Source: Thermodesulfobacteriota bacterium
GTDB taxonomy: Bacteria > Desulfobacterota_D > UBA1144 > Nemesobacterales > Nemesobacteraceae
NCBI GenBank assembly: GCA_963667625.1
Contig: OY763921.1
Location: forward strand, 1,436,679-1,500,678
Reading direction: 5' to 3'
DNA: 64,000 nucleotides
Shown here in pieces: positions 1 to 64,000 of the stretch. A program made the position numbers and the translations under genes. Positions within the stretch are counted from its first letter, which is position 1; every line of letters starts with the position of its first letter. The notes below the pieces were generated by a model. The model did not search any database, was not told the DNA's origin, and saw nothing but the letters and a program-made list of their open reading frames with translations.

Positions 1-322
1 GCACGCAGTCCTTTTTCCCCGCCCTGCCCAGAACGTAAGCGCGGTCGTCAGTTATGCGGTGACCGTTTTCTTCGATCAGACCCCCGAAACCGCTTGTAGA
101 GGCGAAGTCACAGGCATCGGAACCGTAAAAGACGATCTCCGCTCCAAGAGAACGAAATTTCCGGAGAAGCTCGGGCGGAGATAGGTTTTCAGGACCCCTG
201 AGGTCGCCGTTTGAGGCGGAGTCGAACACTGCGACGTTTACCAGGAGGCAGGTTGCCTCGCGGAACCTCCCCTCCATATCTGTCCTTATCTTTGTCAGAA
301 CATCCGTGCGGCGTTTTCGCAA
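1..322 (-). CDS. Hypothetical protein, runs off the left edge (possibly HAD/KdsC-like)
   Basis: Open minus-strand frame from TTG at 322 with GGGAG upstream (MRKRRTDVLTKIRTDMEGRFREATCLLVNVAVFD...). No stop before the window edge. Confidence 0.4.
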   Translation of the reverse strand, partial: MRKRRTDVLTKIRTDMEGRFREATCLLVNVAVFDSASNGDLRGPENLSPPELLRKFRSLGAEIVFYGSDACDFASTSGFGGLIEENGHRITDDRAYVLGRAGKKDCV

Positions 323-367
323 TTTACTCTAACTCCCACAACTTCCTTAAGTATAATTGTCACGATA

Positions 368-1084
368 ATGATACCGATTAGAAGCACAATAAAAACCGAA
401 ATCGTCCCCTATGTGAATTACGCGCTTCTCGCCGTAAACGTGCTAGTCTTCGCGTATACCCTTTTTCTTACGGGGGAAACGCTTCAGATGTTCTACCAGA
501 CGCACGGTATAGTCCCCGGCAAGATAACCGCCCTTGAAACCTACGGATTCCTCGGCAGAACGGCAAAATACTTCAGTTCGATGTTCATCCACGAAAACTG
601 GCTTCACCTGGCCGGCAATCTGGCCTTTCTCTACATATTCGGAAACGCAATCGAAGACCTGCTAGGCCACGCTAGATACCTGCTTTTCTATCTCGTGTGC
701 GGACTGATAGCAGTATTCATCCAGGTGGCTTTAAACTTCCACTCCTCAGTTCCGGTAATAGGAGCAAGCGGAGCGATTTCCGGAGTTCTGGGCGCGTACA
801 TGCTCTTTTTCCCAAGATCAAGGATTCTTACGCTTTTCATAGTTCTGGTGTTTGTCCACTTCGTGCGCATTAGGGCTTATCTCTTTATAATTTTCTGGTT
901 TGCCGTTCAGTTTCTGACCGGAATCGGCTATATTGGTGACGCGGGAACCGAGGGTCTGTGGGCGCACATGTCAGGATTTGCCTGCGGAGCCATAGCCGGA
1001 GGGAGCTTCCTTTACACGCGGGGATACAGAAGTAAAAAATACAAAGCCGGTTACGGAACGGGGTGGTACGGAGAAAATGACTAG
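368..1084 (+). CDS. Rhomboid family intramembrane serine protease
   Basis: Multiple TM helices, HENWLHLAGN, GASGAISG (catalytic Ser) and WAHMSGF (catalytic His). Confidence 0.92.
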   Translation: MIPIRSTIKTEIVPYVNYALLAVNVLVFAYTLFLTGETLQMFYQTHGIVPGKITALETYGFLGRTAKYFSSMFIHENWLHLAGNLAFLYIFGNAIEDLLGHARYLLFYLVCGLIAVFIQVALNFHSSVPVIGASGAISGVLGAYMLFFPRSRILTLFIVLVFVHFVRIRAYLFIIFWFAVQFLTGIGYIGDAGTEGLWAHMSGFACGAIAGGSFLYTRGYRSKKYKAGYGTGWYGEND

Positions 1085-2324
1085 CAGGAAAATGGACAAT
1101 CTGGGAATAATAGCGGCCGGAGGACCCGCCCCCGGGATAAACGGCGTTATAAGCTCGGCGACGATCGAGGCCAGAAACAGGGGAAAGAAAGTAATAGGAA
1201 TTCTCGACGGGTTTAAGTGGATCTCCATGGGAGACACCTCGAAAGTCCTGAATCTTGATATCCAGAACACTTCGAGGATTCATACAACCGGCGGCTCTAT
1301 TATCGGAATATCAAGACAAAGTCCCCTTGCGACTGAGGAAACCTTTAAAAACACGGTTTCCTCGATTGAAGAACTCGGCATAGGAAACCTGATAACCATA
1401 GGCGGCGACGGAACAATGTTTCTCGCAAAAACGCTTTACGAGCACTTCGGGGGAAGATTAAAAATAGCGCACCTGCCCAAGACCATAGACAACAATATCG
1501 CCCTCCCCGACTACATCTCAACCTTCGGATTCGAGACCGCAAGGGATGTGGGAGCAAAGATAATGAATAACATAATGGAAGAGGCAAAAACTACGGGCAG
1601 GTGGTTTCTGATTATAACCATGGGCAGGAGGACAGGCAATCTGGCTCTTGGAATCGGGCAGTCCGCCGGGGCTACAATAACGATAATCCCAGAGGATTTT
1701 AAGAAGGAAAAAGTGCCGCTTGATGAGGTCATAGCCATTCTTGAGGGCTCCATAATAAAAAGAATGAGCATGGGGAGAGAATACGGAGTGGCTATACTCG
1801 CCGAAGGGATGCTTGACAAGATAGACCCCGTTGACTTGGGACTTATGGACAAGGACAACATGGGAAGAATAAGATACGTTGACGTTAACTTCGGTCAGCT
1901 TCTGAAAAACACTCTCGCCGAAAAACTCTCCGAAAAAGGAGTCAAAGTGGAACTGGTGCACAAGAGACTTGGCTATGAAATGCGCTCGGCCAGCCCGATT
2001 CCGTTTGACGTCGACTATACCCGAAAGCTCGGATACTGCGCCGTCAAGTACCTGCTAGACGGAAAGGGAGACGGATCTCTTGTATACGTAAGAACGGGGA
2101 AAATGCAGGCGATCCCGTTTCAGGAATTAATAGATAAGAAGACAAACAGCATTAAAGTAAGATATGTTGACAAGAACACAGAAGCCTACGAGGTTTCGCA
2201 GAAATATATGATCAAGTTAAAACGCGAGGATATCGAAACACCCGCGACCCTTAAAAAGCTCTCTGAACAGACCAACCTTAGCAGCAACAAATTCAGGGAG
2301 TACTTCGCGAAAATCTTCCGCTGA
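1077..2324 (+). CDS. 6-phosphofructokinase (PfkA family, resembles short-clade PPi-type scaffold)
   Basis: GGPAPG, IGGDG, PKTIDN, MGR and LGYEMRS motifs. Overlaps the rhomboid stop by 8 nt. Confidence 0.92.
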   Translation: MTSRKMDNLGIIAAGGPAPGINGVISSATIEARNRGKKVIGILDGFKWISMGDTSKVLNLDIQNTSRIHTTGGSIIGISRQSPLATEETFKNTVSSIEELGIGNLITIGGDGTMFLAKTLYEHFGGRLKIAHLPKTIDNNIALPDYISTFGFETARDVGAKIMNNIMEEAKTTGRWFLIITMGRRTGNLALGIGQSAGATITIIPEDFKKEKVPLDEVIAILEGSIIKRMSMGREYGVAILAEGMLDKIDPVDLGLMDKDNMGRIRYVDVNFGQLLKNTLAEKLSEKGVKVELVHKRLGYEMRSASPIPFDVDYTRKLGYCAVKYLLDGKGDGSLVYVRTGKMQAIPFQELIDKKTNSIKVRYVDKNTEAYEVSQKYMIKLKREDIETPATLKKLSEQTNLSSNKFREYFAKIFR

Positions 2325-2408
2325 CGCCGCACGCTGCGTTCGTTTCCAGCCCAAGCAGTTTCTCCGCGAAACTGGCGGGACGCAAATTGGAAGAAAAGCC
2401 AACTAACA

Positions 2409-4103
2409 TCAGTCCTTTATGTGATGTTTTTCGTGAACCGGTTTTATCAGGAGATTGCTTATCAAAGCGATTACTAACAACGCTGCCATCACATACATCG
2501 TCGAGTTGTACAAGGAAGCCGTCGGGTCTACTGTCCCCTCAGGCGCGATATCCATGAGTTTCGCGAGCGTTACGGTTTTATTTTGCACGAGTATCTCGAG
2601 GTCGTTAACTCCGGCTCCGAAAGTCTTGACGAATTGTTGTGGTGATACCGTTTCGGCGAGGCGATTGATTTCGACCATAAGCGAACGATCTCTAAGCGAG
2701 GTGACCGCCAGGGGACCGAGCACCCCGGCGACGCTCCAAGCGGTCAGCAAACGTCCATAGATGCCGCCGACGTAACGAGTACCGAACAGGTCAGCAAGAT
2801 ATGCCGGAACGGTAGCGAAGACACCTCCGTAGAAAGTAAAAATTATCATCGTCGCCGCGTAAAACATTAACAGCCAGAAAATCGAAGGATTAAGGTTCAC
2901 CTGATGGGCGGCCACAGGAATGGACAAATACAACAAAAAACCGACCGCGCAAAATATCGAACATGTATTGCGCCGCCCTAGTTTATCGGAGGCGCTAGCC
3001 CACATAATGCGCCCTAGCATGTTGAACATGCCGATCATCAAGACGTAAGTGGCGGCAAAGGTGACGTCAACAATATCCGGAAGCGAGTTACTGAATATCT
3101 CGGTCATCATTGTCTTGGCGACAGAGATAATCCCGATGCCGGCTGTAACGTTAAGGCACAGTACGACCCACACCTGGTAGAACTGAGGTGTTTTTAACGC
3201 CTGATCCATATGCACATCCTTCTGACTGATCATTCGCTTGCTAGAATCCCCGCCGGCCGGCGGCTCCCATCCTTGCGGTTTATATCCCGGAACCGGGATA
3301 CGATATAAAAACGCCGAGACCATTATCACAAGAAAATAAACCACTCCGAAGAAAAGAAAGGTCTGGGCGACTCCCGAGGAACCGGTGCCAACCACATACA
3401 CCCCGGCCGCTTCGGTTCCGGGCGCCAGCACATGTATCGCCTCGGCAGCCCCCGCGACGACAACCTCTTTGAGCTGACCGCCAACTTCGGCAAAGCGTCG
3501 ACCCGAATGAGTGATCATATCGACGGCGTCGACCGTCCCCAAGTATTGAGGCGCCTTGTAAAAATACTGGAGGAAGAATTCCTTAAGCGGCACAGCGATC
3601 ATCGCCCCACCGCCGAAGCCCATGATCGCCATTCCGGCAGCCAGACCGCGTCGGTCCGGAAACCAGCGAATCAAATTGCTGACCGGAGAAACATAACCAA
3701 AACCCAGACCGATACCGCCGATTACGCCGTAGCCCAGATAAATCAGCCACAGTTGATGCAAGGTAACACCGAGGCTGCTGAGTATATAACCGCCGCCCCA
3801 AAAACACGCCGCCATCACACCGACCATGCGTGGTCCCACCTTCTCAACCCATTTGCCGGCAAACGCCGCCGTAAGCCCGGTGAATGCGATCGCGACGCTG
3901 AATATCCACACTACCTGACGCAAAGTCCAGTCGTCCGCCGAACTAGTGGCAACGCCAAGTACCTCAATTAACGCGGGATTATAGATACTCCAGGCGTAAA
4001 CGGAACCAATGCACAGGTGAACCGCAACAGACGGAGGCACAACCAGCCAGCGGTTGAATTCCGGACCTCTAACGATACGTTCTTTTGATAAAAGACTCGC
4101 CAT
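2409..4103 (-). CDS. OFA family MFS transporter (oxalate:formate antiporter-like)
   Basis: HLCIGSVYAWS, WFPDRRGLAAG and GRLLTAWS motifs. Start placed at ATG 4103 (MASLLSKE) because the ORF-track extension overlaps the tRNA. Confidence 0.9.
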   Translation of the reverse strand: MASLLSKERIVRGPEFNRWLVVPPSVAVHLCIGSVYAWSIYNPALIEVLGVATSSADDWTLRQVVWIFSVAIAFTGLTAAFAGKWVEKVGPRMVGVMAACFWGGGYILSSLGVTLHQLWLIYLGYGVIGGIGLGFGYVSPVSNLIRWFPDRRGLAAGMAIMGFGGGAMIAVPLKEFFLQYFYKAPQYLGTVDAVDMITHSGRRFAEVGGQLKEVVVAGAAEAIHVLAPGTEAAGVYVVGTGSSGVAQTFLFFGVVYFLVIMVSAFLYRIPVPGYKPQGWEPPAGGDSSKRMISQKDVHMDQALKTPQFYQVWVVLCLNVTAGIGIISVAKTMMTEIFSNSLPDIVDVTFAATYVLMIGMFNMLGRIMWASASDKLGRRNTCSIFCAVGFLLYLSIPVAAHQVNLNPSIFWLLMFYAATMIIFTFYGGVFATVPAYLADLFGTRYVGGIYGRLLTAWSVAGVLGPLAVTSLRDRSLMVEINRLAETVSPQQFVKTFGAGVNDLEILVQNKTVTLAKLMDIAPEGTVDPTASLYNSTMYVMAALLVIALISNLLIKPVHEKHHIKD

Positions 4104-4151
4104 TGGCTGTATCACGTAGTTAGTCGCCGAGGTGGAACTGAAGCTACATAC

Positions 4152-4223
4152 AGCCGACGAGGGGATTCGAACCCCTGACCTGCTCATTACGAATGAGCTG
4201 CTCTACCACTGAGCTACATCGGC
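4152..4223 (-). tRNA. tRNA-Thr(CGT)
   Basis: GCCGATGTAGCTCAGTGGTAGAGCAGCTCATTCGTAATGAGCAGGTCAGGGGTTCGAATCCCCTCGTCGGCT folds as a cloverleaf with anticodon loop TTCGTAA and a GGTTCGAATCC T-arm. CCA is not encoded. Confidence 0.96.
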
Positions 4224-4557
4224 AGTAATCATCCGGTTAATTATGACACAGGAAAAAAAATTTTGTGAATATTAGAAAAAGAAAATTTGGCGATCATTCC
4301 CATTTCGAAGCAGGCACAATTGCCTTGGGAGTGAATGCTAAAATTGATTTTCCACCCCCTTCCTTATAAATAGCTCCCGCTCAAAGACAACCACAAAATA
4401 TTGCTACCCTCTGGGAGAAGGACATCCTCCTTAATTCTTAAGGCAATTTTTGTCGGGATTGTGTTATATTCAGAATCACTAACGACCGGAGAGAAACCGC
4501 CTTGTCGGACCTCCGTCGAATACAACACTTTTTAGGGGAAATAGACGGAACATCCCG

Positions 4558-5496
4558 ATGAGGATTCTAGTAACGGGCGCAGCTGGGTCCGTGGGCGCAA
4601 AACTGGTGGAGCAGCTAGCGCAGTCGGATGACGTGGATGGCATTGTAGCACTCGACTGTCTCCCAGTGAGCGCATCTCACCCGAAAGTCGTGGCGTTCCA
4701 GCAGGACATCCGGGAACCCATTGCGGACATCCTGCGCGAGCAGGGTGTCGATGCGGTTGTCCACCTGGCCTTTCTGCTACAGCCCGGCCACAACCGCGAG
4801 GCGGCACACCGGGTGAACGTAGGCGGCACGGCACAAGTGTTGCACGATTGTCGGGTTGTCGGTGTGCAACGCTTCGTCTATCTCAGCAGCACCACAGTAT
4901 ACGGTGCCCGCCCTGGCACCGAACAGCCGTACACGGAGGAATCACCCGTCCGGCCCGTTCGCGGCTTTCAGTATGCTGAGGACAAGGTTGCAACGGAGCT
5001 CATGCTGAAGGCTTTCGCGGCGGACAATCCCGGTGCCTGCGTCACCGTGCTGCGCGGGTGCACGGTCATGGCGCCTCGATGCGAGAACTTCATCACGCAG
5101 GTCTTTTCCAGGATGGCACTTGTCCGCATTGCTGGCGCGGATCCGCAGATGCAGTTTATCCATCTGGACGACCTGCTGGAAGCGTTGGAACTGTGCCTGC
5201 TGGAGCCCGTGTCTGGCGTGTTCAACGTCACCGGAGAAGGCACCATCGCCCGCAGCGAGATCGCGCGCGTTGCGGGTCGGCACCCGGTGGCCCTGCCGGC
5301 GCCGCTTCTCGCGTTCATCACGCAGGTGACATGGATGCTGCGACTGCAGAGTGACTCGCCTGCGTGTGGCCTCGCGATGGCGCGATGGCCGTGGGTGGCC
5401 AGCAACGAGAAACTGGCGAGAGAGACCGGATTCCGTCCGCGGTACACCTCGCGGGAGGCGCTCATGAACTCGGCGCTGGCAGCTAACAGCGACTAG
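4558..5496 (+). CDS. NAD-dependent epimerase/dehydratase (extended SDR)
   Basis: TGAAGSVG Rossmann motif, VHLAF, SSTTVYG and YAEDK (YxxxK). Confidence 0.88.
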   Translation: MRILVTGAAGSVGAKLVEQLAQSDDVDGIVALDCLPVSASHPKVVAFQQDIREPIADILREQGVDAVVHLAFLLQPGHNREAAHRVNVGGTAQVLHDCRVVGVQRFVYLSSTTVYGARPGTEQPYTEESPVRPVRGFQYAEDKVATELMLKAFAADNPGACVTVLRGCTVMAPRCENFITQVFSRMALVRIAGADPQMQFIHLDDLLEALELCLLEPVSGVFNVTGEGTIARSEIARVAGRHPVALPAPLLAFITQVTWMLRLQSDSPACGLAMARWPWVASNEKLARETGFRPRYTSREALMNSALAANSD

Positions 5497-5549
5497 TTAA
5501 TTTCCCCTGCTACATAAATCGGCAGTCTGGCTAGCATTGCATATAGTTC

Positions 5550-5582
5550 TACAACAAGATTGTTGACAACAATCTTGTTGTA
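5550..5582. repeat. 33-bp nested palindrome between convergent genes
   Basis: TACAACAAGATTGTTG-A-CAACAATCTTGTTGTA has perfect 16-bp arms around one central base. Confidence 0.85.
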
Positions 5583-5584
5583 TA

Positions 5585-6982
5585 TCAGCGGACCATATCC
5601 ACATGAATTTTTCTGGCCGCAAGTTCCGCTGAATACACGCAATCGGGAATGCCAACGCCAAAATAAGCCGCTCCGCAAAGCGCAAGCCCCGAGTGGCGCG
5701 AAAGTCGGTGCATAACCCCCGAGACCTCCTCTTTATGTCCCAGAGCAAAGCGTGGCATGGACATCGGATATCTCCGTATATAAACCTCCGCCGGATTGTT
5801 ATCGAATCCGAAAACTCTCGCAAGTTCTTCCCTTAAGACGGATTTTATTTCTTCCTCATCCCAAAGCATCGCATCGGGGTTAAGCTCTCCTCCGAGAAAG
5901 CACCTTATCACCACTTTTCCGCTCCCGGATTTTCCGGGAAACTTGCTGCTGTAAAGCGAACACGCAACGAGGTTCATTTCCTCCTTGGAAGGAATTATAA
6001 CCCCCAAACCGTCTGGAAGACCGCGGAAATCCGTCTCATCGAAAACAAGAGTCGCAACGACGGAAGAAACATATCGCACTCCCGAGAGTCTGGTTCCAAG
6101 CTGCGGATCGATATCAGAAAGCAGCCGGCCGGCAGTACCGGCCCCGACAGACAGGATGACAGCGTCAAACTCCTCTTCTCCACGCTCAGAACCGACAAGC
6201 CATCCTTTTTCTGATTTTTTGAGGGAAAGAACTGGGGTCTTGTAATCCTGCCTTGCAAATTCGGCACTTCCGCAAAGTCTTTCGACGATAACGGACATTC
6301 CCTCCGCCGGAGTGAGAAAAAGGCCGTATCTGGCACCGCTTTCCCCACGGGACGTCGGAGGATTGCGAAGAAGGTCCCGAAGAACGCTTCCGCTTCGCTT
6401 CTCCATCTCAAGAAACTGTGGCATTGTGGCCGAAAGACTCAGTTTTTCGGGATCGGCCATGTAAATTCCGCCCAGAAGAGGCTGCGCGGCCTTGTCGAAA
6501 ATTTCCCTTCCGAACCTCCTTTCCACAAAAGAACGGACGCTTTCATCCCCTCCCCCACCGCGAGGAATCAGAAGCTCAAGAAGCACTCTGAGTTTAGCCC
6601 CGGCGCTGAACAGTCCGCTTCGCAGAAATGGGAGAAGCTTTGAGGGGGCCATCAGGAAAAAACCTTCGGGAAGCGCCCAAAGTCTTCCCGCCTGATAAAC
6701 GAACGTGGTTTTCCCCTTGCCGTATCCCACCCCAAGGAGTGAATCCTCAAGTCCAAGCTCTCTTGCAAGGTCAAGCGCCCAGGGCTTTGAAGTTATAAAG
6801 GAGTCGGGCCCGAGTTCAAGAACCATGTCCCCCGTTTTTACGGTATCAAGAACCCCTCCCGGACGTGCGGAGGACTCGAAAAGAACAAGTTCAAGGGGAA
6901 CATTACCATCCCGATAAAGCTTTCTCAGGTAGTGGGCCGAGGAAAGACCCGAGATCCCCGCGCCGACAATCGCAACTTTCAT
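5585..6982 (-). CDS. hemY: HemY-type proto/coproporphyrinogen oxidase
   Basis: N-terminal GAGISG FAD motif, ELGPDSF and C-terminal GVGIPDCV. Lies in the hem cluster. Confidence 0.92.
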   Translation of the reverse strand: MKVAIVGAGISGLSSAHYLRKLYRDGNVPLELVLFESSARPGGVLDTVKTGDMVLELGPDSFITSKPWALDLARELGLEDSLLGVGYGKGKTTFVYQAGRLWALPEGFFLMAPSKLLPFLRSGLFSAGAKLRVLLELLIPRGGGGDESVRSFVERRFGREIFDKAAQPLLGGIYMADPEKLSLSATMPQFLEMEKRSGSVLRDLLRNPPTSRGESGARYGLFLTPAEGMSVIVERLCGSAEFARQDYKTPVLSLKKSEKGWLVGSERGEEEFDAVILSVGAGTAGRLLSDIDPQLGTRLSGVRYVSSVVATLVFDETDFRGLPDGLGVIIPSKEEMNLVACSLYSSKFPGKSGSGKVVIRCFLGGELNPDAMLWDEEEIKSVLREELARVFGFDNNPAEVYIRRYPMSMPRFALGHKEEVSGVMHRLSRHSGLALCGAAYFGVGIPDCVYSAELAARKIHVDMVR

Positions 6983-6997
6983 AATGAATTATCTTAC

Positions 6998-7939
6998 TTA
7001 TTGCCGGGAGTTTTCTGAATCGATGAGCCTCAGCACCCCGTCGCCCAGAGCTATTATGTAGCGGTCATCGTCGTTTACGGTTTCGGCCCTGTAGAGGTTA
7101 ACCCCGCACTCGCGCGCAGCCTCGGTCGCCTCAACCCCTATATCAAAAAGCACCTCGATATGATCGCAGACAAATCCTATCGGCTGGATCACGATATCCG
7201 TGAAGCCCTGCTCAGCAAGATTTCCTATCACATCGCATACGTCCGGTTCAAGCCATTTTTCATTCGGAGAGCCGCTTCTGCTCTGATAGGCGATCATCCA
7301 TTTTTTGTGCCCGACTCTGTCCGCCACCAGCATGGAGGAAGTTTCAAACTGCAGGGCATAGGGAGACGAATCCGACATCCTCTCGGGAATGCTGTGAGCC
7401 GTAAAGACCAGCATGGTGGTATCGAGCCTGTTCTCGGGAATTTCGCGCATTTGTTCAGTTACCTTAGCTGCAGAGCCTTCTATGAAAAGAGGATGATTAA
7501 AAAGCGGCGGAACATATTCCACATGAAGCTCCATCTTGAGATCTTCGCAGGCCTCGCTTACATCCCTCATGTACCTCTCCCAGCTCGCATCGGAGCGGTA
7601 AGCAGCCATTATGAGGCCTACCAGGTTCTTCACACCATTTTCACGCATCTGCTCAAGGGAATCCTTAATGAACGGATGCCAGTTTCTCATCCCGACGTAA
7701 ACCGGAAGATCATAACCCCACCCGGAAAGAAGCTTCTCAAGTTTTTGGGCCTGCTTGTAGGTGAATTCGTTGAGCGGAGACTTCCCGTCGAAGATTTCGT
7801 AGTGATGGGCGACTTCCCGCAGTCTGTCCTCGGGTATCGGTCTCCCGCTAGCCACATTTCTGAGAAAGGGCATTATGTCCTCTTTTTTCTCGGGAGCCCC
7901 GTATCCGATCATCATTACGGCGTCAAAATTATTTCGCAT
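6998..7939 (-). CDS. hemH: Ferrochelatase
   Basis: FTAHSIP, YQSRSG...WLEP and GFVCDHIEVLFD motifs. Confidence 0.93.
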   Translation of the reverse strand: MRNNFDAVMMIGYGAPEKKEDIMPFLRNVASGRPIPEDRLREVAHHYEIFDGKSPLNEFTYKQAQKLEKLLSGWGYDLPVYVGMRNWHPFIKDSLEQMRENGVKNLVGLIMAAYRSDASWERYMRDVSEACEDLKMELHVEYVPPLFNHPLFIEGSAAKVTEQMREIPENRLDTTMLVFTAHSIPERMSDSSPYALQFETSSMLVADRVGHKKWMIAYQSRSGSPNEKWLEPDVCDVIGNLAEQGFTDIVIQPIGFVCDHIEVLFDIGVEATEAARECGVNLYRAETVNDDDRYIIALGDGVLRLIDSENSRQ

Positions 7940-7950
7940 GGAAATGTCTT

Positions 7951-9912
7951 CTAGACCTCCCTTAGCGCGGAATACTCGTGAACCTCATCAATCAGTCTCA
8001 GAACATTATCAACCGGCGTCTGCGGCAGTACTCCGTGACCCAGATTGAATATATGCCCGGGCCTCCCTCCCACTCTGTCCAGTATCTTCCTCGCTTCCCC
8101 CACGACATGAGACGGGGTTGAGAGCATCGAAACCGGATCAAGATTCCCCTGAACCGCAAGAGAACTTCCTGCCCTCTGCCAACCGTCAAGAATATCGACC
8201 CTCCAGTCAAGACCGATAACTCCAGCTCCGGTCTTCCCCATGAGTTCGAGCAAAGAACCGGTTCCGGTTCCGAACAGTATTACCGGAACTTCCGGCGGGA
8301 GCGCCGAGATAAGTTTCTTTACATGCGGAAAAACGAATCTTTCGTAATCCGCCGGGGAAAGACAACCCACCCAGCTGTCGAAAATCTGCACGGCATCGGC
8401 CCCGGCATCCACCTGAGCGCAGAGATAATCCGAAATGCTCTCGGTAAGGATTTCCATCAGTCTCTCCCAGAGGGAAGGATCTCCATACATGAGTTTTTTC
8501 GTGTTTACGTAGTTTTTCGAGCCGCTTCCCTCAACCGCGTAGGAAGCCACGGTAAACGGAGCTCCGCTAAAACCAATAAGCGAAACTTCGGGGGCAAGCG
8601 CCTTTCTAGTAATACGCAGAGCCTCGTAGACAAAATCCATGCTTTCGGGATCAAAGTCCCTCAGGGCCTCTATGCGCTTTCGGGTCCTAAGAGGCTTGGC
8701 TATCACGGGGCCGTCGACGCTTGAGTACTCAAGGGAAAGCCCCAGGGGTTCCAGTATGAGGAGTATGTCTGAGAAAATGATGGCCGCGTCCACGCCGAAG
8801 CGGTCAACCACCATCAGCGTAATTTCCGAGGCCATATCCGGGGTCTTGCAAAACTCCTTGAAAGAAACGCGGGAGCGGGCCTCCCTGTATTCCCGAAGGA
8901 ACCTGCCGGCCTGGCGCATAAGCCAGATGGGAGTATAATCAGCTTTCTCGAGTCGACACGACTTCATAAATGCTCCTGCAGAAGTGATCTCTCTCCTTTG
9001 GTCCTGCGCGGTGTCCCCCGACCAGACCATCTGCGTACGGTTCCAGTTCCGGGTATCCACCCCGTTTTGAAAAGCTGTTCTTTTCTTTGCCAGAAGCGAG
9101 GCCGATCTCCTAGCAACCTCTCTCACCAGATTTCCCATCTTCGGGCTGTCGGGCTCATAGTCAACGGATATTCCATTTTCCCTGAGCGTCTCCGTGGTGG
9201 TCGGTCCAATCGAACATACAAGCGCTTTTTTTATCCCCTCGATTAAGTCGGCGGCACACTCTTCTCCGCCTGCCACCTCAAAAAGGTTGGATACCTGCCG
9301 GGAACTTGTGAACAGGAGGCAGTCCTCCTCCCCTTCGGATATGGATCTTACAGCATCGCGCAGGGGACCCAAGTCCTCCGGCAGCGCCCACCTGTAAATG
9401 GGAATTCTTCTTACGTCAGCCCCTCTTTTTTCAAGAGAAGCGAGAAACTCCTCGTTGGAAACCCCGTATTCCTGAACGTACACGACTAGGTTTTCAAGCA
9501 ACATGTCCCTCTGGTCAAAAGTGGAAAGTATGTCTCTCCACGTGTTCGGTTCGGAAACGGTTATATCAGGTCTTATACCAAATTTGCGAAGGGCCGCGAC
9601 GGGTTTAGGACCTCTAGCAAGAATCGTCGTCGCGCGCAGGGCATCCAAATATTTTTTTTCTCCCGACTCAGCAATTACGATGTCGGAGAGTATCCGTGTG
9701 CCTACCCCCGTCATGAGAACAAGAAGGTCGATTTTGCCTGAGAAGAGATCATCGGCAAACCCGGCAACGTAAGGACTTTTAAGGTCGGGGACTTCCCTCA
9801 TCGAGGGTGCGACCCTAGGCACACCGCCGTGATAAGAGATGAGTTTTTTCATCTCCTCGCAACGGCGACTTTCAAAAGACGTTACCTTAAGCCCGTTAAA
9901 ACCCTGTTTCAT
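7951..9912 (-). CDS. hemE: Fused uroporphyrinogen-III synthase (HemD) and uroporphyrinogen decarboxylase (HemE)
   Basis: N-terminal HemD-like half (FESRR, MTGVG, ARGPKP, FTSS, SIGPTT) and C-terminal HemE half (PIWLMRQAGR, FSDIL, QIFDSW, NLGHG) in one frame. Confidence 0.92.
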   Translation of the reverse strand: MKQGFNGLKVTSFESRRCEEMKKLISYHGGVPRVAPSMREVPDLKSPYVAGFADDLFSGKIDLLVLMTGVGTRILSDIVIAESGEKKYLDALRATTILARGPKPVAALRKFGIRPDITVSEPNTWRDILSTFDQRDMLLENLVVYVQEYGVSNEEFLASLEKRGADVRRIPIYRWALPEDLGPLRDAVRSISEGEEDCLLFTSSRQVSNLFEVAGGEECAADLIEGIKKALVCSIGPTTTETLRENGISVDYEPDSPKMGNLVREVARRSASLLAKKRTAFQNGVDTRNWNRTQMVWSGDTAQDQRREITSAGAFMKSCRLEKADYTPIWLMRQAGRFLREYREARSRVSFKEFCKTPDMASEITLMVVDRFGVDAAIIFSDILLILEPLGLSLEYSSVDGPVIAKPLRTRKRIEALRDFDPESMDFVYEALRITRKALAPEVSLIGFSGAPFTVASYAVEGSGSKNYVNTKKLMYGDPSLWERLMEILTESISDYLCAQVDAGADAVQIFDSWVGCLSPADYERFVFPHVKKLISALPPEVPVILFGTGTGSLLELMGKTGAGVIGLDWRVDILDGWQRAGSSLAVQGNLDPVSMLSTPSHVVGEARKILDRVGGRPGHIFNLGHGVLPQTPVDNVLRLIDEVHEYSALREV

Positions 9913-9940
9913 GACTTAACTACCAAGCGCCGTTTCAATA

Positions 9941-11206
9941 CTAAATAAATTCCGCGATGCTCTCAGCTTTCAGCAGATCCTCGAGAGTTTCCCTGGCCCT
10001 TATCTCGCAGTACCTCTCACCGCTTACAAGAACCTCAGCAGCCCGGGGTCTTGTGTTGTAATTAGACGACATCACGAAACCGTATGCCCCCGCGCTGAAA
10101 ACCGCAAGCAGTTCTCCCGCAGAAACTTCGGGAAAACTCCTGTCCCTGGCCAGAAAGTCACCCGATTCACATATGGGGCCGACTATATCCACCACCTCGC
10201 GGGATTCGGAGCTTCCTACACAGACCGGCTCTATTCGGTGGAACGAATCGTAAAACGCGGGTCTCACAAGGTCGTTCATCGCGGCGTCAACTATTACAAA
10301 TTTCTTTGAGGTTCCCTCCTTAACATAAAGCACCCTGGTAGACATTATTCCCGCGTTGCCCACCATTGATCTGCCGGGCTCAAGGACCAGTCCGTAACTG
10401 GTATTGCAAAGATGTTCCTCGAAAACCCGCGCGTACTCAGATTTTGCCGGGGGCTTTTCCTCGCTCTCGTAGCTTATCGCAAGGCCCCCTCCTATATCTA
10501 TGTAGGAAACTTCAATACCGTCGCTCCCGAGCCTATCGGCAAGGTAGACAAGCTTAGATATGGACTCGGAAAAGGAGGAAAGATCGAATATCTGGGAACC
10601 TATATGAGCGTCAATCCCCCTTATCTCAATTCCCCTCATCCGCGAGGCGTTCCTGTAAACATCCACTGCTTTTTCGATCCCGATTCCGAACTTGCTTTTC
10701 TCAAAACCCGTCGATATGTACGGATGGGTGTCGGGATCAACATCAGGATTAACCCTTATCGCGACCGGGGCCTTCTCTCCGAGCGAGACGGCCACATCGT
10801 TTATCTTTTGAAGCTCCGCTTCGGATTCCACGTTGAAAAAGAGTATCCGGGAGCGAATTGCGGCCTCTATCTCTTCTTCGGTCTTTCCGACTCCCGAGAA
10901 CACCACTTTTGAGGTGTCTCCCCCAGAGACAACAACCCTCTGCAGCTCCCCCGACGAGACTATATCGAAACCGGAATCCATGGAGGAGAAAATCTTGAGT
11001 ACAGATATATTTGAGTTCGCCTTTACGGAGTAGCAGATCAGGGGATCGAGTTCAGAAAACGCTTCCTTGTACTCAAGGAAGCTTGAGCGGATGGAATTGT
11101 GGCTGTAGATATAGACCGGAGTTCCAAAGTCCTCGCATATTTTCCTCACGGGAACTTTCTCAACGTAAAGTTCGCCGTTAACGTATTCAAAATCGGAGTT
11201 CATCAT
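9941..11206 (-). CDS. lysA: Diaminopimelate decarboxylase
   Basis: YSVKANSN PLP lysine, HIGSQ, EPGR, GPICESGD and GAYG...SNYN. Start placed at MMNSDF (11206) after a GGGGA RBS. Confidence 0.95.
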   Translation of the reverse strand: MMNSDFEYVNGELYVEKVPVRKICEDFGTPVYIYSHNSIRSSFLEYKEAFSELDPLICYSVKANSNISVLKIFSSMDSGFDIVSSGELQRVVVSGGDTSKVVFSGVGKTEEEIEAAIRSRILFFNVESEAELQKINDVAVSLGEKAPVAIRVNPDVDPDTHPYISTGFEKSKFGIGIEKAVDVYRNASRMRGIEIRGIDAHIGSQIFDLSSFSESISKLVYLADRLGSDGIEVSYIDIGGGLAISYESEEKPPAKSEYARVFEEHLCNTSYGLVLEPGRSMVGNAGIMSTRVLYVKEGTSKKFVIVDAAMNDLVRPAFYDSFHRIEPVCVGSSESREVVDIVGPICESGDFLARDRSFPEVSAGELLAVFSAGAYGFVMSSNYNTRPRAAEVLVSGERYCEIRARETLEDLLKAESIAEFI

Positions 11207-11442
11207 ATAAGTCCCCACAGGTTTCAAGGTAGAAAATTTACCCGAAAAAAACGGCGGAAAACAATTACGCAATGCGAAGCCAGGAAAAGCCACGCAAGCC
11301 CGGGGCACCCACTATGACCGAGTAAATAAAGTGATTCCTCAAATTTCGCTTGGACAAAACCCGGATTTGTTTTATAATGGTTTCGTTGTATCGAAAACCC
11401 AAATTTCGGAGCAAAAACCTCTCTATTCAAGGATAAATCCCA

Positions 11443-12063
11443 ATGGACGCAATTATTGATCTGTTTACCAAGGGCGGAATATATATTTTCCCCCTGATTT
11501 TATGTTCCATATTCGGACTTGCGATTTTTCTGCAGAAGCTTCATTTACTTCAGCGGAAAAAGCTTCTCCCCGAGGAATTTCTTTCAAGCCTGTACAAGAC
11601 TGTCGAGACAAAGGGGCTTGAAGAGGCAAAATCCCTTTCCGCATCAAACGATTCTGCGGTAGCCAAGATAGCTCTCGCGGCCGCGCAGAACTCAGGCAAA
11701 TCGAAAGCGGAAATGGAAGAAGCCATTGAGGCAGCCGGAAAGGCCGAGGCGCAGGGCCTTGAAAAATATATCGAGACCCTGCTCACCATAAGCAGCATAA
11801 GCACTCTGATAGGACTTCTCGGAACGATATCGGGAATGATAAAAGTGTTCGCCGTAATATCGGAGAAGGACATAGTGGATCCGCCTTCCCTCGCGGGAGG
11901 TATCTCAGAAGCTCTTTACACGACGGCTCTTGGACTCACGATAGCGATCCCGGCGCTCATAGCCTACAAGTACACAGACGGAAAATTCAAGGAGATAATC
12001 TCCGAACTTGAGGACGAAGGCAAAAAAATACTGGAAACTTTTTCCGCAAAGGCATCTCTATGA
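11443..12063 (+). CDS. MotA/TolQ/ExbB proton channel family protein
   Basis: LIGLLGTISGMI and LAGGISEALYTTALGL motifs. Confidence 0.92.
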   Translation: MDAIIDLFTKGGIYIFPLILCSIFGLAIFLQKLHLLQRKKLLPEEFLSSLYKTVETKGLEEAKSLSASNDSAVAKIALAAAQNSGKSKAEMEEAIEAAGKAEAQGLEKYIETLLTISSISTLIGLLGTISGMIKVFAVISEKDIVDPPSLAGGISEALYTTALGLTIAIPALIAYKYTDGKFKEIISELEDEGKKILETFSAKASL

Positions 12064-12458
12064 AATTCTCGCAAAGAAAATCAGGTAGTAGGTCCGGCAT
12101 AGACATGGCTCCCATCGTGGACGTGATTTTCAACCTCCTTATTTTCTTTGCCCTTACACTCAATTTCGCCATATCAAGCGGCATAAAAGTCAACCTCCCG
12201 AAAGCGACAGGCGAAATCGTTGAGATAAAAGATGTAAACATACACATTGCCAAAGACGGAAAAGTTTACTTCAACGACACGCTTATGCGCTCCGCCAACT
12301 CCTTAAAGCAAGAGTTTCAGAAGATACCCAACAAAGACACCCTGGTAATAATAAGGGCAGATTCCGAGTCCCTGCACGGCCCGGTGGTAAGCACCATGGA
12401 TCTGGCGAAAACCCAGGGGTTCTCAAAAATAGCAATCGGAGTTGAGCCGAAGCGATAA
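12060..12458 (+). CDS. ExbD/TolR family protein
   Basis: IDMAPIVDVIFNLLIFF, VNLPKA and IRAD motifs. ATGA overlap with the ExbB-family gene. Confidence 0.92.
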   Translation: MKFSQRKSGSRSGIDMAPIVDVIFNLLIFFALTLNFAISSGIKVNLPKATGEIVEIKDVNIHIAKDGKVYFNDTLMRSANSLKQEFQKIPNKDTLVIIRADSESLHGPVVSTMDLAKTQGFSKIAIGVEPKR

Positions 12459-12507
12459 AACTCCCCGGCAATCGCTTCCCCGTCGGCCCCGACGGTAACA
12501 AACAAAA

Positions 12508-13458
12508 TTGAATTCAACGAAAAGCGCCTTAGCCTCGCTAACAGACCTTATAACAAGGTTTTTCATCCTCTGGATAATTCTGTTCTCAGCCGTAGCGTAC
12601 TTTTTCCCCTACGTTTTTCAGGATCTCGGATTCCTCATAGTGCCCATGCTCGCGGTGATAATGTTCGCTATGGGGATAACGCTCAGAACGGACGACTTCA
12701 GAAGAGTCTTTTCAAGACCGCTTGAGATCATGACAGGCGTCTTCGCTCAATACGCCGTGATGCCCCTTTTGGGTTTCCTCCTTGTCTTCGCCTTCGGTAC
12801 AAGCCCCCTGATCGCCGCGGGGGTCGTTCTCGTGGGTTCATGCCCCGGAGGAACGGCGTCAAACGTGATCACCTATCTGGCGAGGGGCGATCTCGCACTT
12901 TCCGTAACCCTGACTTCGGTTTCAACCCTCCTTTGCCCGTTTCTCCTGCCCGCACTCATGTACGTTTACGCGGGAAGATGGATAGATGTTCCGGTCGCTG
13001 ACCTTTTTATCTCCGCGCTTCAGATAGTACTGCTGCCTGTGCTTCTTGGAGTAGTCTTGAGGAAACTGCTCGGGAGAAAATCAGAGTCCATCCTGCCCTT
13101 TCTGCCCTCAGTATCATCTCTTGTTATAGCTCTTGTGGTGGGAATAATAGTGGCTTTGAACGCGGAATCCATAAAAACCATCGGCGCGGCGGTTTTCCTG
13201 ATAGTAATCATTCATAACGCTCTCGGTCTCACGTGCGGTTATCTTATAGCGAGAGCGATGGGTTTCAGGGAAAGCAGCGCCAGGGCGATATCCGTTGAGG
13301 TGGGAATGCAGAACTCGGGGCTCGCGGCGGCTCTCTCCCAGATGCACTTCGGCTATCTCTCCGCCCTTCCCGCCGCGCTTTTCAGCATCTGGCACAATAT
13401 CTCGGGCGCGGCTATAGCCTGGTTGTGGAGAAATAAAAAAATCAATGAACACCGATAA
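12508..13458 (+). CDS. Bile acid:sodium symporter family transporter
   Basis: CPGGTASNV and EVGMQNSGL motifs. Confidence 0.92.
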   Translation: MNSTKSALASLTDLITRFFILWIILFSAVAYFFPYVFQDLGFLIVPMLAVIMFAMGITLRTDDFRRVFSRPLEIMTGVFAQYAVMPLLGFLLVFAFGTSPLIAAGVVLVGSCPGGTASNVITYLARGDLALSVTLTSVSTLLCPFLLPALMYVYAGRWIDVPVADLFISALQIVLLPVLLGVVLRKLLGRKSESILPFLPSVSSLVIALVVGIIVALNAESIKTIGAAVFLIVIIHNALGLTCGYLIARAMGFRESSARAISVEVGMQNSGLAAALSQMHFGYLSALPAALFSIWHNISGAAIAWLWRNKKINEHR

Positions 13459-14353
13459 AAAAGAGAAACTTCCTATAAAGGGCTACCTTTTTCTGATAGC
13501 CACCGCTTTTTTTACGGCGCTTTCCTACGCAATAGGAAAGGCGCTTGAGCGAAGCGACCTCCACCCCGAGACCACCACTTTTTTCTGGTTCTTCGGAGCT
13601 TTTTTGGTCGCCTTGATCTTGTTCCCCTTTCTTCGCTCACAGAGAAAGGAACTCAGAAGAATCCGCGAGTACCGCGCCATTTTCATCTGGAGTTCCGTTA
13701 TAACCTCGGCAGGGGCGGCCTTGTGGATGGTTGCGCTCTGGACGATCGGGCCGGCCCTTACCTCGTTCCTGATGAAGGCCCAGACCCTCTTCGCGCTTCT
13801 GCTCGGCATAATCTTTCTCGGTGAAAGGCTCAACAAGGGGGAGAGCGTAGGAATAGCCTTGACGGTGGCCGGCGGAGCGGTGGTCGCCTACCAGAGAGAG
13901 GATTATCTCATTTTCGGAACCGCCATGGCAATCGGGGCCGCGTTTTTATATTCCTTTCTCTCTTTCATGGTAAAGAAGATAGCGCAGGACCTGAACATGC
14001 TTACAGTCGCGACGCTTAGAACCCTGGGAGTCTCCATAGTCCTTTTCATATACCTCATACTCACCGGGACATTTGAGCCTCCAAGCCTAAAACAGGCGCT
14101 TGTGATGGCGTGCGGAGGCGCGTGCGGAGCGTATATAGCAAAAGGAAGCCAGTTCCACGCCATAAAGCTTCTTGATATCTCACGAACAACCGCCGTCATG
14201 CCGATGGAGTCGATCTTCGTGCTGATCTTCGCGCATGTCTTCTTCGATGATCTGCCGTCGGTCACGAAGCTTCTCGGCGGAGCTTCAATAATCGCCGGGG
14301 TCGTCTTCCTCGTGCTTTTCCGGGGACAGAAAAACGACATTCTCGGCAAGTGA
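13445..14353 (+). CDS. EamA/DMT family transporter
   Basis: About 10 hydrophobic helices in two repeats, with an IFLGERL motif. Confidence 0.85.
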   Translation: MNTDKKEKLPIKGYLFLIATAFFTALSYAIGKALERSDLHPETTTFFWFFGAFLVALILFPFLRSQRKELRRIREYRAIFIWSSVITSAGAALWMVALWTIGPALTSFLMKAQTLFALLLGIIFLGERLNKGESVGIALTVAGGAVVAYQREDYLIFGTAMAIGAAFLYSFLSFMVKKIAQDLNMLTVATLRTLGVSIVLFIYLILTGTFEPPSLKQALVMACGGACGAYIAKGSQFHAIKLLDISRTTAVMPMESIFVLIFAHVFFDDLPSVTKLLGGASIIAGVVFLVLFRGQKNDILGK

Positions 14354-14356
14354 ATT

Positions 14357-15469
14357 CTAGCGGGAACCGAAAAAATCTGTTCTGAGTTCCCCTCTCATTC
14401 TGTGCCTCTGCTCGGCAAACTCAACAAGCATCTCGAGCATCTCCCCGACGCAAAGCCCGCTTGCTTCCCACAGTTTCGGGTACATGCTTATGGGAGTAAA
14501 TCCGGGGATTGTGTTTATCTCGCTTACAAAAACCTGATCCGTATCGGCGTCAACCAGAAAATCCACCCTCGCCATACCGGTGCAGCAAAGAGCGGCATAG
14601 GAGGCAAGAGCGAGGGCTCTCACCCTCTGCTGAGTCTCGCGGGCAAGGTCGCATGGAATCCGCAATTCCGTTGACTTATCATGATACTTCTTTTCGTAAT
14701 CATAAAAGCCCCCTTGCACAACCAGTTCCCCGGGAACCGATGCCCGCGGGTCCTCGTTCCCCATTACGCTTACCTCCACTTCTCTCAGATTCATTACGGC
14801 ACTTTCAACGATCACCCTTTCAGAAAAATCAAAAGAGGCCTCCACCGCATCGCCAGCTGTCTCTGAAGAACTCACCCTTGAAACTCCCACGCTTGAACCC
14901 AGGTTTGAAGATTTAACGAAGCAGGGAAATCCTATTTCATCTTCTGTGCGGCGGAGAATTTCCTCTTTGCCGTTATGCCACTCGGTTTTTGAAAGACCGA
15001 AGAAGGGAACAACCGGAATACCGTTATCCCTGAGGATGTTTTTTGATACTATCTTATCGATGCAAAGCGAAGATCCGAGCAGATCCGCTCCAACGCAGGG
15101 AACACCCATAAGATCGATGAGACCCTGTACCGATCCGTCCTCGCCGAAGGTTCCGTGAAGAACGGGAAAAACGGCGTCCACGGAAAAAATCTCCTTTATC
15201 TCTCCCCTGGCTATTTCAGCGAAACGCCCGGGAGGAGAACCTTGGAGCATGGGAACAATCTCAGAGTCGGGAATCAGGTCGGGAGTATGCCCATCCTGCC
15301 AGTTCTCAACAACGGCCCTCTGCCATCTGCCATCCTTAGAAATGAAGATCGGCAGCAGAGAAAATTTTGAAGGATCAAGGTTGCTGATGATAAATTTTGA
15401 GGAGACAAGCGACACCTCATGCTCAACCGAAACACCTCCGAAAAGAACCGCAATTGTTTTTCTGTTCAA
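14357..15469 (-). CDS. ddl: D-alanine--D-alanine ligase
   Basis: LFGGVSVEHEVS, LHGTFGEDG, GSSVG, FYDYEKKY and EINTIPGFT. Start probably TTG 15469 after GGAG. Confidence 0.94.
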   Translation of the reverse strand: MNRKTIAVLFGGVSVEHEVSLVSSKFIISNLDPSKFSLLPIFISKDGRWQRAVVENWQDGHTPDLIPDSEIVPMLQGSPPGRFAEIARGEIKEIFSVDAVFPVLHGTFGEDGSVQGLIDLMGVPCVGADLLGSSLCIDKIVSKNILRDNGIPVVPFFGLSKTEWHNGKEEILRRTEDEIGFPCFVKSSNLGSSVGVSRVSSSETAGDAVEASFDFSERVIVESAVMNLREVEVSVMGNEDPRASVPGELVVQGGFYDYEKKYHDKSTELRIPCDLARETQQRVRALALASYAALCCTGMARVDFLVDADTDQVFVSEINTIPGFTPISMYPKLWEASGLCVGEMLEMLVEFAEQRHRMRGELRTDFFGSR

Positions 15470-15706
15470 CTTATGACTCCCGACGTATTCAAGAAAAAAT
15501 TCTTTATGAAAGATCTGGGAGAATTCCGTTTTTAAGAAACCTCCCACAACATACTTTGACTATCAGAACTATGTGGTTACGATTATTGTACAAATAACCG
15601 ATAGAAAAATAAACCGGAAGACTCTCTTCGGAACACCACCGTCCCATATTTGACTTAGAACTTAATCGAGTTAGGATGGATGTTTTTCCGCAGAGAAGGA
15701 ATTAAT

Positions 15707-17314
15707 ATGAATTTAACATTAATACTCTGGGTTCTGTTCGCCGTTTTTCTGCCATGGATTCCCTCCACCGCCTCAGGCTATGATCTGTTCAGACCCCCAA
15801 TATTTTCAGAAGAACAAAAAGCCGAACCCGCTGACCTGGTCCCCCAAACAGAAGCAGTTCCGCCAGCCGAGCATACAGATACTCCGCAGAGTCATACCGA
15901 AGGGGCTGAAAAAATCGAGGAGATCACTACTGATACCGCGACCCGACCCTCTGCTGAACCCGATAAGCAAAACCAGCAGACTGAGCCCGCAGAGATCTCA
16001 GCAGTAGATCAGCCCGATGCTTCGCAAAAATATAAAGACATAAGATTCGATGTAACGACAAACTCAAGAGTTGAGCACTACATCCGACGGTTCTCGGGAA
16101 AAGGAAAGAGAAATTTTGCGCAGATTCTGAAGCGTTCCGGGAAATTCCTCCCGGAAATCAGGGAAATACTTCGCTCCGAAGGGATTCCTCCTGAGATCGC
16201 TTACCTGCCTCTCATAGAAAGCGGGTTTAACCCACGTGCCGTTTCAAACAAAAACGCCGTCGGGCTCTGGCAGTTCATAAGACCAACCGGCCTTAAGTAC
16301 GGACTCAGAATAAACCACTGGGTAGACGAAAGAATGAATGTCGAGAAATCAACCTTGGCAGCTGCGCAGTACCTCAAAAAAATGCATAAAGAATTCGGTT
16401 CGTGGGAGCTTGCCCTCGCCGGTTACAACTGCGGAGAGAAAAGAGTGTCGAGGGCCATCAGGAAAACAGGTTCGACTGATTTCTGGACACTATCAAGAAA
16501 GCTTCCCAGAGAGACCAGAAACTATCTGCCGAAATTCAACGCCGCCGTGATAATAGCCAGCAATCCTGAGAAATACGGCTTCAGGGTTCCGGAAATGGAG
16601 AAGGATTACGAGGCCGTAAGTGTTCCACCCAGAAAAAGTCTTGCGGAAATCGCCAATCTTCTTGACATAGGATACAAAGAAATTTCCAGGTACAACCCCT
16701 CGCTTGTAGGACTTTCCACTCCCCCTGGAAAAAGCTATGAGCTTAAAGTCCCCAAGGGGTACGCGGAAAAACTCCTCGCCGTCAAAAACGAAATTGAGAC
16801 TCTCAAGAACATTCAGACCCCTTTCAGGACAAGGCCCACAAGATACACCGTGAGACCTGACGACAGTCTCTGGAAGATAGCCAGGAAATTCGGAACTTCC
16901 GTCGAGAAGCTAAAATACGCAAATCGTCTCTCCGGTTCCATCATACGTCCTGGACAGAGGCTCAATATACCCACCAGAACAAATGTCATATACGTAAAGC
17001 ATAAAATTCGTCCCGGAGAGAATATCTACATTCTGGCAAGAAGGTACGGGACTTCAATCGACGAAATTAAAAGGGCCAACAACATTAAGGGCTCCCTTAT
17101 AATAGCGGGAAAGACCCTTTCCATTCCCCAGAAGCTTTCCTACGGTTCCGCGCAGCGGGATGTCCCGAGAAAGATGAAACACAAGATAATACCCGGCGAC
17201 ACGCTGAGCGAGTTGGCGCTTCGCTACAGGGTGTCGGTTTCCCAGATCAAGAGGTGGAACAACATGTCTTCAACCACGCTGATCGCCGGAAGAAACCTCG
17301 TCATCTACAAATAA
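15707..17314 (+). CDS. mltD: Lytic transglycosylase with three LysM domains (MltD-like)
   Basis: Signal peptide, SLT motifs IESGFNP, GLWQFI and AGYNCG, and three C-terminal LysM repeats. Confidence 0.9.
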   Translation: MNLTLILWVLFAVFLPWIPSTASGYDLFRPPIFSEEQKAEPADLVPQTEAVPPAEHTDTPQSHTEGAEKIEEITTDTATRPSAEPDKQNQQTEPAEISAVDQPDASQKYKDIRFDVTTNSRVEHYIRRFSGKGKRNFAQILKRSGKFLPEIREILRSEGIPPEIAYLPLIESGFNPRAVSNKNAVGLWQFIRPTGLKYGLRINHWVDERMNVEKSTLAAAQYLKKMHKEFGSWELALAGYNCGEKRVSRAIRKTGSTDFWTLSRKLPRETRNYLPKFNAAVIIASNPEKYGFRVPEMEKDYEAVSVPPRKSLAEIANLLDIGYKEISRYNPSLVGLSTPPGKSYELKVPKGYAEKLLAVKNEIETLKNIQTPFRTRPTRYTVRPDDSLWKIARKFGTSVEKLKYANRLSGSIIRPGQRLNIPTRTNVIYVKHKIRPGENIYILARRYGTSIDEIKRANNIKGSLIIAGKTLSIPQKLSYGSAQRDVPRKMKHKIIPGDTLSELALRYRVSVSQIKRWNNMSSTTLIAGRNLVIYK

Positions 17315-17321
17315 ATCCCGG

Positions 17322-17966
17322 ATGCTGACAGTACGGTCAATAAGAGAAGACCTTCCGCACAAATCCCCGGAAATAAGGAAGAAACTCGGGGAATTTGAAA
17401 ATATCATCAAAAACGCCTCCGAAGAAGTAATCTTTGAAGAACTCGTCTTCTGTATATTCACGGCCGGAACGAGCGCGAAGATGGGACTGAACGCCCTTAG
17501 TGCCGTAAGGAGCGTACTCCCCAAGGCAAGCGAGGACGAACTGAGGGCAAGACTGCAGGGAGTTTACAGATTCCCTAACGTGCGCTCAAAACACGTGGTC
17601 CACACAAGAGACTATTTGGCCAGCAGCTACGGACTAAGGCTAAGGCCGCTTCTTCTCTCCTTTGAAGATCCGGCAGAGCGAAGAGACTTCTTCGCACTCA
17701 ACAAGGATATAAAGGGGCTCGGCTTCAAGGAAGCAAGCCATTTCCTAAGAAATGTTGGTTTTCGCGGCTACGCGATTCTTGACAAGCACATACTCCAGTG
17801 TCTCTTCGAACTAGGCATAACGCAGTCTGCCCGGGCACCGCACTCAAGGTCAAAATACATTGAGATTGAAAACAAGTTTAAGAGATTCATGGAGAAAAAC
17901 GGATTTGATTTCGATGAAATGGATCTGTTTCTGTGGAGCGAGAAAACGGGCGAAATACTGAAATGA
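17322..17966 (+). CDS. ogg: 8-oxoguanine DNA glycosylase/AP lyase (OGG2 family), canonical copy
   Basis: FEELVFCIFTA, YRFPN, HhH GLGFKEASHFLRNVG, AILDKH and C-terminal GEILK. Confidence 0.9.
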   Translation: MLTVRSIREDLPHKSPEIRKKLGEFENIIKNASEEVIFEELVFCIFTAGTSAKMGLNALSAVRSVLPKASEDELRARLQGVYRFPNVRSKHVVHTRDYLASSYGLRLRPLLLSFEDPAERRDFFALNKDIKGLGFKEASHFLRNVGFRGYAILDKHILQCLFELGITQSARAPHSRSKYIEIENKFKRFMEKNGFDFDEMDLFLWSEKTGEILK

Positions 17967-17991
17967 TGCACCGAAAAACAAGGTCTTTCGG

Positions 17992-18642
17992 ATGAGGGAA
18001 AAAGAAAAACGAGAACTTCTGGAACTCTACGAGCTTAAGAAAGAAGAGATACAGAACCGGCTTCTGGAATTCAAACAGGCTTTTCAGGAGGCTGACGACC
18101 GCCAGATATTCCGTGAACTTTCATTCTGCATACTGAGTTCCGGGGTCGGTCCCAAGATAGCCGGCCAATGCATGAGCGCCATAGGAGAAAAACTCGCCGA
18201 CGGAGAAGAAGACGAACTGCTGGAACGCATTGGAGCAATTCACAAATACGCCGAGAACGCGTCCCGCTATATTGTTTTCACCAGAGAATATCTTAAGAAA
18301 GAACACGGATTTCTTCTGAAATCACTTGTCAGTTCCTTTGAAGACAGAGTGGAAAGAAGAGAGTTTTTTGCAAAGAACCCCGGAATAAAAGGACTCGGAT
18401 ACATGCAGGCAAGTCATTTTCTGAGGAATCTGGGATTCTCCGGATATGCGATTCTTGACCGAAACAATTTGGCATCCCTTTCCGAGCTGGGGATCATAGG
18501 CGAAACGAAATATCCCCTGACGAAAAAAAGATACCTTGAAACCGAAAGCCTTATGGCGGAAGCCGCCCACGAACTGGGAATCAGTCTTGATGAATTAGAC
18601 CTGCTTCTTTGGTCAAGGAAAAGAAAATACGTTCCGAGATAA
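17992..18642 (+). CDS. OGG2-family paralog lacking the catalytic lysine
   Basis: FRELSFCILS, GLGYMQASHFLRNLG and AILDRN align with the upstream ogg. Confidence 0.85.
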   Translation: MREKEKRELLELYELKKEEIQNRLLEFKQAFQEADDRQIFRELSFCILSSGVGPKIAGQCMSAIGEKLADGEEDELLERIGAIHKYAENASRYIVFTREYLKKEHGFLLKSLVSSFEDRVERREFFAKNPGIKGLGYMQASHFLRNLGFSGYAILDRNNLASLSELGIIGETKYPLTKKRYLETESLMAEAAHELGISLDELDLLLWSRKRKYVPR

Positions 18643-18644
18643 GA

Positions 18645-19310
18645 TCACCCGGAGTCGTGCTTTATGAAGACCTCGGCCCAAAGCGGCGCAAATCCGTCTG
18701 CAGTGTCGTGAAAAGCCCCCCTGTACCTGTTAAGGCCCATTATGCCGTCTGTGTAGTCCTTGTAGGCCGTCTGGCTTCTGTGCGCCTCAATCGCCCGGCG
18801 CTTGCGGTCGGCAAAAGACGTTATATCCTCGATACGGTCGTATGAAGGAAAAGGCGTCCATACCTCATAAAACCAGCATTCACACTCAAAAGGAATCTCC
18901 TTAATTGCCGCGTTAAGACAATCAATCGTCAGGCGCGAAACCGTCCTGTGGGTTCTGTGCTTGTCGATTTCGGGATGCGGAAAGTATATCTCATTTGGGC
19001 GGAGATTTGTTATTATTTCTCCTATCTTGGAACTGAATTCACGCTTGTTCAACTCGGATTCCATGTCGGAGAACCCCAGAAGAGAAATCTCCACTCCGAG
19101 TATCTCCGAGGATTCCCTGACTTCCCGTTCCCTTGTCCGCACAAGTTCTTCCTGTGAGACACCAAGGGGATTAGCACTTCTCCTTCCATCTGTAACGACA
19201 ACGGAAACCACATCAATCCCTTTTTCCAGGAGCAGGCAGGCAGTACCTCCCATGCCTATTTCGAGATCGTCGGGGTGGGGGGAAACTATAAGGGCTTTTG
19301 TCTCTTGCAT
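18645..19310 (-). CDS. PIG-L/LmbE family deacetylase
   Basis: SPHPDDLE, TDG, HRTH and AHRSQ motifs. Confidence 0.9.
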   Translation of the reverse strand: MQETKALIVSPHPDDLEIGMGGTACLLLEKGIDVVSVVVTDGRRSANPLGVSQEELVRTREREVRESSEILGVEISLLGFSDMESELNKREFSSKIGEIITNLRPNEIYFPHPEIDKHRTHRTVSRLTIDCLNAAIKEIPFECECWFYEVWTPFPSYDRIEDITSFADRKRRAIEAHRSQTAYKDYTDGIMGLNRYRGAFHDTADGFAPLWAEVFIKHDSG

Positions 19311-19400
19311 ATCGGTCCTTCTCAGTGAAAAGAGTACCGGAATCTACATTACACCGTGAACCTAAGCTAGAAAAATGCCAATAAGAACCTGTTACGCGCT

Positions 19401-20300
19401 TTATCGAAAAAGGGCATTTGTCAGCAGTATGTGCTGCTTTTTGTGCTTATCAGGGTTTGTGTCTCGTAGTTTCTTCAGATTCTGTAGTTTCCACTGAACT
19501 GCGGGAAATTGCTCAAAGGCGTAGAGACTCCAATCAGGTTCAGCATTGTCAGCACGCAGAAGAAAATTCTTGTCTTCGTCAGTAAAAAACGTATTGATCA
19601 TACTAATTAGTTTATTTCTAGCTTCTTCGTATTCTTCATAGGAAAAAGGTTCACGCGACATACCTTCAAATTGATTTTCAAATATACCTCTCCGATCTTG
19701 TAACTGCGGGGCAAGTAATTCATATATCGGCCTGTCGCTACAAAGCAAGCTGTACAAAAAACCAGGTTTTATATCGATGAAAAAACCCTCTTTATCCATA
19801 AACGGGTTTAAGTCAAAAAAATCTCTTGGGTGCTGTCGACCTAGTGCCGCGCAGATCTTACCACCGTAGAGTTGGCTTATCGGTACTAAGCGCATCGCAC
19901 AAAACACATCAAATTCTGACTGCGCCCTTTGGCAAAGCTCTAATTGCTCAGGAGGCGCAATAACACCCCGCTTTACCATATTAACCTCGATTTTTATTTG
20001 CACACCTGCGCGAGAAATAAAAAGCTTACAAACATCTTGTTGATGAACAATCCGCATATCCCCCTTTTTTGATTCAATACCGTTTTTTATTCCCGCTAGA
20101 GCTTGATTGATATTATTCAAGGAGGCGTTTCTGCCTTCAAGTAGCGTATAGGTTAAATCGATATCAACCGATAGACGTGGCATATTTCGCACGAAAAAAT
20201 TAATTGCCGTACCACCATGGAGCGCAAAGCAGGACAGCTTTGCAACCTCGGGCAAAATTTCAAGCAAAAGTTCCGCCTGTTTTCTATAGTCTTGTCTCAT
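19401..20300 (-). CDS. abiEii: AbiEii/AbiGii nucleotidyltransferase toxin (type IV TA)
   Basis: FALHGGTAIN, PRLSVDIDL and GKICAAL.RQHPRDFFD motifs. AT-richer than its flanks. Confidence 0.9.
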   Translation of the reverse strand: MRQDYRKQAELLLEILPEVAKLSCFALHGGTAINFFVRNMPRLSVDIDLTYTLLEGRNASLNNINQALAGIKNGIESKKGDMRIVHQQDVCKLFISRAGVQIKIEVNMVKRGVIAPPEQLELCQRAQSEFDVFCAMRLVPISQLYGGKICAALGRQHPRDFFDLNPFMDKEGFFIDIKPGFLYSLLCSDRPIYELLAPQLQDRRGIFENQFEGMSREPFSYEEYEEARNKLISMINTFFTDEDKNFLLRADNAEPDWSLYAFEQFPAVQWKLQNLKKLRDTNPDKHKKQHILLTNALFR

Positions 20301-21069
20301 TACTGCTTGCTTCTAATTCCTTAGGAACAGTGATTTGATATTTCGGCACGTAAGTACCATTATTCAGAAGACTTCGCTTGCCTTTGCCTAAATCGATCTT
20401 TTCTAAATTCAGAAAATCAAACCAGTTATGTGCAGCTTTTTCACCCAGATACAAAAAAAGGCGCTTCACTTTCACCGAGTTGCACTGCTCAAGCAATGTT
20501 TGGACTTGGTCAGGTCTTAAATTGTTAAGTCCTTCCATCAACTCAAACACCTCCAGCAAAGACTGTTTCCTTGGCGCAAGGTAGAGGCATTCCATTAGTG
20601 CTCGTGCCGCGCCGGACACATTGACAGAAAAAGTCTTCTGTTCAACGCTGGTCAGTCCCAGACGTGGGGGAAGAAAAGAAGATGCGCAGTAATAAACTTC
20701 CAAGCCCCAGTCATACTTTTTAAACCAAAGAGGGAGCTTCTCTCCAGCATCACCAAATAGTATTGCCCGCTTGGGGGACATCTCAAGATAATGGGATTTG
20801 CCAAGCAATGACAAAGCAGCTCTACCACCAAGGTGAACGCTTAAACCTTGCTGCTTTTGTAGGGCATAGAGTGCTCCCAAATAATCAACCTTGGCCCCAG
20901 CACGAACCATAGCCCCCCTACCTATTGACTCAAACCAATGACTGCGTCTATAGCGTTTTTGAAGATCTCTGCTGTATCCTTGCTCTGACAGCCATGACGA
21001 CAGCAGCACAACTTCTCTAGGTACAGTCTTTAAAAGTTGGTTTATTTTGGAGTTATTTTTAGCATTCAT
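20284..21069 (-). CDS. abiEi: AbiEi-family antitoxin/transcriptional regulator (type IV TA)
   Basis: KINQLL, YRRSHWFESIGRG and LLEQCNSVKVKRLFLYL. Directly upstream of, and overlapping, the toxin gene. Confidence 0.88.
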   Translation of the reverse strand: MNAKNNSKINQLLKTVPREVVLLSSWLSEQGYSRDLQKRYRRSHWFESIGRGAMVRAGAKVDYLGALYALQKQQGLSVHLGGRAALSLLGKSHYLEMSPKRAILFGDAGEKLPLWFKKYDWGLEVYYCASSFLPPRLGLTSVEQKTFSVNVSGAARALMECLYLAPRKQSLLEVFELMEGLNNLRPDQVQTLLEQCNSVKVKRLFLYLGEKAAHNWFDFLNLEKIDLGKGKRSLLNNGTYVPKYQITVPKELEASSNETRL

Positions 21070-21111
21070 AGTACCAATATATATATTTTTTTAAACTAAA
21101 TCAAGAGCGTG

Positions 21112-21168
21112 GTTTATTAAATAATTGCTAAGGGTGCTAGAAGTTCCCTTAAACATTATTTAATAAAC
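21112..21168. promoter_or_regulatory. Putative AbiEi operator, 23-bp inverted repeat
   Basis: GTTTATTAAATAATtgcTAAGGG - 11 nt - CCCTTAaacATTATTTAATAAAC is 20/23 complementary and sits just upstream of abiEi. Confidence 0.65.
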
Positions 21169-21249
21169 TAACGATTTGCTACACGCAATGTTTCCAAGAT
21201 AGTTTGTTCTGGCATTCATGTTCAAAACACAGAGAGAATACCAGCCCCA

Positions 21250-21401
21250 AGGTTGCCTGCGGGCCAAGCACATATATAATCTCGCTCGGTTACTTTATCA
21301 AATTTCCCCTGAAGAAGCGATAAACGGAATACGAAGCGGTAATCGGTCTTGAAGTGCACGCGTAGCTTGCCACTGAATCAGAGATATTTTCCTCTTCCTA
21401 A
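21250..21401 (+). pseudogene. Decayed duplicate of the gatB promoter and first ~25 codons
   Basis: Aligns with 24482-24632. ATG is changed to ACG at 21324, the frame reads EYEAVIGLEVHA, then TAG at 21363 and TAA at 21399. Confidence 0.9.
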
Positions 21402-21429
21402 ACCACGCCAAGTTCAATATCGTCAAAAT

Positions 21430-21549
21430 GTAAAAGAAGGGAATTCAAAGATGGAATCGAGCAGACAATGGACAAAACAACAGAGGTGAAAACAGACTAT
21501 CAGATCACCGCCTGATTATGCTCCCCTACACCAGATTTGATTATACCTC
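21430..21549 (+). mobile_element. Probable 3' remnant of an IS256-family element
   Basis: Frame REFKDGIEQ...QITA* (stop 21513-21515) followed by TACACCAGATTTGATTATACCTC resembles the C-terminus and right end of an IS256 subgroup. Recognised from memory, not searched. Confidence 0.55.
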
Positions 21550-21560
21550 TAAATGCATCC

Positions 21561-22826
21561 CTAGAAATAGGTCTGAATCTGGGCTCTTACCACCGACTCA
21601 TCAGACTCTGCGCCAGCGAGATCCTCTTCCCTCTGGAACGTGTAATCAAGCTGTATCTTCCACTTGTGATTGCCGCTCAGGTAGTAGCTAAGCCCCTGCG
21701 TGAATGTCCATACGTTGTCAAGGTCATTTCCTCCGAGAACGTCGGTGTCGTCGTCAAACATGACCATCGCGTACCTGGAGGCAAGCTCAATCTTTCTCGG
21801 AAGGATGAAGAAACCGCCCTGAACCCTGAAACCGGAGTCGTAGGCAGTGCCTATACCGACATCGTCGGGATTGGCCCACCTTCCGACATACTCACCGGTA
21901 AGGTTGAACATCGGGTCCCTGTAGTTTATATCCGCCGTAAAGGAAGTGACTGTACCGCTTTCAAGCGCTCTCTCTCCGGAGGGAATTCCTATATTGCCAT
22001 CACTGCCATCCTCAACATCTATACCCGCAACAGCGGCTCCAACCATGAGCGTTGGCCTCTTGGCGAAATTCTCTTTTACACTCTTGGCTTTCCCGCCGAT
22101 AATGGCCGCCTGAACCCTTCCTGCCCAGAGCATACCAGTATCACCCTTGTCGTTTTTCTGGTTCGCACCTTCGCCTTGGAAAACACCCGCATCATAGCGG
22201 ATCATCCCGTCGCCGAGAAAACCGTAAACACCACCACCGATATCCCTGCCATACCGAAAGTAATCATCTATGATCGAGGTTCCCACAAGCTGCAGGGCGG
22301 TAATTGAGGTAAGAAACTCTCTGCTAAACGGAACCTTGTACTGACCCACCGTGGGGACAAAAGCCTTGTTCTTGGCAAATGAAAGCCTCATATCCTTTAG
22401 TCCACCCCCCGAGAGATCATACTGAACCGTGTATTTCATCCACGGGGCAAACGCGTTACCGTCCCAGATCAGCCAGAGATTTCTTACACTGAAGCCAAAA
22501 CCCTCCTTGCCAGTGTCAGGATCTGTGTAGTTGGACAGAAACTGGCCAAAAAACCTCATCCTGAGCTTGTAGTTCTTGTCCGCGGTCTGGAAAGTAAGAC
22601 CCGCGCCTTTCTTGGTTTTGACCTTTATCTTGTTGTACCAGGCCTTAGAATCTTTCGCCGTGGCCTCGTACTCCTTCATGTTTATCTGCTGCTCAAGCTT
22701 TTCTATCTGCTTCTTAAGTTCCTCTATCTGTTCCTGTATGCTCTGGTCGCCGCCGGCTTGGGCGGGAAGTGACATAAAGGAAAGAAGCGTCATCAAAGAA
22801 ACAACTAAAACTGCTAAAATTCTCAT
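21561..22826 (-). CDS. Outer-membrane porin (OprO/OprP-like)
   Basis: Signal peptide, N-terminal coiled coil, GQYKVPFSRE motif, amphipathic beta strands, terminal Phe and a strong AAGGAGG RBS. Confidence 0.85.
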   Translation of the reverse strand: MRILAVLVVSLMTLLSFMSLPAQAGGDQSIQEQIEELKKQIEKLEQQINMKEYEATAKDSKAWYNKIKVKTKKGAGLTFQTADKNYKLRMRFFGQFLSNYTDPDTGKEGFGFSVRNLWLIWDGNAFAPWMKYTVQYDLSGGGLKDMRLSFAKNKAFVPTVGQYKVPFSREFLTSITALQLVGTSIIDDYFRYGRDIGGGVYGFLGDGMIRYDAGVFQGEGANQKNDKGDTGMLWAGRVQAAIIGGKAKSVKENFAKRPTLMVGAAVAGIDVEDGSDGNIGIPSGERALESGTVTSFTADINYRDPMFNLTGEYVGRWANPDDVGIGTAYDSGFRVQGGFFILPRKIELASRYAMVMFDDDTDVLGGNDLDNVWTFTQGLSYYLSGNHKWKIQLDYTFQREEDLAGAESDESVVRAQIQTYF

Positions 22827-23009
22827 CTTACATCCTCCTTCGAGTTATATTCAAATTTGATGTACGGAGGGTTTGAAAAAAATCTGCGTATCCGATTGAT
22901 TGATAACGCTTTAAATTTTTCGCAAATTAAAAAGGAAGGCGGCATTTCTTTATAAATCCGGTTAGATAAATAGTGCTCTTAAATTTATTTAACAGGAGGA
23001 AACACCGCC

Positions 23010-24221
23010 ATGAGAGATTATACAGCGAAGAGCCCCAAAAAGGTAATTCAGATTAACCACAAAGAGCTTAAGGATCACCTAAGCTCCATAGTCACCGATA
23101 CGGTAGAGGAAGTACTCAACAAGGTCCTTGACTCTGAAGCAGATGAGATGGTCGGGGCAGGCAGGTACGAGCGAAGCGCAGACCGCCAGGACTATCGCTC
23201 AGGAAGCTACACAAGAAAGCTCCAGACCAAGGCTGGGGAAGTGACGCTTAAGGTACCCAAGCTTCGGGAGCAGAGGTTTCAGACCGCTATAATAGAGCGA
23301 TACAGGCGAAGGGAGTCATCGGTGGAAGAAGCCCTGGTTGAGATGTATCTTGCGGGAGTATCCACGCGGCGGGTGGCGGATATCACCGAGGCGCTGTGGG
23401 ACACGCGGGTGAGTTCGGCCACTGTCTCCAAGCTCAACCAAAGCGTGTACGAGCACATAGAGAAGTGGAGAAACAAGCCTATAGAAGGAGAGTTTCCCTA
23501 TGTTTATCTCGACGGGGTGAGTCTCAAGCGCAGCTGGGGAGGAGAAGTGGGCAACGTTTCGGTTCTTATAGCCATAGGGGTGAGTACAGACGGTTATCGC
23601 AGGGTTCTGGGGGTTGTGGAGGGGGCGAAGGAGGACAAGGCCGGGTGGAGCGGGTTTCTGCGTCATCTTAAGCAGAGGGGGCTTAGCGGGGTAAGGATGT
23701 TCATAAGCGACGCGTGTCTGGGGTTGGTTGAGAGCATAGGGGATTTTTACCCGGAGGCGCTTTGGCAGCGTTGCGTTGTTCACTTCTACAGAAACGTGTT
23801 CAGTCACGTGCCTCGGGGGAGAGTCAGGGAGGTGAGTCTGATGTTAAAGGCCATACATGCTTCAGAGAGCAAGGAGGTCGCGAGGGCAAAAGCAAGGGAA
23901 GTTATAAAGAAGCTGAAAGAGATGCGACTGGGTTCCGCGGCGAAGTGGGTAGAGGAGAATATTGAAGAGACTCTTGGTTACTACGGGTTTCCGTCTTCTC
24001 ACTGGCGGCGGATCCGAACGAACAATCCGATGGAGAGGATCATAAAGGAGATAAGGAGAAGATCCCGGGTGGTGGGGGCTTTCCCTGACGGGCAGAGCGC
24101 GTTGATGTTGTGCGCGGCGAGGTTAAGGCATATATCGGGGACCAAGTGGGGAAGCAGGAGGTATCTGGATATGGATTTGCTGAGGGAAATGGACAGAAAG
24201 GAGGCAATTGAGGTAGGGTAA
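23010..24221 (+). CDS. IS256-family (Mutator-type DDE) transposase
   Basis: MYLAGVSTRRV, YLDG, ISD, WQRCVVHF, RTNNPMER and VGAFPDG motifs, with an AGGAGG RBS. Confidence 0.96.
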   Translation: MRDYTAKSPKKVIQINHKELKDHLSSIVTDTVEEVLNKVLDSEADEMVGAGRYERSADRQDYRSGSYTRKLQTKAGEVTLKVPKLREQRFQTAIIERYRRRESSVEEALVEMYLAGVSTRRVADITEALWDTRVSSATVSKLNQSVYEHIEKWRNKPIEGEFPYVYLDGVSLKRSWGGEVGNVSVLIAIGVSTDGYRRVLGVVEGAKEDKAGWSGFLRHLKQRGLSGVRMFISDACLGLVESIGDFYPEALWQRCVVHFYRNVFSHVPRGRVREVSLMLKAIHASESKEVARAKAREVIKKLKEMRLGSAAKWVEENIEETLGYYGFPSSHWRRIRTNNPMERIIKEIRRRSRVVGAFPDGQSALMLCAARLRHISGTKWGSRRYLDMDLLREMDRKEAIEVG

Positions 24222-24235
24222 TTGAACAACCGGAG

Positions 24236-24271
24236 TTCAGGAACAAAGACTCATGAGTCTTTGTTCCTGAA
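24236..24271. repeat. Perfect 36-bp palindrome inside the IS right end
   Basis: TTCAGGAACAAAGACTCA|TGAGTCTTTGTTCCTGAA. Confidence 0.9.
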
Positions 24272-24556
24272 ACTGAAGAAATGCTGAAAATTTAAATTTG
24301 CGAAAAATTCCGAGCACTACCGATTGATTTGAACTTACCCGAACTAATCAACATGAGGATACGCTACTAAGAGAGAAAGAATAAAGTTTTTAAGCCGAAA
24401 GGTCAAAAAGAAACGATGGATCTGTTAGGAGAGCTCTGCGCTAGGTCTATTCCCTATCCTGGACAGAAATACGTGGACCAGAGGTTGCCTGCTGGCCAAG
24501 TACATATATAATTTTCGCTCGACTGCTTTATCAAATTTTCCCCGAAGGAACGATCA

Positions 24557-25987
24557 ATGGAATACGAAGCGGTAATCGGTCTCGAAGTACACGCACAACT
24601 CGCCACTGAATCCAAAATATTTTCTTCTTCCTCAGCGAAATTCGGAAGTCCCCCCAACTCCCAGGTGAATCCGGTCTGTCTGGGCATGCCGGGGGTGTTG
24701 CCGGTTTTTAACGAAAGGGTTCTTGAGTACGCCATAAAAGCGGGACTAGCGACCAACTGCGAAATCGCCCGGAAATCCAGATTCGCGAGGAAGAACTACT
24801 TCTACCCGGACCTTCCGAAGGGCTACCAGATTTCGCAGTACGACGAGCCACTTTGCCTCAGAGGACATCTCGAGATAGATTCGGTGGACGGCAAAAAAAA
24901 GATCAGGATAACCCGAATACACCTAGAAGAAGACGCCGGCAAACTCGTGCACGAATACTCCGACTTTGAAAGCCACGTCGATCTCAACAGGGCCGGAGTG
25001 CCGCTTGTGGAGATAGTCAGTGAGCCCGACATCTCGACTGCCGAAGAAGCGGTTGAATACGTAAAGAAACTTAGGACAATCCTCAGATATATCGAGGTTT
25101 GCGACGGGAACATGGAGGAAGGAAGCCTGCGATGCGACGCGAACGTTTCTGTGCGGCCGACAGGGCAGAGCAAACTCGGAACTAAAACCGAGATCAAAAA
25201 CCTTAATTCTTTCCGCTTCATACAAAGGGCCATAGAATATGAAATAAAGAGGCAGGAGACGGTTCTGCGAAGCGGAGGAAAGGTGGTCCAGGAAACAAGA
25301 CTTTTCGACTCCCAAAAAGGGGTCACGTTTGCAATGAGATCAAAAGAAGAAGCTCACGACTACAGGTATTTCCCGGACCCGGACCTTCTGCCAGTTGTGG
25401 TAGTGGAGGATTACCTGGATAAAATCCGCCTGTCCCTCCCGGAACTTCCTGAAGAAAAGTTCAGCAGATTCGTGGATGAATTCAATATACCGAGAAACGA
25501 CGCCGAAACGCTTTCATCCTCAAGACCACTTGCCGAATACTTTGAAGAATGCGCAAAGCACGTAAAAGACAAGAAAGCGGCGAGCAACTGGATCTTAAAC
25601 GAGATGCTGAGAGAAGTTGAGAACGAAGACAGCGTAGCTGAATTTCCGGTTAAGCCCGAGAACCTCGCTGAACTGCTTAACCTTATCGGGGGAGGAAAAG
25701 TAAACCGCAAGACCGCCAAGGAAATATTCTCCGAAATGATAAGCGAGGGAAACCGCGCGGAAGAGATAGTAACCGAAAAGGGGCTTACCCAGATTACCGA
25801 TGAAGACGAAATCTCTTCAATTATAAGCAAACTACTCGAAGAAAACCCGAAAGAAGTCGAGAGGTACAGGGGTGGAGATACGAAGCTTCTCGGCTTTTTC
25901 GTCGGTCAGGTGATGAAAGCGACAAGGGGAAAAGCGGATCCTGCGATTGTAAATGGAATGCTCAGGAAGTCCCTTGAAGAGAACTAA
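24557..25987 (+). CDS. gatB: Asp/Glu-tRNA amidotransferase subunit B
   Basis: VIGLEVHAQL, RKNYFYPDLPKGYQISQ, LRCDANVS and DYRYFPDPDL motifs. Confidence 0.97.
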   Translation: MEYEAVIGLEVHAQLATESKIFSSSSAKFGSPPNSQVNPVCLGMPGVLPVFNERVLEYAIKAGLATNCEIARKSRFARKNYFYPDLPKGYQISQYDEPLCLRGHLEIDSVDGKKKIRITRIHLEEDAGKLVHEYSDFESHVDLNRAGVPLVEIVSEPDISTAEEAVEYVKKLRTILRYIEVCDGNMEEGSLRCDANVSVRPTGQSKLGTKTEIKNLNSFRFIQRAIEYEIKRQETVLRSGGKVVQETRLFDSQKGVTFAMRSKEEAHDYRYFPDPDLLPVVVVEDYLDKIRLSLPELPEEKFSRFVDEFNIPRNDAETLSSSRPLAEYFEECAKHVKDKKAASNWILNEMLREVENEDSVAEFPVKPENLAELLNLIGGGKVNRKTAKEIFSEMISEGNRAEEIVTEKGLTQITDEDEISSIISKLLEENPKEVERYRGGDTKLLGFFVGQVMKATRGKADPAIVNGMLRKSLEEN

Positions 25988-26012
25988 CTGGACCCACTCG
26001 TAATATCTTCTC

Positions 26013-27275
26013 TCAGCCTGAGGGTTGCCCTCTTTTTATATGCTCCTCGAATTCGTCCCTGAATTTTCTCACTATTGATTCAATGGGCATGGCGCAGCCG
26101 TCGGCAAGGGCGCATATGGTAGTTCCTCTCATCTGCGAGCACGCGTCAAGCATTATGTCTAGGTACTCAATGGACCCCTTACCTTTGTCAATCTCCGTCA
26201 GTATCTTCTCAAGCCACCACGTTCCTTCTCTGCACTGAACGCACTGCCCGCATGACTCATCCCTGTAGAAATGGGCAAGATTCTGGGCTACCTTGATCAT
26301 GCTCACCGTTTCATCCATCACCGTTACTCCGGCCGTTCCGAGCATGGAACCCGCGGCCGCCACGGTATCGAAATCCATAGCAATGTCCAGCTCATCCGCG
26401 GAAAAAACCGCGGAAGAAGAGCCGCCGGGAGAAACCGCCTTTATTTTTCTTCCTCCTGGAATCCCTCCTCCGTACTCCTCAATCAGATCAAGAAGGTTTA
26501 TTCCGAGGGGAAGCTCGTAAAGCCCGGGTTTGTTGACGTGTCCGCTCAGCCCGAAAATCTTGGTTCCGGTGTTTCTGGGAGTCCCTATCGAGGCAAACCA
26601 GTCCGCCCCGTTATTTATTATATGGGGAACGCATGCGAGCGTCTCAACGTTATTGACTATGGTGGGACAGCCGAAAAGGCCGATCTGAGCCGGGAAAGGA
26701 GGCTTAGGTCTCGGCTCTCCCTTTTTTCCCTCTATTGACTCAAGAAGACCGGTCTCCTCCCCGCATATATAAGCACCGGCGCCTATATAGAGCTTCATAT
26801 CGAGATCAAAACCGCTTAGGAGTATGTTCTTTCCGAGATAGCCGTGCTCGTAAGCTTCCTCTATGGCCTGCTGTATCCTCTTGGCTCCGTACGGCATCTC
26901 CCCTCTTATGTATATGTACGCCTTGTGGGAGCGGATAGCGTAACAGGCGATTATTATGCCCTCTATCATCTGATGGGGATCTTTCTCCAGAATCTCCCTG
27001 TCCTTGAAGCTTCCGGGTTCACTTTCATCAGCGTTACAGCAGAGATAAACCGGTTTCTTGGAATCGGGCGGGATGAAGCTCCACTTTATCCCCGCCGGAA
27101 AGCCAGCCCCTCCCCTTCCCCGAAGACCCGATTTCTTGACCGCGTCGGTTACATCCCCCGGGGCCATGCCAAGGGCTTTTCTCAGCGCCGAGTATCCCCC
27201 CGAGGACAGATACGACCCGATGGTGTAGGAGTTGGGCCTGTCGACGTAATTTCTTATGACTCTCTGCTCGGGCAT
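26013..27275 (-). CDS. nuoF: NADH-quinone oxidoreductase subunit F
   Basis: GRGGAGFP, NADESEPG, GAGAYICGEETG and ESCGQCVQCREG motifs. Start probably ATG 27275. Confidence 0.95.
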   Translation of the reverse strand: MPEQRVIRNYVDRPNSYTIGSYLSSGGYSALRKALGMAPGDVTDAVKKSGLRGRGGAGFPAGIKWSFIPPDSKKPVYLCCNADESEPGSFKDREILEKDPHQMIEGIIIACYAIRSHKAYIYIRGEMPYGAKRIQQAIEEAYEHGYLGKNILLSGFDLDMKLYIGAGAYICGEETGLLESIEGKKGEPRPKPPFPAQIGLFGCPTIVNNVETLACVPHIINNGADWFASIGTPRNTGTKIFGLSGHVNKPGLYELPLGINLLDLIEEYGGGIPGGRKIKAVSPGGSSSAVFSADELDIAMDFDTVAAAGSMLGTAGVTVMDETVSMIKVAQNLAHFYRDESCGQCVQCREGTWWLEKILTEIDKGKGSIEYLDIMLDACSQMRGTTICALADGCAMPIESIVRKFRDEFEEHIKRGQPSG

Positions 27276-27412
27276 TTTTGAGTCCGGGTAAAGCAATTTC
27301 TTAACGGAAAAAAGGATAAGTACGGATAAATATTAAATGCGATTGCCGGAATTTTTCAAGGAAAAACGGAAAAAATAAGACCGGGCACAAGAAAGCCCCT
27401 CGTTCACTGCGC

Positions 27413-28618
27413 CTAGCGAGCTTCTTCCTCAAGCAGAATGTCCGCCACATACTTGGCAAACGACATTGAGGAGGTAAAAGCGGGAGATATGGCGTTTAGC
27501 ACGTGAACGGTGTCTTCTTCCTTGCAGACGACGTAGTCCATAACGAGTTTTTTCTCCTTCCAATCCACCAGCTGCGAGCGGATACCTGTTTTCGCAGAAG
27601 AAATTAGATGACTAGGCAGGAGGCCGGGAATCAGCTTTCTGGCTTCTGAGTAGAAATGGGATCCCAGATATTTCTTCACCTCGGAGAGCGCGTTTGCCCT
27701 AAAGCCACTGTCACTTACGAACATCGACGCGTTTCTGTAAAGAAACCGGAACGAATCAAGTCCCAGGTCCTCAAGAAATCCGTAGCTCTCCCTTCCCAGG
27801 ACCGGCACGGCGGTGGGACCGATAAAGACACGCCCCGAAGTGCTTCTCGTAAAGTGCACCCCCAGAAAAGGCATTCTCGGGTCGGGAACCGGATAGATAT
27901 TGCCGCGGACAAGGTAAGTGCTTTTCTTTGTAAGTTCGCTGTAGGAACCCATAAAGGGGATGGCTCTGTACTTAAGACCCACTTCGAATTGGCGCGCTAT
28001 GACGTCCGCATGGAGCCCGGCAGCGTTTATGAGTTTTCCGTAACCTATCTCACCCGCGCTCGTAAGGGCGACGCGGTCCTTTTTTTGTCCGATAAAAACC
28101 GTGTCGAAAAGCACATGTGCTTTCCCGGTTTTTTTAATTCTCGAGCAAAGAGCCTCCAAAACGCCCAGAGGGTCAAACACCGATGTCGCGGGAGAATATA
28201 TGGCTTTCTCAAACGTAGCGGCATGCGGTTCTATCTCCGCAAGTTCTTTTTCATTGATAAGATACGACTCCACTCCGTTTCTCTGTGCCCTCTGCTGAAG
28301 TGCCTGGAGTCCTTCAAGCTTCTCCTCGGAGTCCGCCACGATGACCTTGCCGCATTCGGATATAGGGACTCCGTTTTCGCGGCAGAAATCTCTCATCAGC
28401 CGGTTTCCCTCAATGCAGTACCGCGCCTTCAGAGAATCGGGCGTGTAATAGATCCCGGCGTGGAGAACCCCGCTGTTTCGACCGCTTGAGTGGGCTCCCA
28501 GGCTTCTTTCTTTTTCCAAGACAATAATGTTATTACAGCCGCGCAGAAGAAGCTCATTTGTGATTGCAAGACCCACAATTCCTCCGCCAACAACAAGAAA
28601 ATCGCAACTTTTCTCCAT
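27413..28618 (-). CDS. lhgO: L-2-hydroxyglutarate oxidase-like FAD oxidoreductase
   Basis: GGGIVG, SGRNSGVLHAGIYY, YPVPDPRMPFLGVH and NAISPAFT. Start placed at MEKSCD. Confidence 0.88.
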   Translation of the reverse strand: MEKSCDFLVVGGGIVGLAITNELLLRGCNNIIVLEKERSLGAHSSGRNSGVLHAGIYYTPDSLKARYCIEGNRLMRDFCRENGVPISECGKVIVADSEEKLEGLQALQQRAQRNGVESYLINEKELAEIEPHAATFEKAIYSPATSVFDPLGVLEALCSRIKKTGKAHVLFDTVFIGQKKDRVALTSAGEIGYGKLINAAGLHADVIARQFEVGLKYRAIPFMGSYSELTKKSTYLVRGNIYPVPDPRMPFLGVHFTRSTSGRVFIGPTAVPVLGRESYGFLEDLGLDSFRFLYRNASMFVSDSGFRANALSEVKKYLGSHFYSEARKLIPGLLPSHLISSAKTGIRSQLVDWKEKKLVMDYVVCKEEDTVHVLNAISPAFTSSMSFAKYVADILLEEEAR

Positions 28619-28697
28619 TACTCCAACCCTTCTCGTCCGTTTTCTGGCAAACCGAGTGTAAATCAGGTATATTGACTGTTTCATATAACTTAATAAA

Positions 28698-29195
28698 ATG
28701 AGCAGAAAATTTAAAGCAGGACAAAACGCTGTGTATCCAGTTCACGGTGTGGTTGAGGTTCAGGGAGTTGAGGAAAAAGAAATACTGGGTTCGAGAAAAG
28801 CCTTTTACATACTTAACGTTCTTGAGAGTAACGTAAAACTCATGGTCCCCACGGATAACATAGAGTCCGTAGGCTTAAGACCCGTAGTGCCCAAGAAGGA
28901 AGTAAAGAAAATCCTTGACATACTAAAGGAAGAAAACGGCGAAATACCCAAGCTGGGAGTCCAGAGCTGGAACAAGAGGTATAAGGAATACGCCGACAAG
29001 GTTAAAAGCGGCGACATATACGAAATAGCCAGGGTACTAAGGGACATACACCACCTGAAAAAAGTAAAAAACCTCTCTTTCGGCGAGAAAAGAATAATGG
29101 AAAACGCCCTTTCCCACGTAGTTAAGGAACTTTCCATAGCGCTTAGAAAAAAAGAGGGAGAAGTCAGCAGCCAGATAGAGGAAATCTTCTCCTAA
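28698..29195 (+). CDS. carD: CarD family transcriptional regulator
   Basis: FKAGQNAVYPVHGV, MVPTDN..VGLR and WNKRY motifs. Confidence 0.92.
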   Translation: MSRKFKAGQNAVYPVHGVVEVQGVEEKEILGSRKAFYILNVLESNVKLMVPTDNIESVGLRPVVPKKEVKKILDILKEENGEIPKLGVQSWNKRYKEYADKVKSGDIYEIARVLRDIHHLKKVKNLSFGEKRIMENALSHVVKELSIALRKKEGEVSSQIEEIFS

Positions 29196-29201
29196 ATCCG
29201 C

Positions 29202-30623
29202 TCACTCAAGAATATCCATTCCGTCAACGCCCCGGGGAACTTCAAACCCAAGATAACGGACGATGCTCGTGAAGATATCTGCGGTTCGTACGCAGTCGTA
29301 TCGGGCCGGACGGCTTATAAGAACGGGAACCACCATGTGGTCTTTGTGCAGGGAGCCATGAGAACCGTGATGTTCAGGGTTCTCGTGCGTGGCCCGAAGG
29401 TCATAGCCCGGTTTTGAGCTGATTACCACATCGCCGGTTCGAGGCGATTCGAAAAGCTGGAGAATCTGGAGTGGGGCATCTGGATAGTCAGAATCGATCG
29501 TGAGTCGAAGCGACTCTGAGGGATTCATCTTCTTTGAGGAAAAGTCGTAGCCGAGAGGATCGCCCGAAACATTGCTGTAGCAGATCAGACCCTCTTCGTC
29601 CACGCTCACGAGAGCCTCTCCCCTAGGATTAGTTATTTTCACCTCCCCCCCGGCCCCGCCGGTTCTGGCGCAGACAATATCCACTTCCGGCCGCATTGAG
29701 AGTTCGTCAACTATATCCGCTATCTCTTCGCAAAGGGTGTGTCTTTTCCATCCATCGGAATTTTTGAAATAGTAATGCGCCATGGAGTTTCCAGAAACCA
29801 TGACGGATGAATCGGCATCAAGAAAATGCTTGAACACGTTGGTGTAGTAAAGCGGCTTGAAACCCCATCTGTGAAGAAAACCCAAGGAATCGAAATGGGA
29901 GTGCGTGGACGTAAGGCCGTGGTCGCTTCCGACAACGAAAAGCGTATCGTCAAGCTCCCCCCGCTCCGCAAATCTCTCCCCGACCATACCCACGTACCGG
30001 TCAAGCCTTCTGTAGGATTCCAGAACCTTGCGGTGAAACGGATGGTAGCGGTGAGAGTAGGCATCTATCCCGGGAAAAACACAGAAAAGAAAACGCGGAG
30101 AATCCCTAAGAGAATCAATCAGGATTTTTCCCGCGGCCTCTTCGACACTGTCACTTTTATCCGTGAAATGGCTTTTCATGACCAGATAGTACTTAAGATA
30201 CTTGGTCCTGTTGTTCCCCGCGGGGCTTATACCCCTGGTTATCTCGTTTAGGATGCTGATACTCCCCGGAACCAAGCCGAAAAGCGTCGGGGAGTCGCTC
30301 TCTATGTCACGATTAATAAGAAAAGACTGGGGGCCGGCGTAGCTTCTGAATCTTCGCAGGGAAAACGGGGTCCCATCGTAATACCTTCTGTCAAACCACC
30401 TTATGCCGGGGAGGTTACATCTGCCTGGAAACTTGCCTAGAAGATACGGGGTATAGGCCGGACCCGTTGTGGAAGGAAAAACCGTGATTCCCTTAAGGAA
30501 CTCCCCGGGCTCAACAACATATTTCTGTATATTCTCAAGATCGCCTCTTTTTAGAAGATCCGCGAAGACATCGAGTCTTGCGCCGTCGGCAAGAAAAAAA
30601 ACGCACTTTCTTCTATTCATCAA
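29202..30623 (-). CDS. Alkaline-phosphatase superfamily, type I phosphodiesterase/nucleotide pyrophosphatase
   Basis: LADG, TVFPSTT, DAYSH, SDHG and HGSHGSL metal-site motifs. No evident signal peptide. Confidence 0.85.
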   Translation of the reverse strand: MMNRRKCVFFLADGARLDVFADLLKRGDLENIQKYVVEPGEFLKGITVFPSTTGPAYTPYLLGKFPGRCNLPGIRWFDRRYYDGTPFSLRRFRSYAGPQSFLINRDIESDSPTLFGLVPGSISILNEITRGISPAGNNRTKYLKYYLVMKSHFTDKSDSVEEAAGKILIDSLRDSPRFLFCVFPGIDAYSHRYHPFHRKVLESYRRLDRYVGMVGERFAERGELDDTLFVVGSDHGLTSTHSHFDSLGFLHRWGFKPLYYTNVFKHFLDADSSVMVSGNSMAHYYFKNSDGWKRHTLCEEIADIVDELSMRPEVDIVCARTGGAGGEVKITNPRGEALVSVDEEGLICYSNVSGDPLGYDFSSKKMNPSESLRLTIDSDYPDAPLQILQLFESPRTGDVVISSKPGYDLRATHENPEHHGSHGSLHKDHMVVPVLISRPARYDCVRTADIFTSIVRYLGFEVPRGVDGMDILE

Positions 30624-33424
30624 GTATTTCCCATAAAATACCTGTTATATATTTCCCTGATATCCCCGGTCACGCGCGCGTATTCAGACATGAGAAAATC
30701 CCCCTCTCCACCGGAACCACCGAACTCAGGCGCCATTCGGTCAAAATCGCCCCGCGTGATTTCGTTTTTGCTCCTGTCGTTGAAAAGACTCAGCAGATTT
30801 CCCATTTTTCTTAAGAATAGATAGCCTTCGCTAAGCGTCAGGGCCTCGCCGCTTTCAATTAGCCCGGCACTGTAAAGCGCCCCGACAGCCTCCATGGTGT
30901 TTGCCGTTCTTAGCTCGGGGTTTGTGGGACCATGGGCAAGCTGAAGCATCTGGATGAGGAACTCAATGTCAACCAATCCCCCCCTTCCCGTCTTCAGGTT
31001 AAACCTGGATTCCGTCTCGTTGGCGAGTTCTTTTTCGACCCTCCCGCGCAGCCTTTGGATTTCCTTGGGGAAATCCGGAGCGAGCTCTTTCGCATAAACG
31101 AAATTCTCTATGACTTTCATTACCTTCTCGCCGAGCGCGCGGTTTCCCGCAACGGCACGGGCTTTTACAAGAGCCTGCCTCTCCCAGATGTGAGCACTCG
31201 AATTATGATATTCTTCAAAGGCTTCAAGCGAGGCGACAAGGGTGCCCGAATTTCCCGACGGGCGCAGTTCCACATCCACCTTGTAACAGAAGCTCTCGGA
31301 AGTGTAAACCGAAAGATTGGATATGAATCTCTGACCGTACTTGGAGAAAAGCTCGTGGTCATCTCCCTCGTAAATGAAGATTATGTCTAGGTCCGAAGCG
31401 TAGCTCATTTCCCCTCCTCCGAGCTTACCAAGTCCCAAGACGACCATGTTATCAAGAAGTTTTCTCTTTCCCGGAGAACACTTAAGGGAATTCTTGGCAA
31501 GTTCGAGGCTTGAGTCCATTACAACGTCCGCAACCATCGACAGATATTTTCCCACGTAGATCGGTTCCAAGTCCTCGGAAAGTTCCTTGAAGCAAAGTTT
31601 AAGGGACTCAATGTGCTTGAAGCTTCGAAGAGCGTTGAGTTTGTCCTCAAAGAACTCCTCTTCCGAAACGGCTTCCCCAAGAGCCTGCGCCATGGCATCT
31701 TTCGAATCGTAAAACTGCGTCACGTCCTTCAGTATGATGGAGTCAAGATACTCGGGGTGCCTGATAAGAAAATTAGACAGCATGCCGCCTCTTGAAAAGA
31801 GCCTAGAGAGCAGAGGAATGATTTTTGGGTTTTCAGTCAGAAGAAAGTAGACCGACATCCTGGAACCTAGACCGGAGATAAACCTTTCAAGATTTAAAAG
31901 CGCAGAGTCCTGCTCGCTAAGCTTGATTATGTTTGAGAGAAAAGCCGGTATCACTTTTCTCGAAAGCATCCTTCCCCTTTCCGTGAGTCCAGCCCTCTGG
32001 GGATTCATGAGGCTCGATATTATTTCGATCGCGTCATCCGGCGCCGAGAACCCGAGATTTCCGAGGGTCGAAATCGCTTCCTCGCGGTTTACATTTCCCT
32101 CGGCCATAAAATCCGCCACCTCCCAGAATTCCCTGCCTTTTTCCTCAAGCTCCACCCCGGGATCGAAGAACAGGTTCCCGCAATTCTTCAAGACAAGCGA
32201 GGTTATCTCTTCGTAAGCAGCTCTGAAGTCCGCCGTCGTTTCAAAACCCATCCTCCTTGAGAGTCTGGCGAGCGAACTCTCCTCCGTGGGAATGCTGTGC
32301 GTCTGAAATTCATCCCAGAGCTGAATCGAATGCTCCACTTTTCTAAGAAAAAGATAGCAATGCTCCATCTCTTCCTTTACCTGTTTTGTTATGAAACCCG
32401 TCGTCGCCATGGCGGAAAGGCCGTCAAGAGTGTTCATGAGTCCCCTGAGCTTCTTCACCGCCCCGCCACTCATAAGCTGGGTCGCCTGCACGAAAAACTC
32501 GATATCCCTTATCCCCCCCCTGCCAAGCTTCACGTCGTTTTCCTTCCGGATGCCCTCGAGACGAATCTTCATGTCCTTGAGATCCTCTATGGACTCGTAA
32601 TCAAGCAGCTTGCGGTATATTACGGGTTCAAGGTCCCCGAGGAATTCGCGACCGAGCTCAATATCCCCGGCAACAGGGGTCGCCTTGAGCAGAACCGCTC
32701 TCTCCCAGGTCTCGGCCCAGTGGTAATAATGTTCAAGGGCCGCATCAACCGACACCGCGACCGGACTCCTGCTGCCCCCAGGACGCAGACCCAGGTCGAC
32801 CCTGTAGAGAAAACCGCCGGGGGTGACGGAGCTTATAGTTCTGGTAACTGATGAGGAAAGCGTGAATATCTCTTCGGCGTAGCCCTCGCTTCTGTAGAGA
32901 TAAACGAGGTCTATATCGGAACTGAGGTTAAGGAGTCTTCCGCCCAGTTTCCCCATTCCAAGCACCACGAACTCAAATTGGTCGCCGCCCTCGATTCGGG
33001 ACCTGTAGAAATCAAGCACCGCCCTGACCACGGAACCGGCTAGGTCGGAAATCTCCTCCATGGTCTGGCGAAACGTGCAGAGACCCAGGACTTCTCTGTA
33101 GATTATTCTCGAGAGTTCCGTGTACTTGTACTCCTTGAGCCTTTCTGAGAGCCTCTCTGAGTCCTTCGAATTCCTCACAATTGAGGCAAGCGGAGCCCGG
33201 TGGGAAGAAAACGTTTTTTTTCTCCCGAGGGCTTTTTCATTAGTAAGGACGTTTAGCGCGCGTGGATTTCTTATGATTGCATTGCCGAGAAATCTGCTGT
33301 GGGAAGAGATGATGCGGAGAACTTTTGCTTTTTCCCCGGAGAGTTTGCCGTTTATCTCCCGGAATCTCTCAACGGTTAAGCGCGCGTTTTCCTCGTCGGG
33401 AAGAAGGATTTTCTTTTTCATCAA
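30620..33424 (-). CDS. glnE: Bifunctional glutamine synthetase adenylyltransferase/deadenylylase
   Basis: Two nucleotidyltransferase domains (GMGKLGG..LNLSSDIDL and GLGKLGG.EMSYASDLD), each followed by a GRGG..DIEF motif. Confidence 0.94.
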   Translation of the reverse strand: MMKKKILLPDEENARLTVERFREINGKLSGEKAKVLRIISSHSRFLGNAIIRNPRALNVLTNEKALGRKKTFSSHRAPLASIVRNSKDSERLSERLKEYKYTELSRIIYREVLGLCTFRQTMEEISDLAGSVVRAVLDFYRSRIEGGDQFEFVVLGMGKLGGRLLNLSSDIDLVYLYRSEGYAEEIFTLSSSVTRTISSVTPGGFLYRVDLGLRPGGSRSPVAVSVDAALEHYYHWAETWERAVLLKATPVAGDIELGREFLGDLEPVIYRKLLDYESIEDLKDMKIRLEGIRKENDVKLGRGGIRDIEFFVQATQLMSGGAVKKLRGLMNTLDGLSAMATTGFITKQVKEEMEHCYLFLRKVEHSIQLWDEFQTHSIPTEESSLARLSRRMGFETTADFRAAYEEITSLVLKNCGNLFFDPGVELEEKGREFWEVADFMAEGNVNREEAISTLGNLGFSAPDDAIEIISSLMNPQRAGLTERGRMLSRKVIPAFLSNIIKLSEQDSALLNLERFISGLGSRMSVYFLLTENPKIIPLLSRLFSRGGMLSNFLIRHPEYLDSIILKDVTQFYDSKDAMAQALGEAVSEEEFFEDKLNALRSFKHIESLKLCFKELSEDLEPIYVGKYLSMVADVVMDSSLELAKNSLKCSPGKRKLLDNMVVLGLGKLGGGEMSYASDLDIIFIYEGDDHELFSKYGQRFISNLSVYTSESFCYKVDVELRPSGNSGTLVASLEAFEEYHNSSAHIWERQALVKARAVAGNRALGEKVMKVIENFVYAKELAPDFPKEIQRLRGRVEKELANETESRFNLKTGRGGLVDIEFLIQMLQLAHGPTNPELRTANTMEAVGALYSAGLIESGEALTLSEGYLFLRKMGNLLSLFNDRSKNEITRGDFDRMAPEFGGSGGEGDFLMSEYARVTGDIREIYNRYFMGNT

Positions 33425-33430
33425 ACCGGG

Positions 33431-35854
33431 TCACATGAAATCATAGGGATCAACATCAACTACAAGCTTAATTCCCGAGGCGTGCTTTTTCAACGAATCG
33501 TAAAGTGCCGAGGCGTAGTTCCGAAGCAGCCCCAGATTCCCTGACGCGATAATGATCTGCCATCTGAACCTGTTTCTAAGCTTGTATATGGGAGCCTCGG
33601 AGGGGCCGAGTACTCTGAGCGACCCGGGCGGAAGATTGAGAAGAAATCTCTCGGCCGTGCGCTTCACTCTTTCGGCGAAATCTCGTGTTTTCTGCTCATC
33701 AAGCCCGTTTACTCTGAAGGATATGAACCTTGAGAAAGGAGGCTGATCAAGAGACTTTCTTAGCTCCATTTCTTCATCCAGAAACCCGGAACTGTTATGG
33801 GAAAGGGCGAATCTTACCGAAGGATGTTCGGGGTTATATGTCTGCAGAATGACCGCCCCGGGTTTTATTCCCCTTCCTGTTCTTCCGGCTACCTGTGTGA
33901 GCACCTGGAAAGTTCTTTCTCCCGAGCGGAAGTCGGGAATCCCCAGCATATGATCGGCTGAGAGAACACCGACAAGCGTAACCCCCGGCAGATCATGTCC
34001 CTTGGCTACCATCTGGGTCCCGACAAGAACATCCACCTCCCCGGACTCAAGCTTTTTGTAAAGGTCAAGAAGTTTGGTTTTCCCGCGGGTGTAATCCCTG
34101 TCCATAACGAAAACTCTGGCATCGGGAAGCATGCTCTTTACATCCTCCTCCACTCTCTGGGTCCCAAGACCCTTGCCCATGTATCTGGCCCCGCAGCTTG
34201 AGCAGCTGTTTTCGAATTTCTCCATAATTCCGCAGTAATGGCACTTGATCGAATTATCTTTTTTGTGAAAAGTAAGGGTTATCGAGCAATTGGGGCACCT
34301 GAAGAGTTCACCGCAGTCCCCGCAGACCAGAAAGCTTGAAAAACCCCTCCTGTTAATAAAAAGAATCGATTGTTCCCCGCGACTGAAATTCTCCACCAAG
34401 GCGTCCCTTAGGCGCGGGGAGAAAACAGTTTCGTTCACGTTTTTCATATCCACGAGCTCAACATCGGGAAGCACGCTCTTTCCCACCCTTGCGGGAAGGG
34501 AAAGATATTCGTATTTGCCCCTGATCGAGTTTGCGTAGGATTCAAGGGAAGGAGTCGCGGAACCCAGTAGCACCGGACAGCTACATATAGTTCCGAGCAT
34601 GACCGCGGCGTCGCGGGCGTTGTAACATGGCGCCTCGTTCTGCTTGTAGGAGGACTCGTGCTCCTCGTCAACCACCACGAGGCCGAGATTCTCAAACGGA
34701 GCGAAAACCGCGGAGCGGGCACCTATCACCACGCTCAGATCTCCGCTACGGGCCTTTCTCCACGCATCAAACCTCTCACCCTCGCTTAGAGCGCTGTGAA
34801 TCACCGATACAGCGTCGGCGAAACGTGAACGGAACCTCTTCACCAGAAGCGGGGTGAGCGCTATTTCGGGAACGAGAACAATCGCCTGTTTCCCCCTGGC
34901 TATGACTTCGCTGACAGTCCTTAAGTAGACCTCGGTCTTTCCGCTTCCCGTAACACCGTGAAGAAGAAAACAGCGATACTCTCCCCTCTTAACATAAGGC
35001 AGGATTTTCTCCATCGCCATACGCTGATCCTGGGTAAGTTTCTTTGGCGGTTCTTCTTCCGCGTCAAGGACGCCGTAGGGATCCCTTCCGATCTCTTTTT
35101 GCTCCAAGGAGACCAGGGCGTTATCCACAAGCCACTTTACGTGAGCTGAGAAATTGCCGAATATTTCCCTTAGTTCCGAACGGGGGACGGAACCGCGGAG
35201 GTTTATGAACTCAAGTATGGCACCCTTGGCTGGTTTTTTCCGCTTAATATCCGGGATGGTGTCGGGATCGCATGAGATTCCATAGATCTTCTCGTATTTT
35301 ACCTTCTCATCTCTTATGACCCTGTAGTCAAATTCCACATGCCCCCTTCTTTTAAGAGAGTTGAGGTTCTCAAGAGAGGCCCCGCCGCTGAGCTCAATAA
35401 GCTTCTCCGAGGCGAGTTCTCCCTCAAGCAGGAGAGTTTCCAAGATTCTTTGCTCGAGGCGGTCAGGGCCCGGTTCCTTGAGGCGGCTTTTCCCCTCCTC
35501 CGTGATCCGCACGGTTTTCCCGACGCTTTTACCGAGCCCCAGAGGATGGGCAAACTTAAGGACGATTCCAAGAGGCGCCATGTAGTATTCCGAGACCCGG
35601 TGGAAAAACTCTAAGCGCTTCTCGTCAAAAAGCGGGAATTCATCGAGAATGTCGATTATATCTTTTAGCTCGAAATCGACTTTCCGTTTTGCCGCATCTC
35701 CCACCACATATCCTATGGCCTTGCGGTTTCCGAGGGGGACAAACACCCTCTTCCCCGTAGCGATACCTTGCCGGAAACGCTTCGGAACCGAATATAAAAA
35801 AAGCTGTTCGGAATGAATCGGCAAAGCTACCTGAACAATTTTTCCTGAAGCCAT
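33431..35854 (-). CDS. priA: Primosomal protein N'
   Basis: LHGVTGSGKTEVY, VDEEHE, Cys-rich Zn region, GTQMVAKGHD and DVDP. Start is 35854 or 35872. Confidence 0.95.
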   Translation of the reverse strand: MASGKIVQVALPIHSEQLFLYSVPKRFRQGIATGKRVFVPLGNRKAIGYVVGDAAKRKVDFELKDIIDILDEFPLFDEKRLEFFHRVSEYYMAPLGIVLKFAHPLGLGKSVGKTVRITEEGKSRLKEPGPDRLEQRILETLLLEGELASEKLIELSGGASLENLNSLKRRGHVEFDYRVIRDEKVKYEKIYGISCDPDTIPDIKRKKPAKGAILEFINLRGSVPRSELREIFGNFSAHVKWLVDNALVSLEQKEIGRDPYGVLDAEEEPPKKLTQDQRMAMEKILPYVKRGEYRCFLLHGVTGSGKTEVYLRTVSEVIARGKQAIVLVPEIALTPLLVKRFRSRFADAVSVIHSALSEGERFDAWRKARSGDLSVVIGARSAVFAPFENLGLVVVDEEHESSYKQNEAPCYNARDAAVMLGTICSCPVLLGSATPSLESYANSIRGKYEYLSLPARVGKSVLPDVELVDMKNVNETVFSPRLRDALVENFSRGEQSILFINRRGFSSFLVCGDCGELFRCPNCSITLTFHKKDNSIKCHYCGIMEKFENSCSSCGARYMGKGLGTQRVEEDVKSMLPDARVFVMDRDYTRGKTKLLDLYKKLESGEVDVLVGTQMVAKGHDLPGVTLVGVLSADHMLGIPDFRSGERTFQVLTQVAGRTGRGIKPGAVILQTYNPEHPSVRFALSHNSSGFLDEEMELRKSLDQPPFSRFISFRVNGLDEQKTRDFAERVKRTAERFLLNLPPGSLRVLGPSEAPIYKLRNRFRWQIIIASGNLGLLRNYASALYDSLKKHASGIKLVVDVDPYDFM

Positions 35855-35951
35855 AACGATACCGGAAGACACTAATGCACAGTCTTACGGAAAAGTATAT
35901 ATGAAAGCGGGAAAAGAACCTTGAGTTCGGCCCGGAAAGCCTCGCGCGGTA

Positions 35952-37664
35952 TCAGGCAAGATCCGCAGGCATCATTATCATGTTGTCCATCGATGCACCG
36001 GGGGCTATCATCGGATAAACCATCTCGGTACAATCAACTTCTATTTCCATGAGAACAACCCCCGGAGTGTTAAGGCCTTCCCTGAGAGTGGGCTCAAGCT
36101 CCTCGGGCCTCACCGCCCGAAGGCCGCGGGCTCCAAACGCTTCTGCGAGCTTCACGAAATCCGGCAGCACTTCAAACCGAGATGCCGAGTAATTGCCCCC
36201 AAAAAACATCGTCTGCCATTGCCTTACCATTCCGTGATGACGGTTGTTGAAAACGATAATCTTAAGATCCAGATTGTTTTCAACCGCAGTCGCAAGTTCC
36301 TGGAAATTCATCTGGAAGCTTCCGTCGCCGGCAACGCATATAACCTGCTCATCGGGTCTTGCGTATTTCGCTCCCATAGCCGCAGGGAAACTGAATCCCA
36401 TGGTTCCCAAGCCCCCCGAGGTAAGATGGGTTCTCGGTCTTTCGAACTTGTAGAACTGGGCTACCCACATCTGGTGCTGACCCACATCGGAAACTATTAT
36501 GGCGTTTCCTTTCGTGAGCTTGTAAAGCATGTCTATGGCGTAGGTAGTTAGAATTTTATCGCTTCCCTGGCAATAGGTGAGCGGGTGCTTCTCGTTCCAG
36601 TCCCGTATCCGCCTGAGCCAGGATTCCCTCCCTTCAAGGTCAATCTCCCCGGGGAGAGCATCGAGTATCTGGCGCAGCACAATTTTGGCATCCCCTACTA
36701 TCGGACACTCAACCGGTATGTTCTTGTCTATCGAGGATGGGTCTATATCTATATGGATAATATCGGCGTTGGGGGCAAACTCTTCGAAGTTCCCGCCCGT
36801 AGCCCTGTCATCAAACCGCCCGCCGATCGAGATAACGAGATCCGATTCGGTAACGGTCATATTGGCGGCGTAGGAACCGTGCATCCCGAGCATGCTTATG
36901 AAAAGCGGATCGCTCGCCGGATAACCCCCCAGACCCATAAGGGTTGAAGCCACAGGTATCTGAAGCCGGTGACAGAACTCAAGCAGTTCATCCGTAGCCC
37001 CGGACCAGATAACTCCTCCACCGGAATAAATAACCGGCTGCTTTGAAGCAAGCAGCATCTCCACAGCTCTTTTTATCTGCGCAGGATTTCCCTTCATAGT
37101 GGGCTTGTAACCTTTGATATCTATCTCGTGATCCTCGGGGATTACAAGCTCGTCTTCTCCTATGAGAACATCCTTGGGCATATCAACCAGAACAGGGCTG
37201 GGTCTTCCGGTGCCGGCTATGTGAAAAGCCTCTTTCATTGCTCTCGGGAGATCCCGGGTTTCCCGCACAAGGTAGTTATGTTTCGTGCAGGGTCTTGTTA
37301 TGCCTATATGGTCGGCTTCCTGGAAGGCATCGCTTCCAAGGTACTGCGTAGGAACCTGCCCCGTAAAGATAACTATGGGAGATGAATCCATCTGCGCCGT
37401 CGCAATGCCGGTAACGGTGTTGGTTGCCGCAGGACCCGAGGTGCAAAGCACCACTCCCGGTTTTCCCGAGGCCCTTGCGTACCCGTCGGCCATGTGCGTA
37501 GCTCCCTGCTCATGCCTCACGAGCACGTGATTTATCCTGTCGGTATAGTCGGTCATCACGTCATAGACCTTGAGAACGTAACCTCCCGGTAGTCCGAAGA
37601 CCACGTCAATACCCTGGTGAAGAAGCGTCTCAAAGAACATCTGTGCGCCGAGCATCTTGGCCAT
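35952..37664 (-). CDS. ilvB: Acetolactate synthase large subunit
   Basis: RHEQGA, TSGPAATN, DVGQHQMW, SGGLGTMG and GDGSFQMN motifs. Confidence 0.95.
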   Translation of the reverse strand: MAKMLGAQMFFETLLHQGIDVVFGLPGGYVLKVYDVMTDYTDRINHVLVRHEQGATHMADGYARASGKPGVVLCTSGPAATNTVTGIATAQMDSSPIVIFTGQVPTQYLGSDAFQEADHIGITRPCTKHNYLVRETRDLPRAMKEAFHIAGTGRPSPVLVDMPKDVLIGEDELVIPEDHEIDIKGYKPTMKGNPAQIKRAVEMLLASKQPVIYSGGGVIWSGATDELLEFCHRLQIPVASTLMGLGGYPASDPLFISMLGMHGSYAANMTVTESDLVISIGGRFDDRATGGNFEEFAPNADIIHIDIDPSSIDKNIPVECPIVGDAKIVLRQILDALPGEIDLEGRESWLRRIRDWNEKHPLTYCQGSDKILTTYAIDMLYKLTKGNAIIVSDVGQHQMWVAQFYKFERPRTHLTSGGLGTMGFSFPAAMGAKYARPDEQVICVAGDGSFQMNFQELATAVENNLDLKIIVFNNRHHGMVRQWQTMFFGGNYSASRFEVLPDFVKLAEAFGARGLRAVRPEELEPTLREGLNTPGVVLMEIEVDCTEMVYPMIAPGASMDNMIMMPADLA

Positions 37665-37759
37665 TTTATTATATCTCCCTGGTTGTTTTTAAAATGCGGA
37701 GTACCAACAACCCATCCGCTTAATTTATCACCGCGCGCATACAACTTCAAGACTGACAG

Positions 37760-37800
37760 GAAAAAAACAACCTTGATTGAAAGGGGAGAGAGGGTTGTTG
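37760..37800 (-). terminator. Possible intrinsic terminator downstream of res
   Basis: Minus strand reads AACAACCCT...AAGGTTGTT followed by a T run. The loop is long. Confidence 0.35.
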
Positions 37801-37818
37801 AAAAACCGGTTTTCTGAT

Positions 37819-40800
37819 TTACGCCCCAATTATCCTGTCTATATGCTCGCAGTTTTCATTCCGGAACACGATATGATGCTCTTCAAAGTTCTTCCTGTTC
37901 CAGGAGCGGTCACCGTAACTCCCACTGAGAGTTTCATACGGTGTTACGGAAATAATGTATGAATCCAAGGTAACACCTCTCTTTCCTCCGTACCCCTTGC
38001 TGATTTCCCAAGAGATTTCCCGCAGGGTCTCATGAAGCCGCGCCTTTTGGTCGTGCTCATACGAAGGTGCGTGGATCATCCCGTGGGGCTCTACGAATAC
38101 GATGCGTTGCATGGTTTCATCCTTTACCCACAGGATAAAGTCAGGATAAAACTTGCTCTCTTCAAAAAATCCAATTCCGATGCCGCGTCCCTGGTTTCTA
38201 AGCAAAAACACCTCTTTGCCGGCAAGTTTCGCGTCCTTTTCACGAGTCCAGAAGACTTTGAGATCGGAAACAAATTCCCGCTCTCCCTTGTTAAGTCCCG
38301 GAGGAAAAACACGTACCCCTTCTTCCAGTTGTTCAAGAAGTAACGGTTGATAGATGTGCCGGTCAAAATGAATGCGTTTCAACCCGGAGGTCTCCTTCTC
38401 ATAGAGAAGATCCGTCTGCTTAACCAGGGTTTCAATTTTTGTGACCATGTCCTCCCTAGATCTTGAAACGCTTACAAGATATTCTCCCTGCTTATCATTC
38501 TCCCCGCTCCTGAAGCTGAGATTCGGGTCTTGTTCGTCAAGTTTTTTGTAGACAAGGTTCTCCATCTCATATTTCTCCCGAGAAACCCTGTAAAAATTGT
38601 CTATATAGTTGCGAAGAAGACCGACCGCTGCCGCCTGAAGAGCTTCCCTATCATGGAACGACTGCGGCCTCACCGTTTCGTCGTTCGCGACAAGAACGCA
38701 CAGGGCACTGCCCATAGACTTTGCCTCCAGTATGTCCCGTAGCGAACCTGATGGCACCACCAAGTTTTGAAGGTTTTTCCGCTCCTTGTAGTCGAGAATA
38801 TCAAGATACGCTTTTTCCCAATCCACCAAGTCAAGACTCTCGGCGGGGATAGGCCTTTCCTGCCCAGAACCTGCCACACCCTCCCTTACTTTGCCGTCAG
38901 CACCTTCGAGCAATTGTACCTTGGGGGCCAAATCAATCCGGGCCCGCACCGCCGAAACGGATTCAAGCATTATCTCTCTTTCCTCAAAACGGTGTCCTTC
39001 CTTCAGTCGAGGCACAACCAGTCCTTTGCCAAAAAATTCCTCGTTGATCCGTATCGGTATTGGCAATTCAACGGCTCCTTCGGTTTCCACCCCCTCCCGC
39101 TCTAGGTAATCCCTAAAGTTCGCCATGTATTCGGCGCGCACCGCGAAGATATTCAGCGTCTCTAAAAGCGGAAGATTTTCGGGGTGAGCACCTTTGAGCG
39201 CAGTGCTGCGCTTGAGACTCAACCCTTTTCCGCGCAGACGAATGCCACGGCCGAAAAGCTGGATAATCTCCGAACCTTCCCTACGGCCTATGTTAAGGAG
39301 ACCCATGTTGGAAACCCTCCAAGAGTTCCACCCTTCCATGAATTTCTTGGCCCCGATGAGTATGTTGATCTTGGTATCAGGAGTATTCACGTTGTCAAAA
39401 AGCGAACCCGCAAAGGCGTCTTCTTCAATAGTCATCCCCATATCGTTATCCTCGACAAGTTTCCTAAATCTCGACGTGTCGCCTATGTAGATGAGCCCGA
39501 AATAGTCATTAGCACCACTGGCCCTGAGTCCGATCTCGCCATCGCCTCCACGGATAAAACAAAGGCGCAGGCCACCGCTTGACTGTGAAAGGAAAACCGT
39601 CTTAAGCATGTCCTCGTAAATTATTCCGGCGGATTGTCCGGTCTCGCGAAGCAACGCGAATCTATCTGCGAACACATCCTCATCGTACGGCGTCCTAAGC
39701 CCTGTCTCGCCCCTTAATATTTTCTCAATTCCCCGAACCGCCCAACCACTCCGGTTACCGAGTACCCTGTGCAGAAAGTGCGCTACGGTCAGAACATCGC
39801 TTCTTGGTTGTCCATTTTTGTTATAGACGGCGTTTACCGTGCCTCCCACAAACACCCAGAGAGGTTTCTCAATATAATAAGGCCGTAATGTGCTTCCGCC
39901 GTCAGTAAAAACCCGCTGCTGTTCGTAAAACGAAAGCAAGTTGCCGAGCATGAGCGTGTCAACGCTGTCACCGGTATATTCACCGGCTTGATTAAGCACA
40001 CGAAAATCCTTGCCGTACCCGTCGCCATAGAAGTAGCGGTAGGAATAGTCAAAAACGATCGCTTTTCCGTATTCCTCCGTAAGATCTCTGTTTCGCGCAG
40101 CGGAGAGGGCTTGGCCGAATGTGGCGCTGTATTCAAACGTGAATCCGGTCGTGGCCAGAGCATCTCGGACTTTGCGCCACGCCTCGCCTCCCGAGCCCTT
40201 ATGTCCCTCGTCAACGAAGATGAGATTGTTCCCTTCAAACGCTTCCACCGGCACGCTCTGACCGCCGCCACGCTTGCGTTCAACCAGCTTGGTGATCTCG
40301 ATGACTCGCACCAAATTCCCTGCACCCAGACTCAGTCCTCCATAGTCCGAATCGAAGCGCCGACAGGGAATGTTTGAGGCCGTCATCTCAGCCATGTGCT
40401 GTTCGCTCAATCCTTCGTTCGGTGTGATCAGCAGGATGTTGTCAAGCGGTACATCATTATAGTGGAGAAACTGCCTGTAGTTGATGTGCAGGATAAGCGT
40501 CTTGCCACCTCCTGTAGCCATCCAGTACGCGAGTTTCTTAAGATCATCTTCAGTGAACGGGGAATACCTCGCTTCACCTCTTAATCTTGCCGCGTTGCGC
40601 TTGGTCACCAGATCGTTAAGCGAGTTTATCAATTGACCTGGACGATGAAATCTCCAGTCCAGAAAAAGTTCGGTATAGAGCGCGGCCAGATACTGAAAAT
40701 AGCGAAGAGTGATCGGCGCCTTTCGATGGGCATTCATGGCCTCAACGTGCTGGCGGATATTCAGGTCATAGCGAAGCAGATCATCCGGGTGGACCTTGAG

Positions 40801-40983
40801 TTTTTCGCCGCGCGACTGAATGCGTAGAGCCACATGGCTTCGGGCGGAAGAATCAAAACCCTCACCCGCTTCCCTTAGATCCTCAAGCAGTTTGTTGTTT
40901 GATTCGTACCCGAACTGGCCGTTCAGCCAAGAAAGCAAAATTAATTGCTGTTCAAGCCGGGCGAGATTAGCGGGTTTAGTCAC
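37819..40983 (-). CDS. res: Type III restriction endonuclease subunit (Res)
   Basis: SF2 motifs YWMATGGGKT, VDEGHK, EYSATF and QLFGRG.RL, plus a C-terminal FYPDFILW...FVEPHG nuclease region. Downstream of mod. Confidence 0.88.
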   Translation of the reverse strand: MTKPANLARLEQQLILLSWLNGQFGYESNNKLLEDLREAGEGFDSSARSHVALRIQSRGEKLKVHPDDLLRYDLNIRQHVEAMNAHRKAPITLRYFQYLAALYTELFLDWRFHRPGQLINSLNDLVTKRNAARLRGEARYSPFTEDDLKKLAYWMATGGGKTLILHINYRQFLHYNDVPLDNILLITPNEGLSEQHMAEMTASNIPCRRFDSDYGGLSLGAGNLVRVIEITKLVERKRGGGQSVPVEAFEGNNLIFVDEGHKGSGGEAWRKVRDALATTGFTFEYSATFGQALSAARNRDLTEEYGKAIVFDYSYRYFYGDGYGKDFRVLNQAGEYTGDSVDTLMLGNLLSFYEQQRVFTDGGSTLRPYYIEKPLWVFVGGTVNAVYNKNGQPRSDVLTVAHFLHRVLGNRSGWAVRGIEKILRGETGLRTPYDEDVFADRFALLRETGQSAGIIYEDMLKTVFLSQSSGGLRLCFIRGGDGEIGLRASGANDYFGLIYIGDTSRFRKLVEDNDMGMTIEEDAFAGSLFDNVNTPDTKINILIGAKKFMEGWNSWRVSNMGLLNIGRREGSEIIQLFGRGIRLRGKGLSLKRSTALKGAHPENLPLLETLNIFAVRAEYMANFRDYLEREGVETEGAVELPIPIRINEEFFGKGLVVPRLKEGHRFEEREIMLESVSAVRARIDLAPKVQLLEGADGKVREGVAGSGQERPIPAESLDLVDWEKAYLDILDYKERKNLQNLVVPSGSLRDILEAKSMGSALCVLVANDETVRPQSFHDREALQAAAVGLLRNYIDNFYRVSREKYEMENLVYKKLDEQDPNLSFRSGENDKQGEYLVSVSRSREDMVTKIETLVKQTDLLYEKETSGLKRIHFDRHIYQPLLLEQLEEGVRVFPPGLNKGEREFVSDLKVFWTREKDAKLAGKEVFLLRNQGRGIGIGFFEESKFYPDFILWVKDETMQRIVFVEPHGMIHAPSYEHDQKARLHETLREISWEISKGYGGKRGVTLDSYIISVTPYETLSGSYGDRSWNRKNFEEHHIVFRNENCEHIDRIIGA

Positions 40984-41542
40984 TCCTTTCTCCGACGATT
41001 GCCTTCAGTTGTTCAATCAGTATCGGCAGGTCGTTCTCCACGATATCCCAGAGAATGTCGAAATCAATGCTGTCGTAGGCGTGCGCCAGCTTGATGCGCA
41101 CACCCGATATTTCCCGCCAAGGAATTTCTGGATGCTCGTCTCGAAACTCTTTGGGAATCCTGCTGCAGGAATCCCCGACGATTTCCACCAGACGTATAAC
41201 CGCTAGATTCAGCATCCGGTTCTCGTCTAAATCCGCTCGGGTACAGCCATGGGTCATTTCCACCGCCTCTTCAAGAACTTTCTGGCGAAAATACGGACTC
41301 AGGCACTGCACCGTGTTGAGGTCCACACGACGTCCCAGAATCTCCGACAGGTCGTCGGGAATCGATCCGAAAAATGCCAGCCCGGGGGTTCGTCCCGCCT
41401 TGAATTCCACCAGTACATCTATGTCACTTTCGGGCGGGACGTCGTCGCGCAACACAGAACCGAACAGAGACAGACGCTTGATACCGTTTTGCCTGCAGAA
41501 CTCCTCAATCTTTTCTTCCGGTATGTCAATCCGGGCGCTCAT
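40976..41542 (-). CDS. Fused MNT nucleotidyltransferase and HEPN (DUF86/HepT-like) protein
   Basis: N half has GSVLRDDVPPESDID (GS-x10-DxD) and LGRRVDL. C half has RLVEIVG, HPEIPW, RIKLAHAY and ILWDIV. Single reading frame. Confidence 0.88.
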   Translation of the reverse strand: MSARIDIPEEKIEEFCRQNGIKRLSLFGSVLRDDVPPESDIDVLVEFKAGRTPGLAFFGSIPDDLSEILGRRVDLNTVQCLSPYFRQKVLEEAVEMTHGCTRADLDENRMLNLAVIRLVEIVGDSCSRIPKEFRDEHPEIPWREISGVRIKLAHAYDSIDFDILWDIVENDLPILIEQLKAIVGERSD

Positions 41543-44500
41543 ACACCTACTCCTGCGAACATACGGGACTTGAACAGCGGCTCCAAGGCCTGAGCATCGG
41601 GAATAAGGGAGTCTCCATTGACAAACACCTCATCCGCTCCATCGGTAAGTTGCAGTCTAGCAACGAAGTCCCGGTCACGTGTGTAGTCCGCCTGCTCCCA
41701 TCCTCCGGTCTCTCGCCAGATCACCGTCACGCCGGATTCTTCACGGTTTTTACCACTGTAAACCAAGTAACGGCGCCCGCCATCACTGTAAACTCGCCGC
41801 ATCTGCACCCGCAATCCCAGCAGGTAATTGAATGTCTCGGGGATATCAGCTACAGTTTCGCGGGTTTCTCCGTCAGAGTGAGTGAACAATTTATAGCTGA
41901 ACGGAGAAGACATCTTTTCCACGTTCAGCAATGTTGCGCTTAGCTTCGTTTCCCATTGCAGCATATACTGGATCAAGTAATCGTCGAACTTGAGCGCGTG
42001 CTGTCCGGCGGCATTGTCAAACTCTATGTTATTCAATGTGTCTTCGTAGGATTCAAGGTGCTGATACTTGACGATTCGGGGACTGCGTTCGGCTTCTTCG
42101 CTGGTAGCCATACGCTTTGGTTTACCACTCTTCCATTCCGGCGAGAACATGGCCTTCTTGATGCGAGGAACCATGATCGTTGTAAAGTACTCATCCATCT
42201 CGACAAGGATGAACTTGATCCGCCATCCATTCTTGCGATTGAAGTTGATAACAGCGTGACCGGTAGTACCGGAGCCGGCAAAGTAATCAAGGATGGTATT
42301 GTTTGAGTTACAACCAATTCTAAGAATTTTCTCAATAAGCCCGGGTGCCTTTGGGAAGGTTACATCCATGGAGTTAAACATGGACCGAAGAATTTCTTTT
42401 CCATTTTCATTGTTAATCTCGTTATCGGTCCAAATAGTTTTCTCTTTTGTAGTTGGGAAGTCTTCGTTTCCAATACGATCTTTTCTGTATACCCGCCAAG
42501 CGCCGGTATTAGCTTGACGGGCAAATACTTCATCTTTTTGACGAACAAGTTTATTGCGCCCCCAAGTCCAGCAACCATCCTCTCCACGAGAATTTATAGG
42601 TAAAATCTCAACGCAAAATTCTTCTGTTTTATCAAGCGATATTGGTCCTCCATCTAATTTTGCGTAGATTGGATAGTATAAATTCGGACGATTTGCCCGG
42701 TTGAATACAGGATTCCTGTTCCGAAGTTCAAGTGCTCTATATCGTCCTTTATTATCGTGCTCGCTATATTCGGCAAGAGCTTTTCCAGTCTTGGGTATTT
42801 TGTTAATCGAGTCTTCGGAGTCAAATAAAGAGAAGGTCAAAATATATTCGTGATTTTTAGCAATAAATTTATCCAATGTCCGACCACGAGGGTTCAGACG
42901 AGCTGCGATGTTCGTAACATGCTGGCCGTTAACAAAAACGGAGTTGATCAGATTTGTTAATGTACCTACTTCATTATCATCAATAGATACAAACAGACAC
43001 CCATCTGATGAAAACAATCTCATGGATGCAACGAGTCGATCAGAAATCATGGACAACCAAGAACTGCGTTGATATCTGTCCTTATAGATGAATCCGTCGT
43101 TTCCAGTGTTATATGGTGGGTCAATATAAACACACTTGATTCTCTCTTGATAACGCGCTTCTAGTATATTCAAGGCCTGAAAGTTCTCGCTACACAGCAA
43201 CAAACCATCTGTCATACCATCCAGATCATCAAAACAGGCGAGGAGCCGGTCAGTAAAATCTTGATTAAAGTGCTTTGTATCGAGCACTAGCGTTGGATGG
43301 TTCTTTAGATAATCAATGCGTTTGCTTGTTTGATCTTTATCTAAGTTGAAGAGATTCGGTTCTTCTTCGTCAATTCCAAAGAGGTTTCGCCACTCTTCCC
43401 ACTGAGGCTCCCAAACAGCAATCTCCGAATGGAAGCTTTCGTCAATAATACCGACCCTGATGCAATAGTGCGTTTCTGTAACGAATTTGCGCTTTTCCCA
43501 AAGCATTTTCTGAAAGCTCTCAATCTGGTCAAGGAAACCGATTATTCGACTTGCGACGGACCTGATGACCCGCATCGTCTGAAACCAACCCTCTGCGTGA
43601 TTTTCTCCAGCAACTTCCATATCATACAGATTCAGCACCTCGTTTTTCAGGTAGAAATCAAGTTCCCGTGAAAGAAACCTCTTAAGGTCCTTATGAATGA
43701 AGAAATCGGACGCATTGCGTCTAGTGTAGTGGTGCAGGTGGTGTTCAAGGAAAGTAACAGTCTGTCCGCTTGAATCCACACGCCGTGCTCCTAGCAGCGC
43801 GGCAAGCGCATCCGGCGGAAGTTCGAGGCTTTCGGGAACCTCTTCCAAGGTTTCCTTGATGATCGCGTCCTGCTGTTGAGTTTTTCCGTAGCTGATACTT
43901 TCCTTACTTGTCAGCGGTCTGTACTCAAAAGCAATGACTATCTCCCGGTTCTTGTCGTTCCAAGCAGTTTCCTTGCTTCGAGGCAAGAAGAACCGTTTGT
44001 CACCCTTGACGTTGTTCTGCTCAACATCCGCCGCCTTTAATTTGAAATGTACGGTAACGCCGTTTGGCGCCTTGTACGAGTAGTCATGGAAGTGCTCAGC
44101 TGTCTTGATGTAGTACTGGTCACTGTTGGCCCAGTGCAAATAGACTTCTTCTCCGTTATAAGGGATAACGTAGCGCTGCCTTCGGGAGTAGCGTCTCTTG
44201 GAGATATAATCGCCATCTTCGTAGTAGCGGCTGAAAAAGCTGTACAAATGATTAAAGATGTTTGTCTCGAGGGCTTCCCCGCTGAGTCCTCGATTTATCC
44301 GGGCTTTAAGAACCAAATATTCCCTGCCTAGAGGTGTTTCTCGGAATCTTTCATCCAGATTGCCATCCGCGTCAACTGCTGCCCGCCCCAGGCCTTCCAG
44401 TAAGCGCGCATGCACATCTTTCAGTTTTTCGGCGGTCTGGGCACGATCAGCCAACCCCCCGCGTTGGAGTTCTTCTCTTATTGCTTGCGGCAGTTCATCA

Positions 44501-44652
44501 TTTATAAAACGTTCTATCGCGTCACGCTTGTAATTCATGATGCGATAGATTCCAAAGTCCAAGTCAACGCAGTCGAACTGGAACAACTCCCGCAAGAGGT
44601 CTTGGAATTTTTTCAGTGATTGATCGTTCGGTTTTTGTTTTACGGCTGACAT
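41539..44652 (-). CDS. mod: Type III modification methyltransferase (Mod, beta class)
   Basis: YIDPPYNTG catalytic motif precedes FPK and DYFAGSGTT (SAM binding). N-terminal DLDFGIYRI motif. Confidence 0.92.
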   Translation of the reverse strand: MSAVKQKPNDQSLKKFQDLLRELFQFDCVDLDFGIYRIMNYKRDAIERFINDELPQAIREELQRGGLADRAQTAEKLKDVHARLLEGLGRAAVDADGNLDERFRETPLGREYLVLKARINRGLSGEALETNIFNHLYSFFSRYYEDGDYISKRRYSRRQRYVIPYNGEEVYLHWANSDQYYIKTAEHFHDYSYKAPNGVTVHFKLKAADVEQNNVKGDKRFFLPRSKETAWNDKNREIVIAFEYRPLTSKESISYGKTQQQDAIIKETLEEVPESLELPPDALAALLGARRVDSSGQTVTFLEHHLHHYTRRNASDFFIHKDLKRFLSRELDFYLKNEVLNLYDMEVAGENHAEGWFQTMRVIRSVASRIIGFLDQIESFQKMLWEKRKFVTETHYCIRVGIIDESFHSEIAVWEPQWEEWRNLFGIDEEEPNLFNLDKDQTSKRIDYLKNHPTLVLDTKHFNQDFTDRLLACFDDLDGMTDGLLLCSENFQALNILEARYQERIKCVYIDPPYNTGNDGFIYKDRYQRSSWLSMISDRLVASMRLFSSDGCLFVSIDDNEVGTLTNLINSVFVNGQHVTNIAARLNPRGRTLDKFIAKNHEYILTFSLFDSEDSINKIPKTGKALAEYSEHDNKGRYRALELRNRNPVFNRANRPNLYYPIYAKLDGGPISLDKTEEFCVEILPINSRGEDGCWTWGRNKLVRQKDEVFARQANTGAWRVYRKDRIGNEDFPTTKEKTIWTDNEINNENGKEILRSMFNSMDVTFPKAPGLIEKILRIGCNSNNTILDYFAGSGTTGHAVINFNRKNGWRIKFILVEMDEYFTTIMVPRIKKAMFSPEWKSGKPKRMATSEEAERSPRIVKYQHLESYEDTLNNIEFDNAAGQHALKFDDYLIQYMLQWETKLSATLLNVEKMSSPFSYKLFTHSDGETRETVADIPETFNYLLGLRVQMRRVYSDGGRRYLVYSGKNREESGVTVIWRETGGWEQADYTRDRDFVARLQLTDGADEVFVNGDSLIPDAQALEPLFKSRMFAGVGV

Positions 44653-45009
44653 CCGGATTTTCTTTCCTGAGATACCAGAAAAAATGTGGCAACCTGCTCG
44701 GTAAGAATTTTCATCATAAGCATTTAACTAGCAGACTAGTTGCGACTTGTTGAGATCTTCAAGCGGTTTGGGACTCGGCATCCGAAGCTTTTCGCATCTT
44801 AAGCAGTGTTAATAATGAGTTCCGGGCTCCCGCAATATTTCGTGAGTAAACAAAGAAATTCTCTCGACCAACACTGAAAAACCCCAGAGGTACCGGAATG
44901 ATCTCAATTCCACTTCTTTGAGGTCTAATTATAACTAAGCATAGTCCTAGTGAAAAGATATATCGGACTAAGTGCCGGCAATATATCAGCAGGGAAAAAA
45001 TTGCTGCCG

Positions 45010-45690
45010 TCACTTTGGTGATCCCACTTCGCGCTCCGCTGCGGAGCGACGAAGATAGAAAGGAGTCAGGGTGAAGGGATCGCCCTTTTGTCCGGAGAGA
45101 ATCTTTTTTCTCCCCAGAAGCGCACAGCCAGACGCCCTCGGGGTGTTTAAATTCGCGGGCAGAAAAACGGCAGTCTCTCCCAGAGCATTCCGTATAAGAT
45201 TTGCGTGCAGCATGGCTCCGCTTCCCACAAAAACGGTCTTTTTTCTCACCTCACCACACACAGATTCCGGTGTGGCAATTTCCGCGGGGTTTACCTCTTC
45301 GCCTTTGGGATCATAAAATGAAAAGAAAACCTCCCCTCTGCCCGCATCGGTCATGACGCACACATCGTTTCCGCACCAAAGCGCGTTTGAGGCAAGAATC
45401 TCAAGTGAGGGAACTCCCGCAAGATCCGCTCCCAAAGAATAGCAAAGCGCCTTTGCGGTGGATACCCCTATGCGAAGAGAGGTAAAGGAACCCGGCCCCG
45501 TTGACACGCAAACCGCGTCCAGATCGTTTTTCCCGAGTCCGCAATCCGAAAGAAGCCGCTCGATCGTGGGAATAAGTACCTCGTTATGCCTTGGACCGGT
45601 GTTGAAAACATATTCGCAAAGAAGCGCGTCGTCATCGGATACTGACACGCTTCCCGAGAAAGTAGACGTTTCGATTCCCAGAATTTTCAT
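45010..45690 (-). CDS. tsaB: tRNA t6A biosynthesis protein TsaB
   Basis: ILGIETS, GPGSFTSLRIG and PFYLR motifs. Confidence 0.94.
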   Translation of the reverse strand: MKILGIETSTFSGSVSVSDDDALLCEYVFNTGPRHNEVLIPTIERLLSDCGLGKNDLDAVCVSTGPGSFTSLRIGVSTAKALCYSLGADLAGVPSLEILASNALWCGNDVCVMTDAGRGEVFFSFYDPKGEEVNPAEIATPESVCGEVRKKTVFVGSGAMLHANLIRNALGETAVFLPANLNTPRASGCALLGRKKILSGQKGDPFTLTPFYLRRSAAEREVGSPK

Positions 45691-45792
45691 GTGTATCTTT
45701 TAAATATGGCAAAAATGGACATTCAGGAGTGAGAGTTATGGGCTCAGATTTAGTGGATTCGGCACACCGGAAACTTTTTTCGGGGTTTTCCC

Positions 45793-46812
45793 TTACTCCG
45801 CTTCCTCAGAGGAATCCATCCCCGAGGCTTTTATGATCCCATCTCTTATTTTTTCGCGAATTTCCGGATTTTCGTGCAGAAACTTCTTGGAGTTCTCCCT
45901 TCCCTGCCCCATTCTCTCCCCGTCATAGGAATACCAGGTCCCGCTTTTCTTTACCACATTGAATTTAGTTCCCAGGTCCACAAGCTCCCCGAGTTTTGAT
46001 ATTCCCCTTCCAAAAATCACCTCGAATTCCGCTTCCCTAAAAGGCGGGGCGACTTTGTTCTTGACAAGCTTCGCCCTGACTCTGTTGCCAATTATACGGT
46101 CGCCGTCCTTAAGAGATCCAATGCGCCTTATGTCAACTCTCACCGATGAATAGAACCGAAGAGCGTTACCGCCAGTGGTGGTTTCGGGGTTCATATACGC
46201 CGGAACCCCGATTTTCATGCGAAGCTGGTTAACGAAAATCACTATGGTCTTTGAGCGGCTGACGTTAGCCGTTATCTTGCGAAGGGCCTGCGACATCAGT
46301 CTCGCCTGAAGACCCACGTGAGTGTCTCCCATCTCCCCCTCGATTTCGGCGCGGGGGGTAAGGGCCGCCACAGAGTCAAGCACTATGAGGTCAACCGCAT
46401 TGCTTCTTATGAGCGTATCGATAATTTCAAGGGCCTGTTCTCCGAAATCGGGCTGCGAAATAAGAAGATCTTCTACTTTGATGCCAAGCGCCGCCGCGTA
46501 GCTTGTCGAAAGAGCGTGCTCGGCGTCTACAAAAGCGGTTATTCCTCCAGCCTTCTGGGCTTCCGCGATTGCGTGGAGCGCTATGGTGGTCTTACCAGAG
46601 GCCTCCGGACCGTAAACCTCGACGATCCTTCCCCTGGGAAACCCCCCGACTCCAAGAGCTATATCAAGTCCAAGGGAACCCGAGGTAATAACCGGAATGT
46701 CCGCGAGGGAAGCGTCCTCCCCCAGTCTCATTATGGAACCCTTTCCAAACTGCTTCTCTATGGTGCTGATGGCTACGTCTATATTCTTGTTCTTCTCGTC
46801 AAGATCGCTCAT
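45793..46812 (-). CDS. recA: Recombinase A
   Basis: [26 protein letters not shown] and VKNKVAPPF motifs. Confidence 0.98.
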
Positions 46813-46854
46813 TCCGTTCTAATCTCCGTTTCGGTTTTTAGGGTTCTGAAACTA

Positions 46855-48099
46855 CTATCCTACATAATCAAGGCAGAACTTCCTAACCATATCAATAGCG
46901 GTGGAAGCGGCAAAGTTTTTTATCTCATCCCTCGTTCCAGTAAAATTCCGTTTCTCGCAGAAAGTGCCCGAGGAAACATGACTGAATCCGAACCACACGG
47001 TGCCCACGGGCTTCTCCGCGGTCCCGCCTCCCGGACCCGCGATCCCGGATATGGAAATCCCTATATCGGTTCCGAAAAGCTCTCTCACCCCACGGGCCAT
47101 TTCGAAAACCACCTCTTCGCTTACTGCGCCGAACCGCGTAAGAGTATCTGTGCTTACCCCCAGAAGTTTTTCCTTGGAATCGTTACTGTAAACCACCGCT
47201 CCGCCCAGAAAATAAGCCGAACTTCCCGCAATGTCCGTAAACCGGCTCGAGCAAAGCCCTCCCGTGCAGGACTCCGCAGCAGAAAGGGTCAGGTCTTTTT
47301 CAAGCAACAAAGATGCCGTTGCCTCTTCAAGAGGTTCGTCCTTCTGCGAAAAGAGAAAATCCCCAAGCCTTTCTTTCGCCTGCGCACACGCATCGCGCAA
47401 CAACGAATCAAGCACCTCGCCGTCATGTCCCGAGGCCGTGAGGCGAAGGTGAATCTCGGGCAGACGGATCCTGTATCCGACATCCACCCCTTCGGGTGAG
47501 AAGCCTCCCAGTTTTTCCGCCACCTCGGATTCGCCCAGCCCGAAGGTTCTGAGCACTCTAACGCGCAGGATATTCCCTTTTTCCGCAACGCCGCTTATAT
47601 CCGGGAAGACATGTTCTGAGAACATACGCTTGAATTCCCTTGGGACACCGGGAAGAAAGTAGAATTTCGAGTTGCCGGAAACAAAACTGAAGCCGGCAGC
47701 CATGCCAACGGGATTTTTAATAACCGCCGTTTTTTCAGGAAACATGGCCTGTTTTTCATGATGGATGTTGGGTTCTCTTCCCCTCTCCCTTAGCTTTAGG
47801 GTGATGTCTTCATATACCGTCGGATTGAAAACAAGGGGAGTTCCCAGGAATTTCGAGGCTGCAAGCGCGCTTAGATCGTCACTGGTCGGACCGAGCCCTC
47901 CAGTGACTATGACAAATCTGGCCCTTTTTGATGCCGCGGCAAAAGAAGCGAGAAGGTCCTCAAGATCATCGGCAACCGCGCAGTGGTGCTTAACCTCAAT
48001 ACCGGATGAGGACAGTTCCGCGGCTACCCAGCTGAAGTTGGTATCCCGGGTAAGACCGCTCATTATCTCATTTCCGGTCGTGATTATCTCGACGCACAT
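46855..48099 (-). CDS. cinA: CinA (MoeA-like N-terminus plus NMN deamidase PncC domain)
   Basis: GGLGPTSDD, LPGVPRE, AESCTGG and SGIAGPGG motifs, upstream of recA. Start placed at MCVEII. Confidence 0.93.
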   Translation of the reverse strand: MCVEIITTGNEIMSGLTRDTNFSWVAAELSSSGIEVKHHCAVADDLEDLLASFAAASKRARFVIVTGGLGPTSDDLSALAASKFLGTPLVFNPTVYEDITLKLRERGREPNIHHEKQAMFPEKTAVIKNPVGMAAGFSFVSGNSKFYFLPGVPREFKRMFSEHVFPDISGVAEKGNILRVRVLRTFGLGESEVAEKLGGFSPEGVDVGYRIRLPEIHLRLTASGHDGEVLDSLLRDACAQAKERLGDFLFSQKDEPLEEATASLLLEKDLTLSAAESCTGGLCSSRFTDIAGSSAYFLGGAVVYSNDSKEKLLGVSTDTLTRFGAVSEEVVFEMARGVRELFGTDIGISISGIAGPGGGTAEKPVGTVWFGFSHVSSGTFCEKRNFTGTRDEIKNFAASTAIDMVRKFCLDYVG

Positions 48100-48110
48100 T
48101 GCGGGTAATT

Positions 48111-48566
48111 TTAACTGGAAAGAAAGATAATCGCCTGAAGACACAGGTTGCTGTACACCCCGGCCAAAACGTCATCCATCACGATACCGTAGCCCCCGGG
48201 AAGCTTCTCAACTCTTCTTATGGGAAACGGCTTTGCTATATCGAAAAACCTGAAAAGAAAAAAGCCGATCGCCAAGTTAAGAGGGTTCGGAGTTATGAAA
48301 AGCATGCACACCAAAAATCCGCATACCTCATCAATCACGACCTCAGGGGGGTCTTCTCTTTTAAAAATCGACGCGCAACGGCTCGCGGCTATAAAAGAGA
48401 CAAGAATCAGTCCCAACGTAAATGCTGAATAAAAAAGCGCGCCGCCTGTGAGGCTGAGCAGGTATACAACCCCGACCGCCCCAAGAGTCCCGGCGGTTCC
48501 GGGGGCCCCTGGGGCAAACCCCAGCCCGAAAAAAGTCGAGAAAACAACGCATATCCTGTTTATCAA
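48111..48566 (-). CDS. pgpA: Phosphatidylglycerophosphatase A
   Basis: APGTAGT, DPPEVVIDEV, FRFFDIAKP and MDDVLAG motifs. Confidence 0.94.
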   Translation of the reverse strand: MINRICVVFSTFFGLGFAPGAPGTAGTLGAVGVVYLLSLTGGALFYSAFTLGLILVSFIAASRCASIFKREDPPEVVIDEVCGFLVCMLFITPNPLNLAIGFFLFRFFDIAKPFPIRRVEKLPGGYGIVMDDVLAGVYSNLCLQAIIFLSS

Positions 48567-48662
48567 CGTTAACTCTCCGGGAACTCCGCCCGCGGGGGCA
48601 GATATTCAGCAAGACTCATTTGACTGATAACATCAGCAAGTTTATCATTCTTTAATCACCAA

Positions 48663-49451
48663 ATGTCAAAAGTAATATGCGTGGTAAATCAGAAAGGGGG
48701 AGTCGGTAAAACCACGACCGCGGTCAACCTTTCGGCCTCTCTGGCGGTGGCAAATCGCCGCACGCTTCTCATAGATCTTGACTCTCAGGGAAACGCGACT
48801 GGGGGGCTCGGCATTGATAAGGAATCAGTTAATTCGAAAAATATCTGCAGCGTCATACTGGGAGAAGTAAAGCTCGCGGACACTGTAATTGACGTCTATC
48901 CGGAGCTTCTAAACGGTTACCTGCACCTATGTCCGGCGAACCACGAACTCACCGGGGCCGAGATACACCTTATAGAAACGGAGAGCAGGGAATACCGTCT
49001 TAAAAAGGTTATCGACGAGATAAGGGCCGAGTACGATTACATATTCATAGACGCTCCCCCGTCTCTCAGCCTGCTCACCATAAACGCGCTTGCCGCAGCC
49101 GACCGGGTGCTCATACCCGTTCAGTGCGAATACTACGCTCTTGAAGGGATAGGCCAGCTGCAGACAACCATATCCCTAGCGAAGCAGAGACTCAATCCTT
49201 CGCTTGAGGTGGAGGGTTATCTTTTGACGATGTTCGATTCCCGTAATAACATATGTCATTCAGTGGCCGAGGACGTAAGGAACCACTTCGGCGAAAAAAC
49301 CTTCGACACCGTAATAAGCAGAAACGTGAAGCTCGCCGAAGCGCCAAGCCACGGAAAACCGCTTTTACTTTACGAAATTAAATCGAGCGGAGCGCAGAAC
49401 TACATGAAACTCGCAAATGAGATAATAAGCAGAGCGGCGGAGGTTAACTGA
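48663..49451 (+). CDS. parA: Chromosome partitioning ATPase ParA/Soj
   Basis: NQKGGVGKTT, DLDSQGN, PVQCEYYALEG and EAPSHG motifs. Confidence 0.95.
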   Translation: MSKVICVVNQKGGVGKTTTAVNLSASLAVANRRTLLIDLDSQGNATGGLGIDKESVNSKNICSVILGEVKLADTVIDVYPELLNGYLHLCPANHELTGAEIHLIETESREYRLKKVIDEIRAEYDYIFIDAPPSLSLLTINALAAADRVLIPVQCEYYALEGIGQLQTTISLAKQRLNPSLEVEGYLLTMFDSRNNICHSVAEDVRNHFGEKTFDTVISRNVKLAEAPSHGKPLLLYEIKSSGAQNYMKLANEIISRAAEVN

Positions 49452-49452
49452 T

Positions 49453-50310
49453 GTGAAAAAACGAAGCCTGGGAAGAGGGCTCGACTCCCTCATTCCGAAG
49501 AATCTGGAAACGGAATCTACCGGGTACCAAATGGTGAATACGAATCTGCTTAAGCCTAATCCCTCGCAGCCGAGAAAGCAGTTTGAACAGGGAGCACTTG
49601 AGGAACTCGCGGAGTCCATAAGGGAGAATGGAGTTATCCAGCCTCTTATCGTCCGTAAAGAAAACGACGGCTTCGAGATAGTGGCCGGGGAACGCAGGTG
49701 GAGAGCGGCGAAAATAGCCAAGCTCGAGGAACTGCCCGTAGTGATAAGAGCCGCTACCGACCAGGACGTGGCGGAACTCACGTTAATAGAGAACATACAA
49801 AGAGAGGACTTAAATCCCATTGAAGAGGCCGAGGCCTATGAAAAGCTCTCGGAGCGCTTCGGGCTTACCCACGACGATATAGCCAGGAAAACGGGAAAAA
49901 ACCGCTCGGTCATCACAAACCAGTTGAGGCTTCTCAAGCTTTCCGATAAGGCGAAAGAAGAGCTTGTTTCGGGCGCGATAACCGCAGGGCACGCAAGAGC
50001 GCTTCTTGGCGCTTCCTCCCTTGAGGAGATGGATTTCCTTCTCGGCGAAGTGCTGAAAAAGGATCTCACGGTAAGAAGAACCGAAGCGCTTGTAAAAAAG
50101 AAAAGCGGAGATGCCGGACCGTCCGCTGAGCCAGTCTCAGAGGAGCCGGAAGAAGATATATTCACCAGAGAACTTACCGAAGAACTTGCCGGGAAATTCT
50201 CAACCAAAGTAAGAATAAGCCGCAACAAGACAAAAGGAAAAATAGAAATAGAGTACTATTCTCCCGAGGAGCTTGAGAGGATTATTGGCATACTGCTCTC
50301 GCGCGGGTAA
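49453..50310 (+). CDS. parB: Chromosome partitioning protein ParB
   Basis: LGRGLDSL, PSQPRK, AGERRWRA and ENIQREDL motifs. Confidence 0.95.
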   Translation: MKKRSLGRGLDSLIPKNLETESTGYQMVNTNLLKPNPSQPRKQFEQGALEELAESIRENGVIQPLIVRKENDGFEIVAGERRWRAAKIAKLEELPVVIRAATDQDVAELTLIENIQREDLNPIEEAEAYEKLSERFGLTHDDIARKTGKNRSVITNQLRLLKLSDKAKEELVSGAITAGHARALLGASSLEEMDFLLGEVLKKDLTVRRTEALVKKKSGDAGPSAEPVSEEPEEDIFTRELTEELAGKFSTKVRISRNKTKGKIEIEYYSPEELERIIGILLSRG

Positions 50311-50348
50311 TATCCCGCGGAATTCACGCCGGAGCAAGGAAACAAGAG

Positions 50349-50603
50349 ATGAAACAGTTTTCTGTGAAAATAGAGGTTAAGCTCAAGCCCGTGGTGCTCG
50401 ATCCCCAGGGCAAGGCGGTGCTTAACGCTCTTTCCGGTCTCGGATTCAATGGGGTCTCAGACGCGAGGGTGGGTAAAATCGTGGAACTCACCATGGAGGG
50501 CGAATCCGCCGAGGAAGTAAGCCGCAAAGCGGACGAGATGTGCCGGAAACTCCTTTCCAACCCGGTAATCGAAGATTCTTCGGTGGAGGTAGTGGAAAAA
50601 TAA
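50349..50603 (+). CDS. purS: FGAM synthase subunit PurS
   Basis: VLDPQG and KLLSNPVIE motifs. Confidence 0.94.
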   Translation: MKQFSVKIEVKLKPVVLDPQGKAVLNALSGLGFNGVSDARVGKIVELTMEGESAEEVSRKADEMCRKLLSNPVIEDSSVEVVEK

Positions 50604-50604
50604 G

Positions 50605-51318
50605 ATGCCAAGTTTCGGAGTTCTGTTCTTTCCGGGGTCCAACTGCGACCACGATTGCTACCACGCCATAAAAAAAATCCTGGGTCGGCCCTGCGAACTT
50701 ATATGGCACGAGGAAACTTCCCTAGAGGGAATCGACTGCATTGTGATACCGGGGGGATTTTCCTACGGAGACTATCTTCGCGCGGGAGCCATATCGCAGT
50801 TCTCTCCGGTGGTAAGTCCGCTCAGGGAACTTGCCGCAAGAGGAGTCCCGGTAATAGGGATATGCAACGGGTTTCAGATTCTTGTTGAATCGGGACTTCT
50901 TCCCGGGGCATTCATACACAACTCCTCACTGAAATTCGTCTGCAGATGGACAAACGTAAAAATTGAGGATACCGATACGCCCTTCACCTGCCTTCTGCGC
51001 AGGGGGGAAGTACTGAAACTGCCGGTCGCAAACGCCCAAGGCAACTTCGTGCTGCCCCCGGACGGGGACGATACCCGGGAACGTAGAATAGTTTTGCGCT
51101 ACTGCGGGGAAGGAGGAGAGCCGACTGTCGAGGCAAATCCAAGTGGCGCAGAGGACAATATAGCAGGGATCGCCAACAGCCGGGGCAATGTACTCGGGAT
51201 GATGCCTCATCCCGAGCGCAGTTTCGAGAGCCTGCTAGGCTCAGAAGACGGCAGAAGAATGTTTGAATCCGCGATATCGTGGATAGAGTCCCGGAATGCC
51301 GACGGAAAAGCCATTTGA
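50605..51318 (+). CDS. purQ: FGAM synthase glutaminase subunit PurQ
   Basis: FPGSNCD, PGGFSYGDYLR, GICNGFQ and MMPHPER motifs. Confidence 0.95.
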   Translation: MPSFGVLFFPGSNCDHDCYHAIKKILGRPCELIWHEETSLEGIDCIVIPGGFSYGDYLRAGAISQFSPVVSPLRELAARGVPVIGICNGFQILVESGLLPGAFIHNSSLKFVCRWTNVKIEDTDTPFTCLLRRGEVLKLPVANAQGNFVLPPDGDDTRERRIVLRYCGEGGEPTVEANPSGAEDNIAGIANSRGNVLGMMPHPERSFESLLGSEDGRRMFESAISWIESRNADGKAI

Positions 51319-51373
51319 GTAAAACACAGACTGTGTTAGTCTTAACGGGAAATCGTGCGCACGAGAGTTTAAA

Positions 51374-51613
51374 ATGGACAACACGCAGAGCAAGGAAAAA
51401 ATAGACATAACCGACTACATCTGTCCGATGACCTTTGTCAAAACAAAGCTCAAGCTTGAGCAGATGAAGCGCGGGGAAGTCCTTGAAGTAAGGCTCTGCG
51501 AAGGAGAGCCTCTCTCCAACCTCCCGAGAAGCGTGGAACAGGAAGGTCACAGGGTTCTCTCCATAAAGAAAGAAGAAGGCCGCTACCACAAGGTAATCAT
51601 CGAGCGCTGCTAA
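51374..51613 (+). CDS. TusA/SirA-family sulfur carrier
   Basis: 79 aa with IDIT..ICPM and GEVLEV motifs. Confidence 0.88.
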   Translation: MDNTQSKEKIDITDYICPMTFVKTKLKLEQMKRGEVLEVRLCEGEPLSNLPRSVEQEGHRVLSIKKEEGRYHKVIIERC

Positions 51614-52554
51614 TGTATAGATCCGAAGCCGGAACCTCCAGCGCCGGAGGTTCAAGAGTCGAATCGGTGGTTGACCTTATAGGCAACACCCCTCTTTTGG
51701 AACTTTCCGAGACTGCAAAGGAATGCTCTCCCGGAGTCAGTATTTACGCAAAGGCCGAGTGGTTTAACCCGGGAGGTTCAATAAAAGACCGCCCCGCCCG
51801 CAGAATGATCCTGGAAGCCATCCGCTCCGGTGAACTCACAAAAGACAAGGTCATTATGGACTCCTCTTCCGGAAACACCGCGATCGCGTACGCGATGCTC
51901 GGGGCCTCGCTCGGGTACGAGGTTGAAATCGTAACGCCTGAGAACGTAAACACCGAGAGAAAAAAAGCGATTGAAGCCTACGGAGCGAAGATAACCTTCT
52001 CAAGCCCTCTTGAAGGTTCCGACGGAGCTATAAGAATGGCTCACAGGCTAAAAGCGGATAATCCCGAGAAATATTTCATGCCGGACCAGTACAACAACAT
52101 CAATAACCTCCTGGCTCACTACGAGACGACCGCGCCCGAGATCTGGGAACAGACAAAGGGTGCCGTGACACATTTTCTTGCGGGACTCGGCACATCGGGA
52201 ACTTTTATGGGAACCGGAAAAAGGCTTAAAGAATACAATCCCGATATAAAGACAATCGCGATTCAGCCTGAAGAAAGTCTTCACGGGCTTGAGGGCATGA
52301 AACATATGCCCACTTCAATAGTTCCCGGCATATACAACGAGGAAGCAGCCGACGAAGTTGTCTTCATCTCAACTGAGAAAGCGTATGAAATGATGGAGCG
52401 GCTGATGGATACCGAGGGGATATTCGTGGGTCACTCGGGAGGAGCCGCGGTCTGCGTAACGCTTGAGTACGCGAAAAAACTGAAAGAAGGAGTGCTCGTG
52501 ACGATTCTTCCCGACTCGGGCAGAAGGTACCTGAGCGAAGGACTCTGGTGGTAA
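51613..52554 (+). CDS. cysM: PLP-dependent cysteine synthase (CysM-like)
   Basis: IGNTPL, NPGGSIKDR, SSGNT, GLGTSGT and PDSG.RYLS motifs. Confidence 0.88.
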   Translation: MYRSEAGTSSAGGSRVESVVDLIGNTPLLELSETAKECSPGVSIYAKAEWFNPGGSIKDRPARRMILEAIRSGELTKDKVIMDSSSGNTAIAYAMLGASLGYEVEIVTPENVNTERKKAIEAYGAKITFSSPLEGSDGAIRMAHRLKADNPEKYFMPDQYNNINNLLAHYETTAPEIWEQTKGAVTHFLAGLGTSGTFMGTGKRLKEYNPDIKTIAIQPEESLHGLEGMKHMPTSIVPGIYNEEAADEVVFISTEKAYEMMERLMDTEGIFVGHSGGAAVCVTLEYAKKLKEGVLVTILPDSGRRYLSEGLWW

Positions 52555-53015
52555 AAATTTACAGATCGGCCTATCTGGGTATGACACGGGACGCAGAATC
52601 CGGTTATCCTTACGAGGTATGCGGAGTGATGATCGGGAAAGAAGATACCGTCACTCACTTCCGCAAATGCGCCAATCTGGTCTCTGACGACGAATCCGAA
52701 ACGGCATTTAAGGAAACAGCAAACATTGACAGCAAGCGGTTAAAGGACCGCTACGAGCTTGATCCGCGTTCCTACATAGAAGCGGATTCGTGGGCGAGGG
52801 AGAACGGTCTTGAGATTCTCGGCATATACCACTCGCATCCAGACCACCCTTCTAAACCTTCGGAGACGGACAGACAGGTGGCATCACCCGGATGGGCGTA
52901 TATAATTTTCTCGGTAAACCGCGGGAAACTCGCCGACGCGAGAATATGGTACATTGACGAACAGAGCTTCCAGTTTGAAGAAAGAAAGTTCGAAGTGATT
53001 AAAGACCCCGACTGA
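52548..53015 (+). CDS. JAB/JAMM M67 metallopeptidase (Mec-like)
   Basis: YPYEVCG and YHSHPDHPSKPSETD JAMM motifs. Confidence 0.9.
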   Translation: MVKIYRSAYLGMTRDAESGYPYEVCGVMIGKEDTVTHFRKCANLVSDDESETAFKETANIDSKRLKDRYELDPRSYIEADSWARENGLEILGIYHSHPDHPSKPSETDRQVASPGWAYIIFSVNRGKLADARIWYIDEQSFQFEERKFEVIKDPD

Positions 53016-53075
53016 TGCAATGAAGAAGACAACCGAGACCCGGAGTAGGCTGCATATGCCGGGAGAAACCCAACT

Positions 53076-54533
53076 ATGAGTATGCAGGTTCTATTTGAAA
53101 GTACGCTGGCTATCCTTCCCGAGTGCATACTCATACTCACCGCCCTGCTCATACTGATCTGCGCTCCGATTCTGAAAAAAAGATGGATGGGGTCGCTTTT
53201 TCTCCTAGCAATCTCAGGAACCGTACTCTCCCTCGTCCTTAACTTCTCCAGGTTCTCCGGCGAAAGTTCCGCGTTTTCCGGTGCGCTAGTAATTGATTCC
53301 TTCTCCGCTTATTTCAACTCCCTTTTCCTCCTGGCGGCGCTTGCGACGATTCTTTTTTCAAAAGATCACCTCGAGAAACGCACGCAATGGCTTGAGGAAT
53401 TCTACGCACTTGTGCTTTTCTGCACGAGCGGGATGATGATTCTCGCTTCCTCGGTCGAACTCATGACGCTTTTTGTGGGATTCGAAATCATGTCAATCGC
53501 TGTCTACATACTCTCGGGGTTCAGAAGCAGGTCCCTCAACTCCACAGAATCAGGCGTAAAATACCTTGTTCTGGGGGGGTTCTCTTCCGCGGTGCTGCTT
53601 TTTGGAATCGCCCTTCTCTACGGGGCTACCGGTTCCACTTTTCTTGAGGAAATTCTAAGAAATCCGGGGAACCTCCCGATGTATGTCTGCGGAGCCGCCT
53701 TTGTGGCAGTGGGAGTCATTTTCAAGATAGGAGCCGTGCCGCTTCACCAGTGGGTACCCGACATCTACGACGGAGCTCCTCTCACCGTTACGGGATACAT
53801 GTCCGTTGCGGTAAAAGCAGCGGCTTTCGTGCTGCTGCTGAGGATATTTCTCGGTTCCGCTCCGGGGTTTGAAAACTACATGACGGTCGCCGTACAGATC
53901 GCGGCTGTGCTGACCATGATAGTAGGAAACATAGCAGCCATATATCAAAAAAGCGTAAAGAGGATGCTTGCCTACTCAAGCGTGGCGCACGCGGGATACG
54001 CCCTCGTCGGGGTGGCGGCAGTCCTCTCAGACTCTTCGGTCGGAAGCGGGAGCGTTCTTTACTATCTGTTTGCCTACACCTTTATGAACCTCGGGGCTTT
54101 CGGAATCCTCGCCTACGCAAGCAGGGAGGGAAACGACTGTGACACTTTTGAGAGGATATCGGGACTCTGGAGCAGGAAACCGGCGGCATCGCTCGCACTT
54201 GGAGTATTTATGTTCTCGCTTGCGGGAATCCCGCCAACTATAGGGTTTTTCGGGAAATACAGGGTGTTTTTAGCTGCGGTCGACGCCAATCTGACGCCGC
54301 TTGCAGTAATAGGGATAATAACAAGCGTAATCTCCGCGTATTACTACCTCAAGGTGCTCGTCTACGCGTTTATGAAGGAAGACAGCTACGGGGCAAGCGC
54401 AAACAAACCGCTTTCGGGGGCTACAATTGCAGTGCTTACCGCAGTCACGGTTTTTTTCGGTATATTTCCTTTCTTGTCATGGGATCTAGCAGCTCAGGCC
54501 TCAAACACTCTTCTCGCCGCGGTCGCCTTTTAG
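53076..54533 (+). CDS. nuoN: NADH-quinone oxidoreductase subunit N
   Basis: ESGVKY, FKIGAVPLHQWVPDIYDGAP, KRMLAYSSVAH and SLAGIPP motifs. Confidence 0.94.
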   Translation: MSMQVLFESTLAILPECILILTALLILICAPILKKRWMGSLFLLAISGTVLSLVLNFSRFSGESSAFSGALVIDSFSAYFNSLFLLAALATILFSKDHLEKRTQWLEEFYALVLFCTSGMMILASSVELMTLFVGFEIMSIAVYILSGFRSRSLNSTESGVKYLVLGGFSSAVLLFGIALLYGATGSTFLEEILRNPGNLPMYVCGAAFVAVGVIFKIGAVPLHQWVPDIYDGAPLTVTGYMSVAVKAAAFVLLLRIFLGSAPGFENYMTVAVQIAAVLTMIVGNIAAIYQKSVKRMLAYSSVAHAGYALVGVAAVLSDSSVGSGSVLYYLFAYTFMNLGAFGILAYASREGNDCDTFERISGLWSRKPAASLALGVFMFSLAGIPPTIGFFGKYRVFLAAVDANLTPLAVIGIITSVISAYYYLKVLVYAFMKEDSYGASANKPLSGATIAVLTAVTVFFGIFPFLSWDLAAQASNTLLAAVAF

Positions 54534-54592
54534 ACGGCAAGGGGTTTTTATTTCGCCCGAGTGCGAAGGGTTTTTATTTCAGAATCTAGGAA

Positions 54593-56803
54593 ATGGAGAA
54601 AGACAAGGACACTCAAGGCGTATTCGTAGATGTGATGGCGGTTTTTTTCTTCGCCCTCGCCGTATTCACCTTCGCAAGCCTTCTGGTTTTCAGCACCCTT
54701 CTTGAAATCGACGTAAAAGGCGCAATGGGAGGCGCGGGCCTTTACGTGTCGCACTCCCTTGGAAGTTCCTTCGGCACGCTTTCCTTCGTATTTCCCGTGT
54801 TGATGTTCTATGCATCATATGTGATTCTGAGAAAGCAGCCCGCCCGGAAAATATACTGGAAGCTTTTCTCCACGATTATTTTTCTTCTCTCCTCGACCAC
54901 CCTGCTCGGGCTCGTTTACGGAAAAAGTTCCCTCCTGGGCTACTCGCCGGCCGGGGGATGGATGGGTCTTGCGATCTCCAGGGAATTCGGGCAGAACATC
55001 CTGGGGACCTTTGGAACATACATTGTCGCCATAATCGTCATATTCCTCTCCGTGATAATAACAACGGAAACCAAGATCACCACCGTAGTGAAAATCATCC
55101 GCCTGCTCTTCTCAGGCGCTTTAAAAGCAGTCTTTGCGCCGATCGGTGCGCTAAGACGCGCCGCCGCACGAAGAAGCTCCCGAGAAAAAAAGAAGCAAGC
55201 CGCACCGAAGCCAACCCCCAGCGCGGCAAAAACCCCGGCCGCGGAACACAAGCAGAAACCCGACGGAAAAGCCGACACGGAACCGCAGATAGTCTTCACT
55301 CCTCCGGCCCCCGACAAGAAAGACGAGCAGCCCCCTGCCGCACCCGAGAGCAAATGGCTTGACTTCTCCCTGCCCTCAATTGATCTGCTTGACCCGAAAA
55401 TCGACACGGCGGTGGAGATAGACAAGGAAGCCATGTACCAGAAGGCCACCTTGATCGAAGAGAAGCTTGCGGACTTCGGAGTAACCGGAAAGGTCATGGA
55501 GATACGTCCCGGCCCGGTTATCACGATGTTCGAATACAAGCCAGCCCCGGGGATAAAAATAAACAAGATATCGTCTCTTGAAGGTGATCTGGCAATGGGT
55601 CTTAAGGCGCTGAGCATAAGAATCATAGCCCCCATACCGGGAAAAGACGTGGTCGGAATAGAGGTGCCGAACGAAAGCAGGGAAATAGTGGTGCTGCGGG
55701 AACTTTTCGAGAGCAACTCGTTTACGGAGAAAAAATCGATGCTCACCGTCGCCCTCGGAAAAGACATATCCGGAAAACCGCGCTACATGGATCTTCAGAC
55801 CGCTCCGCACCTTATGATCGCCGGAACCACAGGTTCGGGCAAAAGCGTGCTCCTAAACGCCGCGATCACGAGCCTGCTCTACAGGGCGACCCCTTATGAA
55901 CTCAAGATGATAATGATAGACCCGAAGATGCTCGAGCTCTCCATATACGAAGACATTCCCCACCTGCTCCACCCTGTGGTAACCGAATCGAGAAAAGCCG
56001 TGGCCGCCCTTAAGTGGCTGGTCGGGGAAATGGATTCCAGATACAAAATGCTCTCCGAGGAAGGGGTAAGGGACATAGACAGCTATAACAGGAAGCTTGA
56101 GGCGCTTGAAATTGAGGAAAAACAGCTCAGGTGGCTTCCCTACATAGTCGTTATCATAGATGAGCTTGCCGACCTGATGATGGTTTCCCCGACTGACGTT
56201 AAGGACTCGATAATAAGGCTTGCGCAGAAAGCCCGGGCGGCGGGAATCCATATAATAGTCTCCACACAGCGCCCCTCAGCAGATGTGGTAGCGGGACTCA
56301 TAAAGGCTAACTTCCCGGCGCGCATATCCTTTCTCGTATCTTCAAAAGTGGATTCAAGAATCATTCTTGACACCGGGGGAGCGGAGACCCTGCTCGGAAA
56401 GGGGGACATGCTATTTCTCGCATCCGGGGGAAGCAACCTCTTAAGACTGCAGGGCGCGCTTATATCCGACGATGAAAGAAAACGGGTAACGGATTTTCTA
56501 AGATCCAAGGCAGACCCGGTCTACATAGAAGAAATAACAAAAGATGACCCAGGCGATGAGAGCGCAGGAGTCAGTGAAGACGAAAAAGACGAGCTTTACG
56601 AAACCGCGCTCGGCATAATAGCCGAAACGGGACAGGCATCCATCTCCATGATACAGAGAAGGCTCAAGATAGGATATAACCGCGCGGCCAGGATCGTTGA
56701 GACAATGGAAAAAGAAGGTCTTATAGGCCCTCAGGGAGCTGCCGGCAAACCGAGAGAAGTCTACGTGAACATGATTAAAGCGGACAGGGGAAACTCGGAT
56801 TGA
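54593..56803 (+). CDS. ftsK: DNA translocase FtsK
   Basis: N-terminal TM region, AGTTGSGKS, IDELADLM, LLGKGDML and gamma domain QRRLKIGYNRAAR. Confidence 0.96.
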   Translation: MEKDKDTQGVFVDVMAVFFFALAVFTFASLLVFSTLLEIDVKGAMGGAGLYVSHSLGSSFGTLSFVFPVLMFYASYVILRKQPARKIYWKLFSTIIFLLSSTTLLGLVYGKSSLLGYSPAGGWMGLAISREFGQNILGTFGTYIVAIIVIFLSVIITTETKITTVVKIIRLLFSGALKAVFAPIGALRRAAARRSSREKKKQAAPKPTPSAAKTPAAEHKQKPDGKADTEPQIVFTPPAPDKKDEQPPAAPESKWLDFSLPSIDLLDPKIDTAVEIDKEAMYQKATLIEEKLADFGVTGKVMEIRPGPVITMFEYKPAPGIKINKISSLEGDLAMGLKALSIRIIAPIPGKDVVGIEVPNESREIVVLRELFESNSFTEKKSMLTVALGKDISGKPRYMDLQTAPHLMIAGTTGSGKSVLLNAAITSLLYRATPYELKMIMIDPKMLELSIYEDIPHLLHPVVTESRKAVAALKWLVGEMDSRYKMLSEEGVRDIDSYNRKLEALEIEEKQLRWLPYIVVIIDELADLMMVSPTDVKDSIIRLAQKARAAGIHIIVSTQRPSADVVAGLIKANFPARISFLVSSKVDSRIILDTGGAETLLGKGDMLFLASGGSNLLRLQGALISDDERKRVTDFLRSKADPVYIEEITKDDPGDESAGVSEDEKDELYETALGIIAETGQASISMIQRRLKIGYNRAARIVETMEKEGLIGPQGAAGKPREVYVNMIKADRGNSD

Positions 56804-57459
56804 AAAAAATCGCGCTTGCGGCAGCGCTTTTTGCCACATACCTTCTTTTTACCGCGCAGCCCGCGAAGACCCAAGACGCAACCGCTGTTGTAAGCGGCAT
56901 CCAGAAAAAATACGCCTCGATAAACGACCTTAGCTCTAAATTCACCCAGGTGACCCGGATAAAGGACCTCGATGAGAAAATCGCTTCCTCGGGCAAGGTG
57001 TGGTTCAAAAAACCCGGGATGATGAAGTGGCAGTACGAAGAGCCATGGAAAGACACGATTGTTTCTGACGGAAAGAAGGTCTGGTATTTTGACAGCAGGG
57101 AAAACCAGGTAACCGAAATGGAGCTTGAAAGCGTCTGGGCAGACTCCCTCGGCTCCTATACCATTATTTCCATACTGGAGGATCTTGACCGTCTTTTCGA
57201 TGTTCGCCCGGGCGCCGGAAGCGCGGACGAGCGGGGGAATGTCCTCCTTGACCTGAAACAGAAAAACCAAGAGCAGTCAAAGCAGGTAACAATAGCAGTT
57301 GACCCCAAAACCTATATGCTAAGAGAAATAATAATCGGCGACATATTCGGGAACACGACGGTCATAAAACTCGGCACCGCGGAAGTTAACCTCGGCATTC
57401 CCGATTCGTTCTTTGCATTTAAAAAACCGAAGGAAGCAGGCACAGTGACTTTTCCCTGA
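56800..57459 (+). CDS. lolA: Outer-membrane lipoprotein carrier LolA
   Basis: Signal peptide, FTQ, KKPG..KWQY and IVSDGK motifs. Follows ftsK. Confidence 0.88.
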   Translation: MKKIALAAALFATYLLFTAQPAKTQDATAVVSGIQKKYASINDLSSKFTQVTRIKDLDEKIASSGKVWFKKPGMMKWQYEEPWKDTIVSDGKKVWYFDSRENQVTEMELESVWADSLGSYTIISILEDLDRLFDVRPGAGSADERGNVLLDLKQKNQEQSKQVTIAVDPKTYMLREIIIGDIFGNTTVIKLGTAEVNLGIPDSFFAFKKPKEAGTVTFP

Positions 57460-57468
57460 ACCCTGCAT

Positions 57469-57619
57469 TCATTTGATTCCAATAACCTTATCCAAGATCA
57501 AGGACCGGTCTCCCGGCTCAATGCCAGTCTCTAAGAGGCGCTGAAATTCCCCGGCATTGCCCCCGTCCAACGAGCGCGGCCACCAAAACCCCGTTTTTTC
57601 GTTTCCATTGAACGTCTAT
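57469..57619 (-). pseudogene. Decayed STAS-domain (anti-sigma antagonist) gene
   Basis: GGAGG RBS, ATA in place of ATG, DVQWKRKNGVLVAALVGR, a frameshift, GNAGEFQRLLETGIEPGDRSLILD, then directly KVIGIK*. Confidence 0.6.
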
Positions 57620-57763
57620 TCTCGCCTCCCGTGTCTCCTTCCGTTTAAGGTTGGGCTATGATATCATTTTTTTTCAGGATTTTTATGCCAAAAATCAGTA
57701 TTTATACAAACTCTTGAAAACCACACTCCTACTGGCGACAGGACACTGCGGAAGAAGGACACT

Positions 57764-60700
57764 ATGAGTAAAAAGCGGTCTTCTGATCATTCTCAAGCTA
57801 CAGTGCCTGAGCCGGATACTCGGAATCACCCGGGTTCACAATCCGCAGAGCCGATAGCAGTTGTCGGCATGGCGTGCCGATTCCCTAGAGCGAATGATGT
57901 TTCAGCTTTCTGGCGTCTTCTGGAAGCGGGTGAGAATGCGGTCAGCGAGGGCACTCCAGGTTCCGGCGTTGGGAGGATCAGCGAGCTTTTCCAGAATGCC
58001 GCAGCTCAGAGAGAGGCGTGTTATTTCGCCGCTTTCATAGACGACGTTGACCAGTTCGACGCCCCTTTTTTCCGCATTTCGCCGGTCGAGGCGCAGCATC
58101 TTGACCCGCAGCAGCGACTGATGCTGGAAACGAGCTGGCAGGCGCTCGAAGACGCGGGAATAGACCCTGACAGGCTGAAGGACAGCCGAACCGGTGTGTA
58201 TGCCGGCATCAGCAATAACGAATACCGGGGAATCATAATGGAAGCCAGCGATACCGCTGAGCCGGCCTCCAGCCTCTACACGGTCAGCGGCACTTCCTAC
58301 AACACGGCCATCGGACGAGTCTCCTTTGTGCTTGGCTTACAAGGACCGGCAATTGCAATGGACACCGCCTGCTCTTCATCACTCGTGGCCTTGCATCAGG
58401 CGGTGACCGGCCTGCAGTATGGCGAGGCCGATCTTGCGCTGGCGGGCGGGGTCCACACCATTCTGTCGGGACGGCTCTTGGAACTCCGGGCTAATGCCGG
58501 AATGCTGGCGCCGGACGGACGCTGCAAGACTTTTGATGCTGCCGCCAATGGTTACGTGCGCGGCGAAGGCTGCGGGATACTGGTTCTTAAGCGGCTGAGC
58601 GAAGCGGAAGCGGACGGCGACCGGATCTGGGGCGTCATTCGCGGCTCCGCAGTGAACCAAGACGGTGCGAGCACAGGGCTGACCGTGCCGAACGGGGAGG
58701 CGCAGGAACAAGTCATCAAGGCTGCATTGCTCAGGGCAGGCGTACTGCCGTCACAGGTGGACTATGTGGAAGCGCACGGCACGGGAACGCCGGTGGGCGA
58801 CCCTATCGAGCTGCAGGCAGTGGCGGCCGCATACTGCAAAGACCGTCCGGCTGAACAACCGCTGCTCATCGGTTCGGTGAAGACGAACTTTGGACATCTG
58901 GAATCTGCTGCGGGCGTTGCCGGAGTGATGAAGGTACTGCTGGCGATGAACCGGGGCATCATCCCGAAGCACCTGAATTTCAGCGATCCGACACCGGCAA
59001 TCGATTGGCGGCAGTTTCCTTTACGTGTAACTTCGACGGCGACCGAGTGGCCTCTGGTATCCGACCGAGCCCCGCTGGCCGGCATAAGCGGTTTCGGCTG
59101 GTCCGGAACAAACGCACATATCGTGGTGGAGGGTTATGGTACGCCATCACTCACCTCTAATGAATTGCACGATAGGAAGTGGCCTGCGGGTTCTCCGAGA
59201 CATGTCGCCATCTCCCTGCCAAAGACAGCCTCGGAGGGGGCGGCGGAGGCGCCCGTTGCGCGCGCCACGCGGCTGCTGCCTTTGTCGGGCAAGACGGACA
59301 ATGCCCTGCGAGAACTGGCGGAACGCTATCTTGCGTGGCTTGACGAGCGCTCTATGGACCTGGAACCCTCAGACTCAGCCGCCTCCCCTCTCCTCTCGGA
59401 CATGGCTTGGACGGCAGGCGTTGGGCGCAGCCAGTTCGCTCACCGCGCAGGTGTTGTTTTCAGCGACGCTGAGTCGCTGCGCGTCGGGCTGAAGACAGTT
59501 GCGGAAGATGACGAGGGTGCGGAGGCCGAAGCGACGACGAAAGTGGCTTTCGTGTACACGGGGCAGGGCGCCCAGTGGATGGGCATGGGCAAGCCCCTGT
59601 ACGAGCGCGAGCCAGTAGTACGTGCCGTTCTCGACAGGTGCGAGCGGATTATACTGGAGGAGAGAGGCACTTCGCTGCTGGACGTGATGTTCGGCAGGGA
59701 AGACGGCCTTAACGATGCCGTTTGGGCACAGCCCGCCACCTATGCCTTGGAGTGCGCTCTGACCGCATTGTGGCGCAGTATCGGAGTTTCTCCGAGCGTG
59801 GTAATCGGACACAGCCTCGGCGAATTTGCAGCGGCGCAGGCCGCGGGCGTGTTCGGGCTGGAAGAAGGTCTGAGATTCGTTGCAAAACGCGGCGCCCTGC
59901 TTTCGTCAGTTCCCGAATTAGGCACAATGGCGGCGGTGTTCGCCCCAGAGAATCAAGTGGCGGCGGCGGTTGATGAGTACAATGCGTCATCCGAGAGCTC
60001 AGTCTTGAGCATCGCCGTCGACAACGGCATTCATCAGGTCATTAGCGGCCCCATAGCAGCAGTTCAGGCGGTATCGGAGCGTTTCGAGGCCGAAGAGATT
60101 AACGTAAGGCCGCTTAGCAGGAATCAGGCGTTCCACAGCGCTTTGGTGGAACCCGCGCTGGATGCATTAGAAGAGGCGTATAAGGAGTATGTTGTGGCCT
60201 CGCCGCCGTCCGTGGCTATGGTGAGTAATGTAACGGGCAGGATTGTGGCACCGGACGAGATTCTTGATGGCAGATACTGGCGCCGTCACGCGCGGGAGAC
60301 CGTGCAGTTTCGCAGGGGCATCGGAATTCTGGCGGAACTGGGCACCGACCTGGTCATAGAGGTGGGTCCGCACGCCGTGCTCGGCCCATTGGTATCTCTT
60401 GTCTGGCCCGGCGCGGCGAATGAGGCAGAAGAGCCCCTCGTCCTTGAGAGTATGCTGCGTCCATCAAAGGATGATGTCCTTCCGCCGGACCATGACAATG
60501 GCTTCATGGACGCCGTTGCGGGAGCATACGAGGCTGGGCTGACGCTTGCATTCGACGGACTGTTCGCGGGGGAGGAGCGGCGCAGGATTGAGTTGCCGAG
60601 CTATCCCTTCCAGCGCACACGGCACTGGGTCGATGCACCAAGACGCAGGCGCGCAGCCGCCGGGCATCCCCTGCTGGGTACAAGGCACGAGTCGCCACGC

Positions 60701-63700
60701 GGCGAGGTGATGTTCGAGACGGAGATGTTCCCTTCCGACCCATCTTGGCTGAACGACCATCGTGTCTTCGGACGGGTGGTAATGCCGGGCGCGCTGTATG
60801 GCGTTATGGCAGCGACGGTGGCGTTATCCGAAGGTGCGCAATCGGTGGATGTGGAGGATTTGCAGCTGCACAGCGCGCTGGTCTTTGCCAGGGAGGATGG
60901 CGCTGACGACACCACGCAAGCCGGGCGAAAAATCCAGGCCTTGCTGAGCACATCCGAGAGCGGGAACACACAGCATATAGAGATATTCAGCAAGGGCGAA
61001 TCCGAAGAAGGCTGGGCACTTCATGCCGAGGGCAAGGTTTCGCTTGGAGGAAGGACGCGCGGAACTGTAAATCGCGTCGATGTGAACGGATTGAAGTCGG
61101 GTATGGAGTCGCAGGATGTGGCGGCATTCTATCGCGCGCGGGAAGAAGCCAGCATCAACCTCGGACCATCGTTCCGCACTCTTCAGGGTCTTTGGGCAGC
61201 GAATGGCGAGGCGGTTGGCGAAGTGGTCCTGCCGGAAACCGTTTCGAGCAGCGGCGTCGATCTGCACCCGGTTCTTCTTGACGGATGTTTCCAGGTCTTT
61301 TCGGCGGCGTACCGTTCCTCAAGAGACGAAGGCGAGATGACCTACCTGCCTTTCGGATGGGAACGCCTGTGGCTGAGGCAGGTGCTGCCGGAACGCCTCA
61401 TCTGTCACGCCCGTTTGCGCAAAAGCGTCCGCGACAGAGAGCGGGACGAGGAGCGAGACGAAACATCGGAAGTGCTGAGCGGCGATCTCCTGTTCTACAC
61501 GCCGGATGGCACCGAGCTTGGCGGGTTGAGCGGATACATTGTGAAACGCGCCACTCGCGCGGCGTTGCTCTTGGAGACCGAAAGTCTGCACGACCTCTTA
61601 TACGAAACCGCCTGGCGCGACCGCGCCCTTGCAGACGGGATACTCCCGGCCGACTTCCTAGCGAGTCCGACAGGTGTTGCTGACCGCTTGACACCGTTCA
61701 CCGAATATCTTGCAGATGAAGGCGTGGAATCGGGCGAGCGCGTTGACTTGCTGAATGACCTTGAGAGGTTGTCGTGGTTCTATGCGCTCACGGCACTGGA
61801 GCAACTGGGGTGGGAACGCAAGGTCGGCGAATTCGTCGAACCGGAAGCCGTGCGGGAAAAGCTGAATGTCCTGCCACAACACCAGCGTGTGTTCCGCCGC
61901 ATGTTCGATCTGCTCGTCAGAGCGAAGGTGATGGAGGAAGCAGGCGATGGATTTGTAGTGAAAGTTGGAGAGGACGACCCGCTGCCAGATCATATGCCGC
62001 GCGATCCCGATGAGTTTGCAGACCAGATGAATGCGCGATACTGGCATGGTACGACCGAGATTGGACTATTCAGGCGGTGCGGTGCCGCTGTCGCTGACGT
62101 GCTCGTCGGTCAGGCGGACCCGCTGACGCTGCTGTTCAGCAGTGGAGAGCCAACCGCCGGCGACCTGTACTTGAAATCGCCGGTTGCACGTGCGGCGAAC
62201 CGGATGCTTGGGGACGCGGTTGCGGCACTCCTGGACAAGCTGCCGGAAGACCGGAGGCTGCGCGTGCTGGAGGTCGGTGCCGGCACGGGAGCGGGGACGT
62301 CGGCGGTGCTGCCCGAACTGCCGGTCGGCCGCTTTGATTACACATATACTGACATATCGGCCGGATTTTTCGCGGAAGCAGAGGGACGGTTTGGCGGAAG
62401 CGACGGGTCAATCGAATACCGTGTTCTGGATATTGAGAAGGACCCTATCGAGCAGGGCTTTGATCTTCATGGCTACGACTTGGTCATTGCCTCCAATGTG
62501 CTGCACGCCACACGCTACCTGAATGAGACGCTGGCTCACTGCCACATGCTACTCGCGCCATCGGGCCAGCTGGTGGCAGATGAGAACCTTTGTGGTCAGG
62601 GGTGGCAGGACCTGACTTTTGGGCAGTTGGACGGCTGGTGGCGCTTTGCCGACGACTACCGTACGCGCCACGCACTGGCAAGCCCCGCAGTCTGGCGACA
62701 GGCGCTCGGCGATGCGGGCTTCGGTGAAGTGGAGGTCCTGGGAGAGGGTGGACCTGACGCGACCAGTGCACCGGACAGAGGTGTGATACTGGCGCAAGGA
62801 CCTGCGGAGGTAAAGGAAACCGAAGGAGTATGGGTCCTCGCAGGTGATCAATGCGGTGTCGCAGATGAGCTGGCAGCGGAACTGGCAGCACACAACCAGA
62901 CCGTCGTGTTGGTGAGCGACCGTGCACGGTCAGACGGGGAATCATCAGAAAAAAATCGGGCAGTGATCAAAGCGACCGTGGAGATGCAGAGCCGCGAATC
63001 GTGGCGCTCGTTACTCGAAGGTCTGCCCGCGGAGGGGCCGCTCAGCGGCATTGTACATCTCGCGGCGCTGGACGGCCGCGGCGCAGACGCCTCCACCGAA
63101 GAGTTGGGCGAGGATGTAAAACACGCGGGCGGAAGCGCCCTGGCGCTCGTGCAGGGCATGGGCGATGCCGACGCCGCACCCGCGAAGGGCGTGTGGTTTA
63201 TCACGCGCGGCGGGCAGGTCCTGGAGCGGGAGCATCTCGGGCAGTTGACCGGCGCGCTGCTGTGGGGATTTGGCAAGGTAGTGACACTGGAAGCGCCCCA
63301 TCTGCAACCGAGGATGATCGACCTTGACCCCGCAAATACTGTGCCGCTGTCCGACCTCGTTAATGAGCTGATGTACCCGGATTCTGAAACTCACATCGCC
63401 TACCGCTTGGGGCTCCGTCAGGCGGCGCGCCTCGTTCGTACCGGCGCCGATACGGAGAAGTTGACCCTGCCGGAAGGGTCGCGCTGGTTCCTTGAGCCGG
63501 ACGCGGGCGGTGCACTCGAAGGACTGCAAGTGCTGGATTCGCCGGAGCGTTCACTTGAACCGAGAGAAGTTCGCGTGGCTGTGGAGGCTTCCGGGTTGAA
63601 CTTCTGGGATCTGTTCCGTGCTCTTGGCCTTATCGATGAGGGTATCTTGGGGGGCGAGATGTGCGGACATGTCCTTGAAACCGGTTCCGATGTAACGAGT

Positions 63701-64000
63701 GTGTCCGTGGGTGATCGCGTAGTTGCGCTGGCATTCGGTACTTTCAGTTCAGAGGCGGTCATGCGGGAAGAGATGGTTGCGCTCGCGCCGCCGGATGTCC
63801 CCACTTCGCAGCTTGCCACTATACCCACCGTGTTCGTTTCTGCCGCATTGTCATACGATCTGGCGAGATTGAAGCCGGGCGAGCGGGTGCTTATTCACGC
63901 AGGCGCGGGCGGTGTAGGATCGGCAGCTATCCAGCTTGCGCACGCCGCGGGCGCGGAAGTGTTCGCCACGGCCAGCGCGTCGAAACAGGCGTATGTACGC
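57764..64000 (+). CDS. Type I polyketide synthase KS-AT-DH-cMT-psiKR-ER (SupA-like), runs off the right edge
   Basis: ATG after AAGGA, 2079 codons to the edge. In-frame motifs: EPIAVVGMACRFP, DTACSSS (58361), EAHGTGT, GHSLGE, QAFHS (60125), HRVFGRVVMPG, LEVGAGTG (62267), NVLHAT, GLNFWD and IHAGAGGVG. Confidence 0.95.
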   Translation, partial: MSKKRSSDHSQATVPEPDTRNHPGSQSAEPIAVVGMACRFPRANDVSAFWRLLEAGENAVSEGTPGSGVGRISELFQNAAAQREACYFAAFIDDVDQFDAPFFRISPVEAQHLDPQQRLMLETSWQALEDAGIDPDRLKDSRTGVYAGISNNEYRGIIMEASDTAEPASSLYTVSGTSYNTAIGRVSFVLGLQGPAIAMDTACSSSLVALHQAVTGLQYGEADLALAGGVHTILSGRLLELRANAGMLAPDGRCKTFDAAANGYVRGEGCGILVLKRLSEAEADGDRIWGVIRGSAVNQDGASTGLTVPNGEAQEQVIKAALLRAGVLPSQVDYVEAHGTGTPVGDPIELQAVAAAYCKDRPAEQPLLIGSVKTNFGHLESAAGVAGVMKVLLAMNRGIIPKHLNFSDPTPAIDWRQFPLRVTSTATEWPLVSDRAPLAGISGFGWSGTNAHIVVEGYGTPSLTSNELHDRKWPAGSPRHVAISLPKTASEGAAEAPVARATRLLPLSGKTDNALRELAERYLAWLDERSMDLEPSDSAASPLLSDMAWTAGVGRSQFAHRAGVVFSDAESLRVGLKTVAEDDEGAEAEATTKVAFVYTGQGAQWMGMGKPLYEREPVVRAVLDRCERIILEERGTSLLDVMFGREDGLNDAVWAQPATYALECALTALWRSIGVSPSVVIGHSLGEFAAAQAAGVFGLEEGLRFVAKRGALLSSVPELGTMAAVFAPENQVAAAVDEYNASSESSVLSIAVDNGIHQVISGPIAAVQAVSERFEAEEINVRPLSRNQAFHSALVEPALDALEEAYKEYVVASPPSVAMVSNVTGRIVAPDEILDGRYWRRHARETVQFRRGIGILAELGTDLVIEVGPHAVLGPLVSLVWPGAANEAEEPLVLESMLRPSKDDVLPPDHDNGFMDAVAGAYEAGLTLAFDGLFAGEERRRIELPSYPFQRTRHWVDAPRRRRAAAGHPLLGTRHESPRGEVMFETEMFPSDPSWLNDHRVFGRVVMPGALYGVMAATVALSEGAQSVDVEDLQLHSALVFAREDGADDTTQAGRKIQALLSTSESGNTQHIEIFSKGESEEGWALHAEGKVSLGGRTRGTVNRVDVNGLKSGMESQDVAAFYRAREEASINLGPSFRTLQGLWAANGEAVGEVVLPETVSSSGVDLHPVLLDGCFQVFSAAYRSSRDEGEMTYLPFGWERLWLRQVLPERLICHARLRKSVRDRERDEERDETSEVLSGDLLFYTPDGTELGGLSGYIVKRATRAALLLETESLHDLLYETAWRDRALADGILPADFLASPTGVADRLTPFTEYLADEGVESGERVDLLNDLERLSWFYALTALEQLGWERKVGEFVEPEAVREKLNVLPQHQRVFRRMFDLLVRAKVMEEAGDGFVVKVGEDDPLPDHMPRDPDEFADQMNARYWHGTTEIGLFRRCGAAVADVLVGQADPLTLLFSSGEPTAGDLYLKSPVARAANRMLGDAVAALLDKLPEDRRLRVLEVGAGTGAGTSAVLPELPVGRFDYTYTDISAGFFAEAEGRFGGSDGSIEYRVLDIEKDPIEQGFDLHGYDLVIASNVLHATRYLNETLAHCHMLLAPSGQLVADENLCGQGWQDLTFGQLDGWWRFADDYRTRHALASPAVWRQALGDAGFGEVEVLGEGGPDATSAPDRGVILAQGPAEVKETEGVWVLAGDQCGVADELAAELAAHNQTVVLVSDRARSDGESSEKNRAVIKATVEMQSRESWRSLLEGLPAEGPLSGIVHLAALDGRGADASTEELGEDVKHAGGSALALVQGMGDADAAPAKGVWFITRGGQVLEREHLGQLTGALLWGFGKVVTLEAPHLQPRMIDLDPANTVPLSDLVNELMYPDSETHIAYRLGLRQAARLVRTGADTEKLTLPEGSRWFLEPDAGGALEGLQVLDSPERSLEPREVRVAVEASGLNFWDLFRALGLIDEGILGGEMCGHVLETGSDVTSVSVGDRVVALAFGTFSSEAVMREEMVALAPPDVPTSQLATIPTVFVSAALSYDLARLKPGERVLIHAGAGGVGSAAIQLAHAAGAEVFATASASKQAYVR

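Follow-up and report, generated by a model that had tools for sequence, protein, structure and literature searches.

A fused, probably toxin-attenuated mntA-hepT derivative packed between mod and res of a type III restriction-modification operon

Type VII toxin-antitoxin (TA) modules pair an MNT protein (MntA) with a HEPN protein (HepT) encoded by two separate genes, the antitoxin gene first, and examples are SO_3165/SO_3166 of Shewanella and the MNT/HEPN module of Aphanizomenon. A fused form is known as well. In the passages of Yao et al. 2026 (PMC13000451) drawn on here, FhepTA of Shewanella is a single MNT-HEPN protein that acts as a functional, regulated toxin; it has 276 aa, both of its domains are complete, and a short hydrophobic linker is required for its self-AMPylation. 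HEPN RNase genes also occur inside restriction-modification (R-M) operons. PrrC, encoded within the hsd operon of the type Ic system EcoprrI, has an ABC ATPase domain and no cognate antitoxin, and the R-M proteins of its type I system keep it latent; the idea that R-M-linked HEPN genes are PrrC-like back-ups was already published in 2013 (Anantharaman et al. 2013, PMC3710099, in the sections considered). The Payne et al. 2024 preprint describes defence genes embedded in defence systems under the term 'guilt by embedding', and the phage-defence candidate PDC-S09 was derived from such embedded genes. Fic/Doc and RhuM are reported beside R-M-linked HEPN genes by Anantharaman et al. 2013 only, and neither word occurs in the portions of the Payne et al. 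2024 preprint covered here. These sources thus already describe R-M operons with a HEPN gene inside, and the locus presented below is a fresh example of a known toxin-cargo habit.

The operon at 37819-44652 of the window, i.e. the 64,000-nt stretch of DNA analysed, is by its gene content a type III mod/res operon, and an MNT+HEPN open reading frame (ORF) is packed between its two genes (Table 1). Mod matched the Pfam family N6_N4_Mtase (PF01555, 1.3e-26, residues 505-826) and the PADLOC profile MTase_III (PDLC03646, 3.8e-165) and carries a DPPYN motif (IDPPYN in the sequence); for its N-terminal ~480 aa the Pfam search gave no family. Res matched Pfam ResIII (PF04851, 3e-9) and PADLOC REase_III (2.1e-147), and comparison of 68 sequences shows conserved SF2 helicase motifs, GGGKT and DEGH. 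A conserved YPDF...EPHG at the Res C-terminus has His at the expected Lys of PD-(D/E)xK, and the Pfam search matched no nuclease family in this protein. Upstream mod and downstream res lie on the same strand, and all 65 informative homologous loci have the same order. The type III identity assigned in an earlier sequence-only reading is therefore borne out by the Pfam and PADLOC matches to both proteins. The coordinates and letters of its three ORFs and two stop/start overlaps were likewise correct: the mod stop shares ATGA with the start of the middle ORF (41539-41542), and the middle-ORF stop overlaps the res GTG within GTGACTAA (40976-40983), both as read from the sequence. Public contigs from four runs of two studies, with the source sample possibly among them, showed 0 differing letters over 37600-45100, and contigs from all four runs bridge the middle gene, so the locus is no assembly artefact. 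An SD-like AAGGAG directly abuts the res GTG (spacer of 0), and inspection of the sequence upstream of this GTG gave no correctly spaced Shine-Dalgarno. A scan of 37400-45200 returned 7 promoter-like and 8 terminator-like sites, compared with 7.6 and 8.5 in shuffled sequences. The sequencing runs listed included no RNA run.

Table 1. Features of the operon, its middle ORF and the surrounding island. Positions are those of the window.
Feature	Position	Strand	Details
mod	41539-44652	minus	1037 aa, ATG start; ORF list
Middle ORF, fused mntA'-'hepT	40976-41542	minus	188 aa + stop, ATG start
MNT (MntA) part	41261-41542	minus	residues 1-94; Pfam, PADLOC, PDB match 1wot
HEPN (HepT) part	40979-41260	minus	residues 95-188; helix 1 apparently missing
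Fusion junction of 70-nt deletion	41273-41274	minus	flanked in relatives by microhomology AAGA(A/G)GC
res	37819-40983	minus	1054 aa, GTG start; ORF list
R-M island, ~7.2 kb	37768-44990	minus	in tsaB-ilvB (AHAS) spacer; empty-site alignment at both junctions
Left direct repeat, T-rich, TTTTTTCCCT	44991-45000	minus	island edge; single copy in empty site
Right direct repeat, TTTTTTTCCT	37758-37767	minus	9/10 bases same as left copy

In the Pfam search the middle ORF contained only an MNT domain (NTP_transf_2, PF01909, residues 11-94, 1.8e-13) and a HepT-like domain (PF01934, residues 89-182, 2.5e-23), with no ABC ATPase domain and no fusion to Mod or Res. Its MNT half additionally matched PADLOC PDC-S09 (3.6e-26), while the NCBIfam equivalogs MntA_antitoxin (39 bits) and HepT_toxin (22.6 bits) both stayed below their cut-off of 60. 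The protein shares with type VII MntA/HepT the same two domains together with their motifs, GS-x10-DxD in the MNT part (G28 S29 x10 D40 x D42) and R-x4-H-x-Y in the HEPN part (R149 IKLA H154 A Y156), worded here after passages of PMC13000451, and the relatives of the window genes keep the type VII order, in which mntA comes first and overlaps hepT. That R149, H154, Y156 and GS-x10-DxD are all intact speaks against attenuation of the protein. Unlike type VII modules, the window encodes one 188-aa ORF instead of two genes, fused by a 70-nt deletion that appears to have cost the first HEPN helix, and the module lies inside an R-M operon rather than standing alone. A complete four-helix HEPN core was not found, since ~19 N-terminal HepT residues are missing in the protein alignment. 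Positions 4-120 of the Pfam HepT profile (117 positions) are covered by just 94 residues, and the AF2 model, of moderate confidence overall (pLDDT 78.4) and low confidence in the junction block (pLDDT 61), places HEPN helices at residues 109-127, 142-154 and 161-183 with helix 1 absent. From alignment and model together we infer that helix 1 was lost. Foldseek matched the solved complexes 7bxo, 6m6u/v/w and 7aer, the matches to the HEPN part being uninformative on helix 1, and a PDB sequence search gave the MNT structure 1wot as its sole match. A search of PMC7641770 for a description of the HepT helices gave no passage. Like FhepTA as described in the passages cited above, the window protein is a single polypeptide with N-terminal MNT and C-terminal HEPN that is close to split pairs. 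It differs from FhepTA in being 188 aa long, in lacking a linker and in having a truncated HEPN part; it also falls into another, smaller MntA/HepT subfamily, and its fusion is confined to one lineage.

The sequence-only reading had presented the middle ORF as a single MNT-HEPN gene that may act as a built-in guard; our comparisons point instead to a two-gene mntA-hepT cassette joined by deletion. In DNA alignments with L007 and L093, two relatives that have mntA and hepT as separate genes, the window gene has a single gap of 70 nt, and the missing segment is also visible in the protein alignment with relatives. Among 1243 matches, the best 120 of them listed, the 188-aa protein forms a singleton cluster. 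The closest listed matches to its N half are separate MntA proteins of 107-122 aa (86-87% identity) and those to its C half separate HepT proteins of 114 aa (82-83% identity). A microhomology deletion of 70 nt took 9 codons from the end of mntA and approximately the first 19 from hepT, which would encode HEPN helix 1, and thereby welded both frames into a single chain of 188 aa. On these alignments the gene is a derived fusion specific to the window lineage, and the fusion is a recent deletion and no conserved architecture. Another 22 relatives appeared 'fused' as single full-length tblastn matches; each has 1-6 in-frame stops, hence they are no fusions. Since the deletion the middle ORF has gathered no stop or frameshift. 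Changes in the HEPN part along the window lineage comprise 9 synonymous and 5 non-synonymous ones, so relaxed selection is not visible, the counts being too small to decide.

The mod|res junction of this R-M family appears to be a recurrent cargo slot. No insert is present in 35 of the 65 informative homologous operons, 25 carry mntA/hepT or remnants thereof, and 5 carry other cargo only; such other cargo comprises Fic, RhuM, GmrSD, IVP and GNAT genes. One unrelated type III family (L162) has mntA/hepT at the same position, and altogether the same cassette type occupies the same slot in at least six lineages plus this second type III family. Cargo is always in operon orientation with almost zero intergenic space. 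In the insert-free operons mod and res lie at most 5 nt apart or overlap in 26 of 35 cases, and hepT-res junctions are equally tight (15 of 18), both distances resting on heuristic start calls. The overlaps in the window thus represent the norm of this R-M family and are nothing special to the locus. Regarding the translational coupling suggested earlier, the overlaps are real and we infer coupling of mod, middle ORF and res from their geometry. Toxin or defence genes nested in the orientation of a host system were also described by Payne et al. 2024 and Anantharaman et al. 2013, and the GmrSD-like genes and the PDC-S09 match of the MNT half resemble the cargo of the embedded-gene survey. In contrast to the window, the surveys in these sources dealt with Hma, BREX, DISARM and type I R-M; the passages of both papers considered make no mention of a mod|res slot in a type III family, of how tightly its genes are packed for translation, or of cassettes turning over as their toxin decays.

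The cassettes in this slot have a dynamic history. The embedded mntA/hepT pairs are polyphyletic: an AU test rejects a single clade of embedded pairs (p 1.9e-58), and two operons in a common 100* Res clade (L068 and L070) carry pairs from different starred clades. At least 11 state changes are required on the Res tree. Conversely, this Mod or Res was present at 0 of 80 sampled loci of related pairs, and the neighbours at 58 of these 80 loci are mostly housekeeping genes. Various mntA/hepT cassettes would thus have entered the slot or been exchanged several times, and Fic/Doc, RhuM, GmrSD and other genes would have entered it likewise. The mod-[MNT/HEPN]-res synteny that the sequence-only reading proposed to search for does recur, namely in the 25 operons with the pair or its remnants and in L162; the insert is nevertheless largely sporadic and freely swapped, with more than half of the operons empty, varied cargo and pairs of several origins. 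Of 26 operons, 8 have a hepT that is truncated, frameshifted, deleted or fused, and in two more the HepT motif is changed (R to Q, or Y to S), which brings the damaged or altered cases to 10 of 26; MntA keeps GS-x10-DxD in 25 of 26. One free mntA/hepT pair (L093) still bears ~40 nt of the res 5' end and accordingly is a relic of a lost operon.

We regard it as fairly probable that the insert is autonomous type VII TA cargo, carried in a translationally coupled mod|res slot and attenuated in the window. In an intact cassette MntA would AMPylate the Tyr of RxxxxHxY and silence HepT, so that the cassette would be self-contained; it would most likely serve as an autonomous back-up for abortive infection or addiction, and its synthesis would depend on ribosomes translating the R-M operon. 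The fusion in the window we judge from alignment and model to be probably a toxin-attenuated relic. The fused ORF still ends at the natural hepT stop overlapping the res GTG, and, as this GTG has no well-spaced SD, the middle ORF may persist by delivering ribosomes to res.

A functional fused MNT-HEPN toxin is known in FhepTA, so the chain in the window may still work. It would then be a single-chain TA of the FhepTA kind, whose MNT part self-AMPylates Y156 and hinders HEPN dimerisation until ATP depletion or another infection cue frees the RNase. This is unlikely, though the least so of the alternatives to attenuated cargo. All catalytic and acceptor motifs are in place, the frame is open with no non-synonymous excess in the HEPN part, the fused gene is stable in the public contigs, the AF2 model is moderately confident, and natural as well as engineered MntA-HepT fusions are non-toxic yet regulated according to passages of PMC13000451. 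The same source reports that deletion of the 8-aa FhepTA linker abolished AMPylation, and the window protein lacks any linker as well as HEPN helix 1; moreover, it is a singleton among the listed matches with an origin in recent deletion, and a HEPN domain joined to MNT is typically an inactive one (Anantharaman et al. 2013, in the sections considered). A purely selfish addiction cassette, stabilising itself and the island by post-segregational killing with no role in phage defence and decaying once the island is fixed, seems unlikely to us. It would agree with the toxin decaying first while the antitoxin is retained, with mobile and polyphyletic cassettes and with the relic pair of L093, but it leaves unexplained the frequent use of this exact slot and orientation and the defence type of the alternative cargo (GmrSD, Fic, RhuM), and the match of the MNT half to a candidate derived from genes embedded in defence systems also argues against it.

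The type III analogue of PrrC-EcoprrI that the sequence-only reading envisaged stands in so far as MNT and HEPN lie inside mod/res; its guard function found no support. Here contact with Mod or Res would keep HepT latent, with or without MntA, until a phage anti-restriction protein disables the type III enzyme and frees it, which we consider the least probable of all readings. The association is recurrent and position-specific (25/65 operons and the unrelated L162 family), the junctions are tight, and in the sections of PMC3710099 considered the PrrC analogy is proposed for R-M-linked HEPN genes generally, with the slot cargo Fic/Doc and RhuM reported beside PrrC/RloC-type HEPN genes too. Like PrrC, the window thus has a HEPN RNase gene within an R-M operon, but unlike PrrC it has an MNT antitoxin of its own and no ATPase, in a type III operon. 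Related pairs mostly adjoin housekeeping genes, never this Mod or Res in the sampled loci, 35/65 operons do without an insert, the embedded pairs are polyphyletic, and HepT is damaged or altered in 10 of 26 operons, the window included; neither a fusion to Res or Mod nor an ABC ATPase domain is present.

Recurrence of the same cassette in the slot could reflect a selected R-M partnership rather than hitch-hiking. The mod|res junction might be a dedicated, translationally slaved cargo bay, in which toxin modules (MntA/HepT, Fic/Doc, RhuM) would be made only by ribosomes done with mod and Res only by ribosomes done with the cargo; phage interference with expression or integrity of the operon would shift the toxin/antitoxin balance towards abortive infection, and the fact that one cassette type was captured repeatedly and independently would be a trace of selection for this arrangement. 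Such a bay is improbable. If true, it would form a type III counterpart of PrrC-EcoprrI that operates via coupling of synthesis and not via protein contact. Type III R-M operons join the defence systems in which toxin cargo is nested, and the homologous operons provide a natural series of empty slot, intact mntA-hepT, swapped cassettes, orphan mntA and deletion fusion. This series could help to find out whether nested TA modules work together with restriction or merely ride along. For annotation, we suggest treating the window gene as derived from mntA-hepT by fusion and as probably attenuated, rather than calling it a new guard protein.

An 84-aa ORF at 44759-45013 was discarded as spurious, having no Pfam family and straddling the island junction. 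At 11 of 13 loci from the same genus the island is absent and AHAS comes ~117 nt after TsaB, and among 24 further genomes of the genus just 5 have Res. Because the site is empty in these loci, the 9/10 repeat flanks the island and Res is so sparsely distributed, the mod-res island is, on this comparative evidence, horizontally acquired.

Our analysis confirmed the three-gene overlapping operon described by the sequence-only reading, with mod, an MNT-HEPN ORF and res supported by their ORF coordinates, by domain matches and by the ATGA and GTGACTAA overlaps read from the sequence. Mod matched PF01555 (1.3e-26) and PADLOC MTase_III (3.8e-165) and contains IDPPYN, while Res matched ResIII (3e-9) and PADLOC REase_III (2.1e-147). 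The Res motifs GGGKT, DEGH and the C-terminal YPDF...EPHG are kept across 68 sequences, the last being conserved in at least 95% of them. In the middle ORF, residues 11-94 match NTP_transf_2/MNT and residues 89-182 form a HepT-like HEPN domain. Four public runs of two studies, which may include the source sample of the assembly, yielded contigs that reproduce 37600-45100 with 0 differing letters. Since these contigs are identical and span the middle gene, the region is not an assembly error.

Features of the type III R-M operon and its island (window positions)
Feature	Position	Strand	Remarks
mod	41539-44652	minus	1037 aa; type III Mod
Mod N-terminal part	43200-44652		residues 1-480; ~480 residues conserved in the family, no Pfam family match; PADLOC model coverage from residue 236
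mod/middle ORF overlap	41539-41542		ATGA
Middle ORF	40976-41542	minus	188 aa; fused mntA'-'hepT
Middle ORF/res overlap	40976-40983		GTGACTAA
res	37819-40983	minus	1054 aa; GTG start; type III Res
Res C-terminus	37819-38100		presumed nuclease motif YPDF...EPHG, His at the Lys position of PD-(D/E)xK nucleases
Island	~37768-44990		7.2 kb; limits from empty sites aligned with both junctions
T-rich 10-nt direct repeat	37758-37767 and 44991-45000		island edges; 9/10 bases identical; single-copy in same-genus empty sites
84-aa ORF	44759-45013		overlaps tsaB stop, spans island junction, no family match; probably not a gene

The middle ORF is the product of a 70-nt deletion that fused mntA, encoding an MNT adenylyltransferase antitoxin, to hepT, encoding a HEPN RNase toxin. 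Its protein was a singleton in a search of 5.8 billion clusters. Among the matches listed, the best ones of the N half were separate MntA proteins (107-122 aa, 86-87% identity) and those of the C half separate HepT proteins (114 aa, 82-83% identity). In the protein alignment MntA reaches ...RQKVLE and is followed by HepT from EAVEM...; missing are the tail of MntA and roughly 19 residues at the N-terminus of HepT. DNA alignments against two relatives, L007 and L093, showed one 70-nt gap at 41273/41274, bounded in both by the microhomology AAGA(A/G)GC, and 70 nt is the length needed for joining the two frames. The Pfam HepT match covers 94 residues across 117 profile positions, and an AlphaFold model of the chain (pLDDT 78.4) contains long HEPN helices at 109-127, 142-154 and 161-183, with confidence dropping to 61 at the fusion junction. 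Since the Rx4-6H motif marks the end of helix 3 in HEPN (PMC3710099), the element lost from the window's HEPN would be helix 1 of the four-helix core. Following the motif definitions for MNT and HEPN of PMC13000451, both motifs are intact (G28 S29-x10-D40xD42 and R149-x4-H154-x-Y156). Codon changes in the HEPN part on the window lineage (nine synonymous, five non-synonymous) were too few to argue for or against relaxed selection.

Related operons revealed that the mod|res junction is a slot for variable cargo. Res relatives with 52-79% identity are encoded at 80 loci from many phyla, 65 of which were informative for the mod|res gap. No insert, defined as a gap of at most 185 nt, was found in 35 of the 65, while in 22 both mntA and hepT were recognisable, whole or in pieces. 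Three contained partial remains together with Fic genes (L033 with a degenerate HEPN only, L055 and L066 with MNT only), and the other five contained different cargo only, namely RhuM (L026), GmrSD (L013), two Fic genes (L074), a GNAT protein and an unknown (L063), and a 23S-rRNA-IVP protein (L056). Fic genes occurred in the slot of six loci; in operons of Latescibacterota and Gemmatimonadota (L074, L061, L066) two Fic/Doc genes lie in series, and further slot genes were proteasome-like (L066) or of metallo-beta-lactamase fold (L055). In three slots the DUF86-type pair is preceded by another MNT gene that is unrelated to it (L058:4531-5317, L041:4279-5341, L028:4897-5277). A PF05168-type HEPN partner lies beside this gene in L041 and L058, the two loci scanned for one, so that TA modules stand in tandem in the slot. 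Packing at the junctions is tight throughout the family, with spacings resting on heuristic start calls: mod and res overlap or lie at most 5 nt apart in 26 of 35 insert-free operons, the 11 mod-mntA junctions with an unambiguous start show a 4-nt overlap or lie within 3 nt, and 15 of 18 hepT-res junctions lie within 5 nt.

Across well-supported branches of the Res tree (68 rows) the mntA/hepT state changed at least 11 times, and the state was clustered on this tree (as low in 5 of 500 shuffles). When 74 pairs were concatenated for a tree, the embedded ones (16 pairs) fell into at least six groups among free pairs, and a single clade of embedded pairs was rejected by the AU test (delta lnL 427.5, p 1.9e-58); embedded pairs are thus polyphyletic. 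L068 and L070 share the same 100* Res clade, yet their pairs fall in different starred clades, and cassettes are therefore exchanged within the slot. None of 80 sampled loci with related pairs had a Mod or Res of the window's R-M family within 4.5 kb; housekeeping genes predominated among the nearest ORFs at 58 of these loci (for example RecR, six times, and FtsW, three times), with defence genes present occasionally. At one locus (L162:2378-7153) mntA-hepT lies between a shorter, 700-aa N6_N4 methyltransferase and a ResIII gene, an operon that appears to belong to another type III family. Closest to the window's pair is the free pair of L093 (86% identity). Its hepT stop is followed by some 40 nt of homology to the res 5′ end (L093:2331-2375) and its start is preceded by about 12 nt from the mod 3′ end; this pair is a relic of a lost R-M operon. 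Two further MNT/HEPN pairs of the window's own genome (G000:C1:1304213-1304494 and 1287188-1287478; L089, L091) are distant, with 28-45% identity to the embedded pair.

The sequence-only reading had suggested that the MNT-HEPN gene may be a built-in guard like PrrC. This is only partly supported: an MNT-HEPN ORF does lie inside a type III operon, but more than half of the informative operons (35/65) have no insert, embedded pairs are polyphyletic, and related pairs were not found beside such Mod or Res (0/80). Anantharaman et al. 2013 (PMC3710099) linked at least 16 HEPN clades to R-M systems, proposed the PrrC analogy and reported that PF05168 HEPN genes associated with MNT cluster with R-M operons. 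According to Payne et al. 2024 nested defence genes are common in Hma, BREX, DISARM and type I R-M, are in host orientation in 96.7% of cases and gave rise to the PADLOC PDC candidates, one of which (PDC-S09) matches the MNT half of the window ORF. In the literature, supplementary tables aside, we found no description of mntA/hepT between type III mod and res. The locus represents a known sort of nested cargo with a deletion fusion as its local twist, and the family provides a useful series.

Decay of the cassette is asymmetric, affecting HepT rather than MntA. The cassette or what remains of it is present in 26 operons, those of 25 loci and that of the window. In 16 of these the genes are full-length and carry the two motifs, in two the HepT motif is changed (Q for R in L047, S for Y in L068), and HepT is broken in eight, although sequencing errors could account for some of the breaks in metagenome-assembled genomes. 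The broken cases are an internal deletion (L003), a truncation (L006), a frameshift (L028), a stub (L062), loss of the motif with no MNT (L033), MNT only (L055, L066) and the window fusion. GS-x10-DxD is retained in MntA of 25 of the 26, and in five of the eight broken cases the natural hepT stop beside res still terminates an ORF.

MntA AMPylates a Tyr adjoining the HepT RNase motif (PMC7641770), and a Foldseek structure search found solved MntA/HepT complexes. The fused MNT-HEPN protein FhepTA (276 aa) is a regulated toxin that requires its linker (PMC13000451), and HEPN fused to MNT is typically inactive (Anantharaman et al. 2013, PMC3710099). Intact cassettes probably work autonomously, as type VII TA or abortive-infection modules, with a synthesis that would depend on translation of the R-M operon, and the window's 188-aa chain is probably attenuated. 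Its open frame may be maintained because it would pass ribosomes to the res GTG; the only SD-like sequence of this start codon, AAGGAG, lies directly against it with zero spacer.

Housekeeping genes flank the operon: one flank encodes TsaB, RecA and CinA, the opposite flank acetolactate synthase, PriA and GlnE. TsaB is followed by the synthase gene about 117 nt on in 11 of 13 same-genus loci; in the other two no synthase gene came after TsaB within the 1.5 kb fetched. Of the 24 other genomes examined from the genus only five contain a Res relative, and the neighbours of the closest one (L007, in G022; 79% identity) differ from those of the window. From the empty same-genus sites, the direct repeat, the patchy occurrence of Res and these differing neighbours we conclude that the operon is a mobile island. 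No recombinase gene was found in its 7.2 kb, and island and repeat resemble R-M insertions with target duplication. At 40489-40542 contigs of runs X3 and X5 break with unlike loose ends, and depth in X3 is 37.4 over the res 3′ part vs 15.3 upstream, which suggests a co-occurring strain that has the res 3′ part in common but is different from the res 5′ end onward.
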